Positions 1 through 62,699 of a stretch of DNA of 62,699 nucleotides are shown here, in pieces. The notes beneath the pieces are model-generated. The model had not been told where the DNA came from. It made no database searches and worked only from the letters and a program-made list of their open reading frames with translations. Both the position numbers and the translations under genes were made by a program. The stretch comes from an uncultured Candidatus Saccharibacteria bacterium (lineage in GTDB: Bacteria; Patescibacteriota; Minisyncoccia; Phycocordibacterales; DATGWK01): positions 1 to 62,699 of the forward strand of contig CAYVZB010000004.1 in assembly GCA_964456405.1 (NCBI GenBank). Reading direction: 5' to 3'. Each line of letters begins with the position of its first letter. The stretch's first letter is position 1.

Positions 1-789
1 ATTTTTTCGCAAGCATTTTTTGGACTGCTTCAAACAGTGTCGGAGAAATAATTGGTTCAAAGCTTCCGTCGTACCATTCGCCTTTGTGGTGCGTAAAACC
101 GAGATATACACGGCTCGTGAGCATTTTAGCGACGGAAGCTTTGGCAGGTGGCGTTCCTTTCGTGGTTACGCCGTGTTCCACCAAAAATTCAGCGAGGGTT
201 CCGAGGGTATGCGTCCCTTTGGCGTACTCTTCAAACGCTTTTACCACGATGCGTGATTTAGTTGGGTGCGGTTCAATATTCCTCGTTTTCGGATTATTCA
301 CATAGCCAAAGGGAGCGCGCACCAACCACTCGCCTCGGCGGACTTTTTGGCGGATACCGCGATTGATATTTTCAACGAGATTATCGCTGTAATACTTGGA
401 TTGTCCGAACGCCACCTGCAACATGAATTTCCCTTGCGGAGTTGGCTCAAACCAAAATGTCGGAAAACGCAAAGAAACTATTTTGGTCGTGTCTACTGCG
501 TAAATGATGCGCCCGCCGTCAACACTATTGCGAGCAAGACGGTCAGGGTGCCACGCGAGGATGCCTACGCCGTCCATATTTTCAATGCGGGCCATCATTT
601 CATTAAAAAGTTCACGACCAGGTTTCTTTGCACTTTTCGACTCCTGAAATTCCTCAAGAATTTCAAGATTTTCTCTACGCGCATATTCGTGTAATTCAAA
701 AAGCTGTGCCTCAATGGACATTATTTGGTGGTCATCATCCTCAGTGCTTTTTCTAGCGTAGATAAAATATTTTGGTTTGATTTCTTTCA
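1..789 (-). CDS. Large serine recombinase, N-terminal 263 codons (3' end lies beyond window start)
   Basis: Absent from ORF track because there is no in-window stop. Own translation of minus strand from ATG 789-787: MKEIKPKYFIYARKSTEDDDHQIMSIEAQ..GILAWHPDRLARNSVDGGRIIY..QVAFGQSKYYSDNLVENINRGIRQKVRRGEW..PFGYVNNPKTRNIEPHP. Catalytic YAR-x-ST block, DRL-x-R block and E-helix, followed by a recombinase domain typical of the large subfamily. Confidence 0.85.
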
Positions 790-919
790 TGTCATTGGGG
801 AGAACTTTTTGAATTCACAGCTTCCGCCGTAGGCGGAAAGGGTTTTGAAAAATTTGACAGCGCGATTTTGGCTTCTGCAAAATCGCTCCGACTTTCTGAT
901 TCCGACAACTTCTCTTTGG

Positions 920-1224
920 GTGGTGTTATTATAGCATTTGCTCGAACTTATTTCCAAAAGAAAATGAAGGACTAAACGCCCCGCCACCCGCCTCGCGGAC
1001 TCGGCGGACACCAGAAACAAACTTTTCTTTACATTTTCCGATTTGGCGCGCGGAAAAAGAATCTCTTAAATGGAAAAGAAAATTTTGTTTCTGGTGTTCT
1101 GCCCTCAAGGATTCGGGCTGGTGGCGGGGCTTCAGAAATTCGGACAGAAAATAAAAAAGTGGCTGGGGGTTGGGGGGAATGACACTTTTTATTTTCTGAC
1201 TAAAATTTTAACGGACTGGCGGAA
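920..1224. repeat. IR-L, 305-bp arm of a perfect inverted repeat
   Basis: Exact reverse complement of 3143-3447 (compared base by base). Contains an outward promoter, a 153-nt compound hairpin at 978-1130 (GCCCCGCCACC/GGTGGCGGGGC and ACCAGAAACAAA/TTTGTTTCTGGT stems) and an A/T-flanked hairpin at 1147-1196. Confidence 0.95.
928..957 (-). promoter_or_regulatory. Outward-facing sigma70-like promoter in IR-L, aimed at the recombinase gene
   Basis: Minus strand reads TTGGAA-N18-TATAAT with an extended -10 (TGCTATAAT). The recombinase ATG is about 130 nt downstream. Confidence 0.5.
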
Positions 1225-1323
1225 GTACAAAAAATTTGATATATTATAAAAGTCTAAAATGACAATGATTTAAAAAAATCTGCCTAAACTTTGCAAATGC
1301 GAAGCATGGCACAATAAGAAATT

Positions 1324-1481
1324 CCCGACCAAGATAGCAACCTCCTCATCAGGAGACGCTCTTGGTCGGGTCGTAGTCGTCGAAAGACGCTATGGGCAGT
1401 TCGAAAGAGCTGTCGTTCTCTCTGGTGGGGAGATTTTTGTTACAAAAATTTTCTCGCTAGAAACTAAACCCGACCAAGACA
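1324..1481 (+). promoter_or_regulatory. Structured 5' leader with mutually exclusive pairings (riboswitch/attenuator-like) upstream of the femAB-like gene
   Basis: The 11-mer CCCGACCAAGA occurs at 1324-1334 and again at 1469-1479 (2 nt before the ATG). Its perfect complement TCTTGGTCGGG lies at 1360-1370. Two GAAA-tetraloop hairpins lie between them (CGTC-GAAA-GACG at 1378-1389; CAGTTC-GAAA-GAGCTG at 1397-1412). Confidence 0.5.
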
Positions 1482-2510
1482 ATGAATAATTTTAAAATCC
1501 GAGAAATCGGAAATGGTGAAAATTTTGATCCTAGTATTTTTTGCGAAAATGTCCCGTTTACACAAGCAAGTTTTTATGGAGATTGGCAAAAAAATTTAGG
1601 CAGAACAGTAAAAAGATTCTTAATATCTAGCGATAAAGAAATTGTCGCTTATTTTCAAATAATTAAATATCCTCTTTTGCTAGGCAAAAGTTATTTCTAT
1701 ATACCTTATGGACCGGTTACAAAAGATTCTTCTGATGATTTTTTTTCCTACCTTAAACAAGAACTAAAAAGAATTTCTAAAATCGAAAATATTGTCTTTG
1801 TTCGTCTTGATTTCACACCAAAAATTTCAAATGATACTTTATTAAAATTTTTTACTAAAGCACCATTTTATACCTATCATTCGGCATATTTTCAACCTCG
1901 GGCTGAGTGGTTTCTTGGTTTGAAAAAAACAGAAAACGAAATACTCATGGAAATGCACGAAAAAACTCGTTACTCAATAAGATTAGCCGATAAAAAAGAA
2001 ATAGTTGCAGAAATTATTACCGACGATTTTGAAAAATATTTTGAGGTTTTTTATGAACTGATGACTGGAACAGCTGAACGAAATGGATTTAAACTCCACA
2101 AAAAGGATTATTACAAAAATATATTTCAAAATCTTTCTAGAACAAACTCTTATTTATCAATAGCAAAGTATGGTGAAAAGATTTTAGCAATTGATATGAT
2201 TATCGTTTTTGGAAAAATTGCAAACTATGTTTTTGGTGGTTCAAGTAATGAAGAAAGAAATCGTATGCCAACTTATTCGGCTCAGTGGAAAGCAATTTGT
2301 TATGCTAAACAACTTAACTGTGATTATTATAATTTTGGTGGTATAGCCACAGGAAATAAGATATATAAAGGTTGGGATGGTCTAACAATTTTTAAAAAGA
2401 AATTTGGTGGTGAAGAAATAACACATTCTGATTTTTTTGATTTAGTAACAAATCGAATCATATATTATATTTATAATTTTAGAAAATATCTAAAAAAAAT
2501 TATTCCATAA
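1482..2510 (+). CDS. FemAB-family peptidoglycan cross-bridge aminoacyltransferase (FemX/Lif/Zif-like)
   Basis: 342 aa. Family-like blocks: FTQASFYGDWQK, YIPYGPV, HEKTRYSIRLADKK, ERNGFKLHKKDYY, YVFGGSSNE..MPTYSAQW, GLTIFKKKFGG. About 30% GC by spot count. Confidence 0.8.
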   Translation: MNNFKIREIGNGENFDPSIFCENVPFTQASFYGDWQKNLGRTVKRFLISSDKEIVAYFQIIKYPLLLGKSYFYIPYGPVTKDSSDDFFSYLKQELKRISKIENIVFVRLDFTPKISNDTLLKFFTKAPFYTYHSAYFQPRAEWFLGLKKTENEILMEMHEKTRYSIRLADKKEIVAEIITDDFEKYFEVFYELMTGTAERNGFKLHKKDYYKNIFQNLSRTNSYLSIAKYGEKILAIDMIIVFGKIANYVFGGSSNEERNRMPTYSAQWKAICYAKQLNCDYYNFGGIATGNKIYKGWDGLTIFKKKFGGEEITHSDFFDLVTNRIIYYIYNFRKYLKKIIP

Positions 2511-2512
2511 AA

Positions 2513-3133
2513 ATGATCAAAATTGGATACACAATAATTATTTTTCTTTTAATTTCTTTAATTGTGGAAATCTTTTTCCTATCTGAAAATAAGCGAGAAA
2601 ATATATCTGACAAGCCAGCAATTAAGAAAGATATAGATTTTATAGCCCCAATAGATAATCCTCTAGTTAGAATTACAAAAAAATCTTTTGGTATTTTTGT
2701 GTCACCCCAAAATTCACCCATTACGCCAGAAAAATTTACTGGATATCATACGGGGGTTGATTTTGAAACTTTTCCAGAGGAACAAAATATAGATGTCCCA
2801 ATTGTGGCGGTTTGTACTGGTAAAATTCTAGAAAAAAGACAAGCAAATGGTTATGGTGGAATGGTAGTACAATCATGTTTTTTGGAAAATAATCCAATTA
2901 CTATTATTTATGGTCATATAAAATTATCAAGTATAAAAATATTACAAGGTGAAATTTTAACATCGGGTAATTTTTTGGGGGTTCTCGGTAATGGTTACAG
3001 CACAGAAACTGATGGCGAGAGAAAACACTTGCACCTTGGTATTCATAAAGGCAAAAATATTGATGTTCGTGGTTATGTGCAAATAGAAAATGATTTAAAT
3101 AATTGGATTAATATATCAACTTATTTAAAATAA
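2513..3133 (+). CDS. Membrane-anchored/secreted M23 (LytM/lysostaphin-type) zinc endopeptidase
   Basis: 206 aa. N-terminal hydrophobic anchor, HTGVDF (HxxxD) and HLHLGIH (HxH) zinc motifs. ATG is 2 nt after the femAB-like stop. Confidence 0.85.
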   Translation: MIKIGYTIIIFLLISLIVEIFFLSENKRENISDKPAIKKDIDFIAPIDNPLVRITKKSFGIFVSPQNSPITPEKFTGYHTGVDFETFPEEQNIDVPIVAVCTGKILEKRQANGYGGMVVQSCFLENNPITIIYGHIKLSSIKILQGEILTSGNFLGVLGNGYSTETDGERKHLHLGIHKGKNIDVRGYVQIENDLNNWINISTYLK

Positions 3134-3142
3134 TTGCTATTA

Positions 3143-3447
3143 TTCCGCCAGTCCGTTAAAATTTTAGTCAGAAAATAAAAAGTGTCATTCCCCCCAACCC
3201 CCAGCCACTTTTTTATTTTCTGTCCGAATTTCTGAAGCCCCGCCACCAGCCCGAATCCTTGAGGGCAGAACACCAGAAACAAAATTTTCTTTTCCATTTA
3301 AGAGATTCTTTTTCCGCGCGCCAAATCGGAAAATGTAAAGAAAAGTTTGTTTCTGGTGTCCGCCGAGTCCGCGAGGCGGGTGGCGGGGCGTTTAGTCCTT
3401 CATTTTCTTTTGGAAATAAGTTCGAGCAAATGCTATAATAACACCAC
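3143..3447. repeat. IR-R, 305-bp arm of a perfect inverted repeat
   Basis: Exact reverse complement of 920-1224. Confidence 0.95.
3410..3439 (+). promoter_or_regulatory. Outward-facing promoter copy in IR-R (would fire antisense into the trxB-like 3' end)
   Basis: TTGGAA (3410-3415), N18, TATAAT (3434-3439), preceded by TG. Confidence 0.4.
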
Positions 3448-3485
3448 AATGATCCGCGAGAACAGTCGGGGACTGTCACGGATTT

Positions 3486-4406
3486 CTACGCCCTCAAGTA
3501 AAGATAAATATCTTCGAGTGCCTTCACGGCATCACCAGCGGCAATGTTGTTTTGATGGTAGAGACCATCTGTGCAGTCACCAGCAGCCCAGATACCCGGT
3601 GTGTTGGTCATTTGTGTTTTTGGGTCAACAATAATTTGTCCGTATTGGTTCCGTTCCACTATATTTTTTGCAAATTCAGTATTGGGAAGTGCGCCAATTT
3701 CAACAAAAATACCCTGGACCGGAAGAGTTGTTTCTTCACCAGTTTTTTTGTTTTTAAAGGTATAAGAGGTAACAAATTTTTCGCCATCGATCTTTATGCT
3801 TTCAGTGTCTGTAAGTGCCTTCATGTGAGGATGAGCAATTACTTTCTGGACCGTTACTGGATCTGCCTTAAACGTCGAGTCCTTGTGAATGAGTGTTACG
3901 CTTTTTGTATACGCAAGGAGTTGTGCTGCTGTTTCAAAACCAGCATTGCCACCACCGACGACGATTACGTCTTTTCCGGCGAAAAGTGGACCATCACAGG
4001 AAGCGCAGTATGTTAGTCCTTTGTTTTCGTATTCTGCTGCACCAGGAATTTCGAGCTTTCGGCGAATACTTCCAGTCGCGATGAGGATTGTCTGGGCCTC
4101 GTACGTGTTTTTATCGGTCGTAATTACAAAACGTGTATCTTTTTTAGATATTTCCTTTACGTATTCACCAACCTGTAACTTCACAACGTCTCCGGCGTAA
4201 TGTTCAAGGTGTTTTTTAAGGTTTTCAGCAAGTTCTTGGCCACTTAATGAAACAGTTCCGATCCAGTTTTGAATATCATCAGAAACAGCGCTTTGGCTTT
4301 CAAAATTTGTTGTAATAAAAACAGTCGAAAGTTTTTTTCTCGACGCATATACACCAGCGGCGACGCCTGCCGGGCCGCCACCCAAAATTGCTAAATCGTA
4401 AATCAT
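3486..4406 (-). CDS. trxB: Thioredoxin-disulfide reductase-like FAD/NAD(P) oxidoreductase
   Basis: 306 aa. GGGPAG FAD motif, redox CASCDG, second GGGNAG Rossmann motif, C-terminal GD motif (AAGDC). Confidence 0.85.
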   Translation of the reverse strand: MIYDLAILGGGPAGVAAGVYASRKKLSTVFITTNFESQSAVSDDIQNWIGTVSLSGQELAENLKKHLEHYAGDVVKLQVGEYVKEISKKDTRFVITTDKNTYEAQTILIATGSIRRKLEIPGAAEYENKGLTYCASCDGPLFAGKDVIVVGGGNAGFETAAQLLAYTKSVTLIHKDSTFKADPVTVQKVIAHPHMKALTDTESIKIDGEKFVTSYTFKNKKTGEETTLPVQGIFVEIGALPNTEFAKNIVERNQYGQIIVDPKTQMTNTPGIWAAGDCTDGLYHQNNIAAGDAVKALEDIYLYLRA

Positions 4407-4512
4407 TATTCTATTTTAAACTACATATCTCATACCGCAAAACGAAACCTCTCTGGGTATCCTTTGGGGTTTTAAGTATCGCACCTCTGGGTAGGTAGAA
4501 TCTTTAGTACTG

Positions 4513-4588
4513 TATTTCTATTCCCCAAGCAACGCTCTGAGGGGACTCCCGGAGGCCGGCGTGCCCTGAAGAGCGTTGCTTAAAACCC
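4513..4588 (+). repeat. Structured intergenic repeat, family 2, copy B
   Basis: P1 AAGCAACGCTC (4527-4537) pairs with GAGCGTTGCTT (4571-4581). Shared core CTGAGGGGACTCCCGGAGGC...GTGCCCTGAAGAG matches copies at 8004-8116 (minus) and 38975-39087. Confidence 0.6.
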
Positions 4589-4647
4589 GTCCGGAGGACA
4601 ATCATTCAAAATATCGTGGACCCGCCCTCGCAGGGGCGACGCAGGTC

Positions 4648-5847
4648 CTACTTTAGTTTCGATCTTCGGAGAAACGCAGGAACTGCAGACCATTCATCGT
4701 CATCCATATCATCTGGTTGTGCAGCGATTGGTTTCTTTTCGGTTTGTGAGTCCTCGGTTTTTACTGGAGTAGAAGTAGTGCTTGTGGACGGGATAGTGTT
4801 GTAAATTTTACCCTTTTTTTCTGCGTCATCGGCTTTCTGCTCAAGAGATTTGTGAGTTGGTGACTCCTGGAAGATAGATTTTCGAACGGCATTTTCTGGG
4901 AAACCGGTCGCAATCACTGTGATGCGAACTTCACCTTTCTTCATGCCATCGTTTCGAATCGTACCGAAGATGATTTTTGCACCAGGATCGACTGATTCAG
5001 TGATGATCTTTGCAGCGTCCTGAATTTCAAACATTGTAAGGTCGTCACCACCAGCAATGGAGAACAGAACGCCTTTGGCACCTGCAATAGAAAGCTCAAG
5101 AAGAGGGGAATTGATTGCGATTTTTGCTGCTTCTTCCGCGCGCTTTTCGCCAGTAGCACTACCGATACCCATGAGTGCTGGGCCAGCATTTTCCATAATT
5201 GCTTTGACGTCTGCGAAGTCGATGTTGATAAGACCCGGAGTTGTAATAAGGTCAGAGATTGCTTCAACGGCTTGTCGCAACACTTCATCACACATTGCAA
5301 AGGCGCTTTTTGCAGTAGTTTCTTTGCTAATGATGCTTAAAAGACGGTCGTTAGGAATAACGATCATTGCATCAACAACACTTCGGAGTTCTTCGATTGC
5401 TTGTTCAGCAATGCGCATACGCTGTAACCCTTCAAAAAAGAACGGTTTTGTAATAACAGCAACAGTAAGCGCACCGAGCTCTTTTGAGATTTGAGCGATT
5501 CGAGGAGCCGCACCTGAACCAGTACCACCGCCTGCACCACAAGCAATGAATACCATATCTGCACCAGTTATAGATTCTCGGACTTCTTCTTGTGCTTCGT
5601 CTACAGCACGTCTGCCGAGCTCTGGATTCATACCCGTACCGAGACCGCGAGTCAGATTTTTACCAATGTGAATTTTCTTTTTAGCCAGAGAGTTGTGAAG
5701 ATCCTGTGCGTCAGTGTTGATCGCAATAAATTCTACACCCCGAACTTTCGAGTTGATCATGTGATTGATCGCATTTCTACCAGAACCTCCAACACCGAGG
5801 ACTTTGATTCGTGCGAATGTTTCAACTTCAGGCTTAATTTGGGGCAT
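4648..5847 (-). CDS. ftsZ: Cell division GTPase FtsZ
   Basis: 399 aa. GVGGSGRNAINHM, tubulin signature GGGTGSGAAP, acidic/disordered C-terminal tail. Confidence 0.97.
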   Translation of the reverse strand: MPQIKPEVETFARIKVLGVGGSGRNAINHMINSKVRGVEFIAINTDAQDLHNSLAKKKIHIGKNLTRGLGTGMNPELGRRAVDEAQEEVRESITGADMVFIACGAGGGTGSGAAPRIAQISKELGALTVAVITKPFFFEGLQRMRIAEQAIEELRSVVDAMIVIPNDRLLSIISKETTAKSAFAMCDEVLRQAVEAISDLITTPGLINIDFADVKAIMENAGPALMGIGSATGEKRAEEAAKIAINSPLLELSIAGAKGVLFSIAGGDDLTMFEIQDAAKIITESVDPGAKIIFGTIRNDGMKKGEVRITVIATGFPENAVRKSIFQESPTHKSLEQKADDAEKKGKIYNTIPSTSTTSTPVKTEDSQTEKKPIAAQPDDMDDDEWSAVPAFLRRSKLK

Positions 5848-6045
5848 GTTGTGATTATTAAATAAAATTAAATTACTTTTTTAGACAAAATAGAAACACA
5901 ATGCGAGTTCTCTCGCTCTCATGTCCCTAAAATGTCGAATAACGTTGCCTTATGATAGCACAGTGAAAAGTCTCTTGAAAACACTTGACCAGTTCGATCA
6001 ATCGTTTCAATATCAAGGTCCTGCGAATACAGGTGTTTTTGATAT

Positions 6046-7227
6046 TTAGGGTAAAAATTGCTTAATAAAAGAAATAGTTTTGCCCTTGATTCGTTTTGCC
6101 AAGTTTGAAACCTTTAGTGACCCCGTATCGTCGGTTGAAAGGCCCCAGAAACAAAGACCGTATGCAACAGACCATGAGCTATTTTTAAAAGGGCTTTTTG
6201 TTGGATCACCAGCATGCAATGCGGCGACTTTTGCTGGTAGTAAAAGGGAGCTTTTGGCATTTTCTTCAATACCACTGATGCCGGCGCCACCACCAGTAAT
6301 GATGATTCCGGCCGGCAAAAGACCAGCGTGGCCAACTTTCTTTAGATGTGCACCGATCAGATCAAACATGTCTTCAAGTCGGGCATCAATAACATCATCA
6401 AGCTTTTTTCTTGGGATTGTAAACGTTGTGATTCCACCCATTTTGAGATGTTCTGCTTCGTCGAGAGCGATTTTGAATCCAAGGGCGAGGTCGTTGGTAA
6501 TATTGCTTGAACCAACCGGAAACACTGCAACAGATTGTGGTTTGTTTTCATCAAAGACAGCAAGGGTAAGTGTTTCCGCACCGATATTGGCAAGAGCGCA
6601 TCCGGCGATTTTTTGACTTTTGGAAAGAGTAACCAAGCTTGCTGCCATTGGGGCGGCCATAACATCGACGACTTCTACACCAGCTTCTTCAACAACTTCT
6701 ATAAGGTTATGTAAATGATGTTCGAGACAAGTAATAAAAAGCATTTTGCATTCGAGCTTGTTGCCACGAAGGCCGATTGGAGTTGGGCCTAGTACTGGTT
6801 TGTCGTCGAGTTTGTATTGAAGGGGGATTGGATGAATGATTTTTCGGTTTACGATCATCGAGGAGGGGATTTCTTTTTCGCATGTTTCGTGCAGTTTGTT
6901 GAGATCAACGTCGTCGATTTCTGAATCACCACGAGAGATCATGATCGAGGCCGTTGAAATAATGCTTTCAAGACCAATACCACCTACAGATAGGAAGGCG
7001 CGTTTGATCTTTATGCCACTGGTTTTTTCCGCCTGTGCAAGAGCTTGGAGCAGGCTTTGGGTTGTGTCTGCAGGAGATGTAATGTAACCATGGCGAAGTC
7101 CTTTTGACTCTGCGTAGCCCATACCCAAGACACGAGGAAATTCCTTTCCAGAGTCTGGACTTTCTGCCACAACAACTTTGATCTGGTATGTACCAATATC
7201 TATACCGACCGCTATTTTCTTAGCCAT
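6046..7227 (-). CDS. ftsA: Cell division protein FtsA (actin-like ATPase)
   Basis: 393 aa. GIDIGTYQIKVVV phosphate-1 motif, IIITGGGAGISG adenosine motif, immediately upstream of ftsZ. Confidence 0.9.
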   Translation of the reverse strand: MAKKIAVGIDIGTYQIKVVVAESPDSGKEFPRVLGMGYAESKGLRHGYITSPADTTQSLLQALAQAEKTSGIKIKRAFLSVGGIGLESIISTASIMISRGDSEIDDVDLNKLHETCEKEIPSSMIVNRKIIHPIPLQYKLDDKPVLGPTPIGLRGNKLECKMLFITCLEHHLHNLIEVVEEAGVEVVDVMAAPMAASLVTLSKSQKIAGCALANIGAETLTLAVFDENKPQSVAVFPVGSSNITNDLALGFKIALDEAEHLKMGGITTFTIPRKKLDDVIDARLEDMFDLIGAHLKKVGHAGLLPAGIIITGGGAGISGIEENAKSSLLLPAKVAALHAGDPTKSPFKNSSWSVAYGLCFWGLSTDDTGSLKVSNLAKRIKGKTISFIKQFLP

Positions 7228-7263
7228 TTATTTTAAACACTTTTTAGGATAGAAAGAGCGATT

Positions 7264-7653
7264 CTAATCTTCGTAACCTTTGATTCCAAAAACATTTCTA
7301 ATCGCCTTTTCTTCTTTGTCCATTCTACTACCGTGGTCCATTCCTTTCAAATGATGTAAACCGTGGATAAACAAAAAAGCCAGGTGATTTTCAAAAGTAT
7401 GACCAACCTCAAGAGCTTTTTCTTTTACTTTTTCTAGGCAGATAAAAATTTCTCCAGAAGATTCGGTTAGAGGAAAACTAAGAATGTCTGTAACATAATC
7501 TTTCTTTCGATATGTAGTATTGAGTTCAAGCATTTTTGGGGGTTCGACAAAGACCAGACTAAGTTCATAGTCAGGACCAAGAACTTTTTCGGCCATAACA
7601 GAAAAAGGCAGATCCGGCTGCCTCTCTGAAGTGCTTTTTATATCAACTGACAT
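7264..7653 (-). CDS. ybeY: rRNA maturation endoribonuclease YbeY
   Basis: 129 aa. HGLHHLKGMDH zinc motif. Confidence 0.85.
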   Translation of the reverse strand: MSVDIKSTSERQPDLPFSVMAEKVLGPDYELSLVFVEPPKMLELNTTYRKKDYVTDILSFPLTESSGEIFICLEKVKEKALEVGHTFENHLAFLFIHGLHHLKGMDHGSRMDKEEKAIRNVFGIKGYED

Positions 7654-7890
7654 TTATCGGAAACTTCGCTCCTGCATTTTACCCATCTTGATGAGTTCTG
7701 CTGTTTCTGTTTGTCGGTTCATTCGCTTGAGAGCGTTTTTCTTGGTTACAAAGTGAGAACGATTTCGTTCTGTGAAGCGGTTTTTTCGGACACGCATAAG
7801 GACGCCAGAGCCTTGTACTCGACGTGTAAAACGCTTGATGACGCTAATGCTATTTTCGTTATTTCCTCGCTCTACTTCTACGTTTATCAT
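7654..7890 (-). CDS. rpsU: 30S ribosomal protein S21
   Basis: Track ORF 7654..7929. The S21-like sequence starts at the internal Met: MINVEVERGNNENSISVIKRFTRRVQGSGVL..RKNRFTE. Confidence 0.8.
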   Translation of the reverse strand: MINVEVERGNNENSISVIKRFTRRVQGSGVLMRVRKNRFTERNRSHFVTKKNALKRMNRQTETAELIKMGKMQERSFR

Positions 7891-8003
7891 AGGTGGAAAG
7901 ATAGTAACATATACTATGTTTTCAATCAATAAACTTCAGCTGGGGTTTACGGTATCTAAATAATTGCTCCTCCCGGGAGGTTTCAACCAGCCCTTCAGGG
8001 GAA

Positions 8004-8116
8004 GGTTTCAAGCAATGCGCTTACGGGTACGTAGAATCTTTACTAAGATTCTACTCGGTCCTCGCGCCGTCGCGCTGCGGAGCCCCTACAGCGCATTGCT
8101 TGGGGAAAAGAAATGC
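8004..8116 (-). repeat. Structured intergenic repeat, family 2, copy A (adjoins a degenerate family-1 copy at 7984-8008)
   Basis: P1 AAGCAATGCGC (8010-8020) pairs with GCGCATTGCTT (8091-8101). The reverse complement aligns to copy B: TTCCCCAAGCAA(T/C)GC(G/T)CTG(T/A)AGGGG... Confidence 0.6.
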
Positions 8117-8162
8117 AATTCAATTCAATACGAATGCATTTGTATTGAATTCCTCTATCCCA

Positions 8163-8328
8163 ACCATTCCCCGTAGGAGTTTCGCGTAAAGGTAGTGAAA
8201 ATTGAAGAGTCTTTAGAGAGTGAGATGAGCACTGTCTGACGAGCGAAGCGAGGAGTTTGCTCATCTCACCGTAAAGACGACTACAATTTTCCTACCTTGT
8301 AGCGGGGCCCACTCCGCAGGGGAATGGT
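8163..8328. other. 166-nt domain closed by a 10-bp stem and containing a ~30-bp near-continuous hairpin (candidate ncRNA or MITE-like element)
   Basis: ACCATTCCCC (8163-8172) pairs with GGGGAATGGT (8319-8328). Inner stems: GGTAG/CTACC, GAAAATTG/CAATTTTC, GTCTTTA/TAAAGAC, TGAGATGAGC (8221-8230)/GCTCATCTCA (8259-8268). Confidence 0.5.
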
Positions 8329-8369
8329 GAAAACCCTCGGAGGGAAAGTTTATAAACGGTGAGGAAACG

Positions 8370-10253
8370 TTACATACCAAGGATAACCGGGATAACAATC
8401 GGTTTTTTGTTGGTTTTCTGGAACAAAAATCGGCTTACGGCATCTGCCACATTTGATTTCACGAACTCGAAGTTAATTGGGTTCATGCCTGTAGTAGAGG
8501 TTTCAACGGTTTTTTTGATTATCAGTCGAGCCTGCTGAAGCAGTTCCTGAGATTCACGAAGATATACGAAACCTCGGGAAATAATATCTGGAGATTTGCG
8601 GAGTTTGCCAGTTCGAACATTGATTGTGGCAATGATGACGAACATACCGTCCTCGGCGAGCATTTTTCGGTCTCGGATAACAACCTCTTGCATATCACCG
8701 ATGGTAAAGCCTTCAACCATCATGTCGTCCGACGGTGCTTTTTCCTTCAAGACAGAAATTTTGTCTGCTGTTGGTGGAATTTCAATCACCGAGCCGTTGT
8801 CTGGTACAACAATGTTTTCTTTTGGTGTGCCGAGTTGATGCGCAAGCTCAGCGTGCATTTTTACTCTGTAATGTTGGCCGTGAACCGGTATGAAGAATTT
8901 GTATGGAATCTGCTTGTGAATCCATTCGAGCTCTCCTCGTTTTCCGTGACCAGAAGCGTGAACGTCTGAGTCAAGGTAGGTAATGATCTTTGGATCGTGT
9001 CGGTAGAGATTGTCTTTAAGTTTATCAACGGCTTTTTCGTTTCCGGGAATAACAGAAGAAGAGAAAATAATAGTATCGTTTTTATTGAGCTTCACGTGTT
9101 TGTGAGTCTTGTTTGCCATTCTCATCAGAGCAGCAAATTCTTCACCCTGGGCGCCGGTTGAAATGATAAAAATCTTATTTGGCGGATATTTTTCTATGTC
9201 TTCAATCGGTACGATGTGGTCTGTTTCAACAAGGTTCAAATGTTTGATGATATCAACATTGGTTTTCATGCTTCGGCCCTCAACAATGATTTTCTTGTTG
9301 TACTTTTTTGCCATCTTGATGAATTCGATGATTCGCTCAACCTGTGATGCGAATGTTGCGATCAAGAGGCGGCCGGGCACTTCTCCAACGATTTTATCAA
9401 TCGTGTTCATCACGTGTTGTTCAGACATTGAGAATCCCGGTCGGTCGATACCAGTTGAATCCATGGCCAAAAGAAGGATGTTTCGATCCTTAAACATTTT
9501 GTATTGCTCGACTTCTTTCGGGTTCGGTATACCGTCTTCATTGTCGACTCTGACGTCACCGGTGTTTACGATATCGCCAAATGGGGTTTCGATAATGACA
9601 CCAGTTGAGTCGGGAATAGAATGGGTAAGACCAAAGAACCGAACTTTTAAGTTTGCCGTAAGGGGGATTGCACCGTCGTCTGCACCGACAATTTTGAGGT
9701 TAAGGGGTGGAAGGTGAGGAAATTCTTCGTGTCGTTTCTTGATGAGAAGTGCACCAAATTCTCGAGTGTAAATTGGCGGATTACCAAGTCGTTCGATGAG
9801 ATACGGAATACCTCCAATGTGATCTAAATGACCGTGGGTTATTACCAGAGCACGGATTTTACCTTTTCGTTCCTCGAGATATTTAATGTTTGGCAAAATA
9901 TAGTCGACACCGGGAGTTTCGTCATCGCTAAATTGAACACCAGCATCGATAACAATAATGTCGTCTTTGTATTCGACTAACATCATGTTTTTACCAATTT
10001 CCTCGACACCGCCAAGTGGAATAATCCGGATGTTTTCTCCGGCCGGTGGAATCTTTACATGCTCACCCTTTCTGTCAGGTCGTTCACTACCCATGGCAGC
10101 AGAATTTTGATGCGTAAAGGGTGTGCGGCGATCAGTACGCTGGTGATGACCTCCTGGTCTGCCTCGGCCTCCCATAGGACGACTTCTGTGTGGTCGTGGG
10201 CCTTGGTTGGAGGCTGGGTTTGCTGGTCTTACTTCTGGTTTTATTGGTTGCAT
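8370..10253 (-). CDS. rnj: Ribonuclease J (metallo-beta-lactamase/beta-CASP) with an R/G/P-rich N-terminal extension
   Basis: 627 aa. HGHLDHIGG motif and beta-CASP region. The first ~75 aa are low-complexity and basic. Confidence 0.9.
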   Translation of the reverse strand: MQPIKPEVRPANPASNQGPRPHRSRPMGGRGRPGGHHQRTDRRTPFTHQNSAAMGSERPDRKGEHVKIPPAGENIRIIPLGGVEEIGKNMMLVEYKDDIIVIDAGVQFSDDETPGVDYILPNIKYLEERKGKIRALVITHGHLDHIGGIPYLIERLGNPPIYTREFGALLIKKRHEEFPHLPPLNLKIVGADDGAIPLTANLKVRFFGLTHSIPDSTGVIIETPFGDIVNTGDVRVDNEDGIPNPKEVEQYKMFKDRNILLLAMDSTGIDRPGFSMSEQHVMNTIDKIVGEVPGRLLIATFASQVERIIEFIKMAKKYNKKIIVEGRSMKTNVDIIKHLNLVETDHIVPIEDIEKYPPNKIFIISTGAQGEEFAALMRMANKTHKHVKLNKNDTIIFSSSVIPGNEKAVDKLKDNLYRHDPKIITYLDSDVHASGHGKRGELEWIHKQIPYKFFIPVHGQHYRVKMHAELAHQLGTPKENIVVPDNGSVIEIPPTADKISVLKEKAPSDDMMVEGFTIGDMQEVVIRDRKMLAEDGMFVIIATINVRTGKLRKSPDIISRGFVYLRESQELLQQARLIIKKTVETSTTGMNPINFEFVKSNVADAVSRFLFQKTNKKPIVIPVILGM

Positions 10254-10297
10254 AATTTTTAATTAACCCTACTTCGCCCTGCGGGCTACGAAGGGCA

Positions 10298-12058
10298 CTA
10301 GTAAGCGAATATTTTCCAAACTTTATTGGTTTCGATATACCATTCTTGGATATTGTTAAAGCGTTCAGACGGTACAGTAAGTTTCCCCAATGATACGTTT
10401 GCTAACTTTTTCGGTACAACGTAGATAAATTCGGGGGAATAAATGAACGAAGCGGGCATGTCTGTTTTGAATAACGATTCAAAATCCTTTGCTCTATTCT
10501 CTCGAGCCACTGGATCTTGAATTGTTCTCAAATCCTCTAAAATCTTGTCAGCACTAATGTTTGCATAGAGTGCGATGTTGAGTCCTGGGTCATTGCGCTG
10601 TGACGAATGCCAAAAAGGATACAAATCATACTCTCTACCAACCACTTCTCCAAAAAGAAGCGCCTCAAACTTTCTTGGTCGGATCACGTTTTGGTTCAAG
10701 TCTCCGATTTCAAAGACTCGAATATCAACGGTGACACCAATTTTCTCCCAATCCTGCTTGATATACTCGGCGATTTGTTTGAGTTCAGCCGCATCACTCG
10801 TTGCAAGGGAGAAAGAAAGGGTAACTGTATTTGTACCAACTTTCTTTTCCATTGCGCCAGTTTTGGGGTTAACCGCCCAACCGGCTTTTGCCAGCATTGA
10901 GATTGCCTGGTCAGCATGGGAACGAGTAGGACTGGTTGCCTCGGATTTTTGTTCAGTTTCCTTTAGGTCCGAAGAGGGAACAGGGGAATCAATTTTTGTG
11001 GCGTAGCCACCGAGAATTTCTGAGATAATTCGGTCTTTGTCAATTGCTGTATCGAGAGCGGTTCGAACTTCTTTGTTGAGAAATACGTTTGCCTGGTTTT
11101 GGTTGAAAAACACACCGAAGACTCTTGGTAATGATGCGGTAATAATAGAGCTGTTGCGCAAGTCGAGTGTTTTTAAATCAGCGGGAGAAACGCCACCAAG
11201 TGTATCAATATCTCCGTTCTGGAATGCACTAAGAAGGTCCTCGACGTTTTGGTAGAAGCTTAAATTGATGTATTTAACAAATGGTTGACCTAACGGGTAG
11301 TCTTCAAAAGACTGAAGTGTATAGTGGTTAGAAAGTCCATAAGAATTTCTTCCAACTTTCTTTATATAGTACGGACCGTTGCCGACAGCGTTAATGTTAA
11401 GTTCACTAAAAGAAAACTGATCGGTTGGTACCTCACGCCAAATATGTTTTGGAATAATGCCGACAGTAAAGTTGTCTATAAATGGTGCATATGCTTGTTT
11501 GAGGCTGAATGTGATTTCTTTATCGTTAATTTTTTGGACAATAACTCCATCCCAAATTGGTCGTTTTGGACTTTTAACTGTTGAGTCTTGGATTTTTTGG
11601 ATAGTAAACTCTATATCTTCGGTTGTAATCGGTTCACCGTCATGAAAAAAGATATTGTCACGTAACGTAAATGTGTATGTTCGGCCATCTGGTGAGATGG
11701 TGTAGCTTGCTGCAAGATCTGGAACGAGCTTTCCATCCGGGGAGGCCTTGAGAAGGCCAGAAAAAACTAAAGACACCACGTCTTTGTCCGCATCAGAGAC
11801 TGCAAGCACTGGGTTTACGAATCGGGGGATGCCAACTACGCCCTCAGTCATTTCACCACCACGGTCTGGTACTTCAACGAGAAATTTATTATTTAAATGT
11901 GCCAAAAAAGTTAAACCAGTAACAACAGCCACGGCTATAAGAGAATAAAAAACCACTTTTTCGGTGATTGAAAATGCGTGAGTAATCCTATACAAAATTT
12001 CTAGGAACCGCCCACGTTTTAGGTTTGAAGTCGAGATTGATGAATTTTCGTTGTTCAC
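10298..12058 (-). CDS. ABC transporter substrate-binding protein, family 5 (peptide/nickel type), membrane-anchored
   Basis: 586 aa. N-terminal TM helix and SBP_bac_5-like blocks (TFTLRDNIFFHDGEPIT, GNGPYYI). GTG start. Confidence 0.8.
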   Translation of the reverse strand: MNNENSSISTSNLKRGRFLEILYRITHAFSITEKVVFYSLIAVAVVTGLTFLAHLNNKFLVEVPDRGGEMTEGVVGIPRFVNPVLAVSDADKDVVSLVFSGLLKASPDGKLVPDLAASYTISPDGRTYTFTLRDNIFFHDGEPITTEDIEFTIQKIQDSTVKSPKRPIWDGVIVQKINDKEITFSLKQAYAPFIDNFTVGIIPKHIWREVPTDQFSFSELNINAVGNGPYYIKKVGRNSYGLSNHYTLQSFEDYPLGQPFVKYINLSFYQNVEDLLSAFQNGDIDTLGGVSPADLKTLDLRNSSIITASLPRVFGVFFNQNQANVFLNKEVRTALDTAIDKDRIISEILGGYATKIDSPVPSSDLKETEQKSEATSPTRSHADQAISMLAKAGWAVNPKTGAMEKKVGTNTVTLSFSLATSDAAELKQIAEYIKQDWEKIGVTVDIRVFEIGDLNQNVIRPRKFEALLFGEVVGREYDLYPFWHSSQRNDPGLNIALYANISADKILEDLRTIQDPVARENRAKDFESLFKTDMPASFIYSPEFIYVVPKKLANVSLGKLTVPSERFNNIQEWYIETNKVWKIFAY

Positions 12059-12073
12059 AAGGATGAAAGTTGA

Positions 12074-12148
12074 GGCGCTAGGCGCTAGGCTCTAGGCACT
12101 AGCAATTTATTTTTTGGGCTAAAGCCTAAGGACTAGAGCCTAATGCCC
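12074..12148. repeat. Inverted pair of 4 x 7-bp tandem repeats (GGCNCTA heptads)
   Basis: GGCGCTA GGCGCTA GGCTCTA GGCACTA at 12074-12101. The minus strand of 12116-12148 reads GGGCATTA GGCTCTA GTCCTTA GGCTTTA GCCC. Confidence 0.8.
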
Positions 12149-12156
12149 GTCTTTAA

Positions 12157-12396
12157 TTAATTGAAGATAAGTGAAATGAGGGCCAAAATGGCAAAAAGCG
12201 CACCGATAACAATCGTGCCGTAGAAGAGTACTTTCTCGAAACCTCGTCGTTCGTGGAAACCAGCAGAAAAGCCGTCGCCACCAAAACCGGCGCCAAGACC
12301 CGCTTCAGATCGCTGGAGTAAGATTGCCCCAACAAGAATCACGGAGAGCACAATATGAATAATCGGTAAAACCGAAATGAAAAACGCCATTTCCAA
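12157..12396 (-). CDS. secG: Preprotein translocase subunit SecG
   Basis: 79 aa, two TM helices, LLQRSEAGLGAGFGG motif. Confidence 0.8.
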   Translation of the reverse strand: MEMAFFISVLPIIHIVLSVILVGAILLQRSEAGLGAGFGGDGFSAGFHERRGFEKVLFYGTIVIGALFAILALISLIFN

Positions 12397-12435
12397 TAGT
12401 ATACGTGGAATTTAAAACTTGGCAAATTACTTTTA

Positions 12436-12466
12436 TAAAGAAAAAGCCCGACTCAAAATCGGGCTT
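12436..12466 (-). terminator. Intrinsic terminator after the pilin-like gene
   Basis: AAGCCCGA/TCGGGCTT stem (12444-12466) followed by a T-run on the minus strand. Confidence 0.65.
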
Positions 12467-12482
12467 GAAATGTGTCTTGGCG

Positions 12483-12875
12483 TCATCTTTCGAACGGAGT
12501 CGGTGTTGGTGGAATCGAATTGCCTGAAGCGATGACCGTGAATTCGCTGTGTTTGAGTGTGTAGGAGAACTGCTCGTAACTCAAAACAATCCGTTTGGTT
12601 TGGTCGCTTGAGATCAATTCGATGTAGTTCAAATCACTGATTGATGCAACTCTGTTGATCTTGTAGGTGTCAGGAACGAGTGCGGCCGATGCCTCTTGCG
12701 GAGACGAGGTGTTCTTGGTGATGATGAGGATGCCGCCAGTCTTCGGCAGAAACTCGGCGTTCTTGTCTCTGCGAATACCGCTAACGTCATCGATCACGAT
12801 CAGGATCCCAAACGCCACGATCACGGCGATGACCAACCATTCATACAGCGAGTATCCCTTTTGTCTCTGGTTCAT
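12483..12875 (-). CDS. Type IV pilin-like protein (prepilin-type N-terminal cleavage/methylation motif)
   Basis: Internal start MNQRQKG|YSLYEWLVIAVIVAFGILIV: Gly at -1, Glu at +5, hydrophobic helix. GGGAGG Shine-Dalgarno 4 nt upstream of ATG 12875. GC-rich. Confidence 0.6.
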   Translation of the reverse strand: MNQRQKGYSLYEWLVIAVIVAFGILIVIDDVSGIRRDKNAEFLPKTGGILIITKNTSSPQEASAALVPDTYKINRVASISDLNYIELISSDQTKRIVLSYEQFSYTLKHSEFTVIASGNSIPPTPTPFER

Positions 12876-12933
12876 GAGTCCTCCCTTGTAATGTGGGCGT
12901 TGTGCTGTTTGTTCTGAGGTGATACACACTGTG

Positions 12934-13323
12934 TCAGTTTTGGGTCTCTGTTTCTTCTGGTGGAACCACCCGAATCCTCCACATCGCGTCTGCCAACCCT
13001 TGTAGTTCGTCTGGGGATAAGGTTAGTTCGGTCCCATGCAAGTCATTGACGAGATAGATTAACGGAGAACCGTTTGTGTCTCTAAACAGGTTATCTGCCC
13101 GGTACCAAAAAGCCGCACGAGGTACGGTTTTTTCGCTAAGGTTGGCCAGTGCGGTTGGAGGCAGGATCCCAACCATTGAGTTTTTTTCGATCAGTCTTCT
13201 TTGGCCGGTGTAGTCAGTGAAGGAGAACTCCCACTTCCTGAAATTTCGTGCCGTAAGGATTGAGATCACAATTATCACAACGGTGATAATTCCCGCAAAC
13301 CAGTTTCCAGAGCGTTCAGTCAT
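12934..13323 (-). CDS. Hypothetical membrane-anchored protein
   Basis: 129 aa, one N-terminal TM helix, AAGGAG Shine-Dalgarno, GC-rich. Confidence 0.5.
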   Translation of the reverse strand: MTERSGNWFAGIITVVIIVISILTARNFRKWEFSFTDYTGQRRLIEKNSMVGILPPTALANLSEKTVPRAAFWYRADNLFRDTNGSPLIYLVNDLHGTELTLSPDELQGLADAMWRIRVVPPEETETQN

Positions 13324-13496
13324 TCGCTACTCCTTTCAAATCTTCAAGGAACATGTGGCTACTTTGACATTCATTTCGCTTATTCCAATATAAAATTGTC
13401 ATGTAAATGTTGAACCGTCAATCTTTTTGGTCGAAAGAAAAAACGCCCAACCACATTTTTGTGGCGGGCGTGTGAAGTGTTGAGACACGATGAAGT

Positions 13497-13949
13497 TCAT
13501 GGCCAGGAGAAGTAGAAGTTGTCATAATCGCGAGGATCACGACTTAGCCCTGCCTGAGAGACGGCCATTAACTTCCAAGTTTTGTTCTCAGAATCGTAGG
13601 TTGCCCTGACAAATGTACCGACCGGAAACTTGTCCGCATCCCAATCGGTCATGACATGGGTCTCGCCGTTGGGTTCCTGTACCTCGGCAATGTAGCAGGT
13701 GCCACCTACTACTGCGATCTCGAGCACTTTGTAGATCAGACCGTCAGTTGGCTTGTTCCAGCTCCGGATTTTGTCCGGCGCCCTGAGTGGGAACGCAGAG
13801 ATTACATCAGCTTGGCTTGATTTGTTTTTGGCGTCGTGGACCACCTTCGACATTGTAAGTGTAATGGCACCCACTCCGCCCAAAAGGATTAAGGCGACTA
13901 GCGCCCAGAGGGCAGAATGCGAACCAAACAATTTTCTCCTGTGATGCAT
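13497..13949 (-). CDS. Hypothetical membrane-anchored protein
   Basis: 150 aa, N-terminal TM helix, AGGAG Shine-Dalgarno, own terminator at about 13441-13475. Confidence 0.5.
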   Translation of the reverse strand: MHHRRKLFGSHSALWALVALILLGGVGAITLTMSKVVHDAKNKSSQADVISAFPLRAPDKIRSWNKPTDGLIYKVLEIAVVGGTCYIAEVQEPNGETHVMTDWDADKFPVGTFVRATYDSENKTWKLMAVSQAGLSRDPRDYDNFYFSWP

Positions 13950-14185
13950 ACGAGTCTCCTGTGAAAGTGCTGGTGAATGTGGCGTTATGCCACGGGAATT
14001 ACTGAAAAAATAATAGCATTTTATTGTGGAAAGTCAAGTTTTAGTGCCGGCCCAAAAGTTCGGAGTCGTCCGATGCAAGTTCATGTTGTACATTTAGTGT
14101 CTGACATATATAAAAACCGCCCAGCTGCATTTCCCAAAGGATTTGCAGCCGGACGGCAGAAAGGTCATGAAGGTGAATCGGTTGA

Positions 14186-14944
14186 TCAGGTTGTGGCTGG
14201 CTGGAGCTTAAGCCAGTGAACCGAGATGAGCTGGTACATGATGAGGCCGAGCACTACCCCCGTCATCCCACCAGCAATTGCGCTGTCGAGACCGTAGCCG
14301 ACAAGTGTTCCGAAACCCGAAGCGAAGAGACAGATGAGCCGCCGGTCTGAATGGACAAACACGAAGGCCAGCCGCCCGAACCGGATCATGAACCGAACGA
14401 GTGTCGGAATGTGAACAGGAACGAATCTCGTCACAACCCAGCGGACCAATCTCAAAAAACCATATACGATATTGTACCGAAGAGGACTAGTCTGTTTCAA
14501 GAATCGTTCTGCCCCAATATTCACGCTCGGCGCACCCAGTACCTGAATAAGCAAAACAAGAAGAAGAAAGTAAATAGCAAATACCCCCGAAGCAAACAAT
14601 GGTGGAAATGGATTTTCAGAGAGTTTTGCTTGCAGTTTATCAAAACCTATCAGAATACCCGACAAGAGCATAAGCCCCAGGAAAAACTGAAAACCCACAC
14701 TGCAAAGAGTTGCACAAAGCAAGGAGTTCCGTTTAACGTTTTTCCAGTTAGTTTTTCCAGAAATAGCTGTCCGCCACGTCTTGGCGATACCCGTCACCAA
14801 GTGACGAACATCAACCAAGAAGTAGCCCAGCACCGCGCCGACGATCAGACCCACGAACGGCACGCTGGTGAGCTCGAGTGAGACCAGAGTTCCGATGAGG
14901 CCACCGATGAAACAGGCCACGATGATTGAGATGAGACGATTCAT
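14186..14944 (-). CDS. Hypothetical polytopic membrane protein
   Basis: Track ORF 14186..15019. Likely start is MNRLISIIV at 14944, preceded by AAAGGGA. 6-7 predicted TM helices. GC-rich. Confidence 0.55.
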   Translation of the reverse strand: MNRLISIIVACFIGGLIGTLVSLELTSVPFVGLIVGAVLGYFLVDVRHLVTGIAKTWRTAISGKTNWKNVKRNSLLCATLCSVGFQFFLGLMLLSGILIGFDKLQAKLSENPFPPLFASGVFAIYFLLLVLLIQVLGAPSVNIGAERFLKQTSPLRYNIVYGFLRLVRWVVTRFVPVHIPTLVRFMIRFGRLAFVFVHSDRRLICLFASGFGTLVGYGLDSAIAGGMTGVVLGLIMYQLISVHWLKLQPATT

Positions 14945-15183
14945 ATATTCCCTTTCAAGGAACAGGTGTTTGTAACTCCAGATTCGTCCAGAGTGTATAT
15001 TCTGGCCGAACTCTATCACTTATACACAAAAAGTCAATGGTCTGTGATGTATCATAACCCTTGCAACACCTGGGAGGATGATGTCGCAATTCATCCAGCA
15101 TTTTGACCATGTTTTTCTCTTGAAGTCCTTAGTCCATTTGTATTATACTTTCGCCACAATTTAGAAATAATTTCTTAAACGAC

Positions 15184-15543
15184 ATGAAAAAATCCAAGAA
15201 AGTTGTTTCGAAACCAAAAGTTGTTCAAAAAATTTCATCAAGTGATTCAAAAATCCAACCACTTGGTGACCGTATACTCATTAAGCCTTTTTCTGTTGCG
15301 GAAGTAGAAAAGAAAACCGATTTTGGAATTATCATTCCTGAAACAGTAAGCAAAGAACAACCGGAACAAGGAAAGGTGCTTGCAGTAGGCGAAGGTCGTT
15401 ACCAAGACGGTGCATTTGTACCAATGAAAATCAAAGTTGGTGACACCGTTATTTTTTCTAAATATGGTTTTGATGAGGTAAAAGTAGATGGAGACACATT
15501 ATATATATTGAGAGAGGATAGTATTCTTGCAGTTATTAAGTAA
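15184..15543 (+). CDS. groES: Co-chaperonin GroES (with basic N-terminal extension)
   Basis: 119 aa. IQPLGDRILIKP..GKVLAVGEG..VGDTVIFSKY. Confidence 0.9.
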   Translation: MKKSKKVVSKPKVVQKISSSDSKIQPLGDRILIKPFSVAEVEKKTDFGIIIPETVSKEQPEQGKVLAVGEGRYQDGAFVPMKIKVGDTVIFSKYGFDEVKVDGDTLYILREDSILAVIK

Positions 15544-15642
15544 CCCTCGGTGTCTTCCCGGGCTTGTCCCGGGATCTAGGAGTTTAACCACCGTGGTCTG
15601 GACTCCGGAACAAGTCTGGGCGACAAGTAAAAACAGATTTAG

Positions 15643-17313
<1,671 letters not shown>

Positions 17314-17384
17314 TTGATCGGGAATATTGTTTTAGTATAATATTCTCAGCTGGTAAGGCTGGTGGACATGACAAATTGGTAAAC

Positions 17385-17406
17385 AAAATCCCCGAAAGGG
17401 GATTTT
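17385..17406 (+). terminator. Intrinsic terminator after groEL
   Basis: AAAATCCCC-GAAA-GGGGATTTT, followed by an extended -10 TGTTATAAT (17408-17416) for lemA. Confidence 0.7.
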
Positions 17407-17442
17407 GTGTTATAATTCCCGCATAAAATTAAATTTACCCAT

Positions 17443-17997
17443 ATGATTACATGGATTATTTTGGCAGTTGTCGTTGTTGCAGTTCTTTTCCTTGTGTTCA
17501 TGTACAACAACTTTGTACGAAAAGTAAATCGTACAAAAGAAGCCTGGGCAGACATCGATGTTCAGCTCAAACGCCGATACGACCTCATCCCTAATCTGGT
17601 TAATACCGTAAAGGGTTATGCGACACACGAATCAACTGCATTTGAAAAAGTAACTCAGGCTCGAGCTCAGGCAATGCAGGCAACCGGCACTGCGAATAAG
17701 GGTCAGGCTGAAAACATGCTTACAGATGCACTCAAGTCAGTCTTTGCAGTTGCAGAAGCATACCCAGACCTCAAGGCAAACCAGAATTTCCTCGCGCTTC
17801 AGACCGAACTTTCAGATACCGAAAGCAAAGTTCAAGCTGCTCGACGTTTCTACAATGCCAATGTTCGTGATCTTAATATCGCAATCGAATCTTTCCCAAA
17901 TAACGTTATCGCAAAAGTATTTAATTTCAGTAAAATGGATTTGTTTGACCTTGGTGGTAACGAAGCCGCCCGCGAACCAGTAGAAGTAAAGTTCTAG
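17443..17997 (+). CDS. lemA: LemA family protein
   Basis: 184 aa. N-terminal TM helix, WADIDVQLKRRYDLIPNLV, AYPDLKAN..F..LQ.EL...E..V..AR..YN. Confidence 0.9.
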   Translation: MITWIILAVVVVAVLFLVFMYNNFVRKVNRTKEAWADIDVQLKRRYDLIPNLVNTVKGYATHESTAFEKVTQARAQAMQATGTANKGQAENMLTDALKSVFAVAEAYPDLKANQNFLALQTELSDTESKVQAARRFYNANVRDLNIAIESFPNNVIAKVFNFSKMDLFDLGGNEAAREPVEVKF

Positions 17998-18034
17998 TTC
18001 TTTGTTTCGTCTCGTATTCGCATTCTCTTACTAC

Positions 18035-18162
18035 AACCAGCCCTGAATGGAGGGTCTCGCAGGCAGGAAGTGCTTTCGTCTGGCTTTTCCGAAAGCACTT
18101 CCGTGGCCGAGAGGAGCCGCGATTTCAGCAGAAATCGACGGCGCCCTCCTCACGGGCTGGTT
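18035..18162 (-). repeat. Structured intergenic repeat, family 1 (AACCAGCCC...GGGCTGGTT), long copy
   Basis: AACCAGCCC (18035-18043) pairs with GGGCTGGTT (18154-18162). Inner stems: GGAGGG/CCCTCC, 13-bp GGAAGTGCTTTCG/CGAAAGCACTTCC, GATTTC-AGCA-GAAATC. Confidence 0.6.
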
Positions 18163-18171
18163 AAAATAAAC

Positions 18172-19056
18172 ATGTACAAATCCTACGACTCTAACATCCG
18201 TAAAACATGGCTCTTGATGACTCTATTTTTTGTCGTGGTCATTGGTGTTGGTTGGGTTTTTAGTCATGTATACAATAACCCCGGAATTCTCTTCGTTTTT
18301 GTTGTGATCAGTCTCCTGATGAACATTTTTTCTTATTGGTTTTCCGACAAAATTGTTCTCTCGATGTACAGAGCTCAACCGGTGACGGATACAAGTGCCC
18401 CAGATCTTTATAATAGTGTTGAAAATTTGGCGATAACTGCTGGTTTGCCGATGCCCAAGGTTTATATCATTCCAGATTCACAACCGAACGCTTTTGCGAC
18501 TGGAAGAAATAAAGAACACGCAGCAATCGCGGTTACATCCGGTTTGCTTCAGCTTCTTAACAAAACAGAGCTTGAAGGTGTGCTGGCCCATGAGCTTTCG
18601 CATGTCGGCAATCGTGACACATTGATTTCTACTGTCGTGGTTGTGCTTGTCGGATTTGTTACCCTTATCTCTGATTTCTTTTTACGAGTACGATTTTTGG
18701 GTGGTGGCAATGATCGTGATAACAGAGCTGGAGCACTATTGGCTATAGTTGGGATTATTCTGGCAATACTTTCACCAATTGTTGCCACAATTATTCAGCT
18801 TGCAATTTCACGCAAAAGGGAATTCTTGGCCGATGCATCGGGTGCCCTTCTTACGCGATATCCAGAAGGTTTGGCGAGCGCGCTTGAAAAGATCGCCGCA
18901 CATTCGAGCCAACCAATGGCGCGGGCAAATAATGCAACTGCTCATTTATTTATTTCAAATCCATTTGGAAACTTTGGAAAGGGTGTAAGTAAACTTTTTA
19001 TGACTCATCCGCCAATGGAAGAGCGCATAAGGATTTTACGAGGAATGAAACCGTAG
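18172..19056 (+). CDS. htpX: Zinc metalloprotease HtpX (M48)
   Basis: Track ORF 18070..19056, whose first 34 codons lie in the repeat. Start MYKSYDSNIRK at 18172. HELSHVGNRD motif, 4 TM helices. Confidence 0.9.
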   Translation: MYKSYDSNIRKTWLLMTLFFVVVIGVGWVFSHVYNNPGILFVFVVISLLMNIFSYWFSDKIVLSMYRAQPVTDTSAPDLYNSVENLAITAGLPMPKVYIIPDSQPNAFATGRNKEHAAIAVTSGLLQLLNKTELEGVLAHELSHVGNRDTLISTVVVVLVGFVTLISDFFLRVRFLGGGNDRDNRAGALLAIVGIILAILSPIVATIIQLAISRKREFLADASGALLTRYPEGLASALEKIAAHSSQPMARANNATAHLFISNPFGNFGKGVSKLFMTHPPMEERIRILRGMKP

Positions 19057-19070
19057 TAGGATGGGTTCTT

Positions 19071-19157
19071 GGAAAGATGCCAGAGCGGTCGAATGGGCTA
19101 CCCTGGAAAGGTAGTATATCCGAAAGGGTATCGAGGGTTCGAATCCCTCTCTTTCCG
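19071..19157 (+). tRNA. tRNA-Ser (anticodon GGA)
   Basis: Hand-folded cloverleaf. Acceptor GGAAAGA/TCTTTCC, D stem CCA/TGG, anticodon stem CTACC/GGTAG with loop CTGGAAA, long variable arm ATATCC-GAAA-GGGTAT, T arm GAGGG-TTCGAAT-CCCTC. No encoded CCA. Confidence 0.9.
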
Positions 19158-19376
19158 CCTTCGCTCGCCGAAGCGGCGAGCTACGGCGGACATAGTCCGC
19201 TAGTGGCTCATCGCGAAGGAGAGCAAAATACCGGCGAAGCTTCTCGCCTCGACGTAGCCTTTGGCGAAGCAGGGTCGGCAAGATCGCGAGCCAGTGTCCA
19301 GACCGTGGCCGAGCGACAGCGAGGAGATTATCAGTGACCGAATCCTTCCTTTTCTACTAAGTTAAAGTTATCAAAC

Positions 19377-19970
19377 ATGGACCAACAAACTATCAACACA
19401 TACAACAAAATGGCGAAGGAATACGATGACGAGACTGTTAATTTCTGGGATCAGTTTCCTCGAACCTTTCTCGATAAGTTTGTTGAGCTTTCTGGAGAAA
19501 AAATAGTAGACATTGGTAGTGGTCCTGGTAGAGATGGCATGTTGCTTCAAAAAGCAGGAAAAGAAGTTTTTTGTGTAGATGCTTCGGAAGCAATGGTTAA
19601 ACTATCCTCCGAAAGAGGTCTTAAATCTGTTCTTGCTGGTTTTGATAAACTACCATTCGAAGATGGGTCATTTGATGGGGCCTGGTCATATACGGCACTT
19701 CTTCATATTCCCAAGAATTCTATAGGTGTTCCCTTGGGTGAGATTTCTCGTGTGCTTAAACCTTCTGGGGTCTTTGCGCTCGGTCTGATTGAGGGTGACG
19801 CAGAAGAATATAAAGAAAGTATGGGGGTAGGCATGCCTCGATGGTTTAGTTTTTACCAAAAAGACGAGATAGAAAATCTCTGCAGAGAGCACGGGTTTGA
19901 ACTTGTTTATTTTGAAACATTAAAACCTCGGTCAAAGAATTATTCGAACTTCATTTTCAGAAAAAAGTAG
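19377..19970 (+). CDS. Class I SAM-dependent methyltransferase
   Basis: 197 aa. VDIGSGPGRDG motif I. Confidence 0.8.
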   Translation: MDQQTINTYNKMAKEYDDETVNFWDQFPRTFLDKFVELSGEKIVDIGSGPGRDGMLLQKAGKEVFCVDASEAMVKLSSERGLKSVLAGFDKLPFEDGSFDGAWSYTALLHIPKNSIGVPLGEISRVLKPSGVFALGLIEGDAEEYKESMGVGMPRWFSFYQKDEIENLCREHGFELVYFETLKPRSKNYSNFIFRKK

Positions 19971-20144
19971 TCGACTCAGGTCTTTTAAATAAAACGTAAG
20001 GAATTTGTTGGAATATTCTTACATTGTCTTGCTGGTCTGGTACTGAACCCACCATGCTCGCCACAACTTTCGCACTTTAAATTTTCTCAAGCGTTTCTTA
20101 ATCACTCGTTCTTCATAATCAGTTTGTTATCTGTAATAACTGAT

Positions 20145-20876
20145 ATGAAAAAAAATTTACTGTATATTTTTGTACCAATTTTTGTATTTAGTTTGGTTAG
20201 TCCGCGTGGTGTGTTTGCTCTTCGTCCCTCTGGCTGTGTATTGGGAGACCCCATACTTACAGTTTGGTTCCACTCTTCACCAATCGACCCGGGACAGGGA
20301 GGTTATATTGCAATGGATATTGGTAATGGGGACTCAGATCCTTGTCCCGACTCAAAATTTAAAGTTTCTATAAATATGCCAAATAACTGGCGGCCAGTGA
20401 TACGACCAGCTAGACCGATTTTAATTCCAGCTACCGGCAATTCTCAGGCATTAGTTCAGGGTCAGATTGATTTTGTGGTACCACAGGGCGCACAACAGAG
20501 GGACTATCCTTTTGTCATAACAGTAAAAAACAAAAGAACACAGAAAGTTACAAACAAAACCGTAACCTTTCATGTTGGAGATACCCCTACAATAGAAAGT
20601 ATGACTCCAGCGTTTGGGCCAGCGGGTACACAGGTATTGTTGACCGGTCGAAATTTTGGAGCGGTGCCAGAACTTTTGTTTCAAAACAGTATTTATGGTG
20701 CTTATTCTGTATTTGGTGTGCCATCTGACGGTACAACATACAGCTTCGTTGTTCCAGAAAAGATTAACTTGAATTCATGTGGTTGTTTGGGGACATCAAC
20801 CCCTTCTGCCTACGATGTGTTCATTGCCACTGGTGGTGCATATTCAAATAAAATGATTTTTACCCTTACACCATAG
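20145..20876 (+). CDS. Secreted protein with C-terminal IPT/TIG-like domain
   Basis: Start MKKNLLYIFVPIFVFSL (signal peptide). PTIESMTPAFGPAGTQVLLTGRNFG resembles IPT/TIG. Confidence 0.55.
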   Translation: MKKNLLYIFVPIFVFSLVSPRGVFALRPSGCVLGDPILTVWFHSSPIDPGQGGYIAMDIGNGDSDPCPDSKFKVSINMPNNWRPVIRPARPILIPATGNSQALVQGQIDFVVPQGAQQRDYPFVITVKNKRTQKVTNKTVTFHVGDTPTIESMTPAFGPAGTQVLLTGRNFGAVPELLFQNSIYGAYSVFGVPSDGTTYSFVVPEKINLNSCGCLGTSTPSAYDVFIATGGAYSNKMIFTLTP

Positions 20877-21037
20877 GTAAAATTTATTTTCTAAAGTTCA
20901 TTTGACCAAAAAATTGGTAGGTAGTAGTATTCCGGGCAGTAAGTTATCTCGTATAAGTTTTCTGTTTTGAACGGAAAAGGATAAGGGGAGAATCTAGTCG
21001 CTTACGGTTTTAAAATAAAGACTAGAAAAATAGCCAA

Positions 21038-21316
21038 ATGGCAAAGAAGTTGTACGTAGGAGGTATTCCTTACAGTTCTACAGATCAGACACTTAAGGAT
21101 GCTTTCTCACAAGCTGGCACAGTTACTTCCGCTAGCATTATCATGGACCGAATGACAGGTCGATCAAAGGGTTTCGGCTTTGTCGAAATGGCCTCTGATG
21201 CAGAAGCAATGGCTGCAATTGATATGTGGAACGGAAAGGAATTTGAAGGCCGCAATCTTACCGTGAGCGAAGCTCGTCCTATGACAGAGCGACCTCCACG
21301 TCGAGGTGATATGTAA
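21038..21316 (+). CDS. RRM-type RNA-binding protein
   Basis: 92 aa. RNP-2 LYVGGI and RNP-1 KGFGFVEM. Confidence 0.85.
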   Translation: MAKKLYVGGIPYSSTDQTLKDAFSQAGTVTSASIIMDRMTGRSKGFGFVEMASDAEAMAAIDMWNGKEFEGRNLTVSEARPMTERPPRRGDM

Positions 21317-21343
21317 TCTCTGGTTCTCTCTGGAGCTTATGTA

Positions 21344-21377
21344 ACACAAAACCCACCAGAAATGGTGGGTTTTGTGT
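21344..21377 (+). terminator. Intrinsic terminator after the RRM gene
   Basis: ACACAAAACCCACC-AGAAA-TGGTGGGTTTTGTGT. Confidence 0.7.
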
Positions 21378-21447
21378 TATAGGTCTAACAACAATGTTTT
21401 TGCCATTTTAATATAAGGTATAATTATTTTGTGTTAAAGAATCTGTG

Positions 21448-22392
21448 ATGGAAAAGAGAACCTCTAGAATTATCGCTGGTGTTGTTATCGTTGCGTGTAT
21501 TGTCTATTTTGGTTTTTCTCTTGTCCGCAATTCCTTGCTCGGTTCTTTTGTTGCTGTCGTTTTTGATTCCGAAAATAGCAGTGAGCCGGTAGTTGTCGGT
21601 GATCCCTATCAGCTCTACTCTCGGGCAAGCGAACTCAATTCTCAGATTACCCAAATAACGACTGAATTAGTCTCTTCTGACGAGATTACCAAGAGGAGCG
21701 TTGTGGGTAGTAACTATGTAGCATTGATTTCTAAGGGTTTCGATGACTCAGAAGAAATACTGGGATCAAAAAAAGATTCTTCGGACAAAGAAGACAAAGA
21801 ATTTGATTTGAGCCCACGTATACCTTGTTCTCAACCTGACTGTGATCCAAGAGATCGGGGAGGTTTGCGCGATCTATCAGATGTTCCAGATGTATCTCCA
21901 GATGAACCATCGCAAAATACGAGCGATTCTTCCTCACTTCAGCCCGCTGAGTCATCGGGCAGTTCATCGGCGGCACCAACTGACGCTCGAAACACTGAAA
22001 GAATTGAAAGGGTTGAAACCAGGAGGGAGTCAATTGAAAAACTAAACACCCTTGTATCCGAAAGACATGAGTTAATGACAACCCTTGCGAAATCAAACCC
22101 AGAACTTTTTCTTTCGTCTCAATTGTCAGTTGAAGTATTGAAGAAATTACCCCGCTCACTTCAGCCTGAAGTCGAAAAACCAGTATTCCTTAAGGGATTT
22201 GTTGTGCCCATGAAAAACAGCTCTTATTTTGTAAGTAAAAATGAGATTCTTACACTTTATTCAACAAACGGTGTCCAAACAAATTCAATTTCTGCAATCC
22301 AGCTTTCTGGTGTGCGAATCGGGAATCTCGTTGTTGCCGAAAGCACTGACATAAAAAAGATCTCTCCTTTTTTTATGAATAAAGGGAATTAA
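21448..22392 (+). CDS. Hypothetical membrane-anchored protein with S/D/E-rich linker
   Basis: About 314 aa, N-terminal TM helix. Stop overlaps the next ATG (TAATG). Confidence 0.5.
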   Translation: MEKRTSRIIAGVVIVACIVYFGFSLVRNSLLGSFVAVVFDSENSSEPVVVGDPYQLYSRASELNSQITQITTELVSSDEITKRSVVGSNYVALISKGFDDSEEILGSKKDSSDKEDKEFDLSPRIPCSQPDCDPRDRGGLRDLSDVPDVSPDEPSQNTSDSSSLQPAESSGSSSAAPTDARNTERIERVETRRESIEKLNTLVSERHELMTTLAKSNPELFLSSQLSVEVLKKLPRSLQPEVEKPVFLKGFVVPMKNSSYFVSKNEILTLYSTNGVQTNSISAIQLSGVRIGNLVVAESTDIKKISPFFMNKGN

Positions 22393-22901
22393 TGAAAAGG
22401 GAAGTTTTACTCCTGGTACTTATTGGGTTTATTTTGGTTTTCATACTAACTTTTAGTTTTGTTGGGCTTTCCCCTGAAAAAAGGTCCCCACAAACACCTG
22501 TTGTTGCGCAGAGGGTAGAAAAAAGCGTTGTAGACGGTGGGTCTTTTGTTTTAATTGGAGGGAAAAAAATTCGAGTTGATCTTGCAAACACACCGGCTAC
22601 TCGAACCCAAGGACTTTCCGGAAGAAAATCACTTTTGGAAAATGAGGGAATGCTTTTTGTTTTTGAAAATAGTGGTCAATATGGTTTCTGGATGAAAGAT
22701 ATGAATTTTCCGATCGATATTATTTGGGTTGATGAAAATAAAAATATTGTTCATATCGAAAAAAATCTTTTGCCCGATACATATCCACGTATTTTTACTC
22801 CTCAAAATCCGTCCAGGTATGTACTAGAGGTGCAGGCTGGTTTTTCTGACACGATAAGCCTTCAGGTTGGGGATAAAATTGAATTTTCTCAAAATTTTTA
22901 A
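22392..22901 (+). CDS. DUF192 domain protein
   Basis: 169 aa. GLSGRKSL..EGMLFVF...GFWMKDMNFPIDIIWVDENKNIV. Confidence 0.7.
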   Translation: MKREVLLLVLIGFILVFILTFSFVGLSPEKRSPQTPVVAQRVEKSVVDGGSFVLIGGKKIRVDLANTPATRTQGLSGRKSLLENEGMLFVFENSGQYGFWMKDMNFPIDIIWVDENKNIVHIEKNLLPDTYPRIFTPQNPSRYVLEVQAGFSDTISLQVGDKIEFSQNF

Positions 22902-23087
22902 CTTTTCCCACCGTAACTTTTTCAAGAATTACGTTTTAAAATAGTCTTTTTAGACAGCGTTCACTTTACATTCTACCCCGCGTGTTTTTGAGTGTTTTTT
23001 TGATTGATTTTCTATTCTGTTGAGACGCAATCTACGGTAAAATATGATGACATAATTTTATCAATGTAACCTGAAACACAAGCGCTC

Positions 23088-25823
23088 ATGAATATTTCAA
23101 TCACAAAACGAGATGGTACGAAAGAAAAGTTCAATGCTGACAAAATAAATCGATCTATCGAGCGCGCATGTATCGGTCTCTCTGATCCAATTAGTTTAGT
23201 TACACAAATTGCGCTTGAAACCCAGCTGACTTTGTATGATGGAATCACTACGGATGAAATGGATCAAGCAACAATCAGTGCCGCGGTTCAAAATATTAAA
23301 AATGATATTGAGTTTGATAAAATCGCGACACGTTTGCTTCTTAAAACAATATATCGTCGAGTGATTGGTGAATATGGTGACGATCCAGAAACATTAAAAC
23401 GCAGACACAGGGAAGAATTCATCAATTACGTAAACAGGGGTGTTGAAAGTGGCCTTCTCGACAAGAGAATGCTTGAAAAATATGACCTCGTGAAGCTTTC
23501 TGAGGTTTTGGATTTGCGCCGAGATGAACTTTTTCAGTACGCTGGTCTTTCTGGTCTTCTGAACCGCTATGCACTCAAGGACAAACAACAACAACCAAGT
23601 GAAACCCCGCAGTATTTCTTTATGCGCATTGCAATGGGTCTTTCGTACAACGAAGCCGATCCCACCGGAATGGCAAAAAAATTCTACGACAAAATGTCTC
23701 GTTTCGAGTATATCGCTGGTGGTTCTACAAATTTAGGTGCGGGTACAAGTCGTCCAGCGCTTTCAAACTGTTTTCTTTTGGAAATCCATGATGACATGGC
23801 CCACATTGCAAAATCTGTATCGGACGTCCTTCTTCTTTCAAAAGATTCTGGTGGTATTGGTGCTTCTATCACTAAACTAAGAGCTTCTGGTTCACCGTTG
23901 GCGGCAAGCAACACCACTTCTTCTGGTCCAACACCCTTTGCCAAGATTATTGATACTGCAATTCGTGCAGTTCAGCGTGGGGGCAAGAAAAAGGGCGCGC
24001 TTTGTTTCTACATGGAAAACTGGCACATTGATTTTGAAGATTTCCTAAACTGGAAGCACAACGCTGGCGATGATTATCTCCGAATGCGTACCGCAAATAC
24101 CGCAGCGTTTCTTTCTGATGAATTTATGACTCGGGTTCGAGATGGAAAGGATTGGTACATGTTTGATCCAAAAGAGACCCCAGATCTCAATGAGTTGTAC
24201 GGCAAAGCATTTAGTAAACGATATGCCGAATATATTGAAATGGCGGAAGCAAAAAAGCTTCGAGTATTTAAAAAAGTACCCGCACGAGAGCAATTCCGAC
24301 AAATGCTTGTGTCTTTGCAAACCACCTCTCATCCATGGCTTACCTGGAAAGACCCGATCAATACGCGAGCACTCAACAACAACACCGGTACGATTCATAT
24401 GTCGAACCTTTGCACCGAAATTTGTTTGCCCCAGGACAAAGAGCATATTGCTGTATGTAATTTGGCTTCAATTAATCTCGCTGCTCATATCACAAATAGG
24501 GAAATTAACTGGTCACGACTCGAAGAAACCGTTCGGCTCGCAGTGCGCCAGCTTGATAACTTGATCGACATCAACAAACTGGCTATTCCGGAAGCCGCTC
24601 GGTCAGATCAGGAAAACCGCGCAATTGGTCTTGGCGTTATGGGTTTTTCAGACACCCTTGAACAATTAGGTATGGCATATGACAGTGAACATGCCTGGAA
24701 CTTTGCTGACCGAATTTTTGAATTTATTTCGTATATGGCGATCGACGAAAGTGCAAATCTTGGTCTTGAACGTGGTGTGTACAAAAATTTCGTCGGATCC
24801 GGTTGGTCAAAGGGTATGGTACCGATCGATACTGTAAAAGTTCTTGAAAATGATCGTGGTACTACAATTACTGTTTCAAAAGAAAGTAAGCATAAGGGTC
24901 TTAATTGGGATCTTTTGCGAGAAAAAGTTCGTAAGGGCATGCGAAATGCAACGTTGATGGCAGTGGCACCAAATGCAAACATTGGTTTGGTTGCCGCAAC
25001 GACTCCTGGTATCGATCCGCGGTTTGCCCAGGTTTTTTCTCGAAACAAAATGTCAGGAAAGTATCTCGACCTCAATCACAACTTGGTAAAGGATCTCAAG
25101 AACATGGGGATTTGGGAGAATGTCAGGGAAGAAATTATTGAACGACAAGGAGACATTGCAGATATCGAAGGTATTCCTCAGCACATCAAGGATATTTACA
25201 AAACTTCATTTACAACAAATCCTTACGCATTTATCGAAGTTGCGGCTCGAGCACAAAAATGGATTGATCAGGCCCTTTCTCGAAACATGTATCTTGAAAC
25301 TCGAGACATCGACGAAACAATGAAGATCTATATGACTGCGTGGGAGAAAGGTGTTAAAACAACATATTATCTTCACATGAAGCCTCGTCATACTGCAGAA
25401 CAGAGTACAGTTGCGGTTAACAAGGCAAAGAAGATTGGAAAAGTAGGATTCGGTGCCATTGCATTTATGCCTAAAAAAGTAGAATCTTCTTCGGAGGCAG
25501 TAGAAGCAAAGGGTTTTGCCGTGCCACTCCAAACGACTATTACCGCGCTTCCAGAGATCGAAACGGTTGCTTCAGAGGTTGCGCCAATAGTTTCCCCAGT
25601 GCAGCAGGTTGATGTGGAGCCAGCATATGTCGCATCGAAACCAGCAATCTCTTGGAATATCCCAAAGTCGTCTCCGGCGCAGTCAGTTTCTACGGTAATG
25701 AGTGCTCCTGTAGAAGCGACACCGACACAAAATTCTCTCGATTCTGTGCCGTCAAAGCCAGCGCTTCGAGTGCATGCGCCGTCAGATCCGCAAGATGATT
25801 TGATTTGTGATAGTTGTCAGTAG
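23088..25823 (+). CDS. nrdA: Ribonucleoside-diphosphate reductase alpha subunit (class Ia, ATP-cone) with a long low-complexity C-terminal tether
   Basis: 911 aa. N-terminal ATP-cone (ITKRDGTKEKFNADKI), active-site NLCTEI, C-terminal CDSCQ redox pair. Confidence 0.95.
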   Translation: MNISITKRDGTKEKFNADKINRSIERACIGLSDPISLVTQIALETQLTLYDGITTDEMDQATISAAVQNIKNDIEFDKIATRLLLKTIYRRVIGEYGDDPETLKRRHREEFINYVNRGVESGLLDKRMLEKYDLVKLSEVLDLRRDELFQYAGLSGLLNRYALKDKQQQPSETPQYFFMRIAMGLSYNEADPTGMAKKFYDKMSRFEYIAGGSTNLGAGTSRPALSNCFLLEIHDDMAHIAKSVSDVLLLSKDSGGIGASITKLRASGSPLAASNTTSSGPTPFAKIIDTAIRAVQRGGKKKGALCFYMENWHIDFEDFLNWKHNAGDDYLRMRTANTAAFLSDEFMTRVRDGKDWYMFDPKETPDLNELYGKAFSKRYAEYIEMAEAKKLRVFKKVPAREQFRQMLVSLQTTSHPWLTWKDPINTRALNNNTGTIHMSNLCTEICLPQDKEHIAVCNLASINLAAHITNREINWSRLEETVRLAVRQLDNLIDINKLAIPEAARSDQENRAIGLGVMGFSDTLEQLGMAYDSEHAWNFADRIFEFISYMAIDESANLGLERGVYKNFVGSGWSKGMVPIDTVKVLENDRGTTITVSKESKHKGLNWDLLREKVRKGMRNATLMAVAPNANIGLVAATTPGIDPRFAQVFSRNKMSGKYLDLNHNLVKDLKNMGIWENVREEIIERQGDIADIEGIPQHIKDIYKTSFTTNPYAFIEVAARAQKWIDQALSRNMYLETRDIDETMKIYMTAWEKGVKTTYYLHMKPRHTAEQSTVAVNKAKKIGKVGFGAIAFMPKKVESSSEAVEAKGFAVPLQTTITALPEIETVASEVAPIVSPVQQVDVEPAYVASKPAISWNIPKSSPAQSVSTVMSAPVEATPTQNSLDSVPSKPALRVHAPSDPQDDLICDSCQ

Positions 25824-25828
25824 TTTTT

Positions 25829-25856
25829 TCAACCAGCCCTTCAGGAGGCTGGTTGA
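25829..25856 (+). repeat. Family 1 repeat, minimal hairpin copy
   Basis: CAACCAGCC (25830-25838) pairs with GGCTGGTTG (25847-25855), directly after the nrdA stop. Confidence 0.6.
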
Positions 25857-25953
25857 GTAAGGGGGATTCACAACATAAAATCACAAAAAACAATATTGCT
25901 AATTTGCACCAGGGTCACTACAATTACCAAACTTTATTCATAACAAAACCACA

Positions 25954-26982
25954 ATGTTACTTGGAAAAGCCTCACCAGAAGATATGAATTTGCACCCACT
26001 TCGATACAAGTGGGCATACGATCTTTACAACACCGCAGTGCGAAACACCTGGTTTCCTCATGAAATTGCTCTCAAAGAGGATCTTGAGGATTTTAATGGT
26101 ATGACCGACGATGAACGTCATGCAGTTAAGTTTCTTATGGCCTTTTTCAATCCGGCTGAACTCATTGTGAATCGTTCGTTGGCGCTTGGTGTGTATCCAT
26201 ACCTCAAGTCTCCTGAATGTCATCTCTACTTGGCAAAGCAAATGTGGGAAGAGGCAAATCACTGTGTTGCGTTTGAGTATGTACTTGAAACATTTCCGTT
26301 TGACCGCGAGAGAATTTTCAGTCTTCATCTCGAACGACCGTCAATGGTTGCTAAAGAGACCTATATCAACAAGTATTTGAAACGAATGACTGAAGTGACT
26401 CTCGATATCACCACCATTGAAGGGAAAAAAGATTTTATTCGGAATCTTGTTGCAACAAATATTGTGATGGAGGGTGTCTGGTTTTATTCAGGATTTATGG
26501 TCGCTCTTTCATTCCGACAGAGGAATAAGCTTCGAAACTTTGGTTCAATGATCAACTGGGTGCTCCGAGACGAAAGTCTTCATTTGCAGTTCGGTATTAA
26601 CCTCATTCACAATATTTTGGAAGAGAACCAAGAGCTTTTGACCGAAGAATTTGCGAACGAAATCAGAAATATTGTTATCGAGGGTGTGAATCTCGAAACT
26701 GATTACAACAAAGACTTGTTCCCGAATGGAATTCTCGGTTTGAATGCAGACTACGTCAATCAATACGTGCAGTATGTCGCTGATCGACGACTCGAAGAGC
26801 TTGGTATGCCAAAACACTATGAAGTAACAAATCCTGCAAAGTGGATGTCTGCAGCCACTGATGTGTTTGAGCTTGTAAACTTTTTCGAAAGCCAGAACAC
26901 GAGCTATGAAGTCGATACTCGAGCTCATACAAACAAAAAAACCGAAATGACAGCTGAGCCAGCAAAAGTCGAGGGGGAATAA
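25954..26982 (+). CDS. nrdB: Ribonucleoside-diphosphate reductase beta subunit
   Basis: 342 aa. Di-iron ligand blocks (EEANHCVAFEY, VMEGVWFYSGF, RDESLH). Confidence 0.93.
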   Translation: MLLGKASPEDMNLHPLRYKWAYDLYNTAVRNTWFPHEIALKEDLEDFNGMTDDERHAVKFLMAFFNPAELIVNRSLALGVYPYLKSPECHLYLAKQMWEEANHCVAFEYVLETFPFDRERIFSLHLERPSMVAKETYINKYLKRMTEVTLDITTIEGKKDFIRNLVATNIVMEGVWFYSGFMVALSFRQRNKLRNFGSMINWVLRDESLHLQFGINLIHNILEENQELLTEEFANEIRNIVIEGVNLETDYNKDLFPNGILGLNADYVNQYVQYVADRRLEELGMPKHYEVTNPAKWMSAATDVFELVNFFESQNTSYEVDTRAHTNKKTEMTAEPAKVEGE

Positions 26983-27003
26983 TCACTGTGCTAAAATTGG
27001 TGC

Positions 27004-28218
27004 ATGTATAAGGTTGTTGCCGGTCTTTTGATTATTTTGTCTCTTGTTATTGCCTACAGTTCTTTTTTTCGTGGTGATTCATTACAACTTGCCTCGATAT
27101 TTTTTCACGATTCAGTAACTGCCGACTCGCTTCGGGAAGCGTACGACGATGCGGAAAAAAGTTCAAAAAGAAATCCTGGTGAGAAAGTAAAGATTTTGAT
27201 TGTTCCTGGTCACGACAGACAATATCCGGGGACGGTGTATCGTGGATTGCAAGAGGTTGAGCTTACGACAGATTTGGGTGAAAAACTCTATACCTTGCTT
27301 CAAAGGGAGCCGGCTTTTGATGTGCATCTTACTCAAACCAAGCAAGGATATACATCAGAGTTTTCTAATTATTTTGATCAGAACAAACAAGCGATTCAGG
27401 AATTTATAGAGACTCAAAAAGGTCTTATGAACCAGTACGTAGAAAGCGGCCAAGTAGAGCGGGTGATTCGCGTGTCTCACAATGCTGCACCGGGTGAAAT
27501 GGCTACGAGACTTTATGGAATTAATAAATGGGCGAATGACAATGGCGTGGATATTGTCGTTCACATTCATTTCAACGATTATCCGGGTAGGAAGAAAAAT
27601 GTTGCCGGCGAGTATTCCGGTTTTTCTATTTATGTTCCGGAGAATCAATACTCAAATGCTCCGGGTTCAAAATCTGTTGCAGAGTACATTTTTAATCGCC
27701 TTGATAATTTTTATCCATCGAGCGACTTACCTAAGGAAAATTTAGGAATAGTGGAAGACCAAGAGCTTATTGCTCTTGGTTCACATAATTCTCTTGATGC
27801 TGCCAGTATGCTTATAGAATACGGATATATTTATGAACCTGGTGTGTTTGATTTAGCGCTTCGAGACAAAATTCTCGAGGATTTAGCTCTACAGACATAT
27901 CTAGGAGTTATGGATTTTTTTGGTGAAACAGCGTACGAAAATGGCCGGTTTGGTTCACGTCTTTTGCCACATGAGTGGCAGGGGGATTTACAGAACGGAG
28001 ATGGGTCTAAGCTCAGTGTGTTGAGTCTTCAGGCTGCGCTTGTTTCTGAAGGAGTGTACCCGCCACCGGGCGAAACTAAAAATAGTTGTCCTATTTCTGG
28101 GCGTTTTGGTCCGTGTACAGAAAAGTCCGTTAAAATATTTCAGGAGAAATACGGAATCTTGCCGGCTCAGGGTTTTGTGGGTGAACTAACACGAGCGAAG
28201 TTGAACGAATTGTACTAG
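27004..28218 (+). CDS. N-acetylmuramoyl-L-alanine amidase-like protein with C-terminal peptidoglycan-binding domain
   Basis: 404 aa. Signal anchor, Amidase_3-like blocks (ILIVPGHD, DIVVHIHFND), PG_binding_1-like C-terminus (LQAALVSEGVY..G.FG..T..SVK.FQ). Confidence 0.7.
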   Translation: MYKVVAGLLIILSLVIAYSSFFRGDSLQLASIFFHDSVTADSLREAYDDAEKSSKRNPGEKVKILIVPGHDRQYPGTVYRGLQEVELTTDLGEKLYTLLQREPAFDVHLTQTKQGYTSEFSNYFDQNKQAIQEFIETQKGLMNQYVESGQVERVIRVSHNAAPGEMATRLYGINKWANDNGVDIVVHIHFNDYPGRKKNVAGEYSGFSIYVPENQYSNAPGSKSVAEYIFNRLDNFYPSSDLPKENLGIVEDQELIALGSHNSLDAASMLIEYGYIYEPGVFDLALRDKILEDLALQTYLGVMDFFGETAYENGRFGSRLLPHEWQGDLQNGDGSKLSVLSLQAALVSEGVYPPPGETKNSCPISGRFGPCTEKSVKIFQEKYGILPAQGFVGELTRAKLNELY

Positions 28219-28227
28219 TTTGAATTC

Positions 28228-29277
28228 ATGCACGCTCATTCCAAAATAATTTTTCTTACCACGATGTGTCTTTTGGGTGTGACGTTTTTTTATACCGAAA
28301 GACTTACCCCTGAAACCACAGTGCCTAAACTATTAGAGAAAATTGTCGTGCACAAAAAAGTTTCACCCGAACCCGTAAAAATGCTTTTTGTAGGAGATAT
28401 CATGCTCGATCGGACAGTTGCAATTAGTGCAGATCAAAAAGGTACTGATTCGTTATTTTTAAAGGTTCAAGATCTTTTAGCTGGAGCAGACGTGACGGTT
28501 GGTAATCTTGAAGGTCCAATTACTGATAAGCCTTCTGTCGCAAAAAAAGACTTCTCGATTCTTCGATTCACCTTTGACCCAAAGTTTGCTCAGGTTTTGA
28601 AAAACTATGGTTTTTCTGCTTTGAGTTTGGCAAATAACCACTCATTAGATTTTGGCAGAGATGGGTATGATCAAACAACAAATTACCTTCAAAACGTTGA
28701 TATGGCTTTCTTCGGGTCTTATTTGAATGACAAAAACATATCCACGAGTATGCAGATGAAAGAGAAAAATATCTGCTTGGTCGGGTATCATGATTTGTTT
28801 ACGCATGATCCAGTGCCAGTGATAGACGAAATTACTCGTATTCGTTTGGAGTGCGACTACGTTGTTTTGTTCGCACATTGGGGAGAGGAATATCAAAAGA
28901 TTCAAGGAGATCGACAAACCAAACTCGCACATGAGTTTATCGATGCTGGGGCCGATTTGGTAATCGGTGCTCACCCACATGTAGTTCAGCCGGTTGAAAT
29001 ATATAAAAACAAAGCTATTTTCTACTCACTTGGTAATTTTATGTTTGATCAAAATTTTTCTTTTGCCACACGACATGGATTGGCTATAGAGGTTGAATGG
29101 AGTGAAGAAAAAACAGATTTTAAGCTGGTACCGGTAGCTATTAATGAAGCAGAAGTTGAAATTGCAAATGAGACAGATGGGGCTCGGGTGATTCGCGATG
29201 TTTTGGCTGAAGGATTGCTTTCGCCCGAGACCACTTCATCAATTTTAAATAGCTGGAATTTTGTTTTAGAGAATTAA
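28228..29277 (+). CDS. CapA/PGA_cap family metallophosphoesterase-like protein
   Basis: 349 aa. VGDIMLDR, GNLEGPIT, LANNHSLDFG, FAHWGEEY, GAHPHVVQP, YSLGNF. Confidence 0.8.
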   Translation: MHAHSKIIFLTTMCLLGVTFFYTERLTPETTVPKLLEKIVVHKKVSPEPVKMLFVGDIMLDRTVAISADQKGTDSLFLKVQDLLAGADVTVGNLEGPITDKPSVAKKDFSILRFTFDPKFAQVLKNYGFSALSLANNHSLDFGRDGYDQTTNYLQNVDMAFFGSYLNDKNISTSMQMKEKNICLVGYHDLFTHDPVPVIDEITRIRLECDYVVLFAHWGEEYQKIQGDRQTKLAHEFIDAGADLVIGAHPHVVQPVEIYKNKAIFYSLGNFMFDQNFSFATRHGLAIEVEWSEEKTDFKLVPVAINEAEVEIANETDGARVIRDVLAEGLLSPETTSSILNSWNFVLEN

Positions 29278-29312
29278 AAAAGACCCTGCACGTAATGCGA
29301 GCAGGGTCTTTG
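29276..29312. terminator. Bidirectional terminator between the capA-like gene and the PEP-CTERM gene
   Basis: AGACCCTGC (29281-29289) pairs with GCAGGGTCT (29301-29309), with an A-run before and T's after. Confidence 0.65.
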
Positions 29313-29347
29313 GCTACGAAGGAAACACATCAGGTGTGGACGAGCGA

Positions 29348-30034
29348 TCAGGCTCGCCGGCGACGGGTGGCGATGATGCCACCGAGACCGAGAAGCGCAG
29401 CAGAACCAGGAGCTGGGAGAATTGGCTGGGGGTGAAAGCTTGCGGTAACAATCCACTCGCTTTCCATCTCGATTTGCCAGTCGTAGGTGAAGTCAGGATG
29501 ACCGGCGGTAAAGATGCTGACATGGGATGTCGATCGCAGCGGAAGCGCACCATCTGCCCAAACACTTGAACTGGCGCCTCCGACCAGGTTGCCCGGTCGG
29601 CGGTAGATCGAAGCGTATGCATCAACGCTGATGCTGAGTACTTCGTCGAAGTCGTACGAGATGTCACCCATGTGGGTTCCCACCGTGACTTCCTGGAAGC
29701 TTGCATGCGAGCTGCTCGTCATGCCGTAGTTTTCCATAAAGTCGTAGAACGGGCCGACGGCATTGGTCCGGTCCACAAACATCCCACGAACATAGGTGTT
29801 GGTGTGGAGCCGGAGCTCGCCAAGGTATGAGCCTTGGTAGATGTCGATGCTCGTATTGAGCGTGATTGGGACCATGTTCTCGCCGTTGACCCCGCCCCTT
29901 GCGAAGTAGACACCGAGAGGGTCCATGCCGATGCTCGTGTTTTCGATGAAGTTCTGGCCGAAGGCCCGACTGGGCGCAACGAGCGCCATGAGCAGGGTCA
30001 AGGCCAAAACCGACACAAACAAGCGGATCTTCAT
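29348..30034 (-). CDS. Secreted protein with PEP-CTERM-like sorting signal
   Basis: 228 aa. Signal peptide (ALVAPSRAFG), C-terminal LPAPGSAALLGLGGIIATRRRRA. About 57% GC by spot count. AAAGGGA Shine-Dalgarno. Confidence 0.65.
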   Translation of the reverse strand: MKIRLFVSVLALTLLMALVAPSRAFGQNFIENTSIGMDPLGVYFARGGVNGENMVPITLNTSIDIYQGSYLGELRLHTNTYVRGMFVDRTNAVGPFYDFMENYGMTSSSHASFQEVTVGTHMGDISYDFDEVLSISVDAYASIYRRPGNLVGGASSSVWADGALPLRSTSHVSIFTAGHPDFTYDWQIEMESEWIVTASFHPQPILPAPGSAALLGLGGIIATRRRRA

Positions 30035-30246
30035 CGTGTTTCCCTTTGTCTAAGAACCGAAAGAAATGGATCAGCACACGCTGACCTCTGGTATAAGAGT
30101 AACATGCTGTTTATATTGTGTCAAGCATACATATAATCTAAATAGTCAAATATCATGGCCGTATTCAGCCCTGTATTGGTGGTAACAACCATACGCTCTT
30201 GCTTTCTTTTGATATAATTAACCATTATCCCTAAGCATTTTTCGGC

Positions 30247-31281
30247 ATGAAAACTATCAAAGTGGCAGTAAACGGTGCAGGACGAATTGGCAGAGCTTTC
30301 GTAAAACTTGCTCAAGAAAGAAAAGAGATCGAGATTGTTGCGGTTAATGACCTCGGAAGTCTTGAAAGCATCGTCTATCTTTTTAAATACGACACCGTAT
30401 ATGGGCCAACTCAGTTTCCAGTCGAAGCAGGTAAAGACGGTAAAACTATTTCTATTAATGGAAAGTCAGTAGCATTCGTTTCTGAAAAGGATCCAACAAA
30501 GCTTCCATGGGGAGCAATGAACGTCGATATTGTTGTTGAATCAACCGGTCTCTTTACTGCGTATGACAAAGCTCGTGCGCATCTCACTGCTGGTGCAAAA
30601 CGTGTCGTCGTAACTGCCCCTGTAAAGGATGAACCACCTGCGGACATCAAGGGTGCTACCGTGCTTATGGGTATCAACGATGATTTTTTGACCGATGTTC
30701 AAATTAGCTCAAACGCTTCGTGTACAACAAACGCTGGATCACCCGTTATGGCAATTCTTCATGAGGCGATTGGAATTGAAAAAGCGATGCTTAACACGGT
30801 CCACGGATACACCGCCAGCCAGGCTCTCGTTGATGGTCCAAGTAAAAAGGATCTTCGTGAGGGACGAGCTGCAGCACAAAATATTGTTCCGTCATCAACC
30901 GGTGCGGCGATTGCTGTTACGCAAGCACTCCCGGAACTTAAGGGAAAATTTGATGGTATTTCTATCCGTGTTCCAGTGCCAGTAGGTTCCATTGCCGACA
31001 TTACATTCGTCTCAAAGCGAAACACTTCCGTAGAAGAAGTTAACGATATTCTCACGAAAGCCGCAAAGGAAAAACGTTGGCAAAAAGTGTTTTCTGTTAC
31101 AGATGAGCCGTTAGTTTCTTCGGATATTATTGGCAATCCTCATGCATCAATTGTTGATCTTGCAATGACTCGCGTTGTCGATGGAAACTTGGTAAAGGTT
31201 TTAGCTTGGTACGACAATGAAATGGGGTATACACATGCGCTCATGGAGCATGTGGTGAAGTCGGGGAGTTCAATTAAATAG
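30247..31281 (+). CDS. gap: Type I glyceraldehyde-3-phosphate dehydrogenase
   Basis: 344 aa. NGAGRIGR, active-site SNASCTTN, WYDNEMGY. Confidence 0.95.
   Translation: MKTIKVAVNGAGRIGRAFVKLAQERKEIEIVAVNDLGSLESIVYLFKYDTVYGPTQFPVEAGKDGKTISINGKSVAFVSEKDPTKLPWGAMNVDIVVESTGLFTAYDKARAHLTAGAKRVVVTAPVKDEPPADIKGATVLMGINDDFLTDVQISSNASCTTNAGSPVMAILHEAIGIEKAMLNTVHGYTASQALVDGPSKKDLREGRAAAQNIVPSSTGAAIAVTQALPELKGKFDGISIRVPVPVGSIADITFVSKRNTSVEEVNDILTKAAKEKRWQKVFSVTDEPLVSSDIIGNPHASIVDLAMTRVVDGNLVKVLAWYDNEMGYTHALMEHVVKSGSSIK
31204..31281 (+). repeat. Direct repeat copy 1 (functional gap 3' end)
   Basis: 67/78 nt identical to 31500-31577. Confidence 0.9.
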
Positions 31282-31500
31282 ATGCAAAACAAAATGACAT
31301 TAATAATCATGGGTGCAGCTATCGTGATTATAGTTGCTGGGTCTCTTGTATATATGAGGTCATCCTGCACTGGATTGTGGGAACGACAACCTTCTAAGAT
31401 TCCATCAAACCTTCTTTCAAAAAAAGAAGGTGAACCCGATGATTATACAAAATGTGTATACGTCGGTTTTTCAGAAATGATAGATAGATGGAAAAAGTAG
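31282..31500 (+). CDS. Small membrane-anchored protein inside the gap-tail duplication
   Basis: 72 aa. ATG directly abuts the gap TAG. TM helix LIIMGAAIVIIVAGSLVY. Confidence 0.4.
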   Translation: MQNKMTLIIMGAAIVIIVAGSLVYMRSSCTGLWERQPSKIPSNLLSKKEGEPDDYTKCVYVGFSEMIDRWKK

Positions 31501-31577
31501 CTTGGTACGACAATGAAATGGGGTATACGCACGCACTTATGGAGCATGTGGTGAAGTTGGGGCAAGCGATTAAATAA
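31500..31577 (+). pseudogene. Displaced relic of a gap 3' end (26 codons including stop, no upstream ORF)
   Basis: Would encode AWYDNEMGYTHALMEHVVKLGQAIK*. The first four differences from copy 1 are synonymous. Confidence 0.75.
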
Positions 31578-31584
31578 AATAAAC

Positions 31585-31935
31585 ATGAAAAATTTCTTTA
31601 AGTTTACAAAGCCTAAAGTTTTTTTAGCTATTTTTTTGTTTTTAGTTTCTGTAATGACGTATTTGACACTTACTTACGATTTTGCGTGCGGGTCGGGATT
31701 ACATAGTTCCTTCTGTCCTTTTTTTGAATCAATATACCAACTTTCAAAGCACATTCCGGATCTGTTTTGGCAATTTGTGATTGCGCCTGTGTTCATCGTT
31801 AGACCTGGTGATTTTGTGGCTTTAGCCATGATGTTTATGCTTCGGGATTATTTCTTATCCTGTGTCATCATTTTGCTGTTCAATCAGGCACGGCGGTTAA
31901 TAAAAGATTCTCCATCTTCTGATCAAAAACCGTAA
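31585..31935 (+). CDS. Hypothetical membrane protein
   Basis: 116 aa, 3 hydrophobic segments. Confidence 0.45.
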   Translation: MKNFFKFTKPKVFLAIFLFLVSVMTYLTLTYDFACGSGLHSSFCPFFESIYQLSKHIPDLFWQFVIAPVFIVRPGDFVALAMMFMLRDYFLSCVIILLFNQARRLIKDSPSSDQKP

Positions 31936-31971
31936 ATTTAGGTGTCTGTCAGTGTGTTAAAATCGTACTTT

Positions 31972-32400
31972 ATGAAACGACCAATCCTCATAGTTACAGG
32001 AATTATTATTCTTGTTGCAATCGGCGTGGGCTGGTCATTTACTCACAAAACAACATTTGCACCGACAGATGGCACCCCACTGCCAGTTCGCACAGAAGAC
32101 CTCACAAACGTACAGATCGGCAAAACCTCACAAGGAACGACTGAAGTCGCAATTACTCCGCTTCAAATTATCGAAGACAGTAGGTGTCCGCAGGGTGTGC
32201 AATGCATCTGGGCTGGGAGAGTTGTTGTAAAAGCCAGAATTGCAGAGGGGGATTTTAGTAAAGAATATAATTTTGCTGAAGGGGAAGGGGTAACCACTGA
32301 TCTCGGTGAAATTACCATGATGAAAGTTTCCCCGGTACCTGTTCATAATAAACCACTTAAACCAGAAGACTATCAAATGACATTTCACATCGAGAGGTAA
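31972..32400 (+). CDS. Hypothetical membrane-anchored protein
   Basis: Start MKRPILIVTGIIILVAIG inside track ORF 31942..32400. Confidence 0.5.
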   Translation: MKRPILIVTGIIILVAIGVGWSFTHKTTFAPTDGTPLPVRTEDLTNVQIGKTSQGTTEVAITPLQIIEDSRCPQGVQCIWAGRVVVKARIAEGDFSKEYNFAEGEGVTTDLGEITMMKVSPVPVHNKPLKPEDYQMTFHIER

Positions 32401-32441
32401 TTTCATTGGTATAATAAATTCGTATTAGTTAAATCCATAAA

Positions 32442-33089
32442 ATGAATCCAAACGAAATTAACCAAACTTCACAAGTGCCTCCGACAATTCCTCCGATCCA
32501 ACCCCCATCAACCCCACAGACCAATAAAAGACTTGAAGTGCCTTTGGTTTTACTGCTGATTGTGGGTGCTTCTGCGGTCGTGTTTTGGTTCTGGTGGAGC
32601 AATTCTCAGCCAAATTTAGGTGTAACTCCAATCGATGTCCCGAATACTCAAAATGACACTAACGGATCAGTAGTTGATCAAAATAATAAAATACAAATGA
32701 ATGATAATGAAGCAAAAATTGCGCTTGTTCAACAAATTTATAATGCATACAAAAACAAAGACGTTGAAACTATAAAAATTCTCATGAAAACGAGGATTAA
32801 GAATCTTGCAACAGAACAGGGTGAGTCTGAAGCCGAAATGGAAAAGGAGGTGGTTAAGGCTCTTTTAGTGAGTTTGAATGATCCAACGACACCCCTGCTC
32901 GAACTTGATCCTGCAACTCTAACTTTTACCCCTACACAAGACCCCGCTGTTTTTCTAGTAAAGGCCCGACGACCTCAATCTACAAATCTATACGATCCTT
33001 TGACTTTCTATGACCCAAATGAAGACGTCGCGGTATTGGATGAATTGTACATTTCCAACATAGACGGCCAGTGGGTATGGGTCAAGTAA
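32442..33089 (+). CDS. Hypothetical membrane-anchored protein, Pro-rich N-terminus
   Basis: 215 aa, one TM helix (VPLVLLLIVGASAVVFWFWW). Confidence 0.5.
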   Translation: MNPNEINQTSQVPPTIPPIQPPSTPQTNKRLEVPLVLLLIVGASAVVFWFWWSNSQPNLGVTPIDVPNTQNDTNGSVVDQNNKIQMNDNEAKIALVQQIYNAYKNKDVETIKILMKTRIKNLATEQGESEAEMEKEVVKALLVSLNDPTTPLLELDPATLTFTPTQDPAVFLVKARRPQSTNLYDPLTFYDPNEDVAVLDELYISNIDGQWVWVK

Positions 33090-33156
33090 GTTGTTTTGTG
33101 TCTCTAAAAATATTTCCGTGTGCACTTAGAAAAGTTTTGCGTGATAAAATATTTAG

Positions 33157-33645
33157 ATGAAAAAAATCCTCATCGCTTCAGACCATGCCGGTTTCGAACT
33201 CAAGCAAGCCCTTATTCCGCTTCTTCATGACATGGGTTATGAAGTAAAGGATTTTGGTGCACATTCTTTTGTTGAGGATGATGATTATCCGGATTATATA
33301 GCGCCACTTGCAAAAGAAGTTTCGGAAAGTGGCGGGGTTGAGCAGGGAATAGTGATCGGTGGCTCTGGTCAGGGTGAAGCAATTGTGGCAAATCGATTCC
33401 GCCACGTGCGGGCGATTGTGTGCAATGGTATTTCTGATCAGCACAATCACGATACAGTGAATCCATTGAACTTTATGGTTCAAACCGCTCGAGCCCACAA
33501 CGACGCAAACGTACTTTCTCTTGGTGCTCGGTTTCTGGCTGTTTCAGATGCAAAAGAAGCAGTCAAAACATTTCTGACCACCGAATTTAGTGAAGAAAAA
33601 AGACACGAAAGAAGGCTCAAGAAGCTTGATGAATTAAGTAAATAA
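33157..33645 (+). CDS. rpiB: Ribose-5-phosphate isomerase B
   Basis: 162 aa. ASDHAGFELK, GIVIGGSGQGEAIVANR. Confidence 0.9.
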   Translation: MKKILIASDHAGFELKQALIPLLHDMGYEVKDFGAHSFVEDDDYPDYIAPLAKEVSESGGVEQGIVIGGSGQGEAIVANRFRHVRAIVCNGISDQHNHDTVNPLNFMVQTARAHNDANVLSLGARFLAVSDAKEAVKTFLTTEFSEEKRHERRLKKLDELSK

Positions 33646-33646
33646 C

Positions 33647-34357
33647 ATGGTTGAGATCATTCCAGCAATTCTTCCAAAAACTTTCGATGATTTAAGTCAA
33701 AATCTTTCGGAGGTTTCTGGGCTCACAAAAATGGTTCAGGTTGATATCTGCGATGGCGTATTTGTAAAGAATAAAACCTGGCCATACATTCAAAAAAACG
33801 ATCCGGATTTTGCTGAAATACTAAAGGAAAATGGCGGTTTTCCATATTGGGAAGAAATAGATTTTGAGGCAGATCTTATGATCAAGCCAACTCTTGAAGA
33901 AGTTACAAAATGGGTTACTGCGGGTGCAAAAAGACTCGTGATTCATGCTGAATCAATAGAAAATCCTGCCGAATTTATTGAACAGATTCGAAATTCTCTT
34001 CCCGGATCAGACTCTGTGTTTAATACTGAGATTGGAGTCGCCATTAATCCTGATACTCGAAACGAAGTGCTTAAGCATGTCGTAAAGCACGTCGACTTTA
34101 TTCAATGCATGGGTATTAAAAACATTGGCTATCAAGGTGAACCGTTTGACACAACGGTTTTAGAAAAGATTCATGAACTACGAGTTCTATATCCGAATGT
34201 TACAATAAGTGTTGACGGTGCAGTGAATGAAGAAACGGCACCGCAACTTATCGATGCCGGCGCAACTCGACTCGTAATCGGTTCAGCGATTTTTGAAAGT
34301 GGCGATATTCCAGGCACGATTCAGTTTTTCCAAAGTTTGGCTACCGCGGAAGAATAG
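33647..34357 (+). CDS. rpe: Ribulose-phosphate 3-epimerase-like protein
   Basis: 236 aa. IIPAIL, VDICDGVFV, AGAKRLVIHAE, INPDT, VDGAVN, GSAIF. Confidence 0.75.
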   Translation: MVEIIPAILPKTFDDLSQNLSEVSGLTKMVQVDICDGVFVKNKTWPYIQKNDPDFAEILKENGGFPYWEEIDFEADLMIKPTLEEVTKWVTAGAKRLVIHAESIENPAEFIEQIRNSLPGSDSVFNTEIGVAINPDTRNEVLKHVVKHVDFIQCMGIKNIGYQGEPFDTTVLEKIHELRVLYPNVTISVDGAVNEETAPQLIDAGATRLVIGSAIFESGDIPGTIQFFQSLATAEE

Positions 34358-34389
34358 TTGGTGTTTTTGCGGCAACAGTAAAATAAGTA

Positions 34390-35259
34390 ATGCATGAACT
34401 TAACGATATAAAAGCAAAGCACCTTGAATTAAAGGCCAATGCGGTCCGTCAGTCTATTATAAAAATGCTTCTCGAGGCTGGATCGGGTCATACAGCAGGG
34501 CCACTTGGTATGGCTGATATTTTTACTGCTCTCTATTTTCATATTTTAAATCACAATCCAAAACAGCCTGACTGGGAAGAACGTGACAGGGTTGTCCTTT
34601 CAAATGGTCATATTTGTCCTGTGCTCTATGCAACAATGGCTCACGCTGGGTATTTTTCAATAGACGACCTGCAGACATTGCGAAAGTTCGGTTCAAAACT
34701 TCAAGGTCATCCACACCGAGAATATTTGCCGTCTCTTGAAACAAGCTCTGGACCTTTGGGCACCGGACTTTCTCAGGCTGTTGGAATGGCAATCGCAAGT
34801 CGCATAGATCATGGACTTACAGGTGGCCCATTTATCTATGCTCTCTTAAGTGACGGTGAGCACGACTGTGGAAATATCTGGGAGGCGGCAATGTTGGCGG
34901 GTAAAGAAAAACTTAGAAATTTGATTGCCTTTGTTGATCGAAATAATATTCAGATTGATGGATACACCGAAGACATCATGCCGATCGAACCACTTGCCGA
35001 CAAATGGCGAGCATGGAATTGGCATGTGATTGAAATCGATGGTCACAACATGCAAGAGATCGTGGAGGCAGTGAACCAAGCCAAAGCCGTTTTTGAAAAG
35101 CCGTCAGTAATTATTGCTCATACGATTCCGGGTAAGGGTGTACCAGATTTTGAGCGAAAGTTTGAATGGCACGGTAAGCCACCAAATAAAGAAGAGGCGA
35201 AGGTTGCTTTGAATGCGTTGAGAACACTAGAGGGAAAGATTAAATCAGAGCATCAGTAA
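34390..35259 (+). CDS. Transketolase, N-terminal (TPP-binding) subunit
   Basis: 289 aa. GSGHTAGPLGMADI, SNGH, LSDGEHDCGNIWEA. Confidence 0.9.
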   Translation: MHELNDIKAKHLELKANAVRQSIIKMLLEAGSGHTAGPLGMADIFTALYFHILNHNPKQPDWEERDRVVLSNGHICPVLYATMAHAGYFSIDDLQTLRKFGSKLQGHPHREYLPSLETSSGPLGTGLSQAVGMAIASRIDHGLTGGPFIYALLSDGEHDCGNIWEAAMLAGKEKLRNLIAFVDRNNIQIDGYTEDIMPIEPLADKWRAWNWHVIEIDGHNMQEIVEAVNQAKAVFEKPSVIIAHTIPGKGVPDFERKFEWHGKPPNKEEAKVALNALRTLEGKIKSEHQ

Positions 35260-35260
35260 T

Positions 35261-36244
35261 ATGATTCATAGAACTCTAAATCAAAAAATTTTAGATCACG
35301 ATGTCGAGCAGGTGCCGATTCGTAAGGGCTATGGTGAAGGTTTGCTTGCTGCAGGTGAAGCGGATGAACGGGTGGTTGCGTTGTGTGCGGATTTAACCGA
35401 ATCAACTCAGACTCATGTGTTTGCAAAAAAGTTCCCTAAACGTTTTGTTGAAATTGGTGTGGCAGAACAAAATTTAGCTTCGGTTGCGTCTGGTATGGCC
35501 GCAATGGGCAAAATCCCTTTTATTACTTCATACGCCATGTTTTCGCCTGGGCGAAATTGGGAACAAATTCGTACGACGATCTGCTATAACGACCGACCAG
35601 TGAAAATCATTGGTTCCCATGCAGGAATTTCTGTTGGTCCTGATGGTGGAACTCATCAGGCGATCGAGGACATTGCAATTACTCGAGTAATTCCTCGGAT
35701 GGTCGTAATTTCTCCCTGTGACAGTATTGAAGCAAAAAAAGCGACCATGGCCGCAGCAAAAAATGGCACCCCAGTCTATATACGTCTTGGTCGCGAGAAA
35801 ACTCCAGTCATTACCACTGAACAAACTCCTTTTGAAATAGGTAAGGCCCAGGTTTTTTATGAGTCAATCAAGCCCGATGTGGTAATTGTTGCGACTGGAG
35901 CGCTAGTTCACAAAGCAATTTTGGTTGCGAATGAGCTCGGCAAAGAGGGAATTCAAATCAATGTTGTAAATCTTGCAACCATCAAACCGCTCGACGAAGA
36001 AACAATCATTGATCAGGCAAAAAAAGCTGGAGCGGTTGTAACCGTCGAAGAACATCAGATCCGCGGTGGTATGGGCAGTGCAGTTGCCGAATGTTTGGCA
36101 AAAAATCACCCAGTACCAATAGAGTTTGTTGGTGTCGATGACAAATTTGGTCAGTCAGGAACCCCCGATGAGCTTATTGAACATTACGGAATGGGAGTTG
36201 ATGCTATTACAAAAGCAGTAAAGAAAGTTATATCCAGAAAATAA
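35261..36244 (+). CDS. Transketolase, C-terminal (pyrimidine-binding) subunit
   Basis: 327 aa. FVEIGVAEQN, GPDGGTHQAIEDIA. Confidence 0.9.
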   Translation: MIHRTLNQKILDHDVEQVPIRKGYGEGLLAAGEADERVVALCADLTESTQTHVFAKKFPKRFVEIGVAEQNLASVASGMAAMGKIPFITSYAMFSPGRNWEQIRTTICYNDRPVKIIGSHAGISVGPDGGTHQAIEDIAITRVIPRMVVISPCDSIEAKKATMAAAKNGTPVYIRLGREKTPVITTEQTPFEIGKAQVFYESIKPDVVIVATGALVHKAILVANELGKEGIQINVVNLATIKPLDEETIIDQAKKAGAVVTVEEHQIRGGMGSAVAECLAKNHPVPIEFVGVDDKFGQSGTPDELIEHYGMGVDAITKAVKKVISRK

Positions 36245-36319
36245 TTATTTGACCACCTCTGCTTCTTCTCTTACACTGTCTAAGGATCGATCATACCTAA
36301 ACCCAGGAGGACTATAACC

Positions 36320-36649
36320 GTGTTGCAAACCAAGAGCGGTGTGCATGTTGGTAAGATCTACCGGCATTTCAAGGGTGGGTTGTACTTGGTGTTGAGTATC
36401 GCCAAACATTCAGAGACAAAGGAGGAATACGTCGTCTACAAACCTCTGTATGACTCGGAGGTTTCGTTGTGGGTACGACCACTCACCGAGTTCGTCCAAG
36501 AGGTTGAACATGGGGAAAAGCGTGTTCCACGGTTTGCCATGGAGGAACAAACCACTCTACAGCTTGGGGACCACAGGTCAGCGGAAGAAACGAATCACAG
36601 AGTGAAACCTGGCAATTTGTTCCTTAGGCGCGTAGTAAAGCGCAGGTAG
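36320..36649 (+). CDS. DUF1653 domain protein
   Basis: 109 aa. YRHFKGGLYLVL..A.HSETKEEYVVYKPLY. GTG start with AGGAGG Shine-Dalgarno. GC-rich. Confidence 0.7.
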   Translation: MLQTKSGVHVGKIYRHFKGGLYLVLSIAKHSETKEEYVVYKPLYDSEVSLWVRPLTEFVQEVEHGEKRVPRFAMEEQTTLQLGDHRSAEETNHRVKPGNLFLRRVVKRR

Positions 36650-36663
36650 AAATTTTCGAACAT

Positions 36664-36697
36664 AAAACACCGTCATGGGACGGTGTTTTACTTTTTT
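36664..36697 (+). terminator. Intrinsic terminator after the DUF1653 gene
   Basis: AAAACACCGTC/GACGGTGTTTT stem followed by a T-run. Confidence 0.75.
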
Positions 36698-36912
36698 AAG
36701 CCAAGACCCCAGTCTATTTTTTTGTGTTCGGCGCTGAAATATTTGAAATAAATCGATTATCAAGATCTTTCACTTCCTGATACTTGGTGCCAATAAAAAA
36801 GGTAAGAATTGGGAAGGCGATTAAAAAGAACAACAACGAAGCCCATTTTGAATACCAAGTTACTTTATTCCACTCAATTTTGTTTCGATTTCTCATTTGG
36901 TGTAGCTTAAAA

Positions 36913-37905
36913 TTAAATTTTTCTTGGAGCGTAATCTTTTGGAGCATTCTTCAAATATTCTTCAAGTTTTGCTCGAGTTAGAAGGCCTTTTTGGGCACCA
37001 ACTTCTTGTACGACACTCATTGAGTTAATTGGACCCCATTGAAGTGCTTCAGAAAGTGGTTTGCCAAGAGCCAGTGCAACGGCGACCGTTGAAGCAAACG
37101 CGTCTCCGGCACCGGTTCGTTCGTATGGTGCTTTGGGGTCGGGATATGTTGGCATGAACCAGTAGTCTGTACCGTCGTGGGCATATGCTCCCTTGGGTCC
37201 GTCTGTAATAACAACAATCTTTGGACCAAGTGTTCGCATAGAAGAAAGAAGTTCTTTGATTTCAGCATTTTCCTTTTTCAAAATTCGTTTTGCTTCTTCG
37301 ACATTGCAGAAAAATATATCTGATCGCTTGTAGAAAGACATGAGTTTTTCAATACCAGCATTCATTTGGAATGTGCCAGGCTGAAAAGCGACTTTAATAT
37401 CCGGATTTTTTTCAAGCCAGGCTGCAATTTCGAGCTGGTAATTGAGTGATTCGGCACCAAGGGAGGTGATGTACACCCACTTTGGATTGCGCCATGGAGC
37501 AGAGAACACATACTCAAAATCTTCGTGTTTTACAAGAATTGTTCGTTCGTCTTCGTACCAGAGAACATAATGATAGTTAGTTTTTTTACCGCGGTGCTTT
37601 TTAACAAATCGTGTTGAAACACCGTTTTTCTTAAGAGAATTGATGCAGTCTTTGCCGTGTGCGTCATCGCCAACATCTGTCATTGACGCAGAATTTAGTC
37701 CTAGGCGGGCCGCAGAAACAGCCGCATTTGGTCCGTTGCCCACACCGCTTATAACATCGACAAATTCAAAAGGGATTTTTTCGCCAAAAGGCATGCAGAT
37801 TTCGCATCCTTCGTGGTTTACGTTGCAGTGAACAGAAGCCTGATGAAGTCGAATAAAAGCATCGACAACAATGTCGCCGATAGCCAGAAAATCAATTGGT
37901 TTCAT
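36913..37905 (-). CDS. PfkB-family carbohydrate/nucleoside kinase
   Basis: 330 aa. C-terminal GAGDAFAS motif, N-terminal DxxVD sugar-binding region. Confidence 0.85.
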   Translation of the reverse strand: MKPIDFLAIGDIVVDAFIRLHQASVHCNVNHEGCEICMPFGEKIPFEFVDVISGVGNGPNAAVSAARLGLNSASMTDVGDDAHGKDCINSLKKNGVSTRFVKKHRGKKTNYHYVLWYEDERTILVKHEDFEYVFSAPWRNPKWVYITSLGAESLNYQLEIAAWLEKNPDIKVAFQPGTFQMNAGIEKLMSFYKRSDIFFCNVEEAKRILKKENAEIKELLSSMRTLGPKIVVITDGPKGAYAHDGTDYWFMPTYPDPKAPYERTGAGDAFASTVAVALALGKPLSEALQWGPINSMSVVQEVGAQKGLLTRAKLEEYLKNAPKDYAPRKI

Positions 37906-38095
37906 GGGGGGAATTATAACACGGTACTCGTTTGGTACATTTTCGCTTCGCGAGCGCCTCAGGTCGGTATCAATTGTCTCCAGTTCGCTTGGCTCACTGT
38001 CGACATTTGATCCCTCGCGGCGCGTTTACGGCAATAATTCACCTTTCTCGCTTCGCGCCGGAGGAGTATATTTTGCTCATGGTACAATTTATTTC

Positions 38096-38965
38096 ATGAA
38101 AACTCTTCGCGAATATATTCAGGATGCAGAAATGAACAAGGTTGCCATTGGTCATTTTAATATTTCAAATATGGAAGCAGTCTGGGCGATCTCGAATGTT
38201 GCCCGAAAACTCAATGTGCCAGTAATAATCGGAGTTTCAGAAGGTGAGCGAGATTTTTTTGGTGTTCGACAAATCGCGGCGGTAGTTAAGAGCCTTCGTG
38301 AGGAGTTTGCCCACCCTATTTTTCTTAACGCTGATCATACATATTCAGTAAAAGGAGTAAGGGAGGCGATTGATGCTGGTTTTGATGCGGTTATCTTTGA
38401 TGGTGCAAAACTTTCGTTTGATGAAAACGTCGCTGCAGCAAAAGAATGTGTTGAATACGCCCGTGGTGTTGGACACGAGGTATTAGTTGAAGCCGAACTG
38501 GGTTTTATCGGTCAATCTTCCAAAATTTTGGATGCTGTGCCCGAAGGTGTGAATCTTTCAGAGGAAGGTTTAACCAAGCCCGAAGAAGCAAGCATGTTTG
38601 TTGAAAAAACCGGTGTTGATCTTTTGGCACCAGCAGTAGGGAATTTCCACGGCATGCTCAAGGGCGGCATTGATCCAAAACTTAATATTGAACGAATAGA
38701 AGAACTCAGAGAGGCTTGTGGTATCCCAATGGTTCTCCATGGTGGTTCTGGTAATTCTGCAGACGATTTTTCTGCAGCAATTGACGCCGGAATCAGCATT
38801 GTTCATATCAACACAGAGCTTCGTATTGCGTATCGTGATGCATTGAAATTTTCTCTCCAAGAAAATCCCGAAGAGGTTGCGCCGTACAAAATTCTAAAAC
38901 CAACCGTGACGGCAATGGAGAAGATTGTTGAGGCAAAGTTGAAGGTGTTTAATAAAATGAATTGA
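38096..38965 (+). CDS. fba: Class II fructose-bisphosphate aldolase
   Basis: Start MKTLREYIQDAEMNKVAIGHFNISN inside track ORF 37871..38965. DH (NADHTYS), ELGFIG, VLHGGSG. Confidence 0.9.
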   Translation: MKTLREYIQDAEMNKVAIGHFNISNMEAVWAISNVARKLNVPVIIGVSEGERDFFGVRQIAAVVKSLREEFAHPIFLNADHTYSVKGVREAIDAGFDAVIFDGAKLSFDENVAAAKECVEYARGVGHEVLVEAELGFIGQSSKILDAVPEGVNLSEEGLTKPEEASMFVEKTGVDLLAPAVGNFHGMLKGGIDPKLNIERIEELREACGIPMVLHGGSGNSADDFSAAIDAGISIVHINTELRIAYRDALKFSLQENPEEVAPYKILKPTVTAMEKIVEAKLKVFNKMN

Positions 38966-38974
38966 ATGAATTGG

Positions 38975-39087
38975 GTCCCCTCCCTAGATAATATTCTGAG
39001 GGGACTCCCGGAGGCGCGAAGGCGCCGAGGGCGAGCAAGGTTTTAGCAGAAATCTATGCGTGCCCCGAAGAGTATTATCTGAAAACC
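38975..39087 (+). repeat. Structured intergenic repeat, family 2, copy C
   Basis: P1 AGATAATATTC (38986-38996) pairs with GAGTATTATCT (39070-39080). Core CTGAGGGGACTCCCGGAGGC...GTGCCCCGAAGAG. Confidence 0.6.
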
Positions 39088-40722
39088 ATGTTCCTTAAAG
39101 ATGAAATAAAACAATTTTTCAAAGGAGACGTTGCTGATGACAAGGCGACATTGATTACCTATAGCCATGACGCTAGTCTTTTTGAAGTAAAACCACAGCT
39201 TGTTGTTTTTCCGAAGGATGCAGAGGATATTAAGCGACTTGTAACATTTGTTGCAGAAAGAAAAAATACAGATCGACAGATTTCTTTGACACCACGTTCA
39301 GCGGGCACCTGTATGTCGGGTGGTTCTCTTAATGATTCGATTATTATCGATGTGACCAGGCACATGCACGGTATCAAAATGCTTAATAAGCACCGCGCGA
39401 TCGTTCTACCCGGTACGTTTTATCGAGACTTTGAAGTTGAAACATTAAAAATTGATGCGATTTTACCTTGCTACACCGCCTCAAAAAATTTGTGCGCTAT
39501 TGGTGGTATGGTCGGAAACAATTCTGGTGGTGAAAAAACACTACAATACGGCAAAATGGAAGATTATGTTGATTCGCTCAAGGTGGTTTTTTCTGATGGT
39601 AATGAATATCTTGTAAAACCGCTTTCCAAAAAAGAACTCGATGCAAAAATCGCTCAAAATGATTTTGAGGGCAATCTCTATAAACAAATTTTTGAACTTA
39701 TAGAAAAAAATCAGGGAGCGCTCATGACCGCAAAACCGGTTGTTTCGAAGAATTCCGCTGGATACTATTTGTGGAATGTCTGGGATGGTGAAACATTTGA
39801 TCTCACAAAACTTATCGTGGGCTCACAAGGCACTCTCGGTATTGTTACCGAAATTGAACTTCGATTGGTACCGGTTAAAAAAATAACCAAGCTTTTTGTT
39901 ATTTTTATGCCGCACATAAAGGAGCTTGGTAGGGTCGTAAACGAAATTCTAGAATCAAAACCAGAAAGTATTGAATCCTACGACGATAGCACCATGAAGC
40001 TTGCAATCAAGTTTTTGCCACAGATGATGAAAAACATGAAAGGTTCTTTCTTCAAGCTTATTTTTAGCTTTATTCCAGAATTTTTCATGATGCTGACAGG
40101 GGGAATTCCCAAATTGGTACTACTCGTTGAGTTCGCCGGTGACGATGAAAAAGAATTGACCGAACAACTTGCACAACTTCAAAATAAAATACAGCACTTT
40201 AAATTCAAGACCCGAAGTATTCATTCTGTAACCGAAGCTGAAAAGTATTGGACGATTCGTCGAGAAAGTTTCAATCTGCTTCGTCAGCATGTCCACGGGC
40301 TTCGTACCGCGCCATTTGTTGATGATGTGGTTGTCCGACCAGAATTTTTACCAGAATTTTTACCAAAAATGCGTGCAATTTTAGACGAGTATAAACTTGT
40401 GTATACCATCGCTGGTCACGCCGGTAACGGCAATTTCCATATCATCCCATTAATGGATATGAAAATAGAGAGGAATAGGGAAATCATCAGAGAAATTTCT
40501 GACCGAATTTATAATCTAGTTATCAAGTATCACGGCTCAATTACAGGTGAACACAATGACGGCATTGTTCGCACACCATATTTGAAAAAAATGTTTGGCC
40601 AGAAAATTGTTGATCTGTTCCAAGAAACCAAAAATATTTTTGATTCAAAGAATATATTTAACCCGGGAAAGAAGGTTAACGTATCTATTGATTACATGGA
40701 GAGCCATATTGCGAAGTCATAG
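39088..40722 (+). CDS. FAD-linked oxidase (GlcD/D-lactate dehydrogenase family)
   Basis: 544 aa. FAD_binding_4-like N-terminal half (PRSAGTCMSGGS, GGMVGNNSGG), C-terminal GHAGNGNFH and GEHNDG. Confidence 0.85.
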   Translation: MFLKDEIKQFFKGDVADDKATLITYSHDASLFEVKPQLVVFPKDAEDIKRLVTFVAERKNTDRQISLTPRSAGTCMSGGSLNDSIIIDVTRHMHGIKMLNKHRAIVLPGTFYRDFEVETLKIDAILPCYTASKNLCAIGGMVGNNSGGEKTLQYGKMEDYVDSLKVVFSDGNEYLVKPLSKKELDAKIAQNDFEGNLYKQIFELIEKNQGALMTAKPVVSKNSAGYYLWNVWDGETFDLTKLIVGSQGTLGIVTEIELRLVPVKKITKLFVIFMPHIKELGRVVNEILESKPESIESYDDSTMKLAIKFLPQMMKNMKGSFFKLIFSFIPEFFMMLTGGIPKLVLLVEFAGDDEKELTEQLAQLQNKIQHFKFKTRSIHSVTEAEKYWTIRRESFNLLRQHVHGLRTAPFVDDVVVRPEFLPEFLPKMRAILDEYKLVYTIAGHAGNGNFHIIPLMDMKIERNREIIREISDRIYNLVIKYHGSITGEHNDGIVRTPYLKKMFGQKIVDLFQETKNIFDSKNIFNPGKKVNVSIDYMESHIAKS

Positions 40723-40798
40723 ATTGACTTGTAATCATAATTGTGCTATAAAAATTTTGGACGTATCTCAAATCAACTTCTAACACACAGGAGCGTGT

Positions 40799-41176
40799 AT
40801 GCAGTTTTTCTTTGAAAATTGGTATTTGATCGGGTTGTTTCAGGTGGCTCTGGGCATCGTCGGCGGTATTCTGATTCGGCGGCTCTACCACTTCAGCAGG
40901 TACGGTTTGCCTGGTCAGATCGTGACGGCTGACAGACTGTTTAAGTCGGGTCAGTTGATCGAGATCAACCAGCTCGTGCTCTTGCCGGCAGGACTCTGCG
41001 CGGTCGTAATGTACCGAGATTTCTGGCGCATCGTGAGGTTTCAAAATCTCGAGGGTTGTGTCACGAACATGGCGCCCGACAGGTGGCGTAGCGGTGTCTA
41101 TGTGTATGAGTTCGAGAGGCTCGCCAGGAACCATCCTTCGGGATTCGGTATCACAGAATCGATCAAGATGATCTGA
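40799..41176 (+). CDS. Hypothetical protein with N-terminal TM helix
   Basis: 125 aa. AGGAG Shine-Dalgarno 6 nt upstream. GC-rich. Followed by a terminator. Confidence 0.5.
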   Translation: MQFFFENWYLIGLFQVALGIVGGILIRRLYHFSRYGLPGQIVTADRLFKSGQLIEINQLVLLPAGLCAVVMYRDFWRIVRFQNLEGCVTNMAPDRWRSGVYVYEFERLARNHPSGFGITESIKMI

Positions 41177-41200
41177 GCTCGTAAGCACTCTGTGATTCTG

Positions 41201-41227
41201 AGCCCCACGCACATGCGCGGGGCTTTT
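41201..41227 (+). terminator. Intrinsic terminator
   Basis: GCCCC-A-CGC ACAT GCG-C-GGGGC, then TTTT. Confidence 0.65.
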
Positions 41228-41346
41228 CATTTGTGTGTACAGATAAAGGTATCCACATTGACACACCTTTAGTATGGAGTTATATTTTTGATCCCCAGTG
41301 TAACCATTGTCGGTTACGGGATAGTGAACTTCAAAAACGGAGTTGG

Positions 41347-41562
41347 ATGATGAGTAAGGGACTTCAGGTACTTACGAGGAAGATTCTGAGAAAAAAGCCG
41401 GAACTCGGCGCTGCGATTTCCTCGCAGAAACGTCAGGTTGGGTCGAGTTTGGACACAAGTGCAACATCGGTGCCCGCGAACCCGCATACCAGTGTCCTCG
41501 GTGGGTTTGCTGACGGTCGTGCAAACCTCGGTTTGACGTCCTTCGGGTCCTCCGCCCGTTAG
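41347..41562 (+). CDS. Possible small basic protein (71 aa); coding status uncertain
   Basis: GGAG 5 nt upstream of ATGATG. Disordered basic sequence. Terminator-like AGCTCC..GGAGCT+T6 at about 41620-41652. Confidence 0.25.
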   Translation: MMSKGLQVLTRKILRKKPELGAAISSQKRQVGSSLDTSATSVPANPHTSVLGGFADGRANLGLTSFGSSAR

Positions 41563-41723
41563 GTTGGCTAACGCTTACACTGTGTACAAGGTTCCTCGCG
41601 ATACTGTTTTTGTTCTTTCAGCTCCCCACATCGTGGCGGAGCTTTTTTGTTCCGCCTTAGGTTTCGTGAATGTGGATGCGTTTGTAATTAAGCCGTTGGC
41701 GATACTGCTGTGGTGTCCCGCAG

Positions 41724-41751
41724 TTGATTTATTTTGGCTTTTCCATATAAT
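41724..41751 (+). promoter_or_regulatory. Sigma70-like promoter abutting the rplY start codon
   Basis: TTGATT (41724-41729), N16, TATAAT (41746-41751). ATG at 41758. Confidence 0.45.
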
Positions 41752-41757
41752 GGCCCA

Positions 41758-42432
41758 ATGATTAGTTTGCAGGTAACAAACCGCCCAAAGGGTGGTAGTC
41801 TCGAAAAAATCCGAAATAGCGGCCTTATGCCGGCGGTTTTTTACGGTAAAAAACAGGAGTCAACTCCCGTTTCTATTCCAATGGTAGATTTCCTAAAGGT
41901 TTGGAAGCAGGCCGGTGAATCTTCTGTTGTTATTTTGAAGACAGACAAGGGCGAGGTTGAGGCTCTTATTCACGACGTTGATCTCGATCCAGTAACAGAA
42001 ACTCCTCGTCATGCTGACTTTTATGTATTCGAAAAAGGTCACAAAATTACACTCGATATTCCTCTCGAATTCGTTGGTGTTTCTCCTGCAGTAAAAGATT
42101 TGGGCGGTATTCTCATAAAAGTTCTCCACGAAATTAAAATCGAAGCAATGCCAAAAGACCTGCCTAAGAAAATTGAAGTCGATATTTCTTCTCTTGTTAA
42201 TTTCGAAAGCCAGATTCTTGCGGGTGATATCAAACTTTCTGAGGGTGTAGCTCTCGTTGAATCTCCGACTGAGGTTGTGGCACTTGTTTCAATGCCTAAA
42301 GAAGAAAAAGAAGAAGAGGCCGCACCTGCTGATCTCTCGGCTATTGAAGTTGAAAAGAAGGGTAAGAAGGAAGAAGAAGGAGTTGAGGGCGGCGAAGCCC
42401 CAAAGGCTGAAAAGGCAGATAAGAAAGAATAA
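41758..42432 (+). CDS. rplY: 50S ribosomal protein L25/Ctc with K/E-rich tail
   Basis: Track ORF 41734..42432 (TTG start). Conserved sequence from MISLQVTNRPKGG..PAVFYGK. Confidence 0.85.
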   Translation: MISLQVTNRPKGGSLEKIRNSGLMPAVFYGKKQESTPVSIPMVDFLKVWKQAGESSVVILKTDKGEVEALIHDVDLDPVTETPRHADFYVFEKGHKITLDIPLEFVGVSPAVKDLGGILIKVLHEIKIEAMPKDLPKKIEVDISSLVNFESQILAGDIKLSEGVALVESPTEVVALVSMPKEEKEEEAAPADLSAIEVEKKGKKEEEGVEGGEAPKAEKADKKE

Positions 42433-42435
42433 TTC

Positions 42436-42459
42436 AAAACCCCGCGCTCGCGGGGTTTT
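42436..42459 (+). terminator. Intrinsic terminator after rplY
   Basis: AAAACCCCGCG..CGCGGGGTTTT. Confidence 0.7.
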
Positions 42460-42512
42460 GTAATTTTAGACAGTAAGATCCGTCAATTTCTCTGGTTAGA
42501 CATGATATATTT

Positions 42513-43892
42513 ATGTTCATGGGTTTTTCTTTTAAGAAAGCTTTTTTAGGTACTACTATTTTTTTGGTGGCCGTTTTTTTTCATGCGCCAACCTTCTTGG
42601 TGGCTCATGCCCAAACCGCGGAAGATGTAGCCACTCGCGAAAGACAACTTCGTGCTGAACTTGATAAAACCGAGAAAGAAATCGCTCAGTGGACTATTAC
42701 CCTCAATGCGAAGAAACAAGAAACCGCTTCTATTGAGCGAGACGCAGAGATTTTGGCTGGAAAAATTGAACAGGCAAAGCTGGTGATAAAAGCAAAAAAT
42801 TTGGCAATTCAGACTATTGGTAAGGATATTTCTTTAAAGGAGGAAACGATCGGTCAGCTTAACCAAAAAATTGAACGTGGAAGGGAATCTCTGGGTGAGC
42901 TCATTAGAAAAACCAATGAAATGGACGCATATTCTGTAGCGGAAGTGGCGCTTTCTAATAAAAAAGTTTCAGAGTTTTTTGTTGATGTTGATGCCTATAA
43001 TTCTATAGAAAAAGCTATGGGGGATTTATTTAGCGATATCAGAGAAACTAAAAATAAGACAGAATCTGAGAAAGAACAGCTTACCGCAAAAAAGAATCAA
43101 GAAGCAGATGCAAAAGCCGTTATCGAAACAGAAAAAAGTAAGGTAGAAAAAAGCGAAGCTGAAAAGAAGGCTCTGCTCGCCGCAAGTAAAAGTCAGGAAA
43201 AAACGTACAGTCAAATTCTTGCCGAAAAACAAGCCAGAGCCGCACAGATTCGATCTGCGCTGTTTGCCTTGCGAGATTCTGCTGCAATTCCATTTGGCAA
43301 GGCATTGAGTTTTGCTAATGAAGTTTCTGAGGAGACTGGTGTAAGGCCAGCATTTTTGCTGGCAATTCTGACCCAAGAAACAAACTTGGGTGCAAATATT
43401 GGAACTTGTAACCGTCCTGGTGACCCCGAAGAAAAGCAGTGGCGAGCGATCATGCCTGGTCCAGCCGATATTGCAGCAAAAAAATCTCGCCGCGACGATG
43501 AGTCGGCATTCCTGCGTATTACCAAGGCGCTCGGTTTCGACCCCGATTCAATGCCACTTTCTTGTCCATGGAAAGATGGTTGGGGCGGTGCTATGGGCCC
43601 TTCACAATTCATTCCTACAACATGGGAGTCTTACCAGACCAAAATTGCTAATGCATTGGGCAAAAGCGTGGTAAATCCATGGGAGCCAGAAGATGCATTC
43701 ATGGCTTCAGGCATTTATCTCTCGGAGCTTGGTGCTGGCGGGGGCACGTATACTGCAGAAAGAACCGCTGCACTCAAATATTATGCTGGAGGCAATTGGG
43801 CCGCTCCGGCTAATGCGTTTTACGGTGATGGAGTCATGGCAAAGGCCAAGAGTATTCAGGAGAATATGATTGATCCGTTACAAGGGTTGTAG
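42513..43892 (+). CDS. Secreted coiled-coil protein with C-terminal lytic transglycosylase-like domain
   Basis: 459 aa. Signal peptide, ~220-aa heptad-rich region, then AFLLAILTQETNLG and GAMGPSQFIPTTW. Confidence 0.7.
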   Translation: MFMGFSFKKAFLGTTIFLVAVFFHAPTFLVAHAQTAEDVATRERQLRAELDKTEKEIAQWTITLNAKKQETASIERDAEILAGKIEQAKLVIKAKNLAIQTIGKDISLKEETIGQLNQKIERGRESLGELIRKTNEMDAYSVAEVALSNKKVSEFFVDVDAYNSIEKAMGDLFSDIRETKNKTESEKEQLTAKKNQEADAKAVIETEKSKVEKSEAEKKALLAASKSQEKTYSQILAEKQARAAQIRSALFALRDSAAIPFGKALSFANEVSEETGVRPAFLLAILTQETNLGANIGTCNRPGDPEEKQWRAIMPGPADIAAKKSRRDDESAFLRITKALGFDPDSMPLSCPWKDGWGGAMGPSQFIPTTWESYQTKIANALGKSVVNPWEPEDAFMASGIYLSELGAGGGTYTAERTAALKYYAGGNWAAPANAFYGDGVMAKAKSIQENMIDPLQGL

Positions 43893-43895
43893 TTT

Positions 43896-43949
43896 TCAAC
43901 CAGCCCGTGAGGAGGGAGCACGAGAGACCCTTCGTTCTGGGCTGGTTGA
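43896..43949 (+). repeat. Family 1 repeat, medium copy
   Basis: TCAACCAGCCC (43896-43906) pairs with GGGCTGGTTGA (43939-43949). Interior GTGAGGAGGG..GAGACCCTTCGTTCT matches the reverse complement of 18035-18162. Confidence 0.6.
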
Positions 43950-44014
43950 GAGAAAGGGGAGTGCAAATAGGCACTTTTTGACTTTTAAGATGATTTTGAT
44001 ATAGTCTTACGGCA

Positions 44015-44236
44015 ATGAAAAAAGAAACACATCCTCAATATTTCCCAAACGCAGCCGTAGAATGTGCCTGTGGCAATAAATTTACCATTGGTTCTACAAA
44101 GGAGGCTATTCGAGTTGAAATCTGTTCTAAATGTCACCCTTTCTATACTGGTGCTGAAAAAGTACTCGATAGCGCCGGCCGTGTTGAGAAATTCAAGACT
44201 CGACGTGCAGCTGCCACTAAGAAGGTAAAAGCGTAA
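44015..44236 (+). CDS. rpmE: 50S ribosomal protein L31
   Basis: 73 aa. [10 protein letters not shown]...C..CHPFYTG. Confidence 0.9.
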
Positions 44237-44247
44237 CTATTAATCTT

Positions 44248-44270
44248 GATCCCGGGTAAAGCCCGGGATC
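44248..44270 (+). terminator. Hairpin after rpmE
   Basis: GATCCCGGG-TAAAG-CCCGGGATC followed by TTGTT. Confidence 0.55.
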
Positions 44271-44287
44271 TTGTTATACTTGCCAAC

Positions 44288-45277
44288 ATGGAACTCGAAA
44301 GTTTCAAACAAAACTCAAAAACTGCATTTTTAGCCGACTTGTACTCTAAGTACGAAAAGGAAGAAGCAGAGATTCAGAAAATGGCCGAAAACGACCCGTC
44401 CTTTTCTGTACTTGCAAAAGATGAACTTGAAAATTTGAGGGCACAGAAAGAGTCACTCATGACTCAGATGAAAGATATTGTGGCTAAGGATAATGCCGAA
44501 GAAGAATTTCCTAATGAAATAATTCTTGAGGTTCGGGCAGGTGCAGGAGGCGACGAAGCCGCTCTTTTTGCTGAAAAGTTGGCACTCATGTACCAGCGTT
44601 ATGCTCAACGCCGCGGATGGGGGTCTCGACCGCTTGAAGAGTCAAAGAATTCCCTCGGTGGCTATAAGGAAGCGACATTTGAAATTAAGGGAAAGGGAGT
44701 ATATAAAGATCTGCGATTTGAATCCGGTGTACATCGTATTCAGCGTGTACCTGCAACAGAAAAATCTGGCCGAGTTCACACTTCTACTGCATCAGTTGCA
44801 ATACTTCCGATCAGAAAGAAATCAAAGATCACGATTAATCCTGCCGATATTGAGATGGAATTTTCTCGTTCGGGCGGTGCGGGTGGCCAAAACGTCAACA
44901 AGGTTGAAACCGCTGTTCGGCTTATTCATAAACCAACTGGCATTGATGCTAAGTCAACATCTGAACGAAGTCAGGCGGCCAACCGCATGATGGCCATGGA
45001 AGTTTTGCAGGCCAAGCTCGACATGGCACATGAAGCGGAGCAAGCAAAAAAGCATGCAGCAGAGAGAAGGGAACTTGTTGGTACTGCTGATCGTTCAGAA
45101 AAAGTTCGAACCTATAATATTTTGCAAGATCGTATTACAGACCACAGGCTCAAGGAGTCATGGCACAATATTGAAACTATTTTTGCCGGTGACATGGATT
45201 CAATCATCGAATCTTTCCAAGAAAGACTTGAAAAGGGTGGTGCGATCGAGGCCGGAAGTGTGGAGGATGACGAGTAA
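44288..45277 (+). CDS. prfA: Peptide chain release factor 1
   Basis: Start MELESFKQ (the track ORF begins inside the rpmE hairpin). PAT tripeptide (RVPATE) and GGQ ([12 protein letters not shown]). Confidence 0.9.
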
Positions 45278-45321
45278 TTCGAGCCATTTGCCAAAAAAGG
45301 TTGTTTTTGCTAGACTTCCCA

Positions 45322-45342
45322 AGCGTTTTCGAACGCTTTTTT
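45322..45342 (+). terminator. Intrinsic terminator after prfA
   Basis: AGCGTT-TTCG-AACGCT, then T5. Confidence 0.65.
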
Positions 45343-45350
45343 GTTAAAAT

Positions 45351-46058
45351 ATGATTACCAAACACAAAGAAGGCGATATCATCTCAGATCTCTTTAAAGC
45401 AGGAGCACATTTTGCTTTTGTTCGCGCACGACGACACCCTTCAACAAAGCCATACATTTTCGGCGTAAAGAACCGAATTGAAATTTTTGATCTCGAAAAG
45501 ACAAACGAAGCACTTCAGAAAGCTCTCGAGTTCGTAAAAAATATGGGCACCATGAACAGCACCGTGCTTTTTGTTGGTGGTAAGGGCGAGGCCAAGAACG
45601 CAGTTAAGGCTGCTGCTTCAAAGATCGGCATGCCGTACGTAGATGGCCGATGGATTGGCGGAACTCTGACTAATTTCAACCAGATCAAGCGTCGAGTAGC
45701 CAAACTTGAAGAACTCACATCTCAAAAAGAAAAGGGCGAACTCGCAAAGTACACAAAGCGAGAGCGAATGCTTATTGATAAAGAAATCGAAAATCTCCGA
45801 ATCTATTTCGAAGGCATTGTTTCAATGAAAGACTTACCAAAGGCAATGATTATTGTTGATCCAAAGAAAGAAGAAATCGCGGTCAAAGAAGCGTTCGAAA
45901 AGGGAATTCCTGTCGTCGCAATCGCTGGTTCTGACTGTGATATTTCAGTTATTGACTACCCAGTTCCTGCAAACGATGCTTCGGTTGCAAGTATTACATT
46001 CCTTGTGAACAAGCTTGCCGAGAGTTACAGTGAAGGAAAAGCGATTTCAAAGAAGTAA
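45351..46058 (+). CDS. rpsB: 30S ribosomal protein S2
   Basis: 235 aa. GAHFAF..RR.HP....YIFG. Confidence 0.95.
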   Translation: MITKHKEGDIISDLFKAGAHFAFVRARRHPSTKPYIFGVKNRIEIFDLEKTNEALQKALEFVKNMGTMNSTVLFVGGKGEAKNAVKAAASKIGMPYVDGRWIGGTLTNFNQIKRRVAKLEELTSQKEKGELAKYTKRERMLIDKEIENLRIYFEGIVSMKDLPKAMIIVDPKKEEIAVKEAFEKGIPVVAIAGSDCDISVIDYPVPANDASVASITFLVNKLAESYSEGKAISKK

Positions 46059-46105
46059 TTATAAGTTTCTCTTCGCATTGGGCGAAGTGTAAGTAAATTT
46101 AAAAT

Positions 46106-46696
46106 ATGTCTGAGATTACAACGGAGCGTATTAAGGAATTACGAGATCGGACCGGTATTTCCATCATGCAGTGCAGAAAAGCTTTGGAAGAAGCTGGTGG
46201 TGACATGGAAAAGGCCGTTATTATTCTCCAAAAACAAAGCAAGGCCGTTGCTTCAAAGAAATCCGATCGAACCCTTAAGGCTGGTACCGTTGCCTCTTAT
46301 ATTCATGCCACAGGCACTATTGGTGCTATGGTTGAGCTCTTTTGCGAAACCGATTTCGTTGGTAAGAACGAAGAGTTTAGAGCTGTAGCCCGAGACATTG
46401 CTCTTCATATCGCTGCAACTAATCCAGAATTCTTGAAAAAAGAAGATATAAACGAAGAAATGCGTCTTAAAGTTCAGGAAATCTTCGCTGATGAAGTTAA
46501 AAACCTGCCAGAAGCTATTCGTCCAAAGGCGCTAGAAGGCAAAATGGATGCCTATTTTAGCGAGCGCATACTCCTTGACCAGCTTTTTGTAAAGGATCAA
46601 AATATGACCATCAAGGGTATAATTGATGGAGCAGTTCAGAAATTCGGCGAACGTATTGAAATCGGCCGTTTTGCTCGATTCGGCATCTCTCGATAA
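46106..46696 (+). CDS. tsf: Elongation factor Ts (short form)
   Basis: 196 aa. IKELRDRTGISIMQCRKALEEAGGDMEKA, VELFCETDFV. Confidence 0.9.
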   Translation: MSEITTERIKELRDRTGISIMQCRKALEEAGGDMEKAVIILQKQSKAVASKKSDRTLKAGTVASYIHATGTIGAMVELFCETDFVGKNEEFRAVARDIALHIAATNPEFLKKEDINEEMRLKVQEIFADEVKNLPEAIRPKALEGKMDAYFSERILLDQLFVKDQNMTIKGIIDGAVQKFGERIEIGRFARFGISR

Positions 46697-46702
46697 AACA
46701 AA

Positions 46703-47074
46703 ATGGGTTTACTTTATACATTTATTGTTGCAACGCTTGCTCTGGGGGTTCTTGTTTTTGCTAAGTCACGAGAACTCAAAACCGGTAAGCCGACATTTGT
46801 GAACAAGGCACTCTCTAAATGTGACCCATTTTGTAACACCGTCAGTGCACGTGTTAAACATATCGTGCATAATCAGCGTGAAAAAGCATTCTTTTTGTTT
46901 TTGGTCCATATCCCAAGTCAAATTGAAGCGTTGTTTACTAAAATTCGACAACGAACACACGATTACTATCGTGGAACTAACGAAAAGATGCGTAACAAGC
47001 GCAATATTTCAAACAGCACCGTCTCTCCATACATGCGTTCAATGACCCTTAAGCGGGACACCGAAGGGTTTTAA
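46703..47074 (+). CDS. Hypothetical membrane-anchored basic protein
   Basis: 123 aa, N-terminal TM helix. Confidence 0.4.
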   Translation: MGLLYTFIVATLALGVLVFAKSRELKTGKPTFVNKALSKCDPFCNTVSARVKHIVHNQREKAFFLFLVHIPSQIEALFTKIRQRTHDYYRGTNEKMRNKRNISNSTVSPYMRSMTLKRDTEGF

Positions 47075-47138
47075 TTTTCTTCAAAGTATTGTATCCTCAT
47101 CGGAAGCGAGTGAGAGGAATTCTTGCAACACGCAAGAC

Positions 47139-47209
47139 GCGCAGCGATTGCAGCAAGTACTTGAGAATTTCCTTGGAAATTCGAAAGTAGCTTGCGCAAT
47201 GAGCTGCGC
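47139..47209. other. 71-nt multi-stem hairpin upstream of tRNA-Thr
   Basis: GCGCAGC/GCTGCGC, GCAAG/CTTGC, GAATTTCC/GGAAATTC nested stems. Confidence 0.5.
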
Positions 47210-47243
47210 TCGAGCGAAGCGAGAATGTGTCGAACGAGTCAGC

Positions 47244-47266
47244 GCCACCTTAGCTGTTTTGGTAGA
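47244..47266 (+). repeat. Degenerate duplicate of the tRNA-Thr 5' end
   Basis: GCCACCTTAGCTGTTTTGGTAGA versus tRNA GCCACCTTAGCTCAGTTGGTAGA (20/23 identical), starting 37 bp upstream of the tRNA start. Confidence 0.7.
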
Positions 47267-47280
47267 TATAAAAACAGCAT

Positions 47281-47356
47281 CGCCACCTTAGCTCAGTTGG
47301 TAGAGCAGCCGTTTTGTAAACGGCAGGTCGTCAGTTCAAGCCTGACAGGTGGCTCC
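47281..47356 (+). tRNA. tRNA-Thr (anticodon UGU), CCA encoded
   Basis: Hand-folded. Acceptor GCCACCT/AGGTGGC, D arm GCTC-AGTTGGTA-GAGC, anticodon arm GCCGT-TTTGTAA-ACGGC, T arm GTCAG-TTCAAGC-CTGAC. Confidence 0.9.
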
Positions 47357-47439
47357 AAAAGTATGGTTTTATGCGCACGTGTGGATTCAGCTATTGTTTA
47401 GCTATTTTAAATGAACGATAATCAAATGGAGCGTGTAGC

Positions 47440-48087
47440 TTGCAGATGATTAGTAATAAATATTCTTTTAAATTTGTCAGGGGGAGTACCTTGGGTAGTT
47501 CAGCTACTTATGTTGTTGGTGAAAAACCATTAGCACTGAATGAAAGTTCTTCTGGAGATATTGGTGAAAAGCAGACTCTCATAACCGATGAAAATAAACG
47601 GGTTTTTCTTAAGGCATTAGGGGTAGCGGGTATCGGACTTGCCGCGTCCCAATTTTTACCCAAAAAGGCAGAAGCTTTGGTAATGGGAAGTACACCATCT
47701 TCAAGTGTGGTTGGAGTAAAAGACGCGAGTAACGACAGAATAAATCCTGCAACAGAAGAAACTGTTGCCTCGCTTCTTGCAGGTCAGGGCGTTTCAAAAA
47801 TTACCACCACACTTGCAGCAACGGGAAATGTCCACACTCCTGGTTCTGGTAAAAAAATCAGGGTTTATGCTTCGCGCTTTTCTTTAACGGCGGACGCGAC
47901 ATCAGTCTCGTTCCGTTTTACGTCCGGTGGCACGGATCACGAAAAATATGTGTCTCCGAAAGCCGGTGGTTTGTATGGTTCGAACAATCATCCAAATTAT
48001 ATCGAAGGTGGTGTGGATGAGGTGTTATACTGTGTAATATCTGGCACTACCACCGTGCAAATTAATATCGATTATTTAGAAGTTTAA
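47440..48087 (+). CDS. Hypothetical exported protein with a twin-arginine-like (KR) signal
   Basis: 215 aa. ENKRVFLKALGVAGIGLAASQFLPKKAEA fits S/T-R-R-x-F-L-K plus h-region plus AxA, except K-R replaces R-R. Beta-rich C-terminal domain. TTG start (ATG at 47446). Confidence 0.6.
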   Translation: MQMISNKYSFKFVRGSTLGSSATYVVGEKPLALNESSSGDIGEKQTLITDENKRVFLKALGVAGIGLAASQFLPKKAEALVMGSTPSSSVVGVKDASNDRINPATEETVASLLAGQGVSKITTTLAATGNVHTPGSGKKIRVYASRFSLTADATSVSFRFTSGGTDHEKYVSPKAGGLYGSNNHPNYIEGGVDEVLYCVISGTTTVQINIDYLEV

Positions 48088-48098
48088 TTTTAGAAGCA

Positions 48099-50759
48099 AT
48101 GGCATTACGAGCAGTTGAACATGTATTTACAGGAGTCACTACACCATACTCAAACTATGATTCGACTAAGACCAGTTTAGGGGATCTAATCGAACAGTAT
48201 ACAGGTGATGATAACACTGATAAGTTTGCTGGACCTTCAAAAATCGGTATTGCGCGACCGTTTGAAACCTCAACTTCAATTCCAGGTATTTTCCCGCACG
48301 TAGTACAGTGGGCGAATAAAGAGGGGCACTATTCAACGGGTACAGTTGCTGTTTCTGGTACTGCTGTGACAGGTAGTGGAACAGGGTGGTTAGCGGCAGG
48401 GGTGCCTATTGGCGCAAGAATTGGTTTTGGTTCAACTGACCCTGCAGAAATTACAACCTGGTACACCATTACTGCTATTGGTTCTGCTACAACACTAACA
48501 CTTGCAACTTCGGCGGGTACGATTTCAGGTGGCACGGCCTTTGTAATAGATAAAGAAGTTAAAAAAGACTGGGTATTTTTGGCCGATAACGCTGCTACTG
48601 CAGCAACTCGTAGAATTTCCTGCTTTGCTTACGATCGTTTAACCTCACTTTTTACATGGAGAGGATTCATTACAATTACCTACCCAGCCGGTGGAGGTAA
48701 TCAAATAATCAGAGGAATGCGAGTTATTTATGATACCTATACTGCTGGGACTATTGAGGTTTCGGGAGCTACGGTAACTGGCACGTCAACACTCTGGTCG
48801 GACTCACGTATTGCAGTTGGTTCCAGAATTGGTTTTGGTAGTACCGATCCGACACAAATTACTACCTGGTATTATATTAACGCTGTCAGTTCAAACACCT
48901 CAATCACACTCCAAACAAACGTTACTGCAAGCGGTACTGGAGGCACCGCCGCTAGTCTTACTATTTCTTCAGGTACAGCGTATGTCATTGAAGATTTGAA
49001 GGTTCTTACTTCTACTACCGCAGTTGTGATTGCGGCGGCGGGTTTGACCTTGGTTAACGGTCTTTCTTATGATGATTTTGCGGTCGGTGGTACAACTATT
49101 GCTGCGGCTACGACAGTTGATAAAACAAAGGCGGCGTACAGTCTTGTCGATCTTGATTCGATCTATTCGACTGGAACCGTAACAGTTCCAACATCAACAA
49201 CTGTTACCGGGTCAGGAACGGCATGGGCCGCTGCTACTCATCTCGGATGTAAAATTGGCTTTGGTTCAACCAACCCTGCTTCTATAACTACATGGTATAC
49301 GATCACTGCTGTTGGTTCGGGTACATCCCTTACCATTTCATCCGCGGCAACGGTGTCAGGGGGTACAAGTTATGTGATTGTCGGCGGAAACGGCATTTCG
49401 TGCGGTTTGGCAGTTGACGATCGTGTCAGTTGGACTGAGCAATATGCATATATAATCGAACTTCAGGGTGGAACCACGCCACAAGTATATAAATATAATT
49501 TCAGAGCTGATCTTACAACGCTTGGTGGTATTGGTGCAGGTAAGGCTGCGGCTGCGTGGGTACTCACAACAGGAACCCAGACCGTTACTGGTACGGTGAC
49601 ACAGACTAATAACGGTCGTGTTGGAATTTTATCCCACGGACCAGGTTCTGGTGTTAAGTGTTTATATTTTGTTTCCGGTAGCCGTGTTCACCGTGCACCG
49701 CTTACTGATATCGTTCAAGGAAGTACAACATGGGTTTCGGACTCCATGAGCGAAATTCCTCCCGGTGGTACTTCTACCTACGGTCTCACGAGTCTTTTGA
49801 CCGGTGTAGAAATTGCCGATCAAATCGACAGGCTTATTCTTACCACTACTGGCGCTGGTACTACCACAGCTCACCATCGTGCTTATTTAACAAAGTACGA
49901 TGCGTCTGGATCCTATGCGTTTGACCATATCTTCCTTGTGGATACTGGTCAACAAGATCAGTCTTCCGCTGATTCTGCCTCGGTGCCGCATCCAAGCGCA
50001 CAGGGCGCCGCTTTGTCTGTGTGGTCACAGGCCGGCCTTGTGTATATTGCACGTACGGGTACGGCCGCGACAACAAACGTAATGTACACAGTACCATTGG
50101 GTGCCGACTGGGAGTATGCTGATGGTTCAGTTAATCAAAGACTCATTACACCAGTACTCTCAACAGAGAATGCCCAAAAACTAATACGTGTGTACGCTAA
50201 TAATGCAGACTATTTAGGTGACGATAGTCTAACTATGCCAACAGAACCATTTAGGATTTATTATCGAACCTCAGGGATTGATGATGATTCGGGTAACTGG
50301 GTGTTGGTTGACCAAACTGGTGATTTAACCGGAGCGACTCCCGCGGAAGAAATTCAATTCGCAATCGAATTCAGAACTATTGGTGCAATTTGTCTCCCTA
50401 ATCGCGTATACAACCTGTCTTGTTTGTATGAGGACAATACTACTGATAGTCATTATCAGCCATCTGTTGCGCAGTCTTCAACAACAGAAAAAAGATTTGC
50501 ATGGAGATTTTCAACTGCATTTGGCGGCACAGTTCCAACACTCAGAATTAGACTGTATAATGCAACAACTGGCGGACTTTTGCTTGATGATACGACCACT
50601 GCATTGGCATCTGGCACGTTTGAGAAATCAACCAACGACGGCGGCTCGTGGGGATCATACAATACATCTGATAAGAGCAATGACACGACATACATTCGTT
50701 ATACGCCAACTTCGCTTGCAGACAACATAAAGGTTCGCGCCCTCCTAACACAAAACTAA
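48099..50759 (+). CDS. 886-aa signal-less protein with three ~70-aa G/T/S-rich repeats
   Basis: Long uninterrupted ORF. Repeats at aa 78-150, 214-296 and 356-427 share GT(V/I)xV..G..VTG(S/T)GT.W....G..IGFGST.P..ITTWY.I.A..S.TS(L/I)T......SGGT.YVI. Confidence 0.75.
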   Translation: MALRAVEHVFTGVTTPYSNYDSTKTSLGDLIEQYTGDDNTDKFAGPSKIGIARPFETSTSIPGIFPHVVQWANKEGHYSTGTVAVSGTAVTGSGTGWLAAGVPIGARIGFGSTDPAEITTWYTITAIGSATTLTLATSAGTISGGTAFVIDKEVKKDWVFLADNAATAATRRISCFAYDRLTSLFTWRGFITITYPAGGGNQIIRGMRVIYDTYTAGTIEVSGATVTGTSTLWSDSRIAVGSRIGFGSTDPTQITTWYYINAVSSNTSITLQTNVTASGTGGTAASLTISSGTAYVIEDLKVLTSTTAVVIAAAGLTLVNGLSYDDFAVGGTTIAAATTVDKTKAAYSLVDLDSIYSTGTVTVPTSTTVTGSGTAWAAATHLGCKIGFGSTNPASITTWYTITAVGSGTSLTISSAATVSGGTSYVIVGGNGISCGLAVDDRVSWTEQYAYIIELQGGTTPQVYKYNFRADLTTLGGIGAGKAAAAWVLTTGTQTVTGTVTQTNNGRVGILSHGPGSGVKCLYFVSGSRVHRAPLTDIVQGSTTWVSDSMSEIPPGGTSTYGLTSLLTGVEIADQIDRLILTTTGAGTTTAHHRAYLTKYDASGSYAFDHIFLVDTGQQDQSSADSASVPHPSAQGAALSVWSQAGLVYIARTGTAATTNVMYTVPLGADWEYADGSVNQRLITPVLSTENAQKLIRVYANNADYLGDDSLTMPTEPFRIYYRTSGIDDDSGNWVLVDQTGDLTGATPAEEIQFAIEFRTIGAICLPNRVYNLSCLYEDNTTDSHYQPSVAQSSTTEKRFAWRFSTAFGGTVPTLRIRLYNATTGGLLLDDTTTALASGTFEKSTNDGGSWGSYNTSDKSNDTTYIRYTPTSLADNIKVRALLTQN

Positions 50760-50760
50760 T

Positions 50761-51495
50761 ATGATTCACATTGAAAAAGGAGAATTTGTAGTAGGGAATC
50801 CGTCGCTCAAAGTGGTGACCAAGACTGGTGACTATGAAGATACAGCCCTAATTGAATTTAAAGATGTGAGCTCTGAGGAGGAACTCGTAGCCGGTGCTTA
50901 TCAAGCACAGTTTATTAAATACGGCAATTTGGTGTACCAATTCAATGATCCTAAGGATTTGGGTGTTGAAATTTTGAAAATCGACCCAGAATCTACTCAC
51001 GCTGCGGCATCTTTTGTTCGGCTCAATGCTGAGCTTTTGAGGCAACTCAATAATGGCTCACTCGAACCGTCGTCTCTAGACCAAGCGGTGGCAGAAGAAA
51101 AGATCAACACAGAGGAACCAGTAGAAGGTCCTGTTGATGTTGTCGAACCGGAGGAAACAGATGAACCGGATGATACTTTTCCACCGATCGATACACCAAC
51201 ACCGACTACACCACATATCGATATTTCAACCACAACCACTCCCTTCATCCCAAATAATTCGAAAAAGAATAGAAAAATTATTGATGTTCAGAAAACTAAT
51301 GTGGTCGATGATTTTGCTACAGATCAGATTTTGCCCGTAGATAAAAAAATTGATAATTCTTCGATTTTAGAGGAAGTGCTTGAAGTCGTGAGTCCGGAAG
51401 TCGGAGATGTTGTTTCTTCTGTCAAAAGGAAAATCGCTAAACTTAAAGGAATTACTCCAAAAAAGTTAGCCAAGAAAAAGCGTCGCAACACTTAG
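50761..51495 (+). CDS. Hypothetical acidic protein with P/T linker and K/R-rich C-terminus
   Basis: 244 aa. ATG is 1 nt after the 886-aa stop (TAATATG). Confidence 0.6.
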   Translation: MIHIEKGEFVVGNPSLKVVTKTGDYEDTALIEFKDVSSEEELVAGAYQAQFIKYGNLVYQFNDPKDLGVEILKIDPESTHAAASFVRLNAELLRQLNNGSLEPSSLDQAVAEEKINTEEPVEGPVDVVEPEETDEPDDTFPPIDTPTPTTPHIDISTTTTPFIPNNSKKNRKIIDVQKTNVVDDFATDQILPVDKKIDNSSILEEVLEVVSPEVGDVVSSVKRKIAKLKGITPKKLAKKKRRNT

Positions 51496-51511
51496 TTGGT
51501 CATACTTCCAT

Positions 51512-51691
51512 ATGGCATTATCCGATGTAAATTTTCAAGAGGGTGAAGGACAAGATTTTCTTTTGGAATTACCAACGGCTATATATGTTGGCTCTGTGAA
51601 TGATATTTTGAATGAACCGAGTAGCGCTCAGCTTCCAGTCATGGAACTGCCAGAATCCGAGGGTGGAGATATTTTTATTATGTCCGAATAG
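51512..51691 (+). CDS. Possible 59-aa acidic protein (below the ORF-track cutoff)
   Basis: Own translation: MALSDVNFQEGEGQDFLLELPTAIYVGSVNDILNEPSSAQLPVMELPESEGGDIFIMSE*. Fills the gap before tatC. Confidence 0.35.
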   Translation: MALSDVNFQEGEGQDFLLELPTAIYVGSVNDILNEPSSAQLPVMELPESEGGDIFIMSE

Positions 51692-51705
51692 ACTGAATTG
51701 TTTAC

Positions 51706-52425
51706 GTGGAGACTTTCAAGAATTTCATACAAAAATTTACGCCGTATCTCGAGGATATCAGGCGTCGGCTTTATTTTCTGGCAATTTTCTTCATTGCTAT
51801 GTTTATTGCTGGGTTTTTGGGAACCGGGATCATTATAAAGTTCATTCTTTCCTTGTTTGATATTAAAGATGTGGTTATTGCCACGACTTCACCTTTTCAG
51901 TTTGCTGATCTTTCTGTGAATATTGGTTTGGCTGCGGCCTGTCTCGTCTGTTGTCCACTTTTTGTGTACCATATTTTTTCTTTTTTGAGTCCGGCCCTTA
52001 GCAAAAGGGAAAAGAAATCATTCTTTGTCGTTTTACCTCTCTCGATCATTTTATTTTCAGCTGGATTCGTATATGGTTTTTTCATTTTGTATTACGCACT
52101 TATCACATTGGCGCGTATCAACAACAGTATTGGTGTTCAAAACATATGGGATGTAGGAACCTTTTTGTCCCAAATCATCATTACAGCCACACTTTTGGGT
52201 GTTTTGTTTCAGTTTCCGATTGTTGTGAGCTACCTTATTCGAATGGGACTTTTGGATGTCGCTGTTCTTCGTTCAAAAAGAAAGATCGCGGTGTTTATAA
52301 TATTCATTTTTGCAACTTTACTTCCACCAACCGACGGGCTATCATTAATTGCGATGGTATTGCCGCTTACGTTACTCTACGAGCTTACAATTTTGGCAAA
52401 TTCGAGAGTGCGAAGTTCTGCATAG
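51706..52425 (+). CDS. tatC: Twin-arginine translocase subunit TatC
   Basis: 239 aa, 6 TM helices. FLSPALSKREKK and LLPPTDGLS blocks. GTG start. Confidence 0.85.
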   Translation: METFKNFIQKFTPYLEDIRRRLYFLAIFFIAMFIAGFLGTGIIIKFILSLFDIKDVVIATTSPFQFADLSVNIGLAAACLVCCPLFVYHIFSFLSPALSKREKKSFFVVLPLSIILFSAGFVYGFFILYYALITLARINNSIGVQNIWDVGTFLSQIIITATLLGVLFQFPIVVSYLIRMGLLDVAVLRSKRKIAVFIIFIFATLLPPTDGLSLIAMVLPLTLLYELTILANSRVRSSA

Positions 52426-52464
52426 GCAATCGAAGGGAGTATATTATTAGTATTTATATAAAAT

Positions 52465-52647
52465 ATGTTTGGAAATATTGGGACAAAAGAAATTATCATC
52501 ATAGCTGTTGTTTTCATCATTCTTTTTGGCGCAAAGAAGATCCCAGAACTTTCAAAGAGTTTGGTTGAATCCATCCGACATCTCCGAGGTGCCTTTAAGG
52601 ATCTTCCTCCTGAAACAACTGGTAAGGAAGAAAAGAAACGATCTTAG
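52465..52647 (+). CDS. tatA: Twin-arginine translocase subunit TatA/E
   Basis: 60 aa. IIIIAVVFIILFGAKKIPELSKSL, amphipathic helix. Confidence 0.8.
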   Translation: MFGNIGTKEIIIIAVVFIILFGAKKIPELSKSLVESIRHLRGAFKDLPPETTGKEEKKRS

Positions 52648-52689
52648 TTTGTTGTTGGTGGTGGTGCCTGGTGTTCTTTGGAAACATAG

Positions 52690-54669
52690 ATGTTAGATCG
52701 TAGAAATTCTATTCTCAATAGGTTTTTAAAATCATTCTTTTTTATCTGGATATTTGTTTTGATTTTGGGCGTTTTTTCAGTTGCTCGAGCAGCATATGAG
52801 CGTTTTGAAGCCGGTGGCACCGCAACCATCGGTGAATTTGTGTACGACGATGATTTTGTTGCAACTACAACCGCTGGTTGTGTTGTGACAATTTATAATC
52901 CTGCTGGATCCGCCGTTGTTACTAACGCTTCTATGTCTGTGAATGTGACAAACGGTTGGTATTATTATAATTATTCTATTCCTACGTCTGGTGCAACCGG
53001 TGTTTGGCCAACCACAATGCGGTGCGGTAGTGCGGCGGTTGGTGATTTGGTTCAGTTGGACAAGAGTTTCGCCGTCGGAGATATTGTTGTTTCTTCCTCA
53101 ACCATTGCAACCTCTGTCTGGCAGAATGCAACGCGTTCACTTACCTCATTCGGTACACTTGTCTCTGATGTCTGGGCAAACGGTACCAGAACGCTCACTG
53201 GAGCTGGGTTAACCTCAGGCTCTTTGGCAACGCAGGCAGACATTTTGACCGCCTCATCATCTCTTGCAGCAACCATTCCAACAGCTGTCTGGAGCTCTGG
53301 AACTCGATCACTTACAACATTTGGCACACTGGTTTCAGACGTTTGGGCTAACGGTACACGAACACTTACCTCTGGTGGCAGTATCACTGCTGCCGATGTT
53401 TGGTCATATGCAACCCGAAGGCTCTCTGACTCAACACTCGATACTGGTTCACTTGCAACAGCAGCAAATCTAACAACCGCATCTTCTTCAATTGCAGCGG
53501 TGGTCAATGCTAATACCGATTCACAAGTTTCCTCAATTAACGCAAATACAAACTCTGTTGTTGGAACAGCGTCCTCATCACTTGCTTCTGTAATCAATGC
53601 CAACACAAACTCTCAGATTTCTTCAGCAATTTCAACGATAAACAGCAACGTTGCTTCAACGGTGCTTACAGCTTCGACATCGCTCGTCGCTACAATTCCA
53701 ACCGCGGTCTGGGCTAACACAACACGTTCACTCACCACATTTGGTAGCCTTGTTGCGGATATCTGGTCAGCCGCTACTCAAACACCATGGGATATGACCA
53801 CATCAGACTTCGGTACGGTAGCTGCGGGTAGTAATTATCTCGCAACAGTTCGAACGACATACAACGGCACACTTACTGACTCAAACAACACTCCGACAGT
53901 CACATTGTATGACCCAAGTAGAAACGTAATTGTGAGTGGTGTAGCAATGACTCGAATTTCAACAGGAACATATTCCTACTCATACACAACAACGAGCGGT
54001 TCACCTGCAGGTACATGGGAAGCGGTTTTCTCGGCAGGAGTTGATACTGGAAAGACACTTTCAGGCAGTGACTACTGGACCGTGGTTTCATCTCCTGCCC
54101 AGGTCATTATCAACAGTATTTCTGATACAGTAGCTCCAGAAATTTCTGCCAATGTCACAATCACGAACGAAGGTTTGACTGGATACGAGTATCAGTATGA
54201 ATGGTGTGTCGTTTCAAGCATCGACAATGCTTGTGGAGGGGGTAACGACACGTTCCATGGTATTGCGGCGAAATTTATCAATGCCGGTGAAGATTTCAAT
54301 ACAACACTGACCGCAACTGTGCCTAATGACGGCAATTATTTCTTCAAGTTGGTCGTGTACTTCGGTGACGACAGTTCTGGTGCTTCACGATCATTCGCTG
54401 TGACTGGCGGTACTGGTGGCGGCAGTCCACCTTCGGGTGGTGGTGGCGGAGGAGGGGGTGGTGGGGGAAGTTCAGGTGGTTCTCAGACGACAAATTCAGC
54501 GGTTGCAGATTTGAACGGGGATAACATCGTAAATTCTGTTGATTTCTCCATTCTTCTTTACTTCTGGAAAGCACAACCACCATTTTCTAACCCACAGGTT
54601 GATATGAATAAGGATGGTAAAATAGATTCTGTTGATTTCTCCATTCTTCTGTATCGATGGGGCCAATAG
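52690..54669 (+). CDS. Secreted repeat protein with poly-Gly linker and C-terminal dockerin module
   Basis: 659 aa. Signal peptide. Seven W-x5-R-x-LT repeats. G-run. Duplicated calcium-loop segments DLNGDNIVNSVDFSILL and DMNKDGKIDSVDFSILL. Confidence 0.75.
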   Translation: MLDRRNSILNRFLKSFFFIWIFVLILGVFSVARAAYERFEAGGTATIGEFVYDDDFVATTTAGCVVTIYNPAGSAVVTNASMSVNVTNGWYYYNYSIPTSGATGVWPTTMRCGSAAVGDLVQLDKSFAVGDIVVSSSTIATSVWQNATRSLTSFGTLVSDVWANGTRTLTGAGLTSGSLATQADILTASSSLAATIPTAVWSSGTRSLTTFGTLVSDVWANGTRTLTSGGSITAADVWSYATRRLSDSTLDTGSLATAANLTTASSSIAAVVNANTDSQVSSINANTNSVVGTASSSLASVINANTNSQISSAISTINSNVASTVLTASTSLVATIPTAVWANTTRSLTTFGSLVADIWSAATQTPWDMTTSDFGTVAAGSNYLATVRTTYNGTLTDSNNTPTVTLYDPSRNVIVSGVAMTRISTGTYSYSYTTTSGSPAGTWEAVFSAGVDTGKTLSGSDYWTVVSSPAQVIINSISDTVAPEISANVTITNEGLTGYEYQYEWCVVSSIDNACGGGNDTFHGIAAKFINAGEDFNTTLTATVPNDGNYFFKLVVYFGDDSSGASRSFAVTGGTGGGSPPSGGGGGGGGGGGSSGGSQTTNSAVADLNGDNIVNSVDFSILLYFWKAQPPFSNPQVDMNKDGKIDSVDFSILLYRWGQ

Positions 54670-54687
54670 TAACTTAATTAAATTAAC

Positions 54688-55596
54688 ATGCACAAGATAT
54701 TCAAATTTTTAGTAATAGCGATGATCGCTTTTGTTCTTCCACAGATGGTCTCGGCAGCGTCCGTATATGTTGAAGCGTCTCGAAGTACTATTTCAGTCGG
54801 CGACACTGCTGTGGTCGCGGTTAAGATCAATGCTGATGGCGGGGTAATCAACACGATTGAAGGAGATATAGCAATAAATTCAGTGGCGAATAACGCTGTT
54901 GTTCAGGAATTTAGTCTTGCTAATTCTGCTTTTGGATTGTGGCCACGAACTCCATCACTTTCTACCGATGGGAAAACGGTTTCTTTTGTCGGGGGAGTGC
55001 CAGGCGGTTTCAGTATTGAGGGTGCCACTGTTTTTAAAATAATTCTTGAAGCAAAAAAACCTGGTCGCGTAACTATTTCTCCTAAAAATATTTCTGTATA
55101 CCAAAACGATGGTCAGGGTACAAAATTACCAATACAATTTAAGGATGTGGCAATTGATGTCGTTGCCGCGCAATCTGGTGTAGAGGCCGTAAATGACTGG
55201 GCGGCAATTGTTTCTCAGGATGTAACAAAACCAGAAGACTTTATTATCGTTCCTGGACAGACAAATAATCTTTTTGAAGGCAAAAAATTTGTATTCTTTA
55301 GCGCAGTGGACAACCAGTCCGGCATTGACTATTACGAAGTTTCTGAAAATGGTGGCACTGCGGTACGAAGCGGTAGCACCTATGTCTTACAAAACCAGAA
55401 TGGCAATGTCGATCTCACAGTTACTGCGTATGACAAGGCAGGTAACCGACGTGTGGTAAAAAGCGCGGTTGAGCCAAAAGAAGGAATTTCATGGACGTTT
55501 GTTATTACGGTAATTCTGGCTGGAGTGGTGCTTAAGATTGTGTATAAAATTTGGAAGCGTAGAAAAAGTAATGCATCATTTTCTGGTCAAAATTAA
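54688..55596 (+). CDS. Cohesin-like domain protein, C-terminally membrane-anchored
   Basis: 302 aa. Signal peptide. SVYVEAS..ISVGDTAVVAVKINADGGVINTIEGDIAI...FKIILEAKKPGRVTIS. C-terminal TM helix plus KRRK. Confidence 0.65.
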   Translation: MHKIFKFLVIAMIAFVLPQMVSAASVYVEASRSTISVGDTAVVAVKINADGGVINTIEGDIAINSVANNAVVQEFSLANSAFGLWPRTPSLSTDGKTVSFVGGVPGGFSIEGATVFKIILEAKKPGRVTISPKNISVYQNDGQGTKLPIQFKDVAIDVVAAQSGVEAVNDWAAIVSQDVTKPEDFIIVPGQTNNLFEGKKFVFFSAVDNQSGIDYYEVSENGGTAVRSGSTYVLQNQNGNVDLTVTAYDKAGNRRVVKSAVEPKEGISWTFVITVILAGVVLKIVYKIWKRRKSNASFSGQN

Positions 55597-57289
55597 ATCT
55601 ACTTTCACCGTTGTTCTTGTTCTTCTGACTCTTTGCCTAGGTTTTGGATTTGCTTCGACTGCAGAAGCAGCCAGTCTTTATCTTTCGCCGTCGTCTCCAA
55701 GCTCTTCAGTGGGAAATATCACAACTCTTAAGGTTCTTGTTGATACCCAAGGAAAAGCAATTAACAACTCAGATGGAATCATCCAATTTCCAACAGATTC
55801 ATTAGAGGTTTTATCTATTAGCAAGAATCAATCGATTTTTACGATTTGGGTAGAGGAACCAAGGTTTTCCAATACTGATGGAACAATTACTTACAACGGA
55901 GGCGTTCCAAACCCCGGCTATACTGGAGCTGCTGGTGAAATCCTCACAGTAACCTTTAAGGCAAAGAAGCAGGGCCCAGCGTCAGTCATTTTTTCTGATT
56001 CAACTGTGCGCGAAAATGACGGCTACGGAACCGATATCCTTGTAGGAAAGCTTCCTGCTGTTATTAATGTTGGACAGGCGGTAGTGGATGCGCCTGCCCC
56101 CGCTACGGTTTCTAGTTTGCCACCAAAGCCAGTGGTAAAGTCACTTACCCATCCAGAACAGGATGGATGGTACTCGGAAACAACGGGTACTTTTAGTTGG
56201 GTTGTACCGGCAGGAGTGACATCTCTCCAGACGCTCTTAAGCAAGAATCCAACAGCGGTGCCTGCTATCACGTACGACCGATCAGTTTCTCAGCGAACCG
56301 TTAACAACTTGTCAGATGGAATTTTATACTTCCATGTTCGTTATTTGAACAATGTTGGCTGGGGACCGACAGCGCATTACAAAATTCAGATTGATACAAC
56401 CCCACCCGAGCTTTCTTCACTTCGCGTAGAGGGTGTTGATGGACGTGATGTGGTTACACTTACTGCAAAAGATTCTTTGTCTGGCGTCGAACGCTATGAA
56501 CTCACTGTCGATGACCAAGCTTCAATCGAATTTAAGTCATCAGAAGAAAACCCTCAGTTTGTACTACCTGTTCAAAATCCAAGCACTCATCGTTTAGGTG
56601 TTGTGGCTTTTGATAAGGCTGGTAATAAGGCCGAGATAACGACTTCATTTGATAGTCCACCAATTAAAGAACCAACGATTGATGTTGCTGAGAAGGAAAT
56701 TAGTAATGGAAGGAAGATCACTGTAACTGGTCAGACAGACTATCCAAATTCTGGTGTTGAGGTTTTGGTTCAGATTGGCGATCAACAACTTGGTTTGTTC
56801 CAGGGTGTGACGGCAGAGGACGGCACGTTTACTGTAATTTCTGATGAAATCAGAGAAAGTGGAACCGTCAAGGTTACTGCACAGCTCGTGTTCTCAGAAT
56901 TTGTTAAGAGCCCGTATTCTCAGCCGGTCTTTGTGCAGGTTTCTGATTTCTACGTCATAAAGGTCAGCAAAGAGGTGGTTCGGGTGCTGACATATGTCAT
57001 TCCGGCTGTCTTTATGCTGTTTGCTCTCCTTATACTCGTTTATCTTGGATGGCATAGGTTCTTTAGCCTTAAAAAGCGTTTAAGAAGAGATCTCGATGAA
57101 ACAGCGGCTGGAGTTCATAAGGCTGTTGCAATGTACAAGAGTGAATTGGCGCGACAGCTTGAGAAACTCGAACGAGCACGTGTTGACGATGGCCTCAATA
57201 AAGAAGAAGAAAAGATCTTCAAAGAACTCAAGAACAGTATCGATGACATCGATTTGTTTATCGAGAAAAAACTAAAGAAATTTAAATAG
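55571..57289 (+). CDS. Cohesin-like domain protein with Ig-like modules, TM helix and cytoplasmic coiled-coil tail
   Basis: Start MHHFLVKIKSTFTVVLVLL inside track ORF 55538..57289. SLYLSPSS..VGNITTLKVLVDTQGKAINNSDGIIQFP..LTVTFKAKKQGPASVIF. Confidence 0.65.
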   Translation: MHHFLVKIKSTFTVVLVLLTLCLGFGFASTAEAASLYLSPSSPSSSVGNITTLKVLVDTQGKAINNSDGIIQFPTDSLEVLSISKNQSIFTIWVEEPRFSNTDGTITYNGGVPNPGYTGAAGEILTVTFKAKKQGPASVIFSDSTVRENDGYGTDILVGKLPAVINVGQAVVDAPAPATVSSLPPKPVVKSLTHPEQDGWYSETTGTFSWVVPAGVTSLQTLLSKNPTAVPAITYDRSVSQRTVNNLSDGILYFHVRYLNNVGWGPTAHYKIQIDTTPPELSSLRVEGVDGRDVVTLTAKDSLSGVERYELTVDDQASIEFKSSEENPQFVLPVQNPSTHRLGVVAFDKAGNKAEITTSFDSPPIKEPTIDVAEKEISNGRKITVTGQTDYPNSGVEVLVQIGDQQLGLFQGVTAEDGTFTVISDEIRESGTVKVTAQLVFSEFVKSPYSQPVFVQVSDFYVIKVSKEVVRVLTYVIPAVFMLFALLILVYLGWHRFFSLKKRLRRDLDETAAGVHKAVAMYKSELARQLEKLERARVDDGLNKEEEKIFKELKNSIDDIDLFIEKKLKKFK

Positions 57290-57291
57290 TC

Positions 57292-58041
57292 TTACCGACT
57301 TGGATTGGGAGTAGAAGCTTCTTGGGTCGCATCTTCAATTTTTACAAGGTCATTTCCAATGAGCTCAGCGTACAGGTTTGTTTTTTCGCCAGTTTCTGAA
57401 CTTAATTCAATGATTACGTTTTGATTTTCTATTCTGATTTTTTCGGGTTTGTTTTTGTCTCCTAGAAAGATTAGGTTTGTACCCTCGTGACCATCGGTTG
57501 AACTTATCGCGCTTGTTAGGTAATAAAGCATGCCACGCTCTGCGTCTTTACGACTGATGATGAATGCAACGTCATCTTTACCATCTTGAGAAAGATCACC
57601 GTAGGCTTCCATGCCAAAGAATTTTTCAGGTTTGCGTTCCCGTGATTTCATCACAAGGGCTGGTAGATCGTGATTTTCAACACTTGAAACAAGGCGTTTG
57701 CTACGAATAACATGCTCACCAGTAATAATTATGGTAATTATTACCAAAGCAATAACAATATATTTTGTAGATGTAACAAACTTGATTGCGATTCCGATCA
57801 GGGTTCCATAAAGGGTAAAAACTACAAGGAAAAATGCGAATGTAATGCTAAGCGTTATTGTGTTTGAAATATTTTGACCATATGTAGACAAAATGTGTTC
57901 AAGTACTGGTCGTAATGACACAAATTCAAGAATTCTTCCGATTGTTGCTCCACTACCGATGAGATATGTAATGTATGCAGATAGCGCTGAACCCAGAAGG
58001 AGGCCTAAAACGCCCGTTTCAAGAATATTTGGTTTACTCAT
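57292..58041 (-). CDS. Hypothetical membrane protein with FG-GAP-like loop
   Basis: 249 aa, 4 TM helices, GDLSQDGKDDVAF. Confidence 0.5.
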   Translation of the reverse strand: MSKPNILETGVLGLLLGSALSAYITYLIGSGATIGRILEFVSLRPVLEHILSTYGQNISNTITLSITFAFFLVVFTLYGTLIGIAIKFVTSTKYIVIALVIITIIITGEHVIRSKRLVSSVENHDLPALVMKSRERKPEKFFGMEAYGDLSQDGKDDVAFIISRKDAERGMLYYLTSAISSTDGHEGTNLIFLGDKNKPEKIRIENQNVIIELSSETGEKTNLYAELIGNDLVKIEDATQEASTPNPSR

Positions 58042-58107
58042 GGCAGCATTATAATACCATTAGTCTCGCAGGTTAATTTTTGCTAGACTTGTCTGCGCCA
58101 AATAAAC

Positions 58108-59664
58108 ATGACCAAACATCAGAATAATCGAGATGATGGATCACGGACACCAATTCATATTGGACGTGCCTCCGAGCTCAGGGGAACTGATAGGGTGCTA
58201 TACCGTGCCCTTGAGATTCTACCTGGTGTTTTGGCGTGGGGATCAATTTTTCTTTGTATTTTCTTGTCTTATTTTGCGCCTGTCGCAGCGGCTGTTTTAA
58301 TCATCATTTTCGACTTTTACTGGCTTCTAAAGACAGTGTATCTTTCGACCTACCTTCGCCAAAACTGGCGTCGGATGAGGCATAACCTACACGTCGACTG
58401 GGTCGCAATGTTGAACAATGTGAAATCTGAACACGTGTACCACATGATCCTTTTACCTTTTTACAAGGAAGATATCGGTGTGATCGAAAAGGGTTTGGAA
58501 TCGATACAAAATTCTCGGTATGACAAAAAGAAGTTTTTGATTGTTCTTGCGACCGAAGAAAGAGCTGGTGCGGAATCAATGGCAAAAGCTCAGGCGGCAC
58601 AGAGTAAGTTTGCCCATATTTTTGGTGATTTCATTATCACCACACATCCAAAGGACGTGCCTGGTGAGATGGCGGGTAAGGGTTCAAATATTTCATATGC
58701 AATCGAAGAGGCGCGAACAAAAATTCTCGATTTTAGAGGGATTCCATACGAAGATGTTATTGTTTCGGCTTTTGATATTGATACAGTCGTGTACCCAGAC
58801 TATTTTGCTGCTGTAACCTGGCATTTCTTAACATCAGAGCATCCGTATCGCACGTCTTTCCAGCCCGTGCCTTTGTATAACAACAACATGTGGGACGCAC
58901 CAGCGCTTTCTCGTGTAGTGGCAACCTCTGGAACGTTTTGGCAGATGATTCAGCAAGAACGACCCGAAAAGATCGCGACATTTTCGTCTCATTCTGTTCC
59001 GTTCAAGACTCTATATGACATTGGATATTGGCAGAGGAACATGGTGTCTGAAGATTCCCGAATCTTTTGGAATGCCTTTTTTGCCTATGATGGTCATTAC
59101 AGTGTAACGCCGCTTTCGTATCCAATTTCGCTTGACGCAAACTTGGCGCCGACGTTTTGGCAGACGCTTATTAATATCTACAAACAGCAACAACGTTGGG
59201 GCTGGGGAGTCGAAAATGTGCCATATATTCTCTTTGGCTTAATAAAAAATAAAAAGATTTCGTTCTGGAAGAAGATCCGCGTGGCATTTACACAACTCGA
59301 AGGTTTTTGGTCTCTTTCAACCAATCCAATTATTATTTTTGCATTATCATGGTTGCCACTCATTATCGGTGGTCCGGCTTTTAACACAACCGTTCTTTCA
59401 TACAATTTACCGAGTGTGACGCGTAACCTTATGATCTTGGCAATGTGTGGGCTTGTTTTCTCGGCCATTGTTTCAATGTCCTTTTTACCAAAGAGACCCA
59501 AAACTCATAATCCACTTAAATTTGTGGTCATGATTTTGCAGTGGATTTTGATCCCCATTACTGTTACGGTTTTTGGAGCCATTCCGGGTCTGCACGCACA
59601 AACGCGACTCATGCTTGGGCAGTATATGGGCTTTTGGGTCACGCCAAAACATCGTGCTGACTAA
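58108..59664 (+). CDS. Integral-membrane family 2 glycosyltransferase (processive synthase-like, QxxRW)
   Basis: 518 aa. FDIDTVVYPDYF (D,D motifs), YKQQQRWGWG, N- and C-terminal TM bundles. Confidence 0.75.
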   Translation: MTKHQNNRDDGSRTPIHIGRASELRGTDRVLYRALEILPGVLAWGSIFLCIFLSYFAPVAAAVLIIIFDFYWLLKTVYLSTYLRQNWRRMRHNLHVDWVAMLNNVKSEHVYHMILLPFYKEDIGVIEKGLESIQNSRYDKKKFLIVLATEERAGAESMAKAQAAQSKFAHIFGDFIITTHPKDVPGEMAGKGSNISYAIEEARTKILDFRGIPYEDVIVSAFDIDTVVYPDYFAAVTWHFLTSEHPYRTSFQPVPLYNNNMWDAPALSRVVATSGTFWQMIQQERPEKIATFSSHSVPFKTLYDIGYWQRNMVSEDSRIFWNAFFAYDGHYSVTPLSYPISLDANLAPTFWQTLINIYKQQQRWGWGVENVPYILFGLIKNKKISFWKKIRVAFTQLEGFWSLSTNPIIIFALSWLPLIIGGPAFNTTVLSYNLPSVTRNLMILAMCGLVFSAIVSMSFLPKRPKTHNPLKFVVMILQWILIPITVTVFGAIPGLHAQTRLMLGQYMGFWVTPKHRAD

Positions 59665-59677
59665 GCTATACTAAATC

Positions 59678-60496
59678 ATGCCAAAGTCGTTTTCATACAG
59701 GTTTCGTGTAATCTATTTCTGGCTTTTTGTCCTGATCTTTCTTATTGGTTTCCCAATTCTTGTTTTTTATTCAGCTGGATATACCTGGGATGATAGATTT
59801 GGACTTTCAGTACGTGGTGGTATCTATGTGTTTACGCCAGAACCAGGAACATCGGTATTTATCGGTAACGAGCTCAGAAACGTATCTGGTTTTTTTAATA
59901 AAGAAATTCTTGTTGCAGATTTGAAGCCCGATGAATATTTGGTTCTTGCTACAAATGATACGTTCTGGCCATGGGCAAAGGTTGTTACCGTGAAAAAGGG
60001 TGAGGTTGAAGCTTTGGCGCCGCTTATGGTTCCAAAGGTTATTGATACTGAGGCTGTGCTTCGAACAACTCAACTGCACGCTACTTTGGCTAATCTTTTT
60101 GCCACAAAGACTATTCCAGCCGCTATCAAGAGCACAACTACGCCAGGGGCTTTACTCAAAAAGAATGTAAAAATCTGGTATGTTGGCACAAAACTGTTTG
60201 CAAAATGGGAGGGGAGAGCGGAGGCTGCTCCATCATATTTTTGTGATACGGAGTCTTGTGACAAGCCGATTCAGGTCTTCGAGGCTTATGTGCCGATTAG
60301 GTCTATCGACTTCTACCCATATCGAGACGATGCTATTATTCTAGCGCTTGATAATGGAGTGTATGTTATTGAGATAGATCGCCGACAAACCCAAAATTTC
60401 TATCCGTTATACCGGGGTAATGTGCCAGATTTTAGAGTGTATCGGAATCAGGTATATATCAAAGATAATGATTATATTGCGTTATTAAATGTATAA
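59678..60496 (+). CDS. Hypothetical membrane-anchored beta-rich (PEGA-like) protein
   Basis: 272 aa. N-terminal TM helix. GTSVFIGNE...LKPDEYLVLA resembles PEGA. Confidence 0.45.
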   Translation: MPKSFSYRFRVIYFWLFVLIFLIGFPILVFYSAGYTWDDRFGLSVRGGIYVFTPEPGTSVFIGNELRNVSGFFNKEILVADLKPDEYLVLATNDTFWPWAKVVTVKKGEVEALAPLMVPKVIDTEAVLRTTQLHATLANLFATKTIPAAIKSTTTPGALLKKNVKIWYVGTKLFAKWEGRAEAAPSYFCDTESCDKPIQVFEAYVPIRSIDFYPYRDDAIILALDNGVYVIEIDRRQTQNFYPLYRGNVPDFRVYRNQVYIKDNDYIALLNV

Positions 60497-60499
60497 ACT

Positions 60500-61702
60500 A
60501 TGAGCGAACAACTTTCAGGACTAAAACGAGCAGAGCGTGATGTAAACGCTAAGAGGCCACATGACAGCCTTCTTAAATTCGAGGTTTCAACACCCGAAGC
60601 AATTAAAAAAGCTCTTGAGGTAAAAGATTTGACTCTTGATGATGCCCCAAAGCATGCCATCAATCTTATTGTTAATACCGTTAAGAAAAAACTTGATGGT
60701 GCTGGCTTTGGTGAGATACGAATCATTCGTGGCAATCCAATCGTGACGGTTGAAGACAATTTCGACAAGCTCTTGTTCCCATACGATAACGCTGGTCGTG
60801 CATCTACCTATACTCGATATGTTGATGAAAATCACGTTTTGAGAACACACACCTCTGCTCAGGTTCCCCAGACATTTAAAGAATTTTACAAAGAATTCAA
60901 TGGCGATATTCCTGATACCGTTTTTATTTTTCTTGGCTTGGTATACCGACGTGATGTGATTGATCCGAAACACCTAGACGTCTTTCATCAAATGGATATT
61001 TGGGCGTTGCGAAAGAATGGTGATAGGGGCCCGTTTCGTGATGAAGATTTACTCCGGCTTGTGACGTTGGTGTTTAATTCTGTGCTCCCAGATCAGAAAC
61101 CAATTATTTATAAAGCTGTTCATCCATATACTCACAATGGTATAGAAGTGTATGGAAAATTGGGTAATGCTGAACTTGAAATTCTTGAGGCCGGCTTAAC
61201 ACACACAGAGGTACTTCGTGGTGCCGGCTTTGATCCAGAGTTATATTCTGGCCTCGCATCTGGCTTTGGTCTTGATCGTCTCGTTATGGCCCTTAAAAGT
61301 CTTCCTGATGTTCGCTATTTGCGTTCAGTTGAGCCTCGTATTGCCAAGCAAATGGAGAATACCGAAAAATTCAAGGAAGTTTCAATGATGCCACCGATCT
61401 CTCGTGATATGTCATACACTGTGCCCGGTGACTTTACCGAAGAAGATATTAACGAAGAAATTAAGGATGCGTTTGCTGAGAAAGCCTACTTGGTTGAAAA
61501 TGTGGCAATTCAGTCTCGAACAAAATATGCCGATCTTCCAGAAATTGCCCGGGAAAAGTTGGGAGCTCAACCAGGCCAAGACAACATTCTTGTCCGTATT
61601 ACACTCCGACATCCTGATGTGACTTTAACTAAAAAAGAAGCAAACGAACTCTACGATCAGGCATATCCAAAGTTGCACAAGGGGACTAAGGGATATATTT
61701 AG
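60500..61702 (+). CDS. pheS: Single-chain phenylalanine--tRNA ligase, mitochondrial-type architecture (PheS catalytic core + C-terminal FDX-ACB domain)
   Basis: 400 aa. NFDKLLFPYDN, LRTHTSAQ, motif 2 VYRRDVIDPKHLDVFHQMD, motif 3 SGFGLDRLVMAL, then PPISRDMSYTVP...ILVRITLRHPDVTLTKKE. Confidence 0.85.
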   Translation: MSEQLSGLKRAERDVNAKRPHDSLLKFEVSTPEAIKKALEVKDLTLDDAPKHAINLIVNTVKKKLDGAGFGEIRIIRGNPIVTVEDNFDKLLFPYDNAGRASTYTRYVDENHVLRTHTSAQVPQTFKEFYKEFNGDIPDTVFIFLGLVYRRDVIDPKHLDVFHQMDIWALRKNGDRGPFRDEDLLRLVTLVFNSVLPDQKPIIYKAVHPYTHNGIEVYGKLGNAELEILEAGLTHTEVLRGAGFDPELYSGLASGFGLDRLVMALKSLPDVRYLRSVEPRIAKQMENTEKFKEVSMMPPISRDMSYTVPGDFTEEDINEEIKDAFAEKAYLVENVAIQSRTKYADLPEIAREKLGAQPGQDNILVRITLRHPDVTLTKKEANELYDQAYPKLHKGTKGYI

Positions 61703-61711
61703 GTAACAAAA

Positions 61712-61738
61712 AGGACCCACGAAACGAATGTGGGTCCT
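61712..61738. terminator. Bidirectional hairpin between pheS and the micro-ORF
   Basis: AGGACCCAC (61712-61720) pairs with GTGGGTCCT (61730-61738). Confidence 0.5.
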
Positions 61739-61771
61739 GCGTCTTGAGAAACATATTGGCTGTGTGCGAGA

Positions 61772-61849
61772 TCAGTCCTTGAACGCGCACTGCTCGAGGA
61801 ACTCGGACGGGGTCATGTTGTACAGGGGGATGTAGTCGGTCACGAACAT
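61772..61849 (-). CDS. Possible 25-aa micro-protein
   Basis: Own translation: MFVTDYIPLYNMTPSEFLEQCAFKD*. GGAGAG Shine-Dalgarno 4 nt upstream. GC-rich. Own promoter and terminator. Confidence 0.35.
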   Translation of the reverse strand: MFVTDYIPLYNMTPSEFLEQCAFKD

Positions 61850-61922
61850 GGTACTCTCCACGCTGGGATGATGTAGCACCGAGCATCGCGATCCTCGCGA
61901 TGTACCCGTGTGCTCTGGTATA

Positions 61923-61951
61923 ACTGTATCATGTTAATATAAAACTGTCAA
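61923..61951 (-). promoter_or_regulatory. Near-consensus sigma70 promoter for the micro-ORF
   Basis: Minus strand reads TTGACA-N17-TACAGT. An 8-bp stem CATCGCGA-GGA-TCGCGATG lies in the 5' UTR. Confidence 0.5.
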
Positions 61952-62137
61952 GCACTTTCGCGTATAAAAAACACGTGTCCAAATATGGGGCCAGGTTGAG
62001 CCATTTTTAAGGGTCTTTTATCACCATTTTCACCTTGTTTTAAGAGCTGAATTTTGATAGTATTTTCATATACAAAGAAGCTAAATCGCAAAGGAAAATC
62101 GGCCGAAAATGGTCGATTTAATATTTAAAACGACAAC

Positions 62138-62699
62138 ATGGCTGAAGACAAAAAGAAAAAAGGAAGTACATACGATGCCTCACAGATTTCTGTTCTCGAA
62201 GGTCTCGAGCCTGTGCGCAAGCGTCCCGGAATGTACATTGGTACAACTGGTCCAGACGGTTTCCATCATTTGGTTACAGAAATCTTCGACAACTCTCGTG
62301 ATGAAGCGATGGGTGGTTTTGCTAATGATATTGAGATCGCTTTTCTTCCAAATAACCGTGTTCGTGTTGTAGACAACGGCCGTGGTATTCCGGTTGATAT
62401 CCATAAACAAACAAAAGTTTCAGCTCTCGAAACAATCATGACCACTCTGCATGCCGGAGGTAAATTTGGCGGTGAGGGTTACAAAGTTTCCGGAGGTCTT
62501 CATGGTGTCGGTGCGTCTGTTGTGAATGCTCTTTCTGTTTTTGTAAAAGTAACAGTTCACAAGGACGGTGGCATATATATGCAGGAGTATAGTCGTGGCA
62601 AGCGAAAGGCGGCAGTAAAGAAAATTGGTTCAACAAAGAATAACGGTACGGTCGTTATGTTTGAGCCCGACGAAGAAATCTTTGGTAAGCAAGCGTTTG
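62138..62699 (+). CDS. gyrB: DNA gyrase subunit B, N-terminal 187 codons (runs off window end)
   Basis: Not in ORF track (no stop). Own translation: [98 protein letters not shown]. Confidence 0.95.

Follow-up and report, generated by a model that had tools for sequence, protein, structure and literature searches.

The window, that is, the whole 62,699-nt stretch of DNA that was analysed, contains a cluster of six genes, all on the + strand and separated by intergenic gaps of 1-39 nt, which runs from a small protein with a candidate Tat signal to tatA. The first gene (p215, 47440-48087) is a 215-aa open reading frame that opens at TTG; because its homologues begin at MI.NK.SF, the true start is likely to be the ATG at 47446, which gives a probable form of 213 aa. 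Its predicted Tat signal peptide (47446..47676) comprises a long n-region with MIxNKxSFK, the motif K53-R54-V-F-L-K58 (nt 47596-47613), an h-region and A77-E-A79, and its predicted mature domain (47677..48087; 136 aa, about 14 kDa) is a beta-rich “knob” homologous to signal-less phage proteins. The large protein (p886, 48099-50759; 886 aa, 93 kDa) begins 11 nt past the preceding stop, the third gene (p244, 50761-51495; 244 aa) begins 1 nt past the stop of p886, and the fourth (p59, 51512-51691) encodes a 59-aa acidic protein (MALSDVNF...GGDIFIMSE). The product of tatC (51706-52425; 239 aa, GTG start) matches PF00902 (E 7.8e-37) and TIGR00945 (114.9 bits), with E16 and E102 invariant in the family alignment, and that of tatA (52465-52647; 60 aa) matches PF02416 (E 9e-14) and the NCBIfam TatA models; since tatB is missing, this is a minimal TatAC system. 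The profile matches and the coordinates confirm the identities of tatC and tatA, and the sizes, order, spacing and common direction of the reading frames, that had been given in a preliminary description of the locus.

The signal on p215 had been described there as a K-R variant of the Tat signal, a reading which is upheld by comparison across the family, whose members share [K/R]-R-x-F-L-K, an h-region that is mildly hydrophobic, and A-x-A. Of the 80 species-level genomes used for the motif counts, 67 have KR and 10 have RR at the twin-arginine position, with an unvarying second R and with conservation of both x-F-L-K and A-x-A; Tat is known to tolerate KR, but the second R is critical (PMC6708511). 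The Tat signal model TIGR01409 matches 23 of 26 family members, and while the KR signal of the window scores 15.0 bits, just below the cut-off of 16.7, the RR orthologue P0103 scores 22.8 bits, above it. When the leader was counted over the 150 best cluster representatives matching the p215 profile, a Tat-like leader was found in 101 (92 KR and 9 RR). The h-region of p215 in the window is uncharged and weakly hydrophobic (Kyte-Doolittle window maximum 1.66), below the maxima of 2.3-2.75 reached by the Sec-type signals and anchors encoded downstream. The interchange of KR and RR at the twin-arginine position supports, at the level of sequence, a signal that is real and evolutionarily maintained, and it is very probable that p215 is a Tat substrate. 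The sole known native KR cargo, TtrB of tetrathionate reductase (PMC6708511), likewise has lysine in place of the first arginine with the second kept, but in the p215 family KR is the majority state rather than an exception. The mature domain is extremely conserved in the family alignment; the monomer model of p215 is poor (pLDDT 47).

The large protein had been described as a beta-rich repeat protein without a signal, and this holds in each respect: its N-terminus is not hydrophobic, its confident AlphaFold2 model (pLDDT 85.4, pTM 0.80) is all-beta, and it contains three aligned small beta-barrel repeats of about 77-90 aa (nt 48324-48554, 48732-48998 and 49161-49391, + strand) which are mutually 53-66% identical. 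None of 120 homologues has a signal. The repeated small barrel matches phrog_1591, a tail-fibre N-terminal domain, in sequence (E 3.6e-15), and the core, which is modelled as propeller-like, matches phage endosialidase tailspikes (K1F/phi92) at the level of fold (Foldseek probability 1.0), together with many proteins of uncultured Caudovirales (E down to 1.7e-13); because TM-scores are low (about 0.2), the overall architecture is unlike that of any solved tailspike. Homologues were found in 133 stretches in IMG/VR, and full-length ones in uncultivated tailed-phage contigs at 35-51% identity, including L204:9908-12070 (46-49%, E 5e-128). Judged by these sequence matches, p886 is homologous to a phage virion protein of the tail-fibre or tailspike-like kind; in contrast to phage tailspikes, the copies in cells lie on the chromosome, show high conservation and are linked to an export system.

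In the phages, homologues of p886 sit in virion modules with genes for the major head protein, protease, adaptor, tail fibres, holin and endolysin nearby, they sometimes occur in tandem copies, and in the tailed-phage contigs they are never found beside tat genes. A signal-less homologue of p215 lies directly upstream of the p886-like gene in three phage loci (L190, L191 and L194). The 126-aa protein of the second of these (L191:5485-5865) is 49% identical to p215, the alignment pairing its Met1 with residue 80 in the 213-aa form, and the C-terminal part of the L190 protein is 40% identical to the mature part; the phage homologues start exactly past the leader segment. The leader is found on the cellular copies and is missing from the phage copies. 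A p215-like gene adjoins a p886-like gene in only 4 of 80 phage loci, and the pair is therefore not obligate in phages. The two remaining genes also have phage counterparts. The protein p244, which is conserved in the genome loci, consists of a conserved acidic N-domain of about 120 aa (residues 1-120, pI 4.4), an acidic linker rich in P and T and, at the C-terminus, a basic tail (residues 201-244, pI 10.3), while p59 (pI 4.05) has 12 D/E and no K/R, values which bear out the earlier characterization of the former as acidic/basic bipartite and the latter as acidic. In 24 of 80 viral loci, an HMM of the p244 N-domain matches a reading frame that adjoins the p886-like gene, and in 21 of 80 one of p59 matches the reading frame directly after it, often overlapping. 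Because these homologues accompany p886-like genes in genomes that lack tat genes, p244 and p59 appear to be cargo partners taken over from phages, and the earlier suggestion that they may be chaperones for Tat export is unlikely to be correct. The homologies show all four cargo genes (the mature part of p215, p886, p244 and p59) to be phage-derived, which is new here and was missed in the preliminary description. Among 50,697 GenBank phages the uncultivated phages concerned have no relatives; CPR are plausibly their hosts.

A co-occurrence survey, as proposed in that description, finds the four genes co-conserved with tatCA across Paceibacteria. For linkage, 61 species-level genome loci with enough downstream DNA were informative: tatC is present in 61/61 and tatA also in 60/61, the cargo genes sit between p215 and tatC in every one with gaps of 1-40 nt, tatC starts at most 150 nt from the p59 gene in 52, and in 58 p215 is directly followed by at least one gene of the p886 family. 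Three loci, L056 among them, have p215 and tatCA without any p886-family gene. A survey seeded with TatC agrees, with a p215 homologue in 14 of 17 loci that have at least 8 kb upstream and cargo genes in one more. Flanking genes differ between genomes, and the order and content of the cluster are far beyond chance. Of 2,485 reading frames in 1.25 Mb of flanking sequence, no other combines a strict Tat motif with an h-region, and the Tat system is probably dedicated in the main to this class of proteins. These data also bear on the possibility that the cargo is a decaying prophage or tailocin-like remnant which lies by chance beside housekeeping tatCA and whose Tat-like motif is fortuitous, as the phage homologues of all four genes and a tRNA-Thr gene just upstream of the cluster in the window might suggest. 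This explanation is effectively refuted: capsid, terminase, integrase, sheath and tube genes are absent, the flanks in the window are housekeeping (ribosomal and translation) genes, the tRNA adjacency does not recur in 42 other loci, the arrangement is kept, under strong purifying selection, in all 61 species-level genomes, and the leader occurs only on cellular copies, with KR and RR covarying exactly at the Tat position.

The preferred reading, to which a probability of roughly 0.55 can be assigned, is that a domesticated phage tail module is exported by a minimal TatAC translocase devoted to it and, as part of the same explanation, that the cluster is a chromosomal operon inherited vertically in Paceibacteria. 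The phage knob protein p215 would have gained a Tat signal of about 78 residues of the K-R-x-F-L-K type; TatC would recognize p215, and TatA would move it, folded, across the membrane, with cleavage after A-E-A. The large propeller protein or proteins, which lack a signal, would reach their folded state in the cytoplasm, probably with p244 and p59 as helpers or companions, and would most likely leave bound to p215. We infer actual export, the p215-p886 complex, co-export of the large protein and surface retention; co-export by hitchhiking is in itself plausible, with the odds for and against about equal. The combined mass of p886 and mature p215 (about 107 kDa) falls inside the Tat cargo range of about 150 kDa (PMC6708511), but were the large protein to form phage-like trimers, these, at about 280 kDa or more, would be larger than any known Tat cargo.

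It may instead be that only p215, along with other leader-bearing proteins in divergent clusters, is exported by Tat, and that the large proteins are cytoplasmic or exit otherwise, being linked for co-regulation or as cassettes in a permissive site. In a distance-matrix test p215 is correlated with TatC (r = 0.48) but not with the large protein (r = 0.01, partial r = -0.03), and at locus L006 p215 and TatC are 92% and 91% identical, yet the large protein only 41%. The large protein, its phylogeny being decoupled from those of p215 and TatC, thus behaves as an exchangeable cassette, and this decoupling, the swapping of cargo types among close relatives and the loci without p886 all fit export of p215 alone. 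The divergent cluster L143 can be read both ways, since its 514-aa repeat protein with its own Tat leader shows that such large proteins can acquire a signal when export is needed, but an 888-aa signal-less protein is kept next to the leader-bearing ones. The alternative is judged rather unlikely; against it stand the invariable position of the cargo genes between p215 and tatC at such short gaps, the p886-family gene that directly follows p215 almost everywhere, and the presence of phage virion proteins that have no obvious cytoplasmic role.

Under the preferred reading of joint export, the complex would probably be held outside the cell by the products of the genes that follow tatA. These are a dockerin protein (52690..54669, + strand; 659 aa) with a Sec signal and a C-terminal dockerin (Dockerin_1 at 32.6 bits, with the cut-off at 22.9), a 302-aa protein (p302, 54688-55596, +) and a 583-aa protein (55538-57289, start uncertain, +), the last two having hydrophobic segments at both ends, namely a signal at the N-terminus and a membrane anchor at the C-terminus, which makes them possible surface scaffolds. 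The dockerin gene and both anchored neighbours are co-conserved with the cluster by synteny, and the dockerin gene and p302 are present in 46 of 61 loci (30 downstream, 16 upstream and divergent). Where cohesin/dockerin genes had earlier been proposed downstream, the dockerin is detected and co-conserved, but searches of Pfam and of PDB sequences found no cohesin domain in these genes. The locus thus resembles the cohesin-dockerin surface assemblies (cellulosome-like) in that a secreted dockerin-bearing protein is encoded with membrane-anchored partners, but differs from them in the lack of a detected cohesin, and the tie of the dockerin protein to the Tat cargo is putative.

Taken together, the findings suggest that the surface of Paceibacteria (CPR) cells carries a domesticated phage module, which would presumably act there in adhesion or as a polysaccharide-degrading spike. 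A different role, which leaves the export route unchanged, would be phage defence by receptor masking or decoy, as in superinfection exclusion, rather than host interaction. The homology with virion proteins of plausibly CPR-infecting phages is consistent with this, as is the cassette-like exchange of the large protein, which resembles arms-race loci, but the 886-type protein is 73-88% identical where TatC is only 44-66% identical, which indicates strong purifying rather than diversifying selection, and no defence-system genes are seen in the cluster; a defence role is accordingly considered improbable.

No description of such a system was found in the searchable literature, but several known systems share parts of it. 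Domesticated phage-tail machines (tailocins, T6SS and extracellular contractile injection systems) likewise recruit phage virion genes for a cell function, but here only a fibre/spike-type module is kept, without sheath, tube, baseplate or capsid genes, and the proteins would be released in folded form through Tat instead of by lysis or a dedicated injection apparatus. The phoD-tatAd-tatCd operon of Bacillus subtilis also places a two-component TatAC without TatB in one operon with its cargo, and TatAdCd has one known cargo, expressed together with the translocase (PMC6708511); in the present cluster, however, tatC precedes tatA, the signal is KR and not RR, at least four genes on the cargo side are located upstream, and the cargo consists of phage-derived structural proteins and not of a cofactor enzyme. 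A parallel for the pairing of p215 with p886 is provided by Tat hitchhikers such as the hydrogenase small and large subunits and E. coli PaoABC (PMC4273604), in which a small subunit with the sole Tat signal is encoded beside a larger signal-less partner. They differ in that complex and co-export are here putative, the partners are not redox enzymes, and the large partner can be exchanged from one genome to another and shows no co-evolution with its escort. The same small/large arrangement is found in the FAD-glucose dehydrogenase of Burkholderia, which has a small Tat-signal “hitchhiker protein” (PMC6719666), and the hydrogenase small subunit, like p215, has a long n-region.

The six genes that the preliminary description had grouped into a tight, co-directional arrangement are all present as open reading frames where it had placed them, on the forward strand and with intergenic gaps of 11, 1, 16, 14 and 39 nt. 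The first encodes the small protein p215, in which a Tat-like leader is followed by a mature "knob" domain; its reading frame (47440-48087) opens at a TTG codon at 47440 and specifies 215 aa, and because many homologues begin MI.NK.SF the real start is probably the ATG at 47446, which gives a protein of 213 aa. There follow the large repeat protein p886 (48099-50759), the 244-aa protein p244 (50761-51495), which combines an acidic N-domain (pI 4.4) with a basic tail (pI 10.3), the 59-aa protein p59 (51512-51691), which has a pI of 4.05 and contains 12 acidic residues and no basic ones, tatC (51706-52425; PF00902, E 8e-37, 127.5 bits against a cut-off of 25.1) and tatA (52465-52647; PF02416, E 9e-14, 50.9 bits against a cut-off of 21). 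A tatB-type gene was not found in the window, which makes the translocase a minimal TatAC system. Neither p244 nor p59 has a match in Pfam, NCBIfam or PHROGs. The N-terminus of p886 lacks a hydrophobic segment, and the protein, which is all-beta in a confident AlphaFold2 model (pLDDT 85.4, pTM 0.80), contains three repeats of ~77-90 residues each that are 53-66% identical.

Because the genes that flank the cluster in the window are housekeeping genes (L25, RF-1, S2, EF-Ts and PheRS), the cluster is chromosomal and lies outside any prophage, and searches of the nine cluster proteins for the capsid, terminase, integrase and sheath or tube families by which a prophage or tailocin would be recognized gave no match. 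A scan for promoters and terminators performed no better than on shuffled sequence. A tRNA-Thr(tgt) gene at 47282-47357 precedes the cluster by some 83-89 nt; the idea that it marks a tRNA-linked island or integration site was rejected, as the adjacency does not recur in 42 other loci.

The association of the four cargo genes (p215 to p59) with tatCA was surveyed across Paceibacteria in 80 loci from a genome scan that used one representative genome per species. The tatC gene is present in 61 of these loci, and since in each of the remaining 19 the sequence breaks off within 9 kb past the p215 gene, it is found in all 61 informative loci, without an informative counter-example; tatA is present as well in 60 of the 61. 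The start of tatC lies at most 150 nt past the p59 gene in 52 of the 61 loci, and the number of p886-family genes between p215 and tatC is one in 49 loci, three in 9 and none in 3, while the genes that flank the cluster vary from genome to genome. In the reverse direction, a survey of metagenome contigs seeded with TatC recovered a p215 homologue in 14 of the 17 loci that have at least 8 kb of upstream sequence. Of the other three, L092 retains the cargo genes, with 8.6 kb inserted after them, L120 is uninformative because a truncated ORF exceeding 2,824 aa takes up its upstream region, and the cluster is absent from L141, which belongs to a high-GC genome. The insertion in L092 (1348-10001, ~8.6 kb) separates a p59-like gene from tatC on one metagenome contig, and the ORF in L120 (7-9995), directly upstream of tatC, is rich in Asp-box/BNR-like repeats. 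Residues E16 and E102, which probably correspond to the signal-binding glutamates of E. coli TatC, are invariant in the TatC proteins of these clusters. In the informative loci the genomic linkage to TatAC is obligatory, and the arrangement, co-directional, adjacent and conserved across genomes, is that of a substrate-dedicated TatAC operon.

The leader of p215 had been described as a K-R variant of the Tat signal, and this assignment is borne out by the family. The motif in the window, N-K-R-V-F-L-K, departs from the Tat consensus S/T-R-R-x-F-L-K in having a lysine in place of the first arginine. The form [K/R]-R-x-F-[L/I]-K is found in 77 of the 80 loci, as KR in 67 and as RR in 10, one further locus reads R-K-R-S-L-L-K, and the second arginine is invariant across the 80 genomes. 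The wider family comprises more than 643 homologues in Paceibacteria-type CPR genomes, of which the best 120 are 65-92% identical. The h-region in the window, ALGVAGIGLAASQFLP, is followed by KK-A-E-A; it is uncharged and weakly hydrophobic, with a Kyte-Doolittle maximum of 1.66, compared to 2.3-2.75 for nearby Sec-type signals and anchors, and the A-x-A that follows it is kept in most homologues. Against the curated 16.7-bit cut-off of the Tat signal model TIGR01409, the KR form in the window falls just short with 15.0 bits, and two other family members pass: P0103, an RR orthologue, reaches 22.8 bits and P0362, a KR relative, 17.5 bits. Of the 26 family members in the alignment, the model matches 23 at E <= 1. 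Published work on Tat recognition describes an asymmetry in which Tat tolerates KR and depends critically on the second arginine, with TtrB listed in a review as the sole known native KR Tat cargo (PMC6708511), and the p215 family displays the same asymmetry, KR and RR being interchangeable and the second arginine fixed. Judged from this conservation, the Tat leader is real in the evolutionary sense that it has been maintained; export itself is predicted.

The extreme N-terminus of the leader (window 47446-47595, alignment A1; homologues P0267, P0273 and P0279) has a second conserved motif, M-I/L-x-N/S-K-x-S-F-R/K, with 30-40 variable residues between it and the KR motif. This N-terminal motif occurs in the two classes of leader-bearing proteins alike and may act as a site for a chaperone or for proofreading. 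For p215 as a whole, an AlphaFold2 monomer model built with 26 close homologues was too poor to use (pLDDT 47), a PDB sequence search with the p215 profile gave nothing significant, and profile-profile comparison with p886 revealed no homology.

The origin of the cargo is indicated by the relatives of p886. Its repeats match a PHROG tail-fibre family (E 3.6e-15), and its model matches many uncharacterised Caudovirales proteins in Foldseek, with E-values down to 1.7e-13. The same search returned the K1F and phi92 endosialidase tailspikes with probability 1.0 and E about 5e-6, at TM-scores of only about 0.2 and with generic propellers scoring as well. A PDB sequence search with the p886 profile gave nothing significant, the only lead being a weak match of residues 358-459 to the phage "decoration protein" 8eci (E 0.009). 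A scan of IMG/VR identified 133 stretches with p886 homologues, which are 35-51% identical, cover the protein largely or entirely (about 700-800 aa) and sometimes occur two or three in tandem. Several of these homologues lie in the virion modules of tailed phages: in L204 the gene follows a protease, a major head protein (phrog_138, E 1e-65) and an adaptor, and is itself followed by a p59-like gene; in L218, which also encodes a primase/helicase, three tail-fibre genes are directly upstream; in L180 a virion structural protein is directly upstream; and in L191 the homologue sits between holin and endolysin. A major head protein is also present in L167. By their gene content, the contigs that carry these homologues are those of tailed phages. 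The retained viral loci (L166-L245) come from uncultivated phages on contigs of about 4 to 519 kb, some with 2-3 tandem copies of the p886 gene.

The other cargo genes have relatives in the same viral loci. HMMs built from the cellular genes detect a p59-like ORF directly after the phage p886 homologue in 21 of 80 loci, an ORF resembling the p244 N-domain was found by HMM beside it in 24 of 80, and a homologue of mature p215 is encoded directly upstream of it in four of 80 (strong matches in L190, L191 and L194, and a weak one in L199). The Tat motif is absent from the phage copies of p215, and tatC, tatA and the dockerin-type genes are absent from all 80 retained viral loci. In L191, Met1 of a 126-aa protein aligns with residue 80 of the 213-aa p215 (49% identity, E 9e-36), directly past the predicted A-E-A cleavage site; this alignment provides independent support for the boundary of the signal peptide, and because the phage copy lacks the leader, it indicates that p215 is a phage protein to which a Tat leader has been added. 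These comparisons indicate that all four cargo-side genes are phage-derived. The proposal that the acidic proteins p244 and p59 serve as chaperones is accordingly better replaced by one in which they are partners of p886 inherited from the phage, as their homologues adjoin it in viral loci that have no tat genes. Neither a p886 nor a mature-p215 homologue was found among 50,697 GenBank phage records, and a pattern scan of IMG/VR with p215 gave nothing, the phage p215 homologues having surfaced through HMMs and only beside p886 homologues; the donor or recipient phages are known from metagenomes only.

The leader is not confined to the form of p215 found in the window. An exhaustive search of 1.84 billion cluster representatives with the p215 profile returned 310 relatives at E <= 0.001. 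Among the best 150 of these, 101 have a Tat-like motif and h-region (92 KR and 9 RR) and ~49 are signal-less, for the most part proteins of 115-621 aa with the "knob" domain at their end. Most of the leader-bearing representatives have the same leader and post-cleavage segment (GSTP...VGxK...INPAT) joined to different C-terminal domains, and a second class of proteins with the same leader is present in divergent clusters. One such cluster, L143, opens with tatA and two leader proteins, first one of 206 aa and then one of 514 aa with fibre-type repeats; a signal-less repeat protein of 888 aa, a lysozyme-like protein, tatC and the dockerin-type genes follow in this order. The joining of the leader to varied C-terminal domains and the composition of this cluster suggest that Tat-linked export of phage-fibre-like proteins is a general theme in the lineage, of which the window holds the most conserved form. 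The lysozyme-like protein of L143 (9042-9938), which has a P/T-rich tail, occupies the position directly upstream of tatC that p244 has in the window.

Other Tat substrates were sought with a strict motif and h-region. In cluster-flanking DNA totalling 1.25 Mb and 2,485 ORFs, all 54 matches are p215 homologues, and no other strict motif occurs in this DNA or in the 62.7-kb window. A looser scan of the window added one 150-aa protein (13497-13949, reverse strand), with RR before a long hydrophobic anchor; it starts MHHRRKLFG, continues with a hydrophobic stretch of ~22 residues, has no TIGR01409 match, and is more likely to be a signal anchor than another Tat substrate.

That p886 lacks a signal of its own, as had been noted, holds across the family, since neither a Tat motif nor a hydrophobic N-terminus is present in any of 120 homologues. 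In 58 of the 61 loci the gene after p215 belongs to the p886 family, which is the arrangement of a hitchhiking partner beside a signal-bearing subunit. Pairwise distances between mature p215 proteins track those between TatC proteins (r = 0.48), while p886 distances show no such relation to TatC (r = 0.08) and no co-evolution with p215 (r = 0.01; 603 of 999 Mantel permutations gave a partial correlation at least as high as that observed). In L006, p215 and TatC are 92% and 91% identical to those of the window and the large protein is of a different type (41%); conversely, genomes with TatC only 44-56% identical still carry an 886-type protein at 74-80%, and in L056 p215, a p59-like gene and tatCA are retained but the intervening genes are quite different. 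The picture suggested by these sequence comparisons is that the export platform (leader protein, p59, TatC and TatA) is inherited vertically and combined with exchangeable cargo cassettes. Such a pattern fits an escort that recognises a feature common to the cargoes, and it also fits the rival explanation that only the leader-bearing proteins are exported by Tat. That p886 is escorted out by p215 in a putative complex is a reasonable inference, to which we give roughly even odds.

If the escort operates, p886, like the virion proteins of phages, would fold in the cytoplasm, p244 and p59 being its inherited partners; the folded protein would bind the mature domain of p215; and the complex, about 107 kDa at 1:1, would be exported by TatAC with removal of the leader. 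A complex of this size falls within the Tat cargo range of ~150 kDa (PMC6708511). The closest mechanistic precedents are the phoD-tatAdCd operon, in which a dedicated TatAC is encoded with its cargo (PMC6708511), and hitchhiker export by means of a small signal-bearing subunit (PMC4273604, PMC6719666). At the surface, the complex may be held by the co-conserved products of three neighbouring forward-strand genes, a 659-aa dockerin protein (52690-54669; Dockerin_1, 32.6 bits) and two membrane-anchored proteins of 302 and 583 aa (within 54688-57289), each with a signal and an anchor. The preliminary description had linked the Tat cluster to downstream cohesin/dockerin genes, and the linkage and the dockerin stand, since 46 of the 61 loci have the dockerin gene and its neighbour (on the downstream side in 30, upstream and divergent in 16); the cohesin is unconfirmed, as neither the 302-aa nor the 583-aa protein matches one in Pfam or among PDB sequences. 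The start of the 583-aa ORF, which overlaps the end of the 302-aa gene, is uncertain.

The most far-reaching reading of the evidence, to which we give a probability of roughly 0.4, is that Paceibacteria have domesticated a phage tail-fibre or tailspike module, fused one of its subunits to a KR Tat leader and kept TatAC essentially for its folded export, producing a surface apparatus with exchangeable phage-derived "heads" and dockerin-type tethering that would serve for attachment to, or feeding on, the cells on which these bacteria live. The genomes of CPR/Patescibacteria are tiny and, to our knowledge, encode almost no exported enzymes with cofactors, so that it has been unclear why many of them keep Tat; the cluster offers a concrete, testable answer for Paceibacteria, namely that Tat is retained for pre-folded phage-derived surface proteins. 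A substrate-dedicated Tat operon with possible hitchhiking has precedents, and what is new here is the class of cargo and the unusually large natural set of KR signals, hundreds of them against the single textbook case of TtrB. If the reading is true, this would be the first Tat-exported machinery derived from phage virions and a natural family of KR Tat signals far larger than any other, in a layout of conserved export platform plus exchangeable cargo. No description of the cluster was found in the openly searchable literature on Tat, dockerin or tail fibre in CPR, or in that on Tat together with phage tail fibres. The products are candidate surface structures for the contact of episymbionts with other cells, and the genes common to the cluster and to uncultivated phages could help to assign such phages to CPR hosts.

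Two further observations concern individual genes of the cluster. Between genomes (L001-L085), the 886-type protein (74-80%) and mature p215 are more conserved than TatC (44-66%), and in L082 the same holds relative to RF-1, L25 and L31 (48-57%), a constraint that is unusually strong, in the case of the 886-type protein, for a presumed surface protein. In L056 (10001-14810), the small Tat protein is followed by genes of 144, 255, 267 and 269 aa, none of the p886 family, and then by a p59-like ORF that ends in the same IFIMSE, tatC and two copies of tatA.

Follow-up and report, generated by a model that had tools for sequence, protein, structure and literature searches.

Three adjacent genes on the + strand of the window, i.e., the whole 62.7-kb stretch of DNA analysed here, quite probably make up a non-cellulosomal module for cohesin-dockerin surface display that is conserved in Paceibacteria-type CPR bacteria, to which the uncultured, ultra-small source bacterium belongs. 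The first gene (designated g1) encodes a secreted protein with a C-terminal dockerin, while the second and third (g2 and g3) each encode a membrane-anchored protein with an N-terminal cohesin domain, and about 60 related species have kept the trio. The domain identities and the near-inseparability of the genes in 66 loci are in agreement with the original prediction, in which a dockerin protein followed by two membrane cohesin proteins was regarded as a surface-display unit. The module has not previously been described, and its distinguishing feature as a variant of known cohesin-dockerin systems is anchoring by a transmembrane (TM) helix. The features of the region are as follows:

51706-52425, + strand: tatC, directly upstream of the trio (context)
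52465-52647, + strand: tatA, directly upstream of the trio (context)
52690-54669, + strand: g1, secreted dockerin-bearing cargo protein, 659 aa (ORF; Dockerin_1 above the Pfam cut-off)
52690-52791, + strand: Sec-type signal peptide of g1, aa 1-34, predicted cleavage after A-R-A (hydrophobic segment)
52792-53094, + strand: conserved N-terminal 'tip' domain of g1, GEFVYDDDF...C...C motif (motif conservation)
53119-53736, + strand: repeat region of g1, six W-x4-R-x-L-T/S motifs, aa 144-349 (regex count)
53821-54402, + strand: conserved C-terminal beta-rich region of g1, MG2-like Ig domain and C-x8-C domain (Pfam, alignment)
54403-54483, + strand: Gly-rich flexible linker of g1, aa 572-598, 11-Gly run (translation)
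54493-54666, + strand: dockerin module of g1, two Ca-loop plus helix segments, aa 607-628 and 638-659 (Pfam PF00404)
54688-55596, + strand: g2, short membrane-anchored cohesin protein, 302 aa (ORF)
54757-55182, + strand: cohesin-fold module of g2, aa 24-165 (BLASTP to g3, Foldseek)
55240-55473, + strand: Ig/FnIII-like stalk domain of g2, aa ~185-262 (NCBIfam, beta-strands of the model)
55486-55593, + strand: C-terminal TM helix of g2 (aa 267-290) and short basic tail WKRRKSNASFSGQN (hydropathy, model)
55571-57289, + strand: g3, long membrane-anchored cohesin protein, 572 aa (ORF; database entry P0121)
55670-56080, + strand: cohesin-fold module of g3, aa 34-170 (PF00963, family profile, model)
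56093-56965, + strand: stalk of Ig-like domains of g3, aa ~175-465 (sub-threshold domain matches)
56984-57052, + strand: TM helix of g3, aa 472-494 in the 572-aa numbering (hydropathy 2.75)
57056-57286, + strand: cytoplasmic charged helical tail of g3, 77 aa (sequence)
57292-58041, - strand: p249, multi-TM protein convergent with g3 (context; synteny)

The g1 protein is exported by Sec: hydropathy reveals a single N-terminal hydrophobic signal segment (aa 13-31), with A-R-A at residues 32-34, and K-rich, Sec-like signals are typical of its relatives. In the g1 body, Ig-like domains are combined with a stalk of W-x4-R-x-L-T repeats that can expand; the Gly linker and the dockerin follow. The N-terminal tip motif is present in 80 of 119 relatives, while each relative carries between 1 and 14 copies of the W-x4-R-x-L-T/S motif, copy number being correlated with protein length (r=0.70). 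Pfam MG2 matches aa 400-450 with 30.4 bits, just under its cut-off of 32.8, and matches the g1 homolog of locus L001 with 38.1 bits; sequence relatives in the PDB were found neither for the tip domain nor for the C-terminal beta-rich region. The linker harbors a tandem repeat, (GGT)9.7, at positions 54436-54464 (TRF).

The three ORFs were found on the + strand where they had been predicted, and the signal segment and a Dockerin_1 match substantiate the proposal that the 659-aa g1 is secreted and carries a poly-Gly linker and a duplicated calcium-binding dockerin at its C-terminus. The suggested Pfam search placed Dockerin_1 (PF00404) on aa 606-653 at 32.6 bits (E=9.1e-8), above the gathering cut-off of 22.9, with g1 orthologs scoring 36.7-39.1 bits; the family as a whole numbers 463 relatives, 379-1118 aa in length, with PF00404 present in almost all. 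Furthermore, g1 matches the solved dockerins 2y3n_B, 2yik_A and 1daq_A (phmmer against the PDB). The duplicated segment (DLNGDNIVNSVDFSILLYFWKA / DMNKDGKIDSVDFSILLYRWGQ) is identical at 13 of 22 residues, its copies lying 31 residues apart, and the two halves, DLNGDNIVNSVD-FSILLYFW and DMNKDGKIDSVD-FSILLYRW, each consist of an EF-hand-like Ca-binding loop followed by a helix. Judged by sequence, this is a canonical two-segment Ca-binding type I dockerin with near-symmetric halves.

The cohesin identity of g2 and g3 emerges at the level of families and folds. Pfam Cohesin returned no match at E<=1 to either full-length protein, a phmmer search of the PDB did not detect a cohesin likeness of their N-domains, and a profile of the g2 family by itself found no cohesin in the PDB by sequence; g2-type domains matched only BatD in Pfam, and weakly. 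Against PF00963, whose cut-off is 24.1 bits, the isolated N-domain of g3 reached 18.6 (E=0.0022). The g2 module is 30% identical to the g3 N-domain (BLASTP, E=8e-10), and the two families are also linked by cross-family phmmer. The Cohesin search that had been proposed as a check gave a split outcome, in that g2 and g3 fall under the PF00963 cut-off while 33 of the 52 members of their N-domain family match it at E<=0.01 (best 5.2e-12); it is also precomputed in about 20 g3 relatives, and the three best PDB matches of the N-domain family profile are cohesins (E=3.8e-4 to 3.5e-3). The predicted g2 and g3 models superpose on solved cohesins, as is characteristic of the nine-stranded beta-sandwich (jelly-roll) of this fold, and nearly all of their best 50 PDB fold matches are cohesins, among the matches being the 'cohesin-like' modules 2jh2 and 2vo8 of C. 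perfringens. For the g3 N-domain (AlphaFold pLDDT 97) all 50 of the best 50 Foldseek matches are cohesins (TMq 0.63-0.82), the OlpC cohesin (4dh2) being the best by query-normalised TM-score (TMq 0.82). For full-length g2 (pLDDT 84) the top match is 2w1n (cohesin plus FnIII, E=5e-12), which spans both domains and is followed by dozens of cohesins (TMt 0.6-0.79). By family profile and predicted fold the N-domains are real cohesins, as had been suggested from their sequence pattern, and are termed divergent because neither attains the Pfam Cohesin cut-off.

The topology of g2 and of g3 is that of a type-I membrane protein, with the N-terminus outside and a single TM helix at the C-terminus. The signal peptides and TM helices that had been predicted for them are seen by hydropathy: g2 possesses an N-terminal signal segment and a single C-terminal TM helix at aa 267-290 (helix 269-294 in the AlphaFold model), followed by a basic tail of 12 aa, and g3 likewise combines an N-terminal signal segment with one C-terminal TM helix. 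The TM helix is found in 120 of 120 g2 relatives and in 98 of 101 g3 relatives; the g2 relatives number 344, all from Patescibacteria. The cytoplasmic tail attributed to g3 is present as a 77-aa charged C-terminal segment, conserved in length among relatives (median 74 aa, IQR 72-78); it is not TatA-like and no family match to it was found. The start assigned to g3 is to be revised: its longest ORF begins at TTG 55538, while ATG 55571 gives 572 aa, the length of database entry P0121, which is 100% identical to g3, and ATG 55571 is probably the true start.

The outline of both anchors can be extended by a stalk of Ig/FnIII-like domains, one in g2 and several in g3, which separates the TM helix from the cohesin and bears the latter at its distal end. 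An OmpL47-type NCBIfam domain matches the g2 stalk at 32.9 bits, under its cut-off of 40, while the g3 stalk exhibits sub-threshold matches to Big_13, DUF7743, Big_3_2 and an OmpL47-type domain (Pfam, NCBIfam), and PF19077 is precomputed in most g3 relatives. An SLH- or sortase-anchored scaffoldin was considered and rejected, the C-termini being a TM helix and a basic tail; Pfam and NCBIfam searches of g2 and g3 matched no SLH or Gram_pos_anchor domain, and LPXTG is absent from the sequence.

The association of the three genes was assessed in 66 species-level Patescibacteria loci (896,683 bp), where 61 of 61 dockerin ORFs lie directly beside a cohesin gene. Automated criteria were satisfied by 60 of the 63 upstream-informative loci, the exceptions being one degenerate, one contig-cut and one reordered locus. 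Of 64 loci, 58 have two or more cohesin-TM genes in the same orientation; a single one occurs in four (L041, L042, L052 and L055) and three to five in a few, and the cohesin:dockerin stoichiometry is therefore not fixed. Each related locus has one dockerin gene, as does the window, which contains two cohesins. The genes are tightly packed, with a gap of 18 bp between g1 and g2 and an overlap of 26 bp between g2 and g3. Conservation of the dockerin pattern D.N.D...N/D..DFSI...W reaches at least 90% among 49 paired loci, as does that of both dockerin helices and several cohesin loops across clades, a pattern which a maintained protein-protein interface would predict. The length of the cargo body ranges between 291 and 1434 aa with the dockerin kept throughout, and in distant loci the g1-type body is swapped for a different one (polyG plus Big_6/Big_13) while the dockerin is retained. 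Viral relatives of the trio were not found, and PHROG and PADLOC searches of it returned no match.

It could be argued that the trio represents co-expressed envelope neighbors rather than partners, the dockerin binding another cohesin encoded elsewhere in the genome, a host-cell component or a glycan, and the g2 and g3 domains binding other ligands or serving as structural beta-sandwiches. The divergence of g2 and g3 would accord with this, as would the existence of cohesin-like folds without a known dockerin partner, e.g., 2jh2 and 2vo8, and the case of an essential dockerin protein of a Saccharibacterium whose partner is unnamed and for which glycan targeting was speculated by its authors (PMC10633639). 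Nevertheless, we regard this reading as unlikely in view of the invariable placement of dockerin ORFs beside a cohesin gene over 0.9 Mb, the dockerin being the sole cargo part conserved once the rest is replaced, and the conservation of dockerin helices and cohesin loops across clades. The near-inseparability of g1, g2 and g3 across the 66 loci argues strongly, if indirectly, for a functional partnership.

A cellulosome is defined by carbohydrate-active enzymes that carry dockerins and assemble on a scaffoldin with several cohesins, in most cases together with a CBM, and the trio does not conform to this definition. Its cohesin and dockerin modules are nearest to cellulosomal ones in fold and sequence, which would be expected of a miniature cellulosome displaying carbohydrate-degrading enzymes; such a role is nonetheless highly improbable, since each locus has one dockerin gene, each anchor bears one cohesin, and no glycoside hydrolase, CE, PL, CBM or other catalytic domain was found in g1, its orthologs or 20 distant-clade dockerin proteins, the last of which contain Ig-like domains only. 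Because a catalytic domain is missing in every clade, the cargo of the proposed display module would be structural or adhesive, evolving through repeat expansion, and g1 as a surface fibril, coat or adhesin fits these data. No homolog of known function was found that would point to one of these roles.

Synteny of tatC and tatA with the trio extends to about 17 closer loci, and the original prediction joined the two genes to the trio and to p215, p886 and p244 as one integrated Tat-linked locus (47.4-57.3 kb). The adjacency of tatCA stands, for the closer clade, while the signals of the trio proved to be Sec-type and the Tat motif to reside on p215. A single Tat-dependent host-attachment machine built from all eight products would be consistent with the gene order p215-p886-p244-tatC-tatA-g1-g2-g3, repeated in L001/L005, L004, L007, L011 and L036 and partially in L014, L018, L020 and L023, with the tail-fibre-like repeats of p886, with the fusion of TatC to a g1-like dockerin protein in called protein P0244, and with the conserved Tat-type signal [KR]R-x-F-L-K of p215, which is likely a Tat substrate. 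Such substrates carry a conserved S/T-R-R-x-F-L-K ahead of a mildly hydrophobic h-region. The twin arginine of g1 (aa 4-5), in contrast, is kept in just 5 of 104 relatives, RR is absent from g2 and g3, and the h-regions of all three are strongly hydrophobic (hydropathy 2.1-2.35); g1, g2 and g3 were on these grounds rejected as Tat substrates, and their Sec-type signals are predicted not to require Tat. Moreover, tatC/tatA and p215/p886/p244 adjoin the trio only in the closer clade, being missing there in all distant loci (L048-L069); several closer loci also have the trio without tatC/tatA or p215/p886, the p215/p886 genes lie on the opposite strand in L034 and L047, and the cargo exhibits Ig-like domains and repeats only, with no sign of host interaction. 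The integrated machine is accordingly quite improbable. Pfam and NCBIfam searches gave no match for p249; about 25 closer loci have a homolog of it beside g3, encoded on one strand or the other.

The trio probably pins the variable g1 to the cell surface. The g1 dockerin would plug in a Ca2+-dependent manner into the cohesin of g2 and/or g3, and may, its two halves being near-symmetric (both helices DFSILLY-x-W), bind either cohesin in either orientation. The variable g1 would thereby be held non-covalently at the surface with its conserved N-terminal tip outward, a TM helix serving as anchor instead of the SLH or sortase of cellulosomal scaffoldins, while the length-conserved cytoplasmic tail of g3 (74-77 aa) hints at a possible link to something intracellular. 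A role in host attachment is conjectural. A bolder elaboration, to which we attach little probability, would place the trio at the centre of an attachment organelle found throughout the Paceibacteria lineage: the g1 dockerin would join the g2 and g3 cohesins simultaneously, one per face, this heterotrimeric anchor would present a fast-evolving, repeat-expanding adhesin, and the g3 tail would link the binding of a ligand or host at the surface with the cell interior, with the Tat-exported p215, the tail-fibre-like mosaic p886 and p244 completing a joint host-recognition locus in the closer clade.

Comparable systems are found in other lineages. Archaeoglobus fulgidus, a non-cellulolytic organism, possesses isolated, non-cellulosomal cohesin and dockerin modules, and both the g3 N-domain and g2 match its cohesin (2xdh) well in fold (Foldseek, TMt 0.75-0.76); it differs in domain context and lineage, and we know of no conserved operon of this kind described for it. 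SEML1_0315 of Southlakia epibionticum is an essential dockerin-domain envelope protein implicated in host interaction (Wang et al. 2023; PMC10633639) and, by its description, resembles g1 as a dockerin-bearing cell-envelope protein of CPR/Patescibacteria, although it comes from a different class, Saccharibacteria, and the paper describes neither a cohesin partner nor an operon (PMC10633639). The toxin/glycosidase complexes of Clostridium perfringens (GH84C, 2w1n; 2jh2, 2vo8) are likewise non-cellulosomal, and in GH84C, as in g2, the cohesin is directly followed by an FnIII/Ig-like domain; the C. perfringens cohesins, however, lie inside secreted enzymes and join these to one another, whereas those of the trio are on dedicated membrane anchors encoded beside a presumed single partner. 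In Clostridium/Acetivibrio thermocellum, the cellulosomal anchoring scaffoldins OlpA, OlpC, SdbA and OlpB/ScaB-F tether dockerin-bearing partners by one or few surface cohesins. According to a 2025 review, cellulosome scaffoldins are anchored by SLH modules or sortase (PMC12484212). The trio is distinguished from the thermocellum scaffoldins by its C-terminal TM anchor, non-catalytic cargo, single dockerin gene per locus, occurrence in a CPR bacterium without a cellulosome, cohesins too divergent for the Pfam cut-off, and the conserved cytoplasmic tail of g3. The g1 dockerin, with its duplicated Ca-loop/helix and near-symmetric halves, resembles the dual-binding dockerins (PMC12484212), and, as in the thermocellum system, a surface cohesin of the trio would capture a dockerin-tagged secreted protein.

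The original prediction of a dockerin-bearing gene followed by two membrane-anchored cohesin genes is, as an observation, confirmed overall: an ORF scan of the window identified three same-strand ORFs spanning 52690-57289, which are arranged as follows.

52690-54669, + strand: g1, an ORF of 659 aa encoding the secreted dockerin-bearing protein
54688-55596, + strand: g2, an ORF of 302 aa encoding the first putative membrane-anchored cohesin protein
55538-57289, + strand: g3, the longest ORF for the second such protein, with the ATG at 55571 as its probable start, giving 572 aa

The ATG at 55571 is the probable start of g3 because a 100% identical database copy, P0121, is 572 aa long. The genes are closely spaced, with 42 bp between tatA and g1, a gap of 18 bp between g1 and g2 and an overlap of 26 bp between g2 and g3, while in-frame read-through from g1 into g2 is interrupted by three stop codons. 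The base composition of the region is not distinctive, and promoter and terminator scans gave no more matches than shuffled sequence did. Each of the three proteins carries the label 'hypothetical' in the source databases, and their relatives derive from Patescibacteria/CPR metagenome bins, mostly named as Paceibacterota, Parcubacteria, Taylor-, Nomura-, Campbell-, Yonath- or Lloydbacteria. The MAG record titles for loci L041, L042, L044 and L045, and for many CAZ*/CAY* records, read 'uncultured Gammaproteobacteria' or 'Candidatus Saccharibacteria' though the locus is Patescibacteria-specific, and probably reflect mis-binning or loose labelling.

The g1 protein starts with a single hydrophobic segment followed by A-R-A, after which come a conserved N-terminal domain marked by the motif GEFVYDDDF, a Thr/Ser/Ala-rich region containing six copies of W-x4-R-x-L-T/S, an MG2-like Ig domain (Pfam, 30.4 bits in the window copy and 38.1 in an ortholog), a second conserved beta-rich domain and a Gly-rich linker that includes a stretch of 11 Gly. 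The poly-Gly linker and duplicated dockerin proposed from the sequence were borne out, as the C-terminus matches Dockerin_1 with 32.6 bits (Pfam cut-off 22.9) and also aligns to solved dockerins. Its two halves are near-symmetric (13 of 22 residues identical), each following the pattern D-x-N-x-D...D-F-S-I-L-L-Y-x-W, the positions of which are at least 90% conserved among 49 orthologs. Profile searches found no PDB relatives of the g1 tip domain or of the C-terminal domain. No catalytic or carbohydrate-binding domain was found in g1, its orthologs or the cargos (i.e., the g1 counterparts) of the distant clade, and the trio is therefore not a cellulosome; judged by composition and architecture, g1 may instead be a surface fibril, coat or adhesin.

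Members of the g1 family range from 379 to 1118 aa, and those with more W-x4-R-x-L-T repeats tend to be longer (r=0.70). A reading of these repeats as N-glycosylation sequons (W-x-N-x-T-R) was dropped for lack of enrichment, since 13 sequons were observed where 10.9 were expected (p about 0.27) and only some 31% of the repeats have Asn at the sequon position. The contig ends inside the g1 homolog in 18 of 61 loci, as against 3-4 in g2 or g3, a comparison to be read with the ascertainment caveat that the loci were found through g2 (g1 is broken in L006, L008-L010, L012, L015, L016, L019, L022, L027, L028, L033, L035, L042-L044, L046 and L060). This excess suggests that assembly was broken by repeats or by strain/population microdiversity.

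The assignment of g2 and g3 as cohesins fared unevenly, since the Pfam/HMM check initially proposed was negative while family-level and structural comparisons were positive. Single-sequence searches of Pfam and the PDB gave no cohesin call for either protein, and a profile built from g2 alone matched no PDB cohesin. The N-terminal domains of g2 and g3 are homologous to one another (30% identity, E=8e-10, with cross-family phmmer matches), and in an alignment of 52 such domains 33 individually matched the cohesin family PF00963 (best 5.2e-12), the g3 domain of the window scoring 18.6 bits (E=0.0022). Furthermore, the best PDB matches of the profile derived from this alignment are cohesins. For the g3 N-domain, the AlphaFold2 model (pLDDT 97) returned cohesin modules as all of its best 50 Foldseek matches (TMq 0.63-0.82), and the full-length g2 model (pLDDT 84) had as its top match 2w1n, the cohesin and FnIII double module of C. 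perfringens GH84C (E=5e-12), followed by dozens of cohesins. On the strength of the family profile and the predicted folds, g2 and g3 are taken as divergent cohesins on TM-helix anchors.

These anchors consist of one C-terminal TM helix, followed by a 12-aa basic tail in g2 and a 77-aa charged tail in g3. With this single helix at the C-terminus, retained by 120 of 120 relatives of g2 and 98 of 101 of g3, the proteins are oriented N-out and carry the cohesin at the distal end of an Ig-like stalk. The length of the g3 tail is tightly conserved among relatives (median 74 aa). An interpretation of this tail as a TatA-like element, an idea taken from the JGI name of P0136, was rejected, as neither BLAST similarity nor a PF02416 match was found.

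The partnership of these proteins was assessed in 66 loci (896,683 bp) from species-representative genomes using HMMs built from the family. All 61 dockerin ORFs in these loci directly adjoin a cohesin gene, and by automated criteria the dockerin lies immediately upstream of g2 in 60 of the 63 upstream-informative loci, the three exceptions being degenerate (L045), cut by a contig end (L050) or reordered (L062). At least two same-strand cohesin-TM genes occur in 58 of 64 loci, with one in four loci and three to five in a few, while the 62.7-kb window holds exactly one dockerin and two cohesins. The trio is also present in two other genomes, and g1-position proteins of 291, 1057 and 1434 aa all end in Dockerin_1. 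In the distant loci, whose g2 is 25-33% identical, the g1 body is non-homologous and the dockerin is kept, the cargo starting with a variable N-terminus and continuing through a poly-Gly stretch and Big_6/Big_13 Ig domains to the dockerin. A dockerin that stays beside cohesin genes while the rest of its protein is exchanged would be expected if a cohesin-dockerin interface is being maintained. On this comparative evidence, it is rather probable that the g1 dockerin is held at the membrane by the g2 and/or g3 cohesin, and the core interpretation of the trio as a display unit is indirectly but strongly supported by the 61/61 adjacency and the dockerin retention.

Cohesin expansion is seen in some distant relatives: L053, L062 and L067 carry three cohesin-TM genes each, and one dockerin gene precedes five tandem cohesin-TM genes in L065 (3018-10290). 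Downstream of the trio, p249 (57292-58041, - strand) encodes a multi-TM protein without family match that adjoins the g3 homolog, on either strand, in about 25 closer loci and could be an accessory part of this system. A multi-TM GT2-family glycosyltransferase further downstream (58108-59664; Glyco_trans_2_3, 25.8 bits, weak similarity to PgaC/IcaA) is not kept beside the trio in related loci. An origin of the trio from phage or defence systems was dropped, since no PHROG or PADLOC matches and no relatives in viral contigs (IMG/VR) were found.

The original prediction also placed the trio in a single Tat-linked host-attachment locus, an extension which is weakly supported. In its favour, p215, p886, p244, tatC and tatA stand ahead of the trio in a constant order in the closer clade (p215/p886 being inverted relative to the trio in two loci), whereas all distant loci carry the trio without these five genes. 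The signals of the g1 relatives, moreover, are of the ordinary Sec type (RR in only 5 of 104), and no RR was found in g2 or g3; Tat export of the trio was rejected, given this lack of RR conservation and the strong hydrophobicity of the h-regions. A Tat-type signal ([KR]R-x-F-L-K, a mild h-region and A-x-A, behind a 40-75-aa N-terminal extension) is found in p215 (47440-48087) and in 11 of 11 family members seen, with KR rather than RR in most, and p215 is the likely substrate of the adjacent tatC/tatA. Neither p886 nor p244 has a signal peptide, and their export with p215 as hitch-hikers is speculation. Since the trio has Sec-type signals and the conserved Tat-type motif is that of p215, the trio is best regarded as an autonomous module that neighbours a Tat module in one clade; a single integrated machine of the two is possible but unsupported.

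Several features of the upstream block were also recorded. A tRNA-Thr(tgt) gene (47282-47357) immediately precedes the p215-p886-p244-tatCA-trio block, where GC content is unremarkable. Three internal repeats of p886 (p886 and p244 together span 48099-51495) match PHROG 1591, 'tail fiber protein' (E=3.6e-15). Both proteins are only 41-42% identical to those of the closest relative, L004, though flanking genes are 84-100% identical, and 77-78% identical to those of the more distant L005, a mosaic pattern suggestive of alleles or cassettes being exchanged in a putative surface or recognition protein. In the 897-aa database protein P0244, TatC (123 bits) is joined to a g1-like body and dockerin, which could be a real fusion or gene-calling read-through; in L003, L024 and L026, no tatA intervenes and tatC either adjoins or overlaps the g1 homolog.

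CPR bacteria, Paceibacteria among them, are abundant and have almost all escaped cultivation, and little is known of their cell-surface biology or of how they make contact with hosts or substrates. The trio, kept across dozens of species as one operon with a single hypervariable cargo, offers a testable way into CPR surface architecture and, if binding occurs as predicted, would represent a cohesin-dockerin pair employed outside polysaccharide degradation. Such a compact natural membrane-anchored pair could serve surface-display engineering, and if the cargo proves to be a host-recognition adhesin, its variation in repeats and length would mark host specificity at the level of strains.

In full-text searches of the literature on dockerin or cohesin with CPR, Patescibacteria or Parcubacteria, no account of such a system came up, the nearest mention being an essential dockerin protein of a cultured Saccharibacterium, whose partner is not named (PMC10633639). 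Among the closest known systems are the cellulosomal single-cohesin anchoring scaffoldins (the OlpC cohesin, 4dh2, aligns to the g3 N-domain with TMq 0.82) and, outside cellulosomes, the cohesin-dockerin pairs of C. perfringens and A. fulgidus (2w1n, 2jh2, 2xdh). The anchoring mechanisms given in a 2025 review are SLH or sortase (PMC12484212), whereas the trio, unlike cellulosomal scaffoldins, has a TM-helix anchor, such that a TM helix with two different anchors represents an anchoring mode not listed before. The trio further differs from known cohesin-dockerin systems in that two different anchors are encoded beside one cargo, in that this cargo is non-enzymatic and variable, in the conserved cytoplasmic tail of g3, and in its occurrence in CPR bacteria.

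Follow-up and report, generated by a model that had tools for sequence, protein, structure and literature searches.

A single-chain PheS-like ligase of the SrmL family in a reduced-genome CPR bacterium: a candidate phenylalanyl-tRNA synthetase

Bacterial phenylalanyl-tRNA synthetase (PheRS) is the textbook case of a synthetase that must form a heterotetramer and has an editing site, and single-chain PheRS has been regarded so far as a mitochondrial speciality. The 62.7-kb stretch of DNA analysed here (the window) carries, near its end, a gene whose product the initial annotation described as a mitochondrial-type PheRS in a bacterium. The question is whether this protein is the PheRS of its organism. 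Our preferred reading, held at about even confidence, is that the gene encodes a predicted active monomeric class IIc aminoacyl-tRNA synthetase (aaRS), type A of the SrmL family, which serves as that PheRS. The main competing reading, credible at somewhat less than even confidence, assigns to type A, as to its sister lineage, type B, an accessory role within SrmL: type A would be an adenylate-forming, tRNA-binding paralogue in a genome that encodes the real PheRS (type C or PheST) elsewhere.

Gene and Domain Organization

The ligase gene is a complete open reading frame at 60500..61702 (+), with an ATG start and a length of 400 aa, and every peptide quoted in the initial annotation was found in its translation. 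A protein identical to it is encoded on ENA contigs of 135–150 kb. The protein consists of three parts. At the N-terminus, an extension of about 45 aa (residues 1–47, 60500..60640, +) is kept within type A and missing from type B in the alignments, and it is not the coiled-coil arm of PheS. No Phe_tRNA-synt_N domain (PF02912, the coiled-coil arm) was detected in the ligase by the Pfam scan, in agreement with the reported lack of a long arm, and the AlphaFold2 model features short helices at residues 7–18 and 32–39 of the extension. The class II (IIc) PheS-type catalytic core, recognized at the outset, occupies residues 48–284 (60641..61351, +; Pfam PF01409, tRNA-synt_2d, E = 6.7e-29). It contains NFDKLLFPYDN at residues 87–97, LRTHTSAQ at 114–121, VYRRDVIDPKHLDVFHQMD at 148–166 and SGFGLDRLVMAL at 254–265. 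Its signature residues are HTS (117–119), R150 and F162-H-Q164-x-D166 of motif 2, HPYT (208–211), E230 and, in motif 3, G251-L-A253-S-G255...R260.

The third part is an FDX-ACB-like (PheT-B8 type) domain of the anticodon-binding fold at residues 295–394 (61382..61681, +), with PPISRDMSYTVP at residues 298–309, ILVRITLRHPDVTLTKKE at 363–380 and the motifs RDMSY and LRHPDxTLT. The Pfam match (PF03147, E = 8.1e-7) scores 29.8 bits, slightly under the gathering score of 31.1, and this weak score is counted against type A as a PheRS. The C-terminal positions 691–790 of TIGR00472 also match the domain. Together with the full-length structural match described below, these matches uphold the fused FDX-ACB fold that had been proposed.

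The AlphaFold2 model of the ligase (pLDDT 81.9, pTM 0.75) superposes in Foldseek over its full length on human mitochondrial PheRS (5MGW, 5MGU and 3CMQ; TM 0.68–0.70, about 410 aligned columns), whereas bacterial PheS chains match it over the catalytic core alone (TMq about 0.50). By sequence, too, the top PDB matches are to human mitochondrial PheRS (E about 1e-22), with bacterial PheS behind (E about 1e-17). Since motifs, Pfam domains, PDB matches and the model agree, the three-part anatomy and the block-by-block parallel with human FARS2 (TM 0.69–0.70 for the best matches) can be considered real. As in FARS2 (PDB 3CMQ, 3TUP, 5MGU), a PheS core and a C-terminal FDX-ACB domain form a single chain of about 400 aa with neither arm nor editing domain, and the motifs NFDxLL, LR(T/A)HTS, VYRRDxID..H...FHQ and, in the anticodon-binding domain, (R/N)D(M/I)S(Y/F) are common to both proteins. 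The differences are HPYT for FPFT, FHQxD for FHQxE, E230 for Gly and, in place of GWAFG, GLA(S/L)G in type A (GLASG in the window protein). This agreement of architecture and fold with mitochondrial PheRS is one of the arguments for type A as a PheRS. Canonical (alpha-beta)2 PheRS shares the homologous core with motifs 1–3, and the C-terminus of the ligase is homologous to PheT B8; unlike the canonical enzyme, type A has no N-terminal coiled coil, no B3/4 editing domain and no pheT within 10 kb. The beta-subunit editing module is missing from the protein, as the initial annotation had inferred, and the organism, a CPR bacterium, has the reduced genome that was ascribed to it.

Family Assignment

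The sole curated model passed by the window ligase is NF051887, “PheS-related mystery ligase SrmL”, which is typed as an equivalog and has a cutoff of 300 bits; the ligase scores 381.4 bits, with residues 41–395 aligned to profile positions 1–349 of 349. Its scores on TIGR00469 (pheS_mito, 145.4 bits) and TIGR00468 (bacterial PheS, 97.6 bits) are below the equivalog cutoffs of 258.35 and 237.45, respectively, while a genuine CPR PheS (locus L132) reaches 238.6 on TIGR00468. Judged by these profiles, the window ligase is an orthologue of neither mitochondrial nor bacterial PheRS. The term “mitochondrial-type” is hence apt for the architecture of the protein and not for its family membership. 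The “mystery ligase” label favours the accessory reading. No description of the family was found in literature searches on SrmL, on PheRS of CPR/Parcubacteria and on PheRS-beta as a single-copy marker.

Every tested protein of types A and B passes NF051887, with 361–446 bits. Two reciprocally monophyletic lineages fall under this one model, A (that of the window) and B, with the highest scores, up to 446 bits, belonging to B. Genomic context separates the members of the two lineages, as do the adenine-stacking Phe and the Asp of the anticodon domain.

Phylogeny of the Single-Chain Lineages

Three single-chain lineages, A, B and C, occur in CPR bacteria of the Paceibacteria type. Type C proteins (e.g., L112:14252-15394 and L144:10001-11215, “hypothetical protein” in NCBI) have the same domain architecture and the same host class as type A. 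They score 237–245 bits on TIGR00469, nearly passing, and their FDX-ACB domain gives 82 bits on the PheT model, compared with the 29.8 bits of the window ligase on PF03147. A stand-alone PheT-B2 gene (114 bits, TIGR00472 positions 41–151) lies directly upstream of type C. Among the best 120 of thousands of matches, type C proteins from different candidate phyla share at least 70% identity. On these sequence features type C is taken as a real minimal PheRS, and such a precedent in the same bacterial class speaks for type A as a PheRS. The type C protein of L112 belongs to genome GCA_964564525.1 (CAZMAY01), outside the 43 type A GTDB genomes.

A phylogeny with FARS2-like and PheS sequences, as proposed in the initial annotation, placed type A outside both groups and showed type C to be the FARS2-like lineage. 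A and B form a pair of sister clades (199–200 of 200 bootstraps) at the end of a long branch, and type C is placed as sister to the pair with moderate support (122/200). The distance from the A+B branch to C and FARS2 is 1.9–2.0, more than the roughly 1.55 that separates canonical PheS from C or FARS2. FARS2-like sequences intermix with Paceibacteria type C and are separated from type A by the long A+B branch. Short FARS2-like representatives had been considered as further bacteria and were ruled out, since the contig of P0419 is eukaryotic and that of P0385 phage-like. Identity between A and C is 31–35% in organisms whose gyrB genes are 52–63% identical; because C proteins hold about 72% identity to each other over the same distance, the gap is a discontinuity and not drift. 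The sisterhood with B, the long common branch and the discontinuity with C all weigh against type A as a PheRS.

Catalytic Residues, Amino-Acid Pocket and Selection

The roles of the ligase residues were mapped from T. thermophilus PheRS, in which R204, F216 and R321 are the motif 2 Arg, the adenine-stacking Phe and the motif 3 Arg (PMC8555319). This class II active-enzyme signature is present and conserved in type A, with R150 found in 65/65, F162 in 64/65 and R260 in 65/65 sequences of the per-site conservation table. Overall, each ATP/adenylation residue, like the Asp of the anticodon domain, is unchanged in 64–65 of the 65 type A sequences, D303 in every one. Type B has degenerate ATP and anticodon motifs, with the adenine-stacking Phe replaced by Pro in 21/24 sequences and the anticodon-domain Asp by Val in 18/24. 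The retention in A of what B has lost counts for type A as a PheRS and against an accessory role like that of B.

The amino-acid pocket is altered. In place of the phenylalanine pocket FPF(T)/GWAFG, the window ligase has HPYT/GLASG, with H, Y and L invariant in the 65 type A sequences. The four changes, Tt F258 to H208, G to E230, W/F to L252 and F to L/S254, are invariant, occur in both A and B, and are found in none of the sampled groups of true PheRS (C, FARS2-like and PheS). FHQxD and xPYT are common to types A and C; unlike type A, type C retains the PheRS pocket (F, G, W, F). This remodelling weighs against type A as a PheRS; in the accessory reading, the His208/Glu230/Leu252/Leu-Ser254 pocket would pick a non-Phe substrate, e.g., a polar amino acid or a substituted aromatic one, for a non-translational or specialised aminoacylation role. 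However, human cytosolic PheRS-alpha, a genuine PheRS, has NPYT, VGNSG and IAWGLSLER at the corresponding pocket positions, so polar residues there are compatible with Phe. The argument that a polar pocket proves a non-Phe substrate was rejected on this comparison, with Asn/Tyr/Asn at the equal positions of the human enzyme.

Type A is conserved at the level of housekeeping genes. In the same loci, mean pairwise identity is 66.8% for type A, 73.6% for gyrB and 60.3% for ThrRS. The dN/dS of type A in the window clade is 0.02–0.04, and constraint like that on ThrRS and GyrB is another point for a working PheRS and against an accessory ligase.

Genomic Context and Co-Occurrence

Upstream of the ligase lies a gene for a 272-aa membrane protein with no Pfam match (59678..60496, +). 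Its stop codon ends at 60496, 3 nt ahead of the ligase start, and the same membrane-protein family is found upstream of the ligase on the same strand at eight loci of the window clade, at a median distance of 12 nt; the two genes likely share a transcription unit. Downstream, the tblastn map places gyrB, of which the window includes only the 5′ part (62138..62698, +). At L001/L006, the full gyrB follows the ligase, with thrS next on the opposite strand.

The position directly upstream of gyrB is common to the type A ligases of many genomes, that of the window included, and the type C genes of other Paceibacteria. The order UvrD-like helicase...A-gyrB-thrS was observed in two diverged A subclades (L021, L024, L025 and L033; the window clade), and UvrD...B2-C-gyrB at L144 and L146; gyrB also adjoins C at L134. 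Where A holds the gyrB-adjacent slot, type C is absent within 10 kb. A relaxed tblastn search found no remnants of C or B2 beside A, and the genes between UvrD and A have no homology to those between UvrD and C. Our initial view, that A is merely an extra paralogue and C the real enzyme, was downgraded on this shared UvrD-to-gyrB synteny, which argues for type A as a PheRS.

No pheS or pheT was found in the 62.7-kb window, either among its 20 large ORFs compared with NCBIfam or by tblastn with E. coli PheS and PheT, and the window contains no type C gene. Within 10 kb of the ligase in 69 dereplicated type A loci (about 1.2 Mb of flanks), C, pheS and pheT were likewise not found, compared with C or pheST within 10 kb at 3 of 25 B loci. 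This lack of co-occurrence favours the PheRS reading over the accessory one. Type B stands beside C at L112/L134 and L128, beside canonical pheS-pheT at L132, and has A nearby at 6–7 of its loci; because it adjoins C, canonical pheST or A, type B is clearly accessory. The coexistence of this sister with other PheRS genes, and its frequent adjacency to A (L046, L048, L066, L068/69, L072, L074 and L097), are consistent with an accessory role of A as well. The same can be said of canonical PheT, which is present in some Paceibacteria, with pheS-pheT at L132, L147 and L149 and no A, B or C near the latter two. In Supplementary Data 4 of Anantharaman et al. (2016), the reduced 43-gene set has a “PheRS alpha” column and no “PheRS beta”.

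The commonest neighbour of type A is a PLP-decarboxylase-like gene with a GFO/IDH/MocA oxidoreductase (16/69 loci), and at L048 the ilvE transaminase gene overlaps type A. This context of amino-acid metabolism, not of housekeeping, favours the accessory reading. In one subclade (L019, L062, L064/65 and L066), tRNA-Phe(GAA) lies 50–90 bp from the 3′ end of A, and this adjacency favours type A as a PheRS.

Proposed Function and Origin of Type A

Architecture, conserved residues, purifying selection, synteny and phylogeny are observations; the amino-acid and tRNA specificity of type A, and the absence of another PheRS from the genome, are inferred. If type A is a PheRS, ATP would be bound by the PheS-type core via R150, F162 and R260, and H117, S119, Q164 and D166 would bind the alpha-amino and carboxyl groups of the amino acid, leading to the aminoacyl-adenylate. 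The fused FDX-ACB domain, with its RDMSY motif, would hold the anticodon of tRNA-Phe in the manner of the mitochondrial enzyme, and the amino acid would then be moved to A76. The enzyme would work with no beta subunit, B2 partner or editing site.

A possible history begins with Paceibacteria cutting canonical PheST to the single-chain type C (core and B8, with a separate B2, beside gyrB). A duplicate of type C may then have diverged strongly to give the SrmL clade, in which branch B would have become an accessory protein and branch A, keeping the ATP and anticodon motifs, would have replaced C in the gyrB slot of the window’s lineage. The wider scenario is offered tentatively, at clearly less than even confidence: Paceibacteria would have swapped (alpha-beta)2 PheRS for editing-free single-chain enzymes, first C and then a re-engineered A at the same slot, with B turning into a non-PheRS ligase, and type C and mitochondrial PheRS would share one fusion origin.

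If A (and C) act as the sole PheRS in the cells that carry them, bacteria of free-living descent translate with no PheRS proofreading against tyrosine. The architecture of mitochondrial PheRS would also gain a bacterial counterpart, so that phylogeny and biochemistry could test where FARS2 came from. Both pheS and pheT belong to marker sets for phylogeny and completeness; bac120 includes TIGR00468 and TIGR00472. Lineages that replaced these genes will seem incomplete by such sets, and extra PF01409 copies (A and B) could be taken for contamination. If type A is accessory instead, SrmL is a ligase of wide distribution, derived from an aaRS by remodelling of the pocket, and merits characterisation.

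Apart from the accessory reading weighed above, type A could be a second, condition-specific PheRS, for instance a copy that resists inhibitors or stress, or one that supplies cell-wall Fem-type transferases with Phe-tRNA. Duplicated aaRS genes often take condition-specific roles, and both the intact catalytic and anticodon-domain motifs and the neighbouring tRNA-Phe gene of one subclade would fit such an enzyme. We consider it improbable, since no other PheRS was found near any A gene in the 69 loci and nothing specific favours a condition-specific role. A FemX-like gene at 1482–2510 of the window would suit the supply of Phe-tRNA, but it lies 58 kb from the ligase and is not a conserved neighbour. 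The last reading, a decaying or non-functional PheS relic, could appeal to the divergent sequence that fails both PheRS equivalog cutoffs and is effectively refuted by a dN/dS of 0.02–0.04 (about 0.03) in the window clade of type A, at least 130 invariant columns across 20 sequences with identity down to 53%, the confident full-length fold and intact homologues numbering in the hundreds.

Domain composition and predicted fold

The gene at 60500..61702 (+) encodes a 400-aa protein, with an ATG located three bases past the stop codon of the upstream gene; every peptide quoted in the initial annotation is found in this ORF. The Pfam scan placed a PheS-type class II core (PF01409) at residues 48–284 (E = 6.7e-29) and FDX-ACB (PF03147) at C-terminal residues 295–394 (E = 8.1e-7; 29.8 bits, slightly below the gathering score of 31.1), and detected no PheS N-terminal coiled-coil domain. 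The nearest PDB structures by sequence are entries for human mitochondrial PheRS, FARS2 (E about 1e-22), and bacterial PheS chains rank behind. The AlphaFold2 model, built with a 20-sequence family alignment as input (pLDDT 81.9, pTM 0.75), superposes on human mitochondrial PheRS with a TM of 0.69–0.70 across about 410 columns, whereas the match to bacterial PheS chains is limited to the core. The Pfam domains, PDB matches and superposition thus bear out the anatomy originally described, a PheS core fused to FDX-ACB with no coiled-coil arm.

Family assignment and distribution

The label "mitochondrial-type", also proposed in the initial annotation, describes the architecture correctly but not the family to which the protein belongs. 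The protein passes the NCBIfam model NF051887, "PheS-related mystery ligase SrmL" (381 bits, cutoff 300), and scores below the equivalogs for mitochondrial PheRS (145 vs. a cutoff of 258) and bacterial PheS (98 vs. 237). The NF051887 family is already familiar to curators, yet uncharacterised.

Homologues are numerous, and the named ones come from Patescibacteria (Nomurabacteria, Zambryskiibacteria, Minisyncoccia and Paceibacterota). All 43 loci among GTDB species representatives are within Patescibacteria, and a metagenome scan gave 399 relatives. The window is itself a segment of a metagenomic contig of about 135–150 kb. Some public MAGs carry the CPR gene under implausible organism labels, e.g., "Candidatus Nanoarchaeia archaeon", "uncultured Pseudomonadales bacterium" or "Ignavibacteriaceae"; these cases, L012 (DATGWK010000105.1) and L049 (CAZUHV010000001.1) among them, look like taxonomy mislabels or mis-binning.

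Single-chain lineages and canonical PheRS

The flanks of 133 comparison loci (L-numbers, with coordinates local to each locus; 1.6 Mb) were searched with E. coli PheS, E. coli PheT and the window protein. Several PheS-core + FDX-ACB proteins were found in these bacteria. Type A, which includes the window protein (about 400 aa), carries HPYT, FHQxD and GLAxG and scores 361–381 bits on NF051887; type B (about 370 aa) carries HPYT and PHQxD and scores 388–446 bits; type C (about 380 aa) has FP(Y/F)T, FHQxD and GWAFG, like FARS2, and its 245–254 bits are under the cutoff. On the mitochondrial PheRS model, type C reaches 237–245 bits, slightly short of the equivalog cutoff, and its PheT-B8 match is strong (70–82 bits). 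The bacterial protein with real resemblance to FARS2 is type C, not the window's type A.

Type C genes were located at L112:14252–15394 (−), L128:1590–2732 (−), L144:10001–11215 (+) and L146:10001–11137 (+). Their products, named "hypothetical protein" at NCBI, keep at least 70% identity between lineages such as Yanofskybacteria and Liptonbacteria. In two near-complete genomes, a stand-alone PheT N-terminal protein (B2, tRNA_bind) of 139–142 aa is encoded directly upstream of type C (L144:9561–9980 (+) and L146:9557–9985 (+)), matching TIGR00472 positions 41–151 with 114 bits, and gyrB lies downstream. Gene order and domain content suggest a split minimal PheRS made up of a core-B8 fusion and a separate B2 protein. 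With its FARS2-like motifs, upstream B2 protein and gyrB context, type C has the appearance of a reduced yet orthodox PheRS, and in many CPR bacteria it probably serves as the true minimal PheRS.

Some Paceibacteria possess canonical pheS-pheT, with PheT encoded at L132:17372–19351 (−), L147:10001–11962 and L149:10001–11953. These PheT proteins (about 650–660 aa) are devoid of B1/B2, consistent with Mukai et al. 2017 (PMC5370408), and their match begins near TIGR00472 position 155; they therefore fall under the NCBIfam cutoff (367 vs. 403), and the genes may be under-annotated.

Type B genes (L048:3504–4616 (+), L046:8809–9924 (−), L132:10019–11152 (+) and 20+ further loci) are found near whatever PheRS form the genome carries: less than 10 kb from pheS-pheT at L132, less than 10 kb from type C at L112/L134 and L128, and adjoining type A at L046, L048, L066, L068/69, L072, L074 and L097. 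Type B is therefore accessory. The adenine-stacking Phe is replaced with Pro in 21/24 type B sequences and the anticodon-domain Asp with Val in 18/24; a radical-SAM/SPASM protein and a divergent LysRS-like gene each recur beside type B in 8/25 loci. Type A was found with type C or pheST in none of 69 dereplicated type A loci.

Divergent single-chain paralogues stand in tandem with A or B at L106:11139–12281 (+) ("D") and L133:11252–12379 (+) ("B2"), scoring 229 and 299.6 bits on NF051887, at or under the cutoff; diversification of the family is ongoing. A 354-aa PheS-core + FDX-ACB single chain with FPFV and GYAFGLGLER is encoded at L151:8001–9065 (+), on a 160 kb Logan contig (SRR32456865). 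This contig has the look of a large phage or viral genome, with dense, co-directional genes that include dNMP kinase, dCMP deaminase and a PcfJ-like protein.

Phylogeny

Searching 1.84 billion representatives with a profile yielded 698 matches at E ≤ 1e-30. The best 150 divide into A/B, C and a FARS2-like group that contains lancelet mitochondrial PheRS. In neighbour-joining trees (200 bootstraps), the A+B clade was recovered in 199–200/200 replicates, and monophyly in 128/200 for type A, 160/200 for type B and 196/200 for CPR type C. The latter was the sister of A+B in 122/200, and type C is interspersed with FARS2-like sequences; these deep relationships are tentative, since the trees are distance-based with only two outgroup sequences. 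The A+B branch is long, with a mean distance of 1.9–2.0 to C and FARS2, while C or FARS2 are only about 1.55 from canonical PheS. The identity of A to C is only 31–35% where gyrB identity is 52–63%, and C sequences share about 72% over an equal distance, which rules out type A as a drifting orthologue of C and counts against its being a working PheRS.

Possible function of type A

Synteny, kept residues, constraint and tRNA-Phe adjacency indicate that type A could be a working PheRS, and we give even chances to its being the PheRS of the window's lineage. In the proposal of the initial annotation, conditional on a genome without pheT, it would be the organism's only PheRS and would have no editing. 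The order UvrD-like helicase, about 2 kb, A, gyrB, thrS (opposite strand) is repeated in two diverged A subclades; type C occupies the equivalent UvrD...[B2-C]-gyrB position at L144 and L146 and also adjoins gyrB at L134. A literature search returned no paper on SrmL or on single-chain PheRS in CPR bacteria, and no description of the division into A, B and C, of the separate B2 partner or of the common gyrB slot.

Type A shows little or no variation across 65 sequences at the motif 2 Arg, the adenine-stacking Phe, the motif 3 Arg, HTS, Q164 and the Asp of RDxSY in the anticodon domain (residue roles from T. thermophilus PheRS, PMC8555319). The dN/dS of type A is 0.02–0.04, and mean pairwise identities for the same loci are 66.8% (type A), 73.6% (GyrB) and 60.3% (ThrRS). 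In one subclade, an opposite-strand tRNA-Phe(GAA) gene follows the 3′ end of type A after 50–90 bp (L019:11256–11328, L062:5298–5371, L064:2013–2088 and L066:11271–11344, all −), and at L066 it is flanked by A and B; the window's gene has no such tRNA at the corresponding 3′ position.

That type A is an accessory SrmL ligase is a serious, if tentative, alternative. The curators' name "mystery ligase" implies that they saw no PheRS role. Four invariant pocket changes (Tt-F258 to His, a Gly to Glu, Trp/Phe to Leu, and Phe to Leu/Ser) are common to A and B and absent from all sampled C, FARS2-like and PheS sequences. This argument against a PheRS role is weaker than apparent, because human cytosolic PheRS-alpha (NPYT, VGNSG, IAWGLSLER; checked against 3L4G) carries Asn, Tyr, Asn and Ile in the equivalent places. 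The neighbouring genes also count against a working PheRS. The most frequent, in 16/69 loci, encodes a PLP-decarboxylase-like product about 540 aa long (L082:5181–6818 (+), L048:4698–6314 (−) and 14 further type A loci) that fits the models for DABA, Tyr and Asp decarboxylases only weakly; it usually occurs together with a GFO/IDH/MocA oxidoreductase and an unknown protein some 330 aa long. At L048, the 3′ end of A and an ilvE transaminase gene share 22 nt. A second, specialised PheRS is left with the small remainder of the probability.

Other features of the window

The window contains ordinary housekeeping genes, consistent with a chromosomal CPR segment: FtsZ and FtsA (4648–7227, −), RNase J (8370–10253, −), GroEL (15673–17313), class I ribonucleotide reductase alpha and beta subunits (23088–25823 and 25954–26982, +), GAPDH (30247–31281) and RF1 (44246–45277). 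A LOOT RNA motif (Rfam RF03000) is located at 1281–1414 (+), with 64.7 bits vs. a gathering score of 46.4. Directly downstream is a FemAB/FemX-family gene (1482–2510, +); FemX-type enzymes are peptidoglycan transferases dependent on aminoacyl-tRNA.
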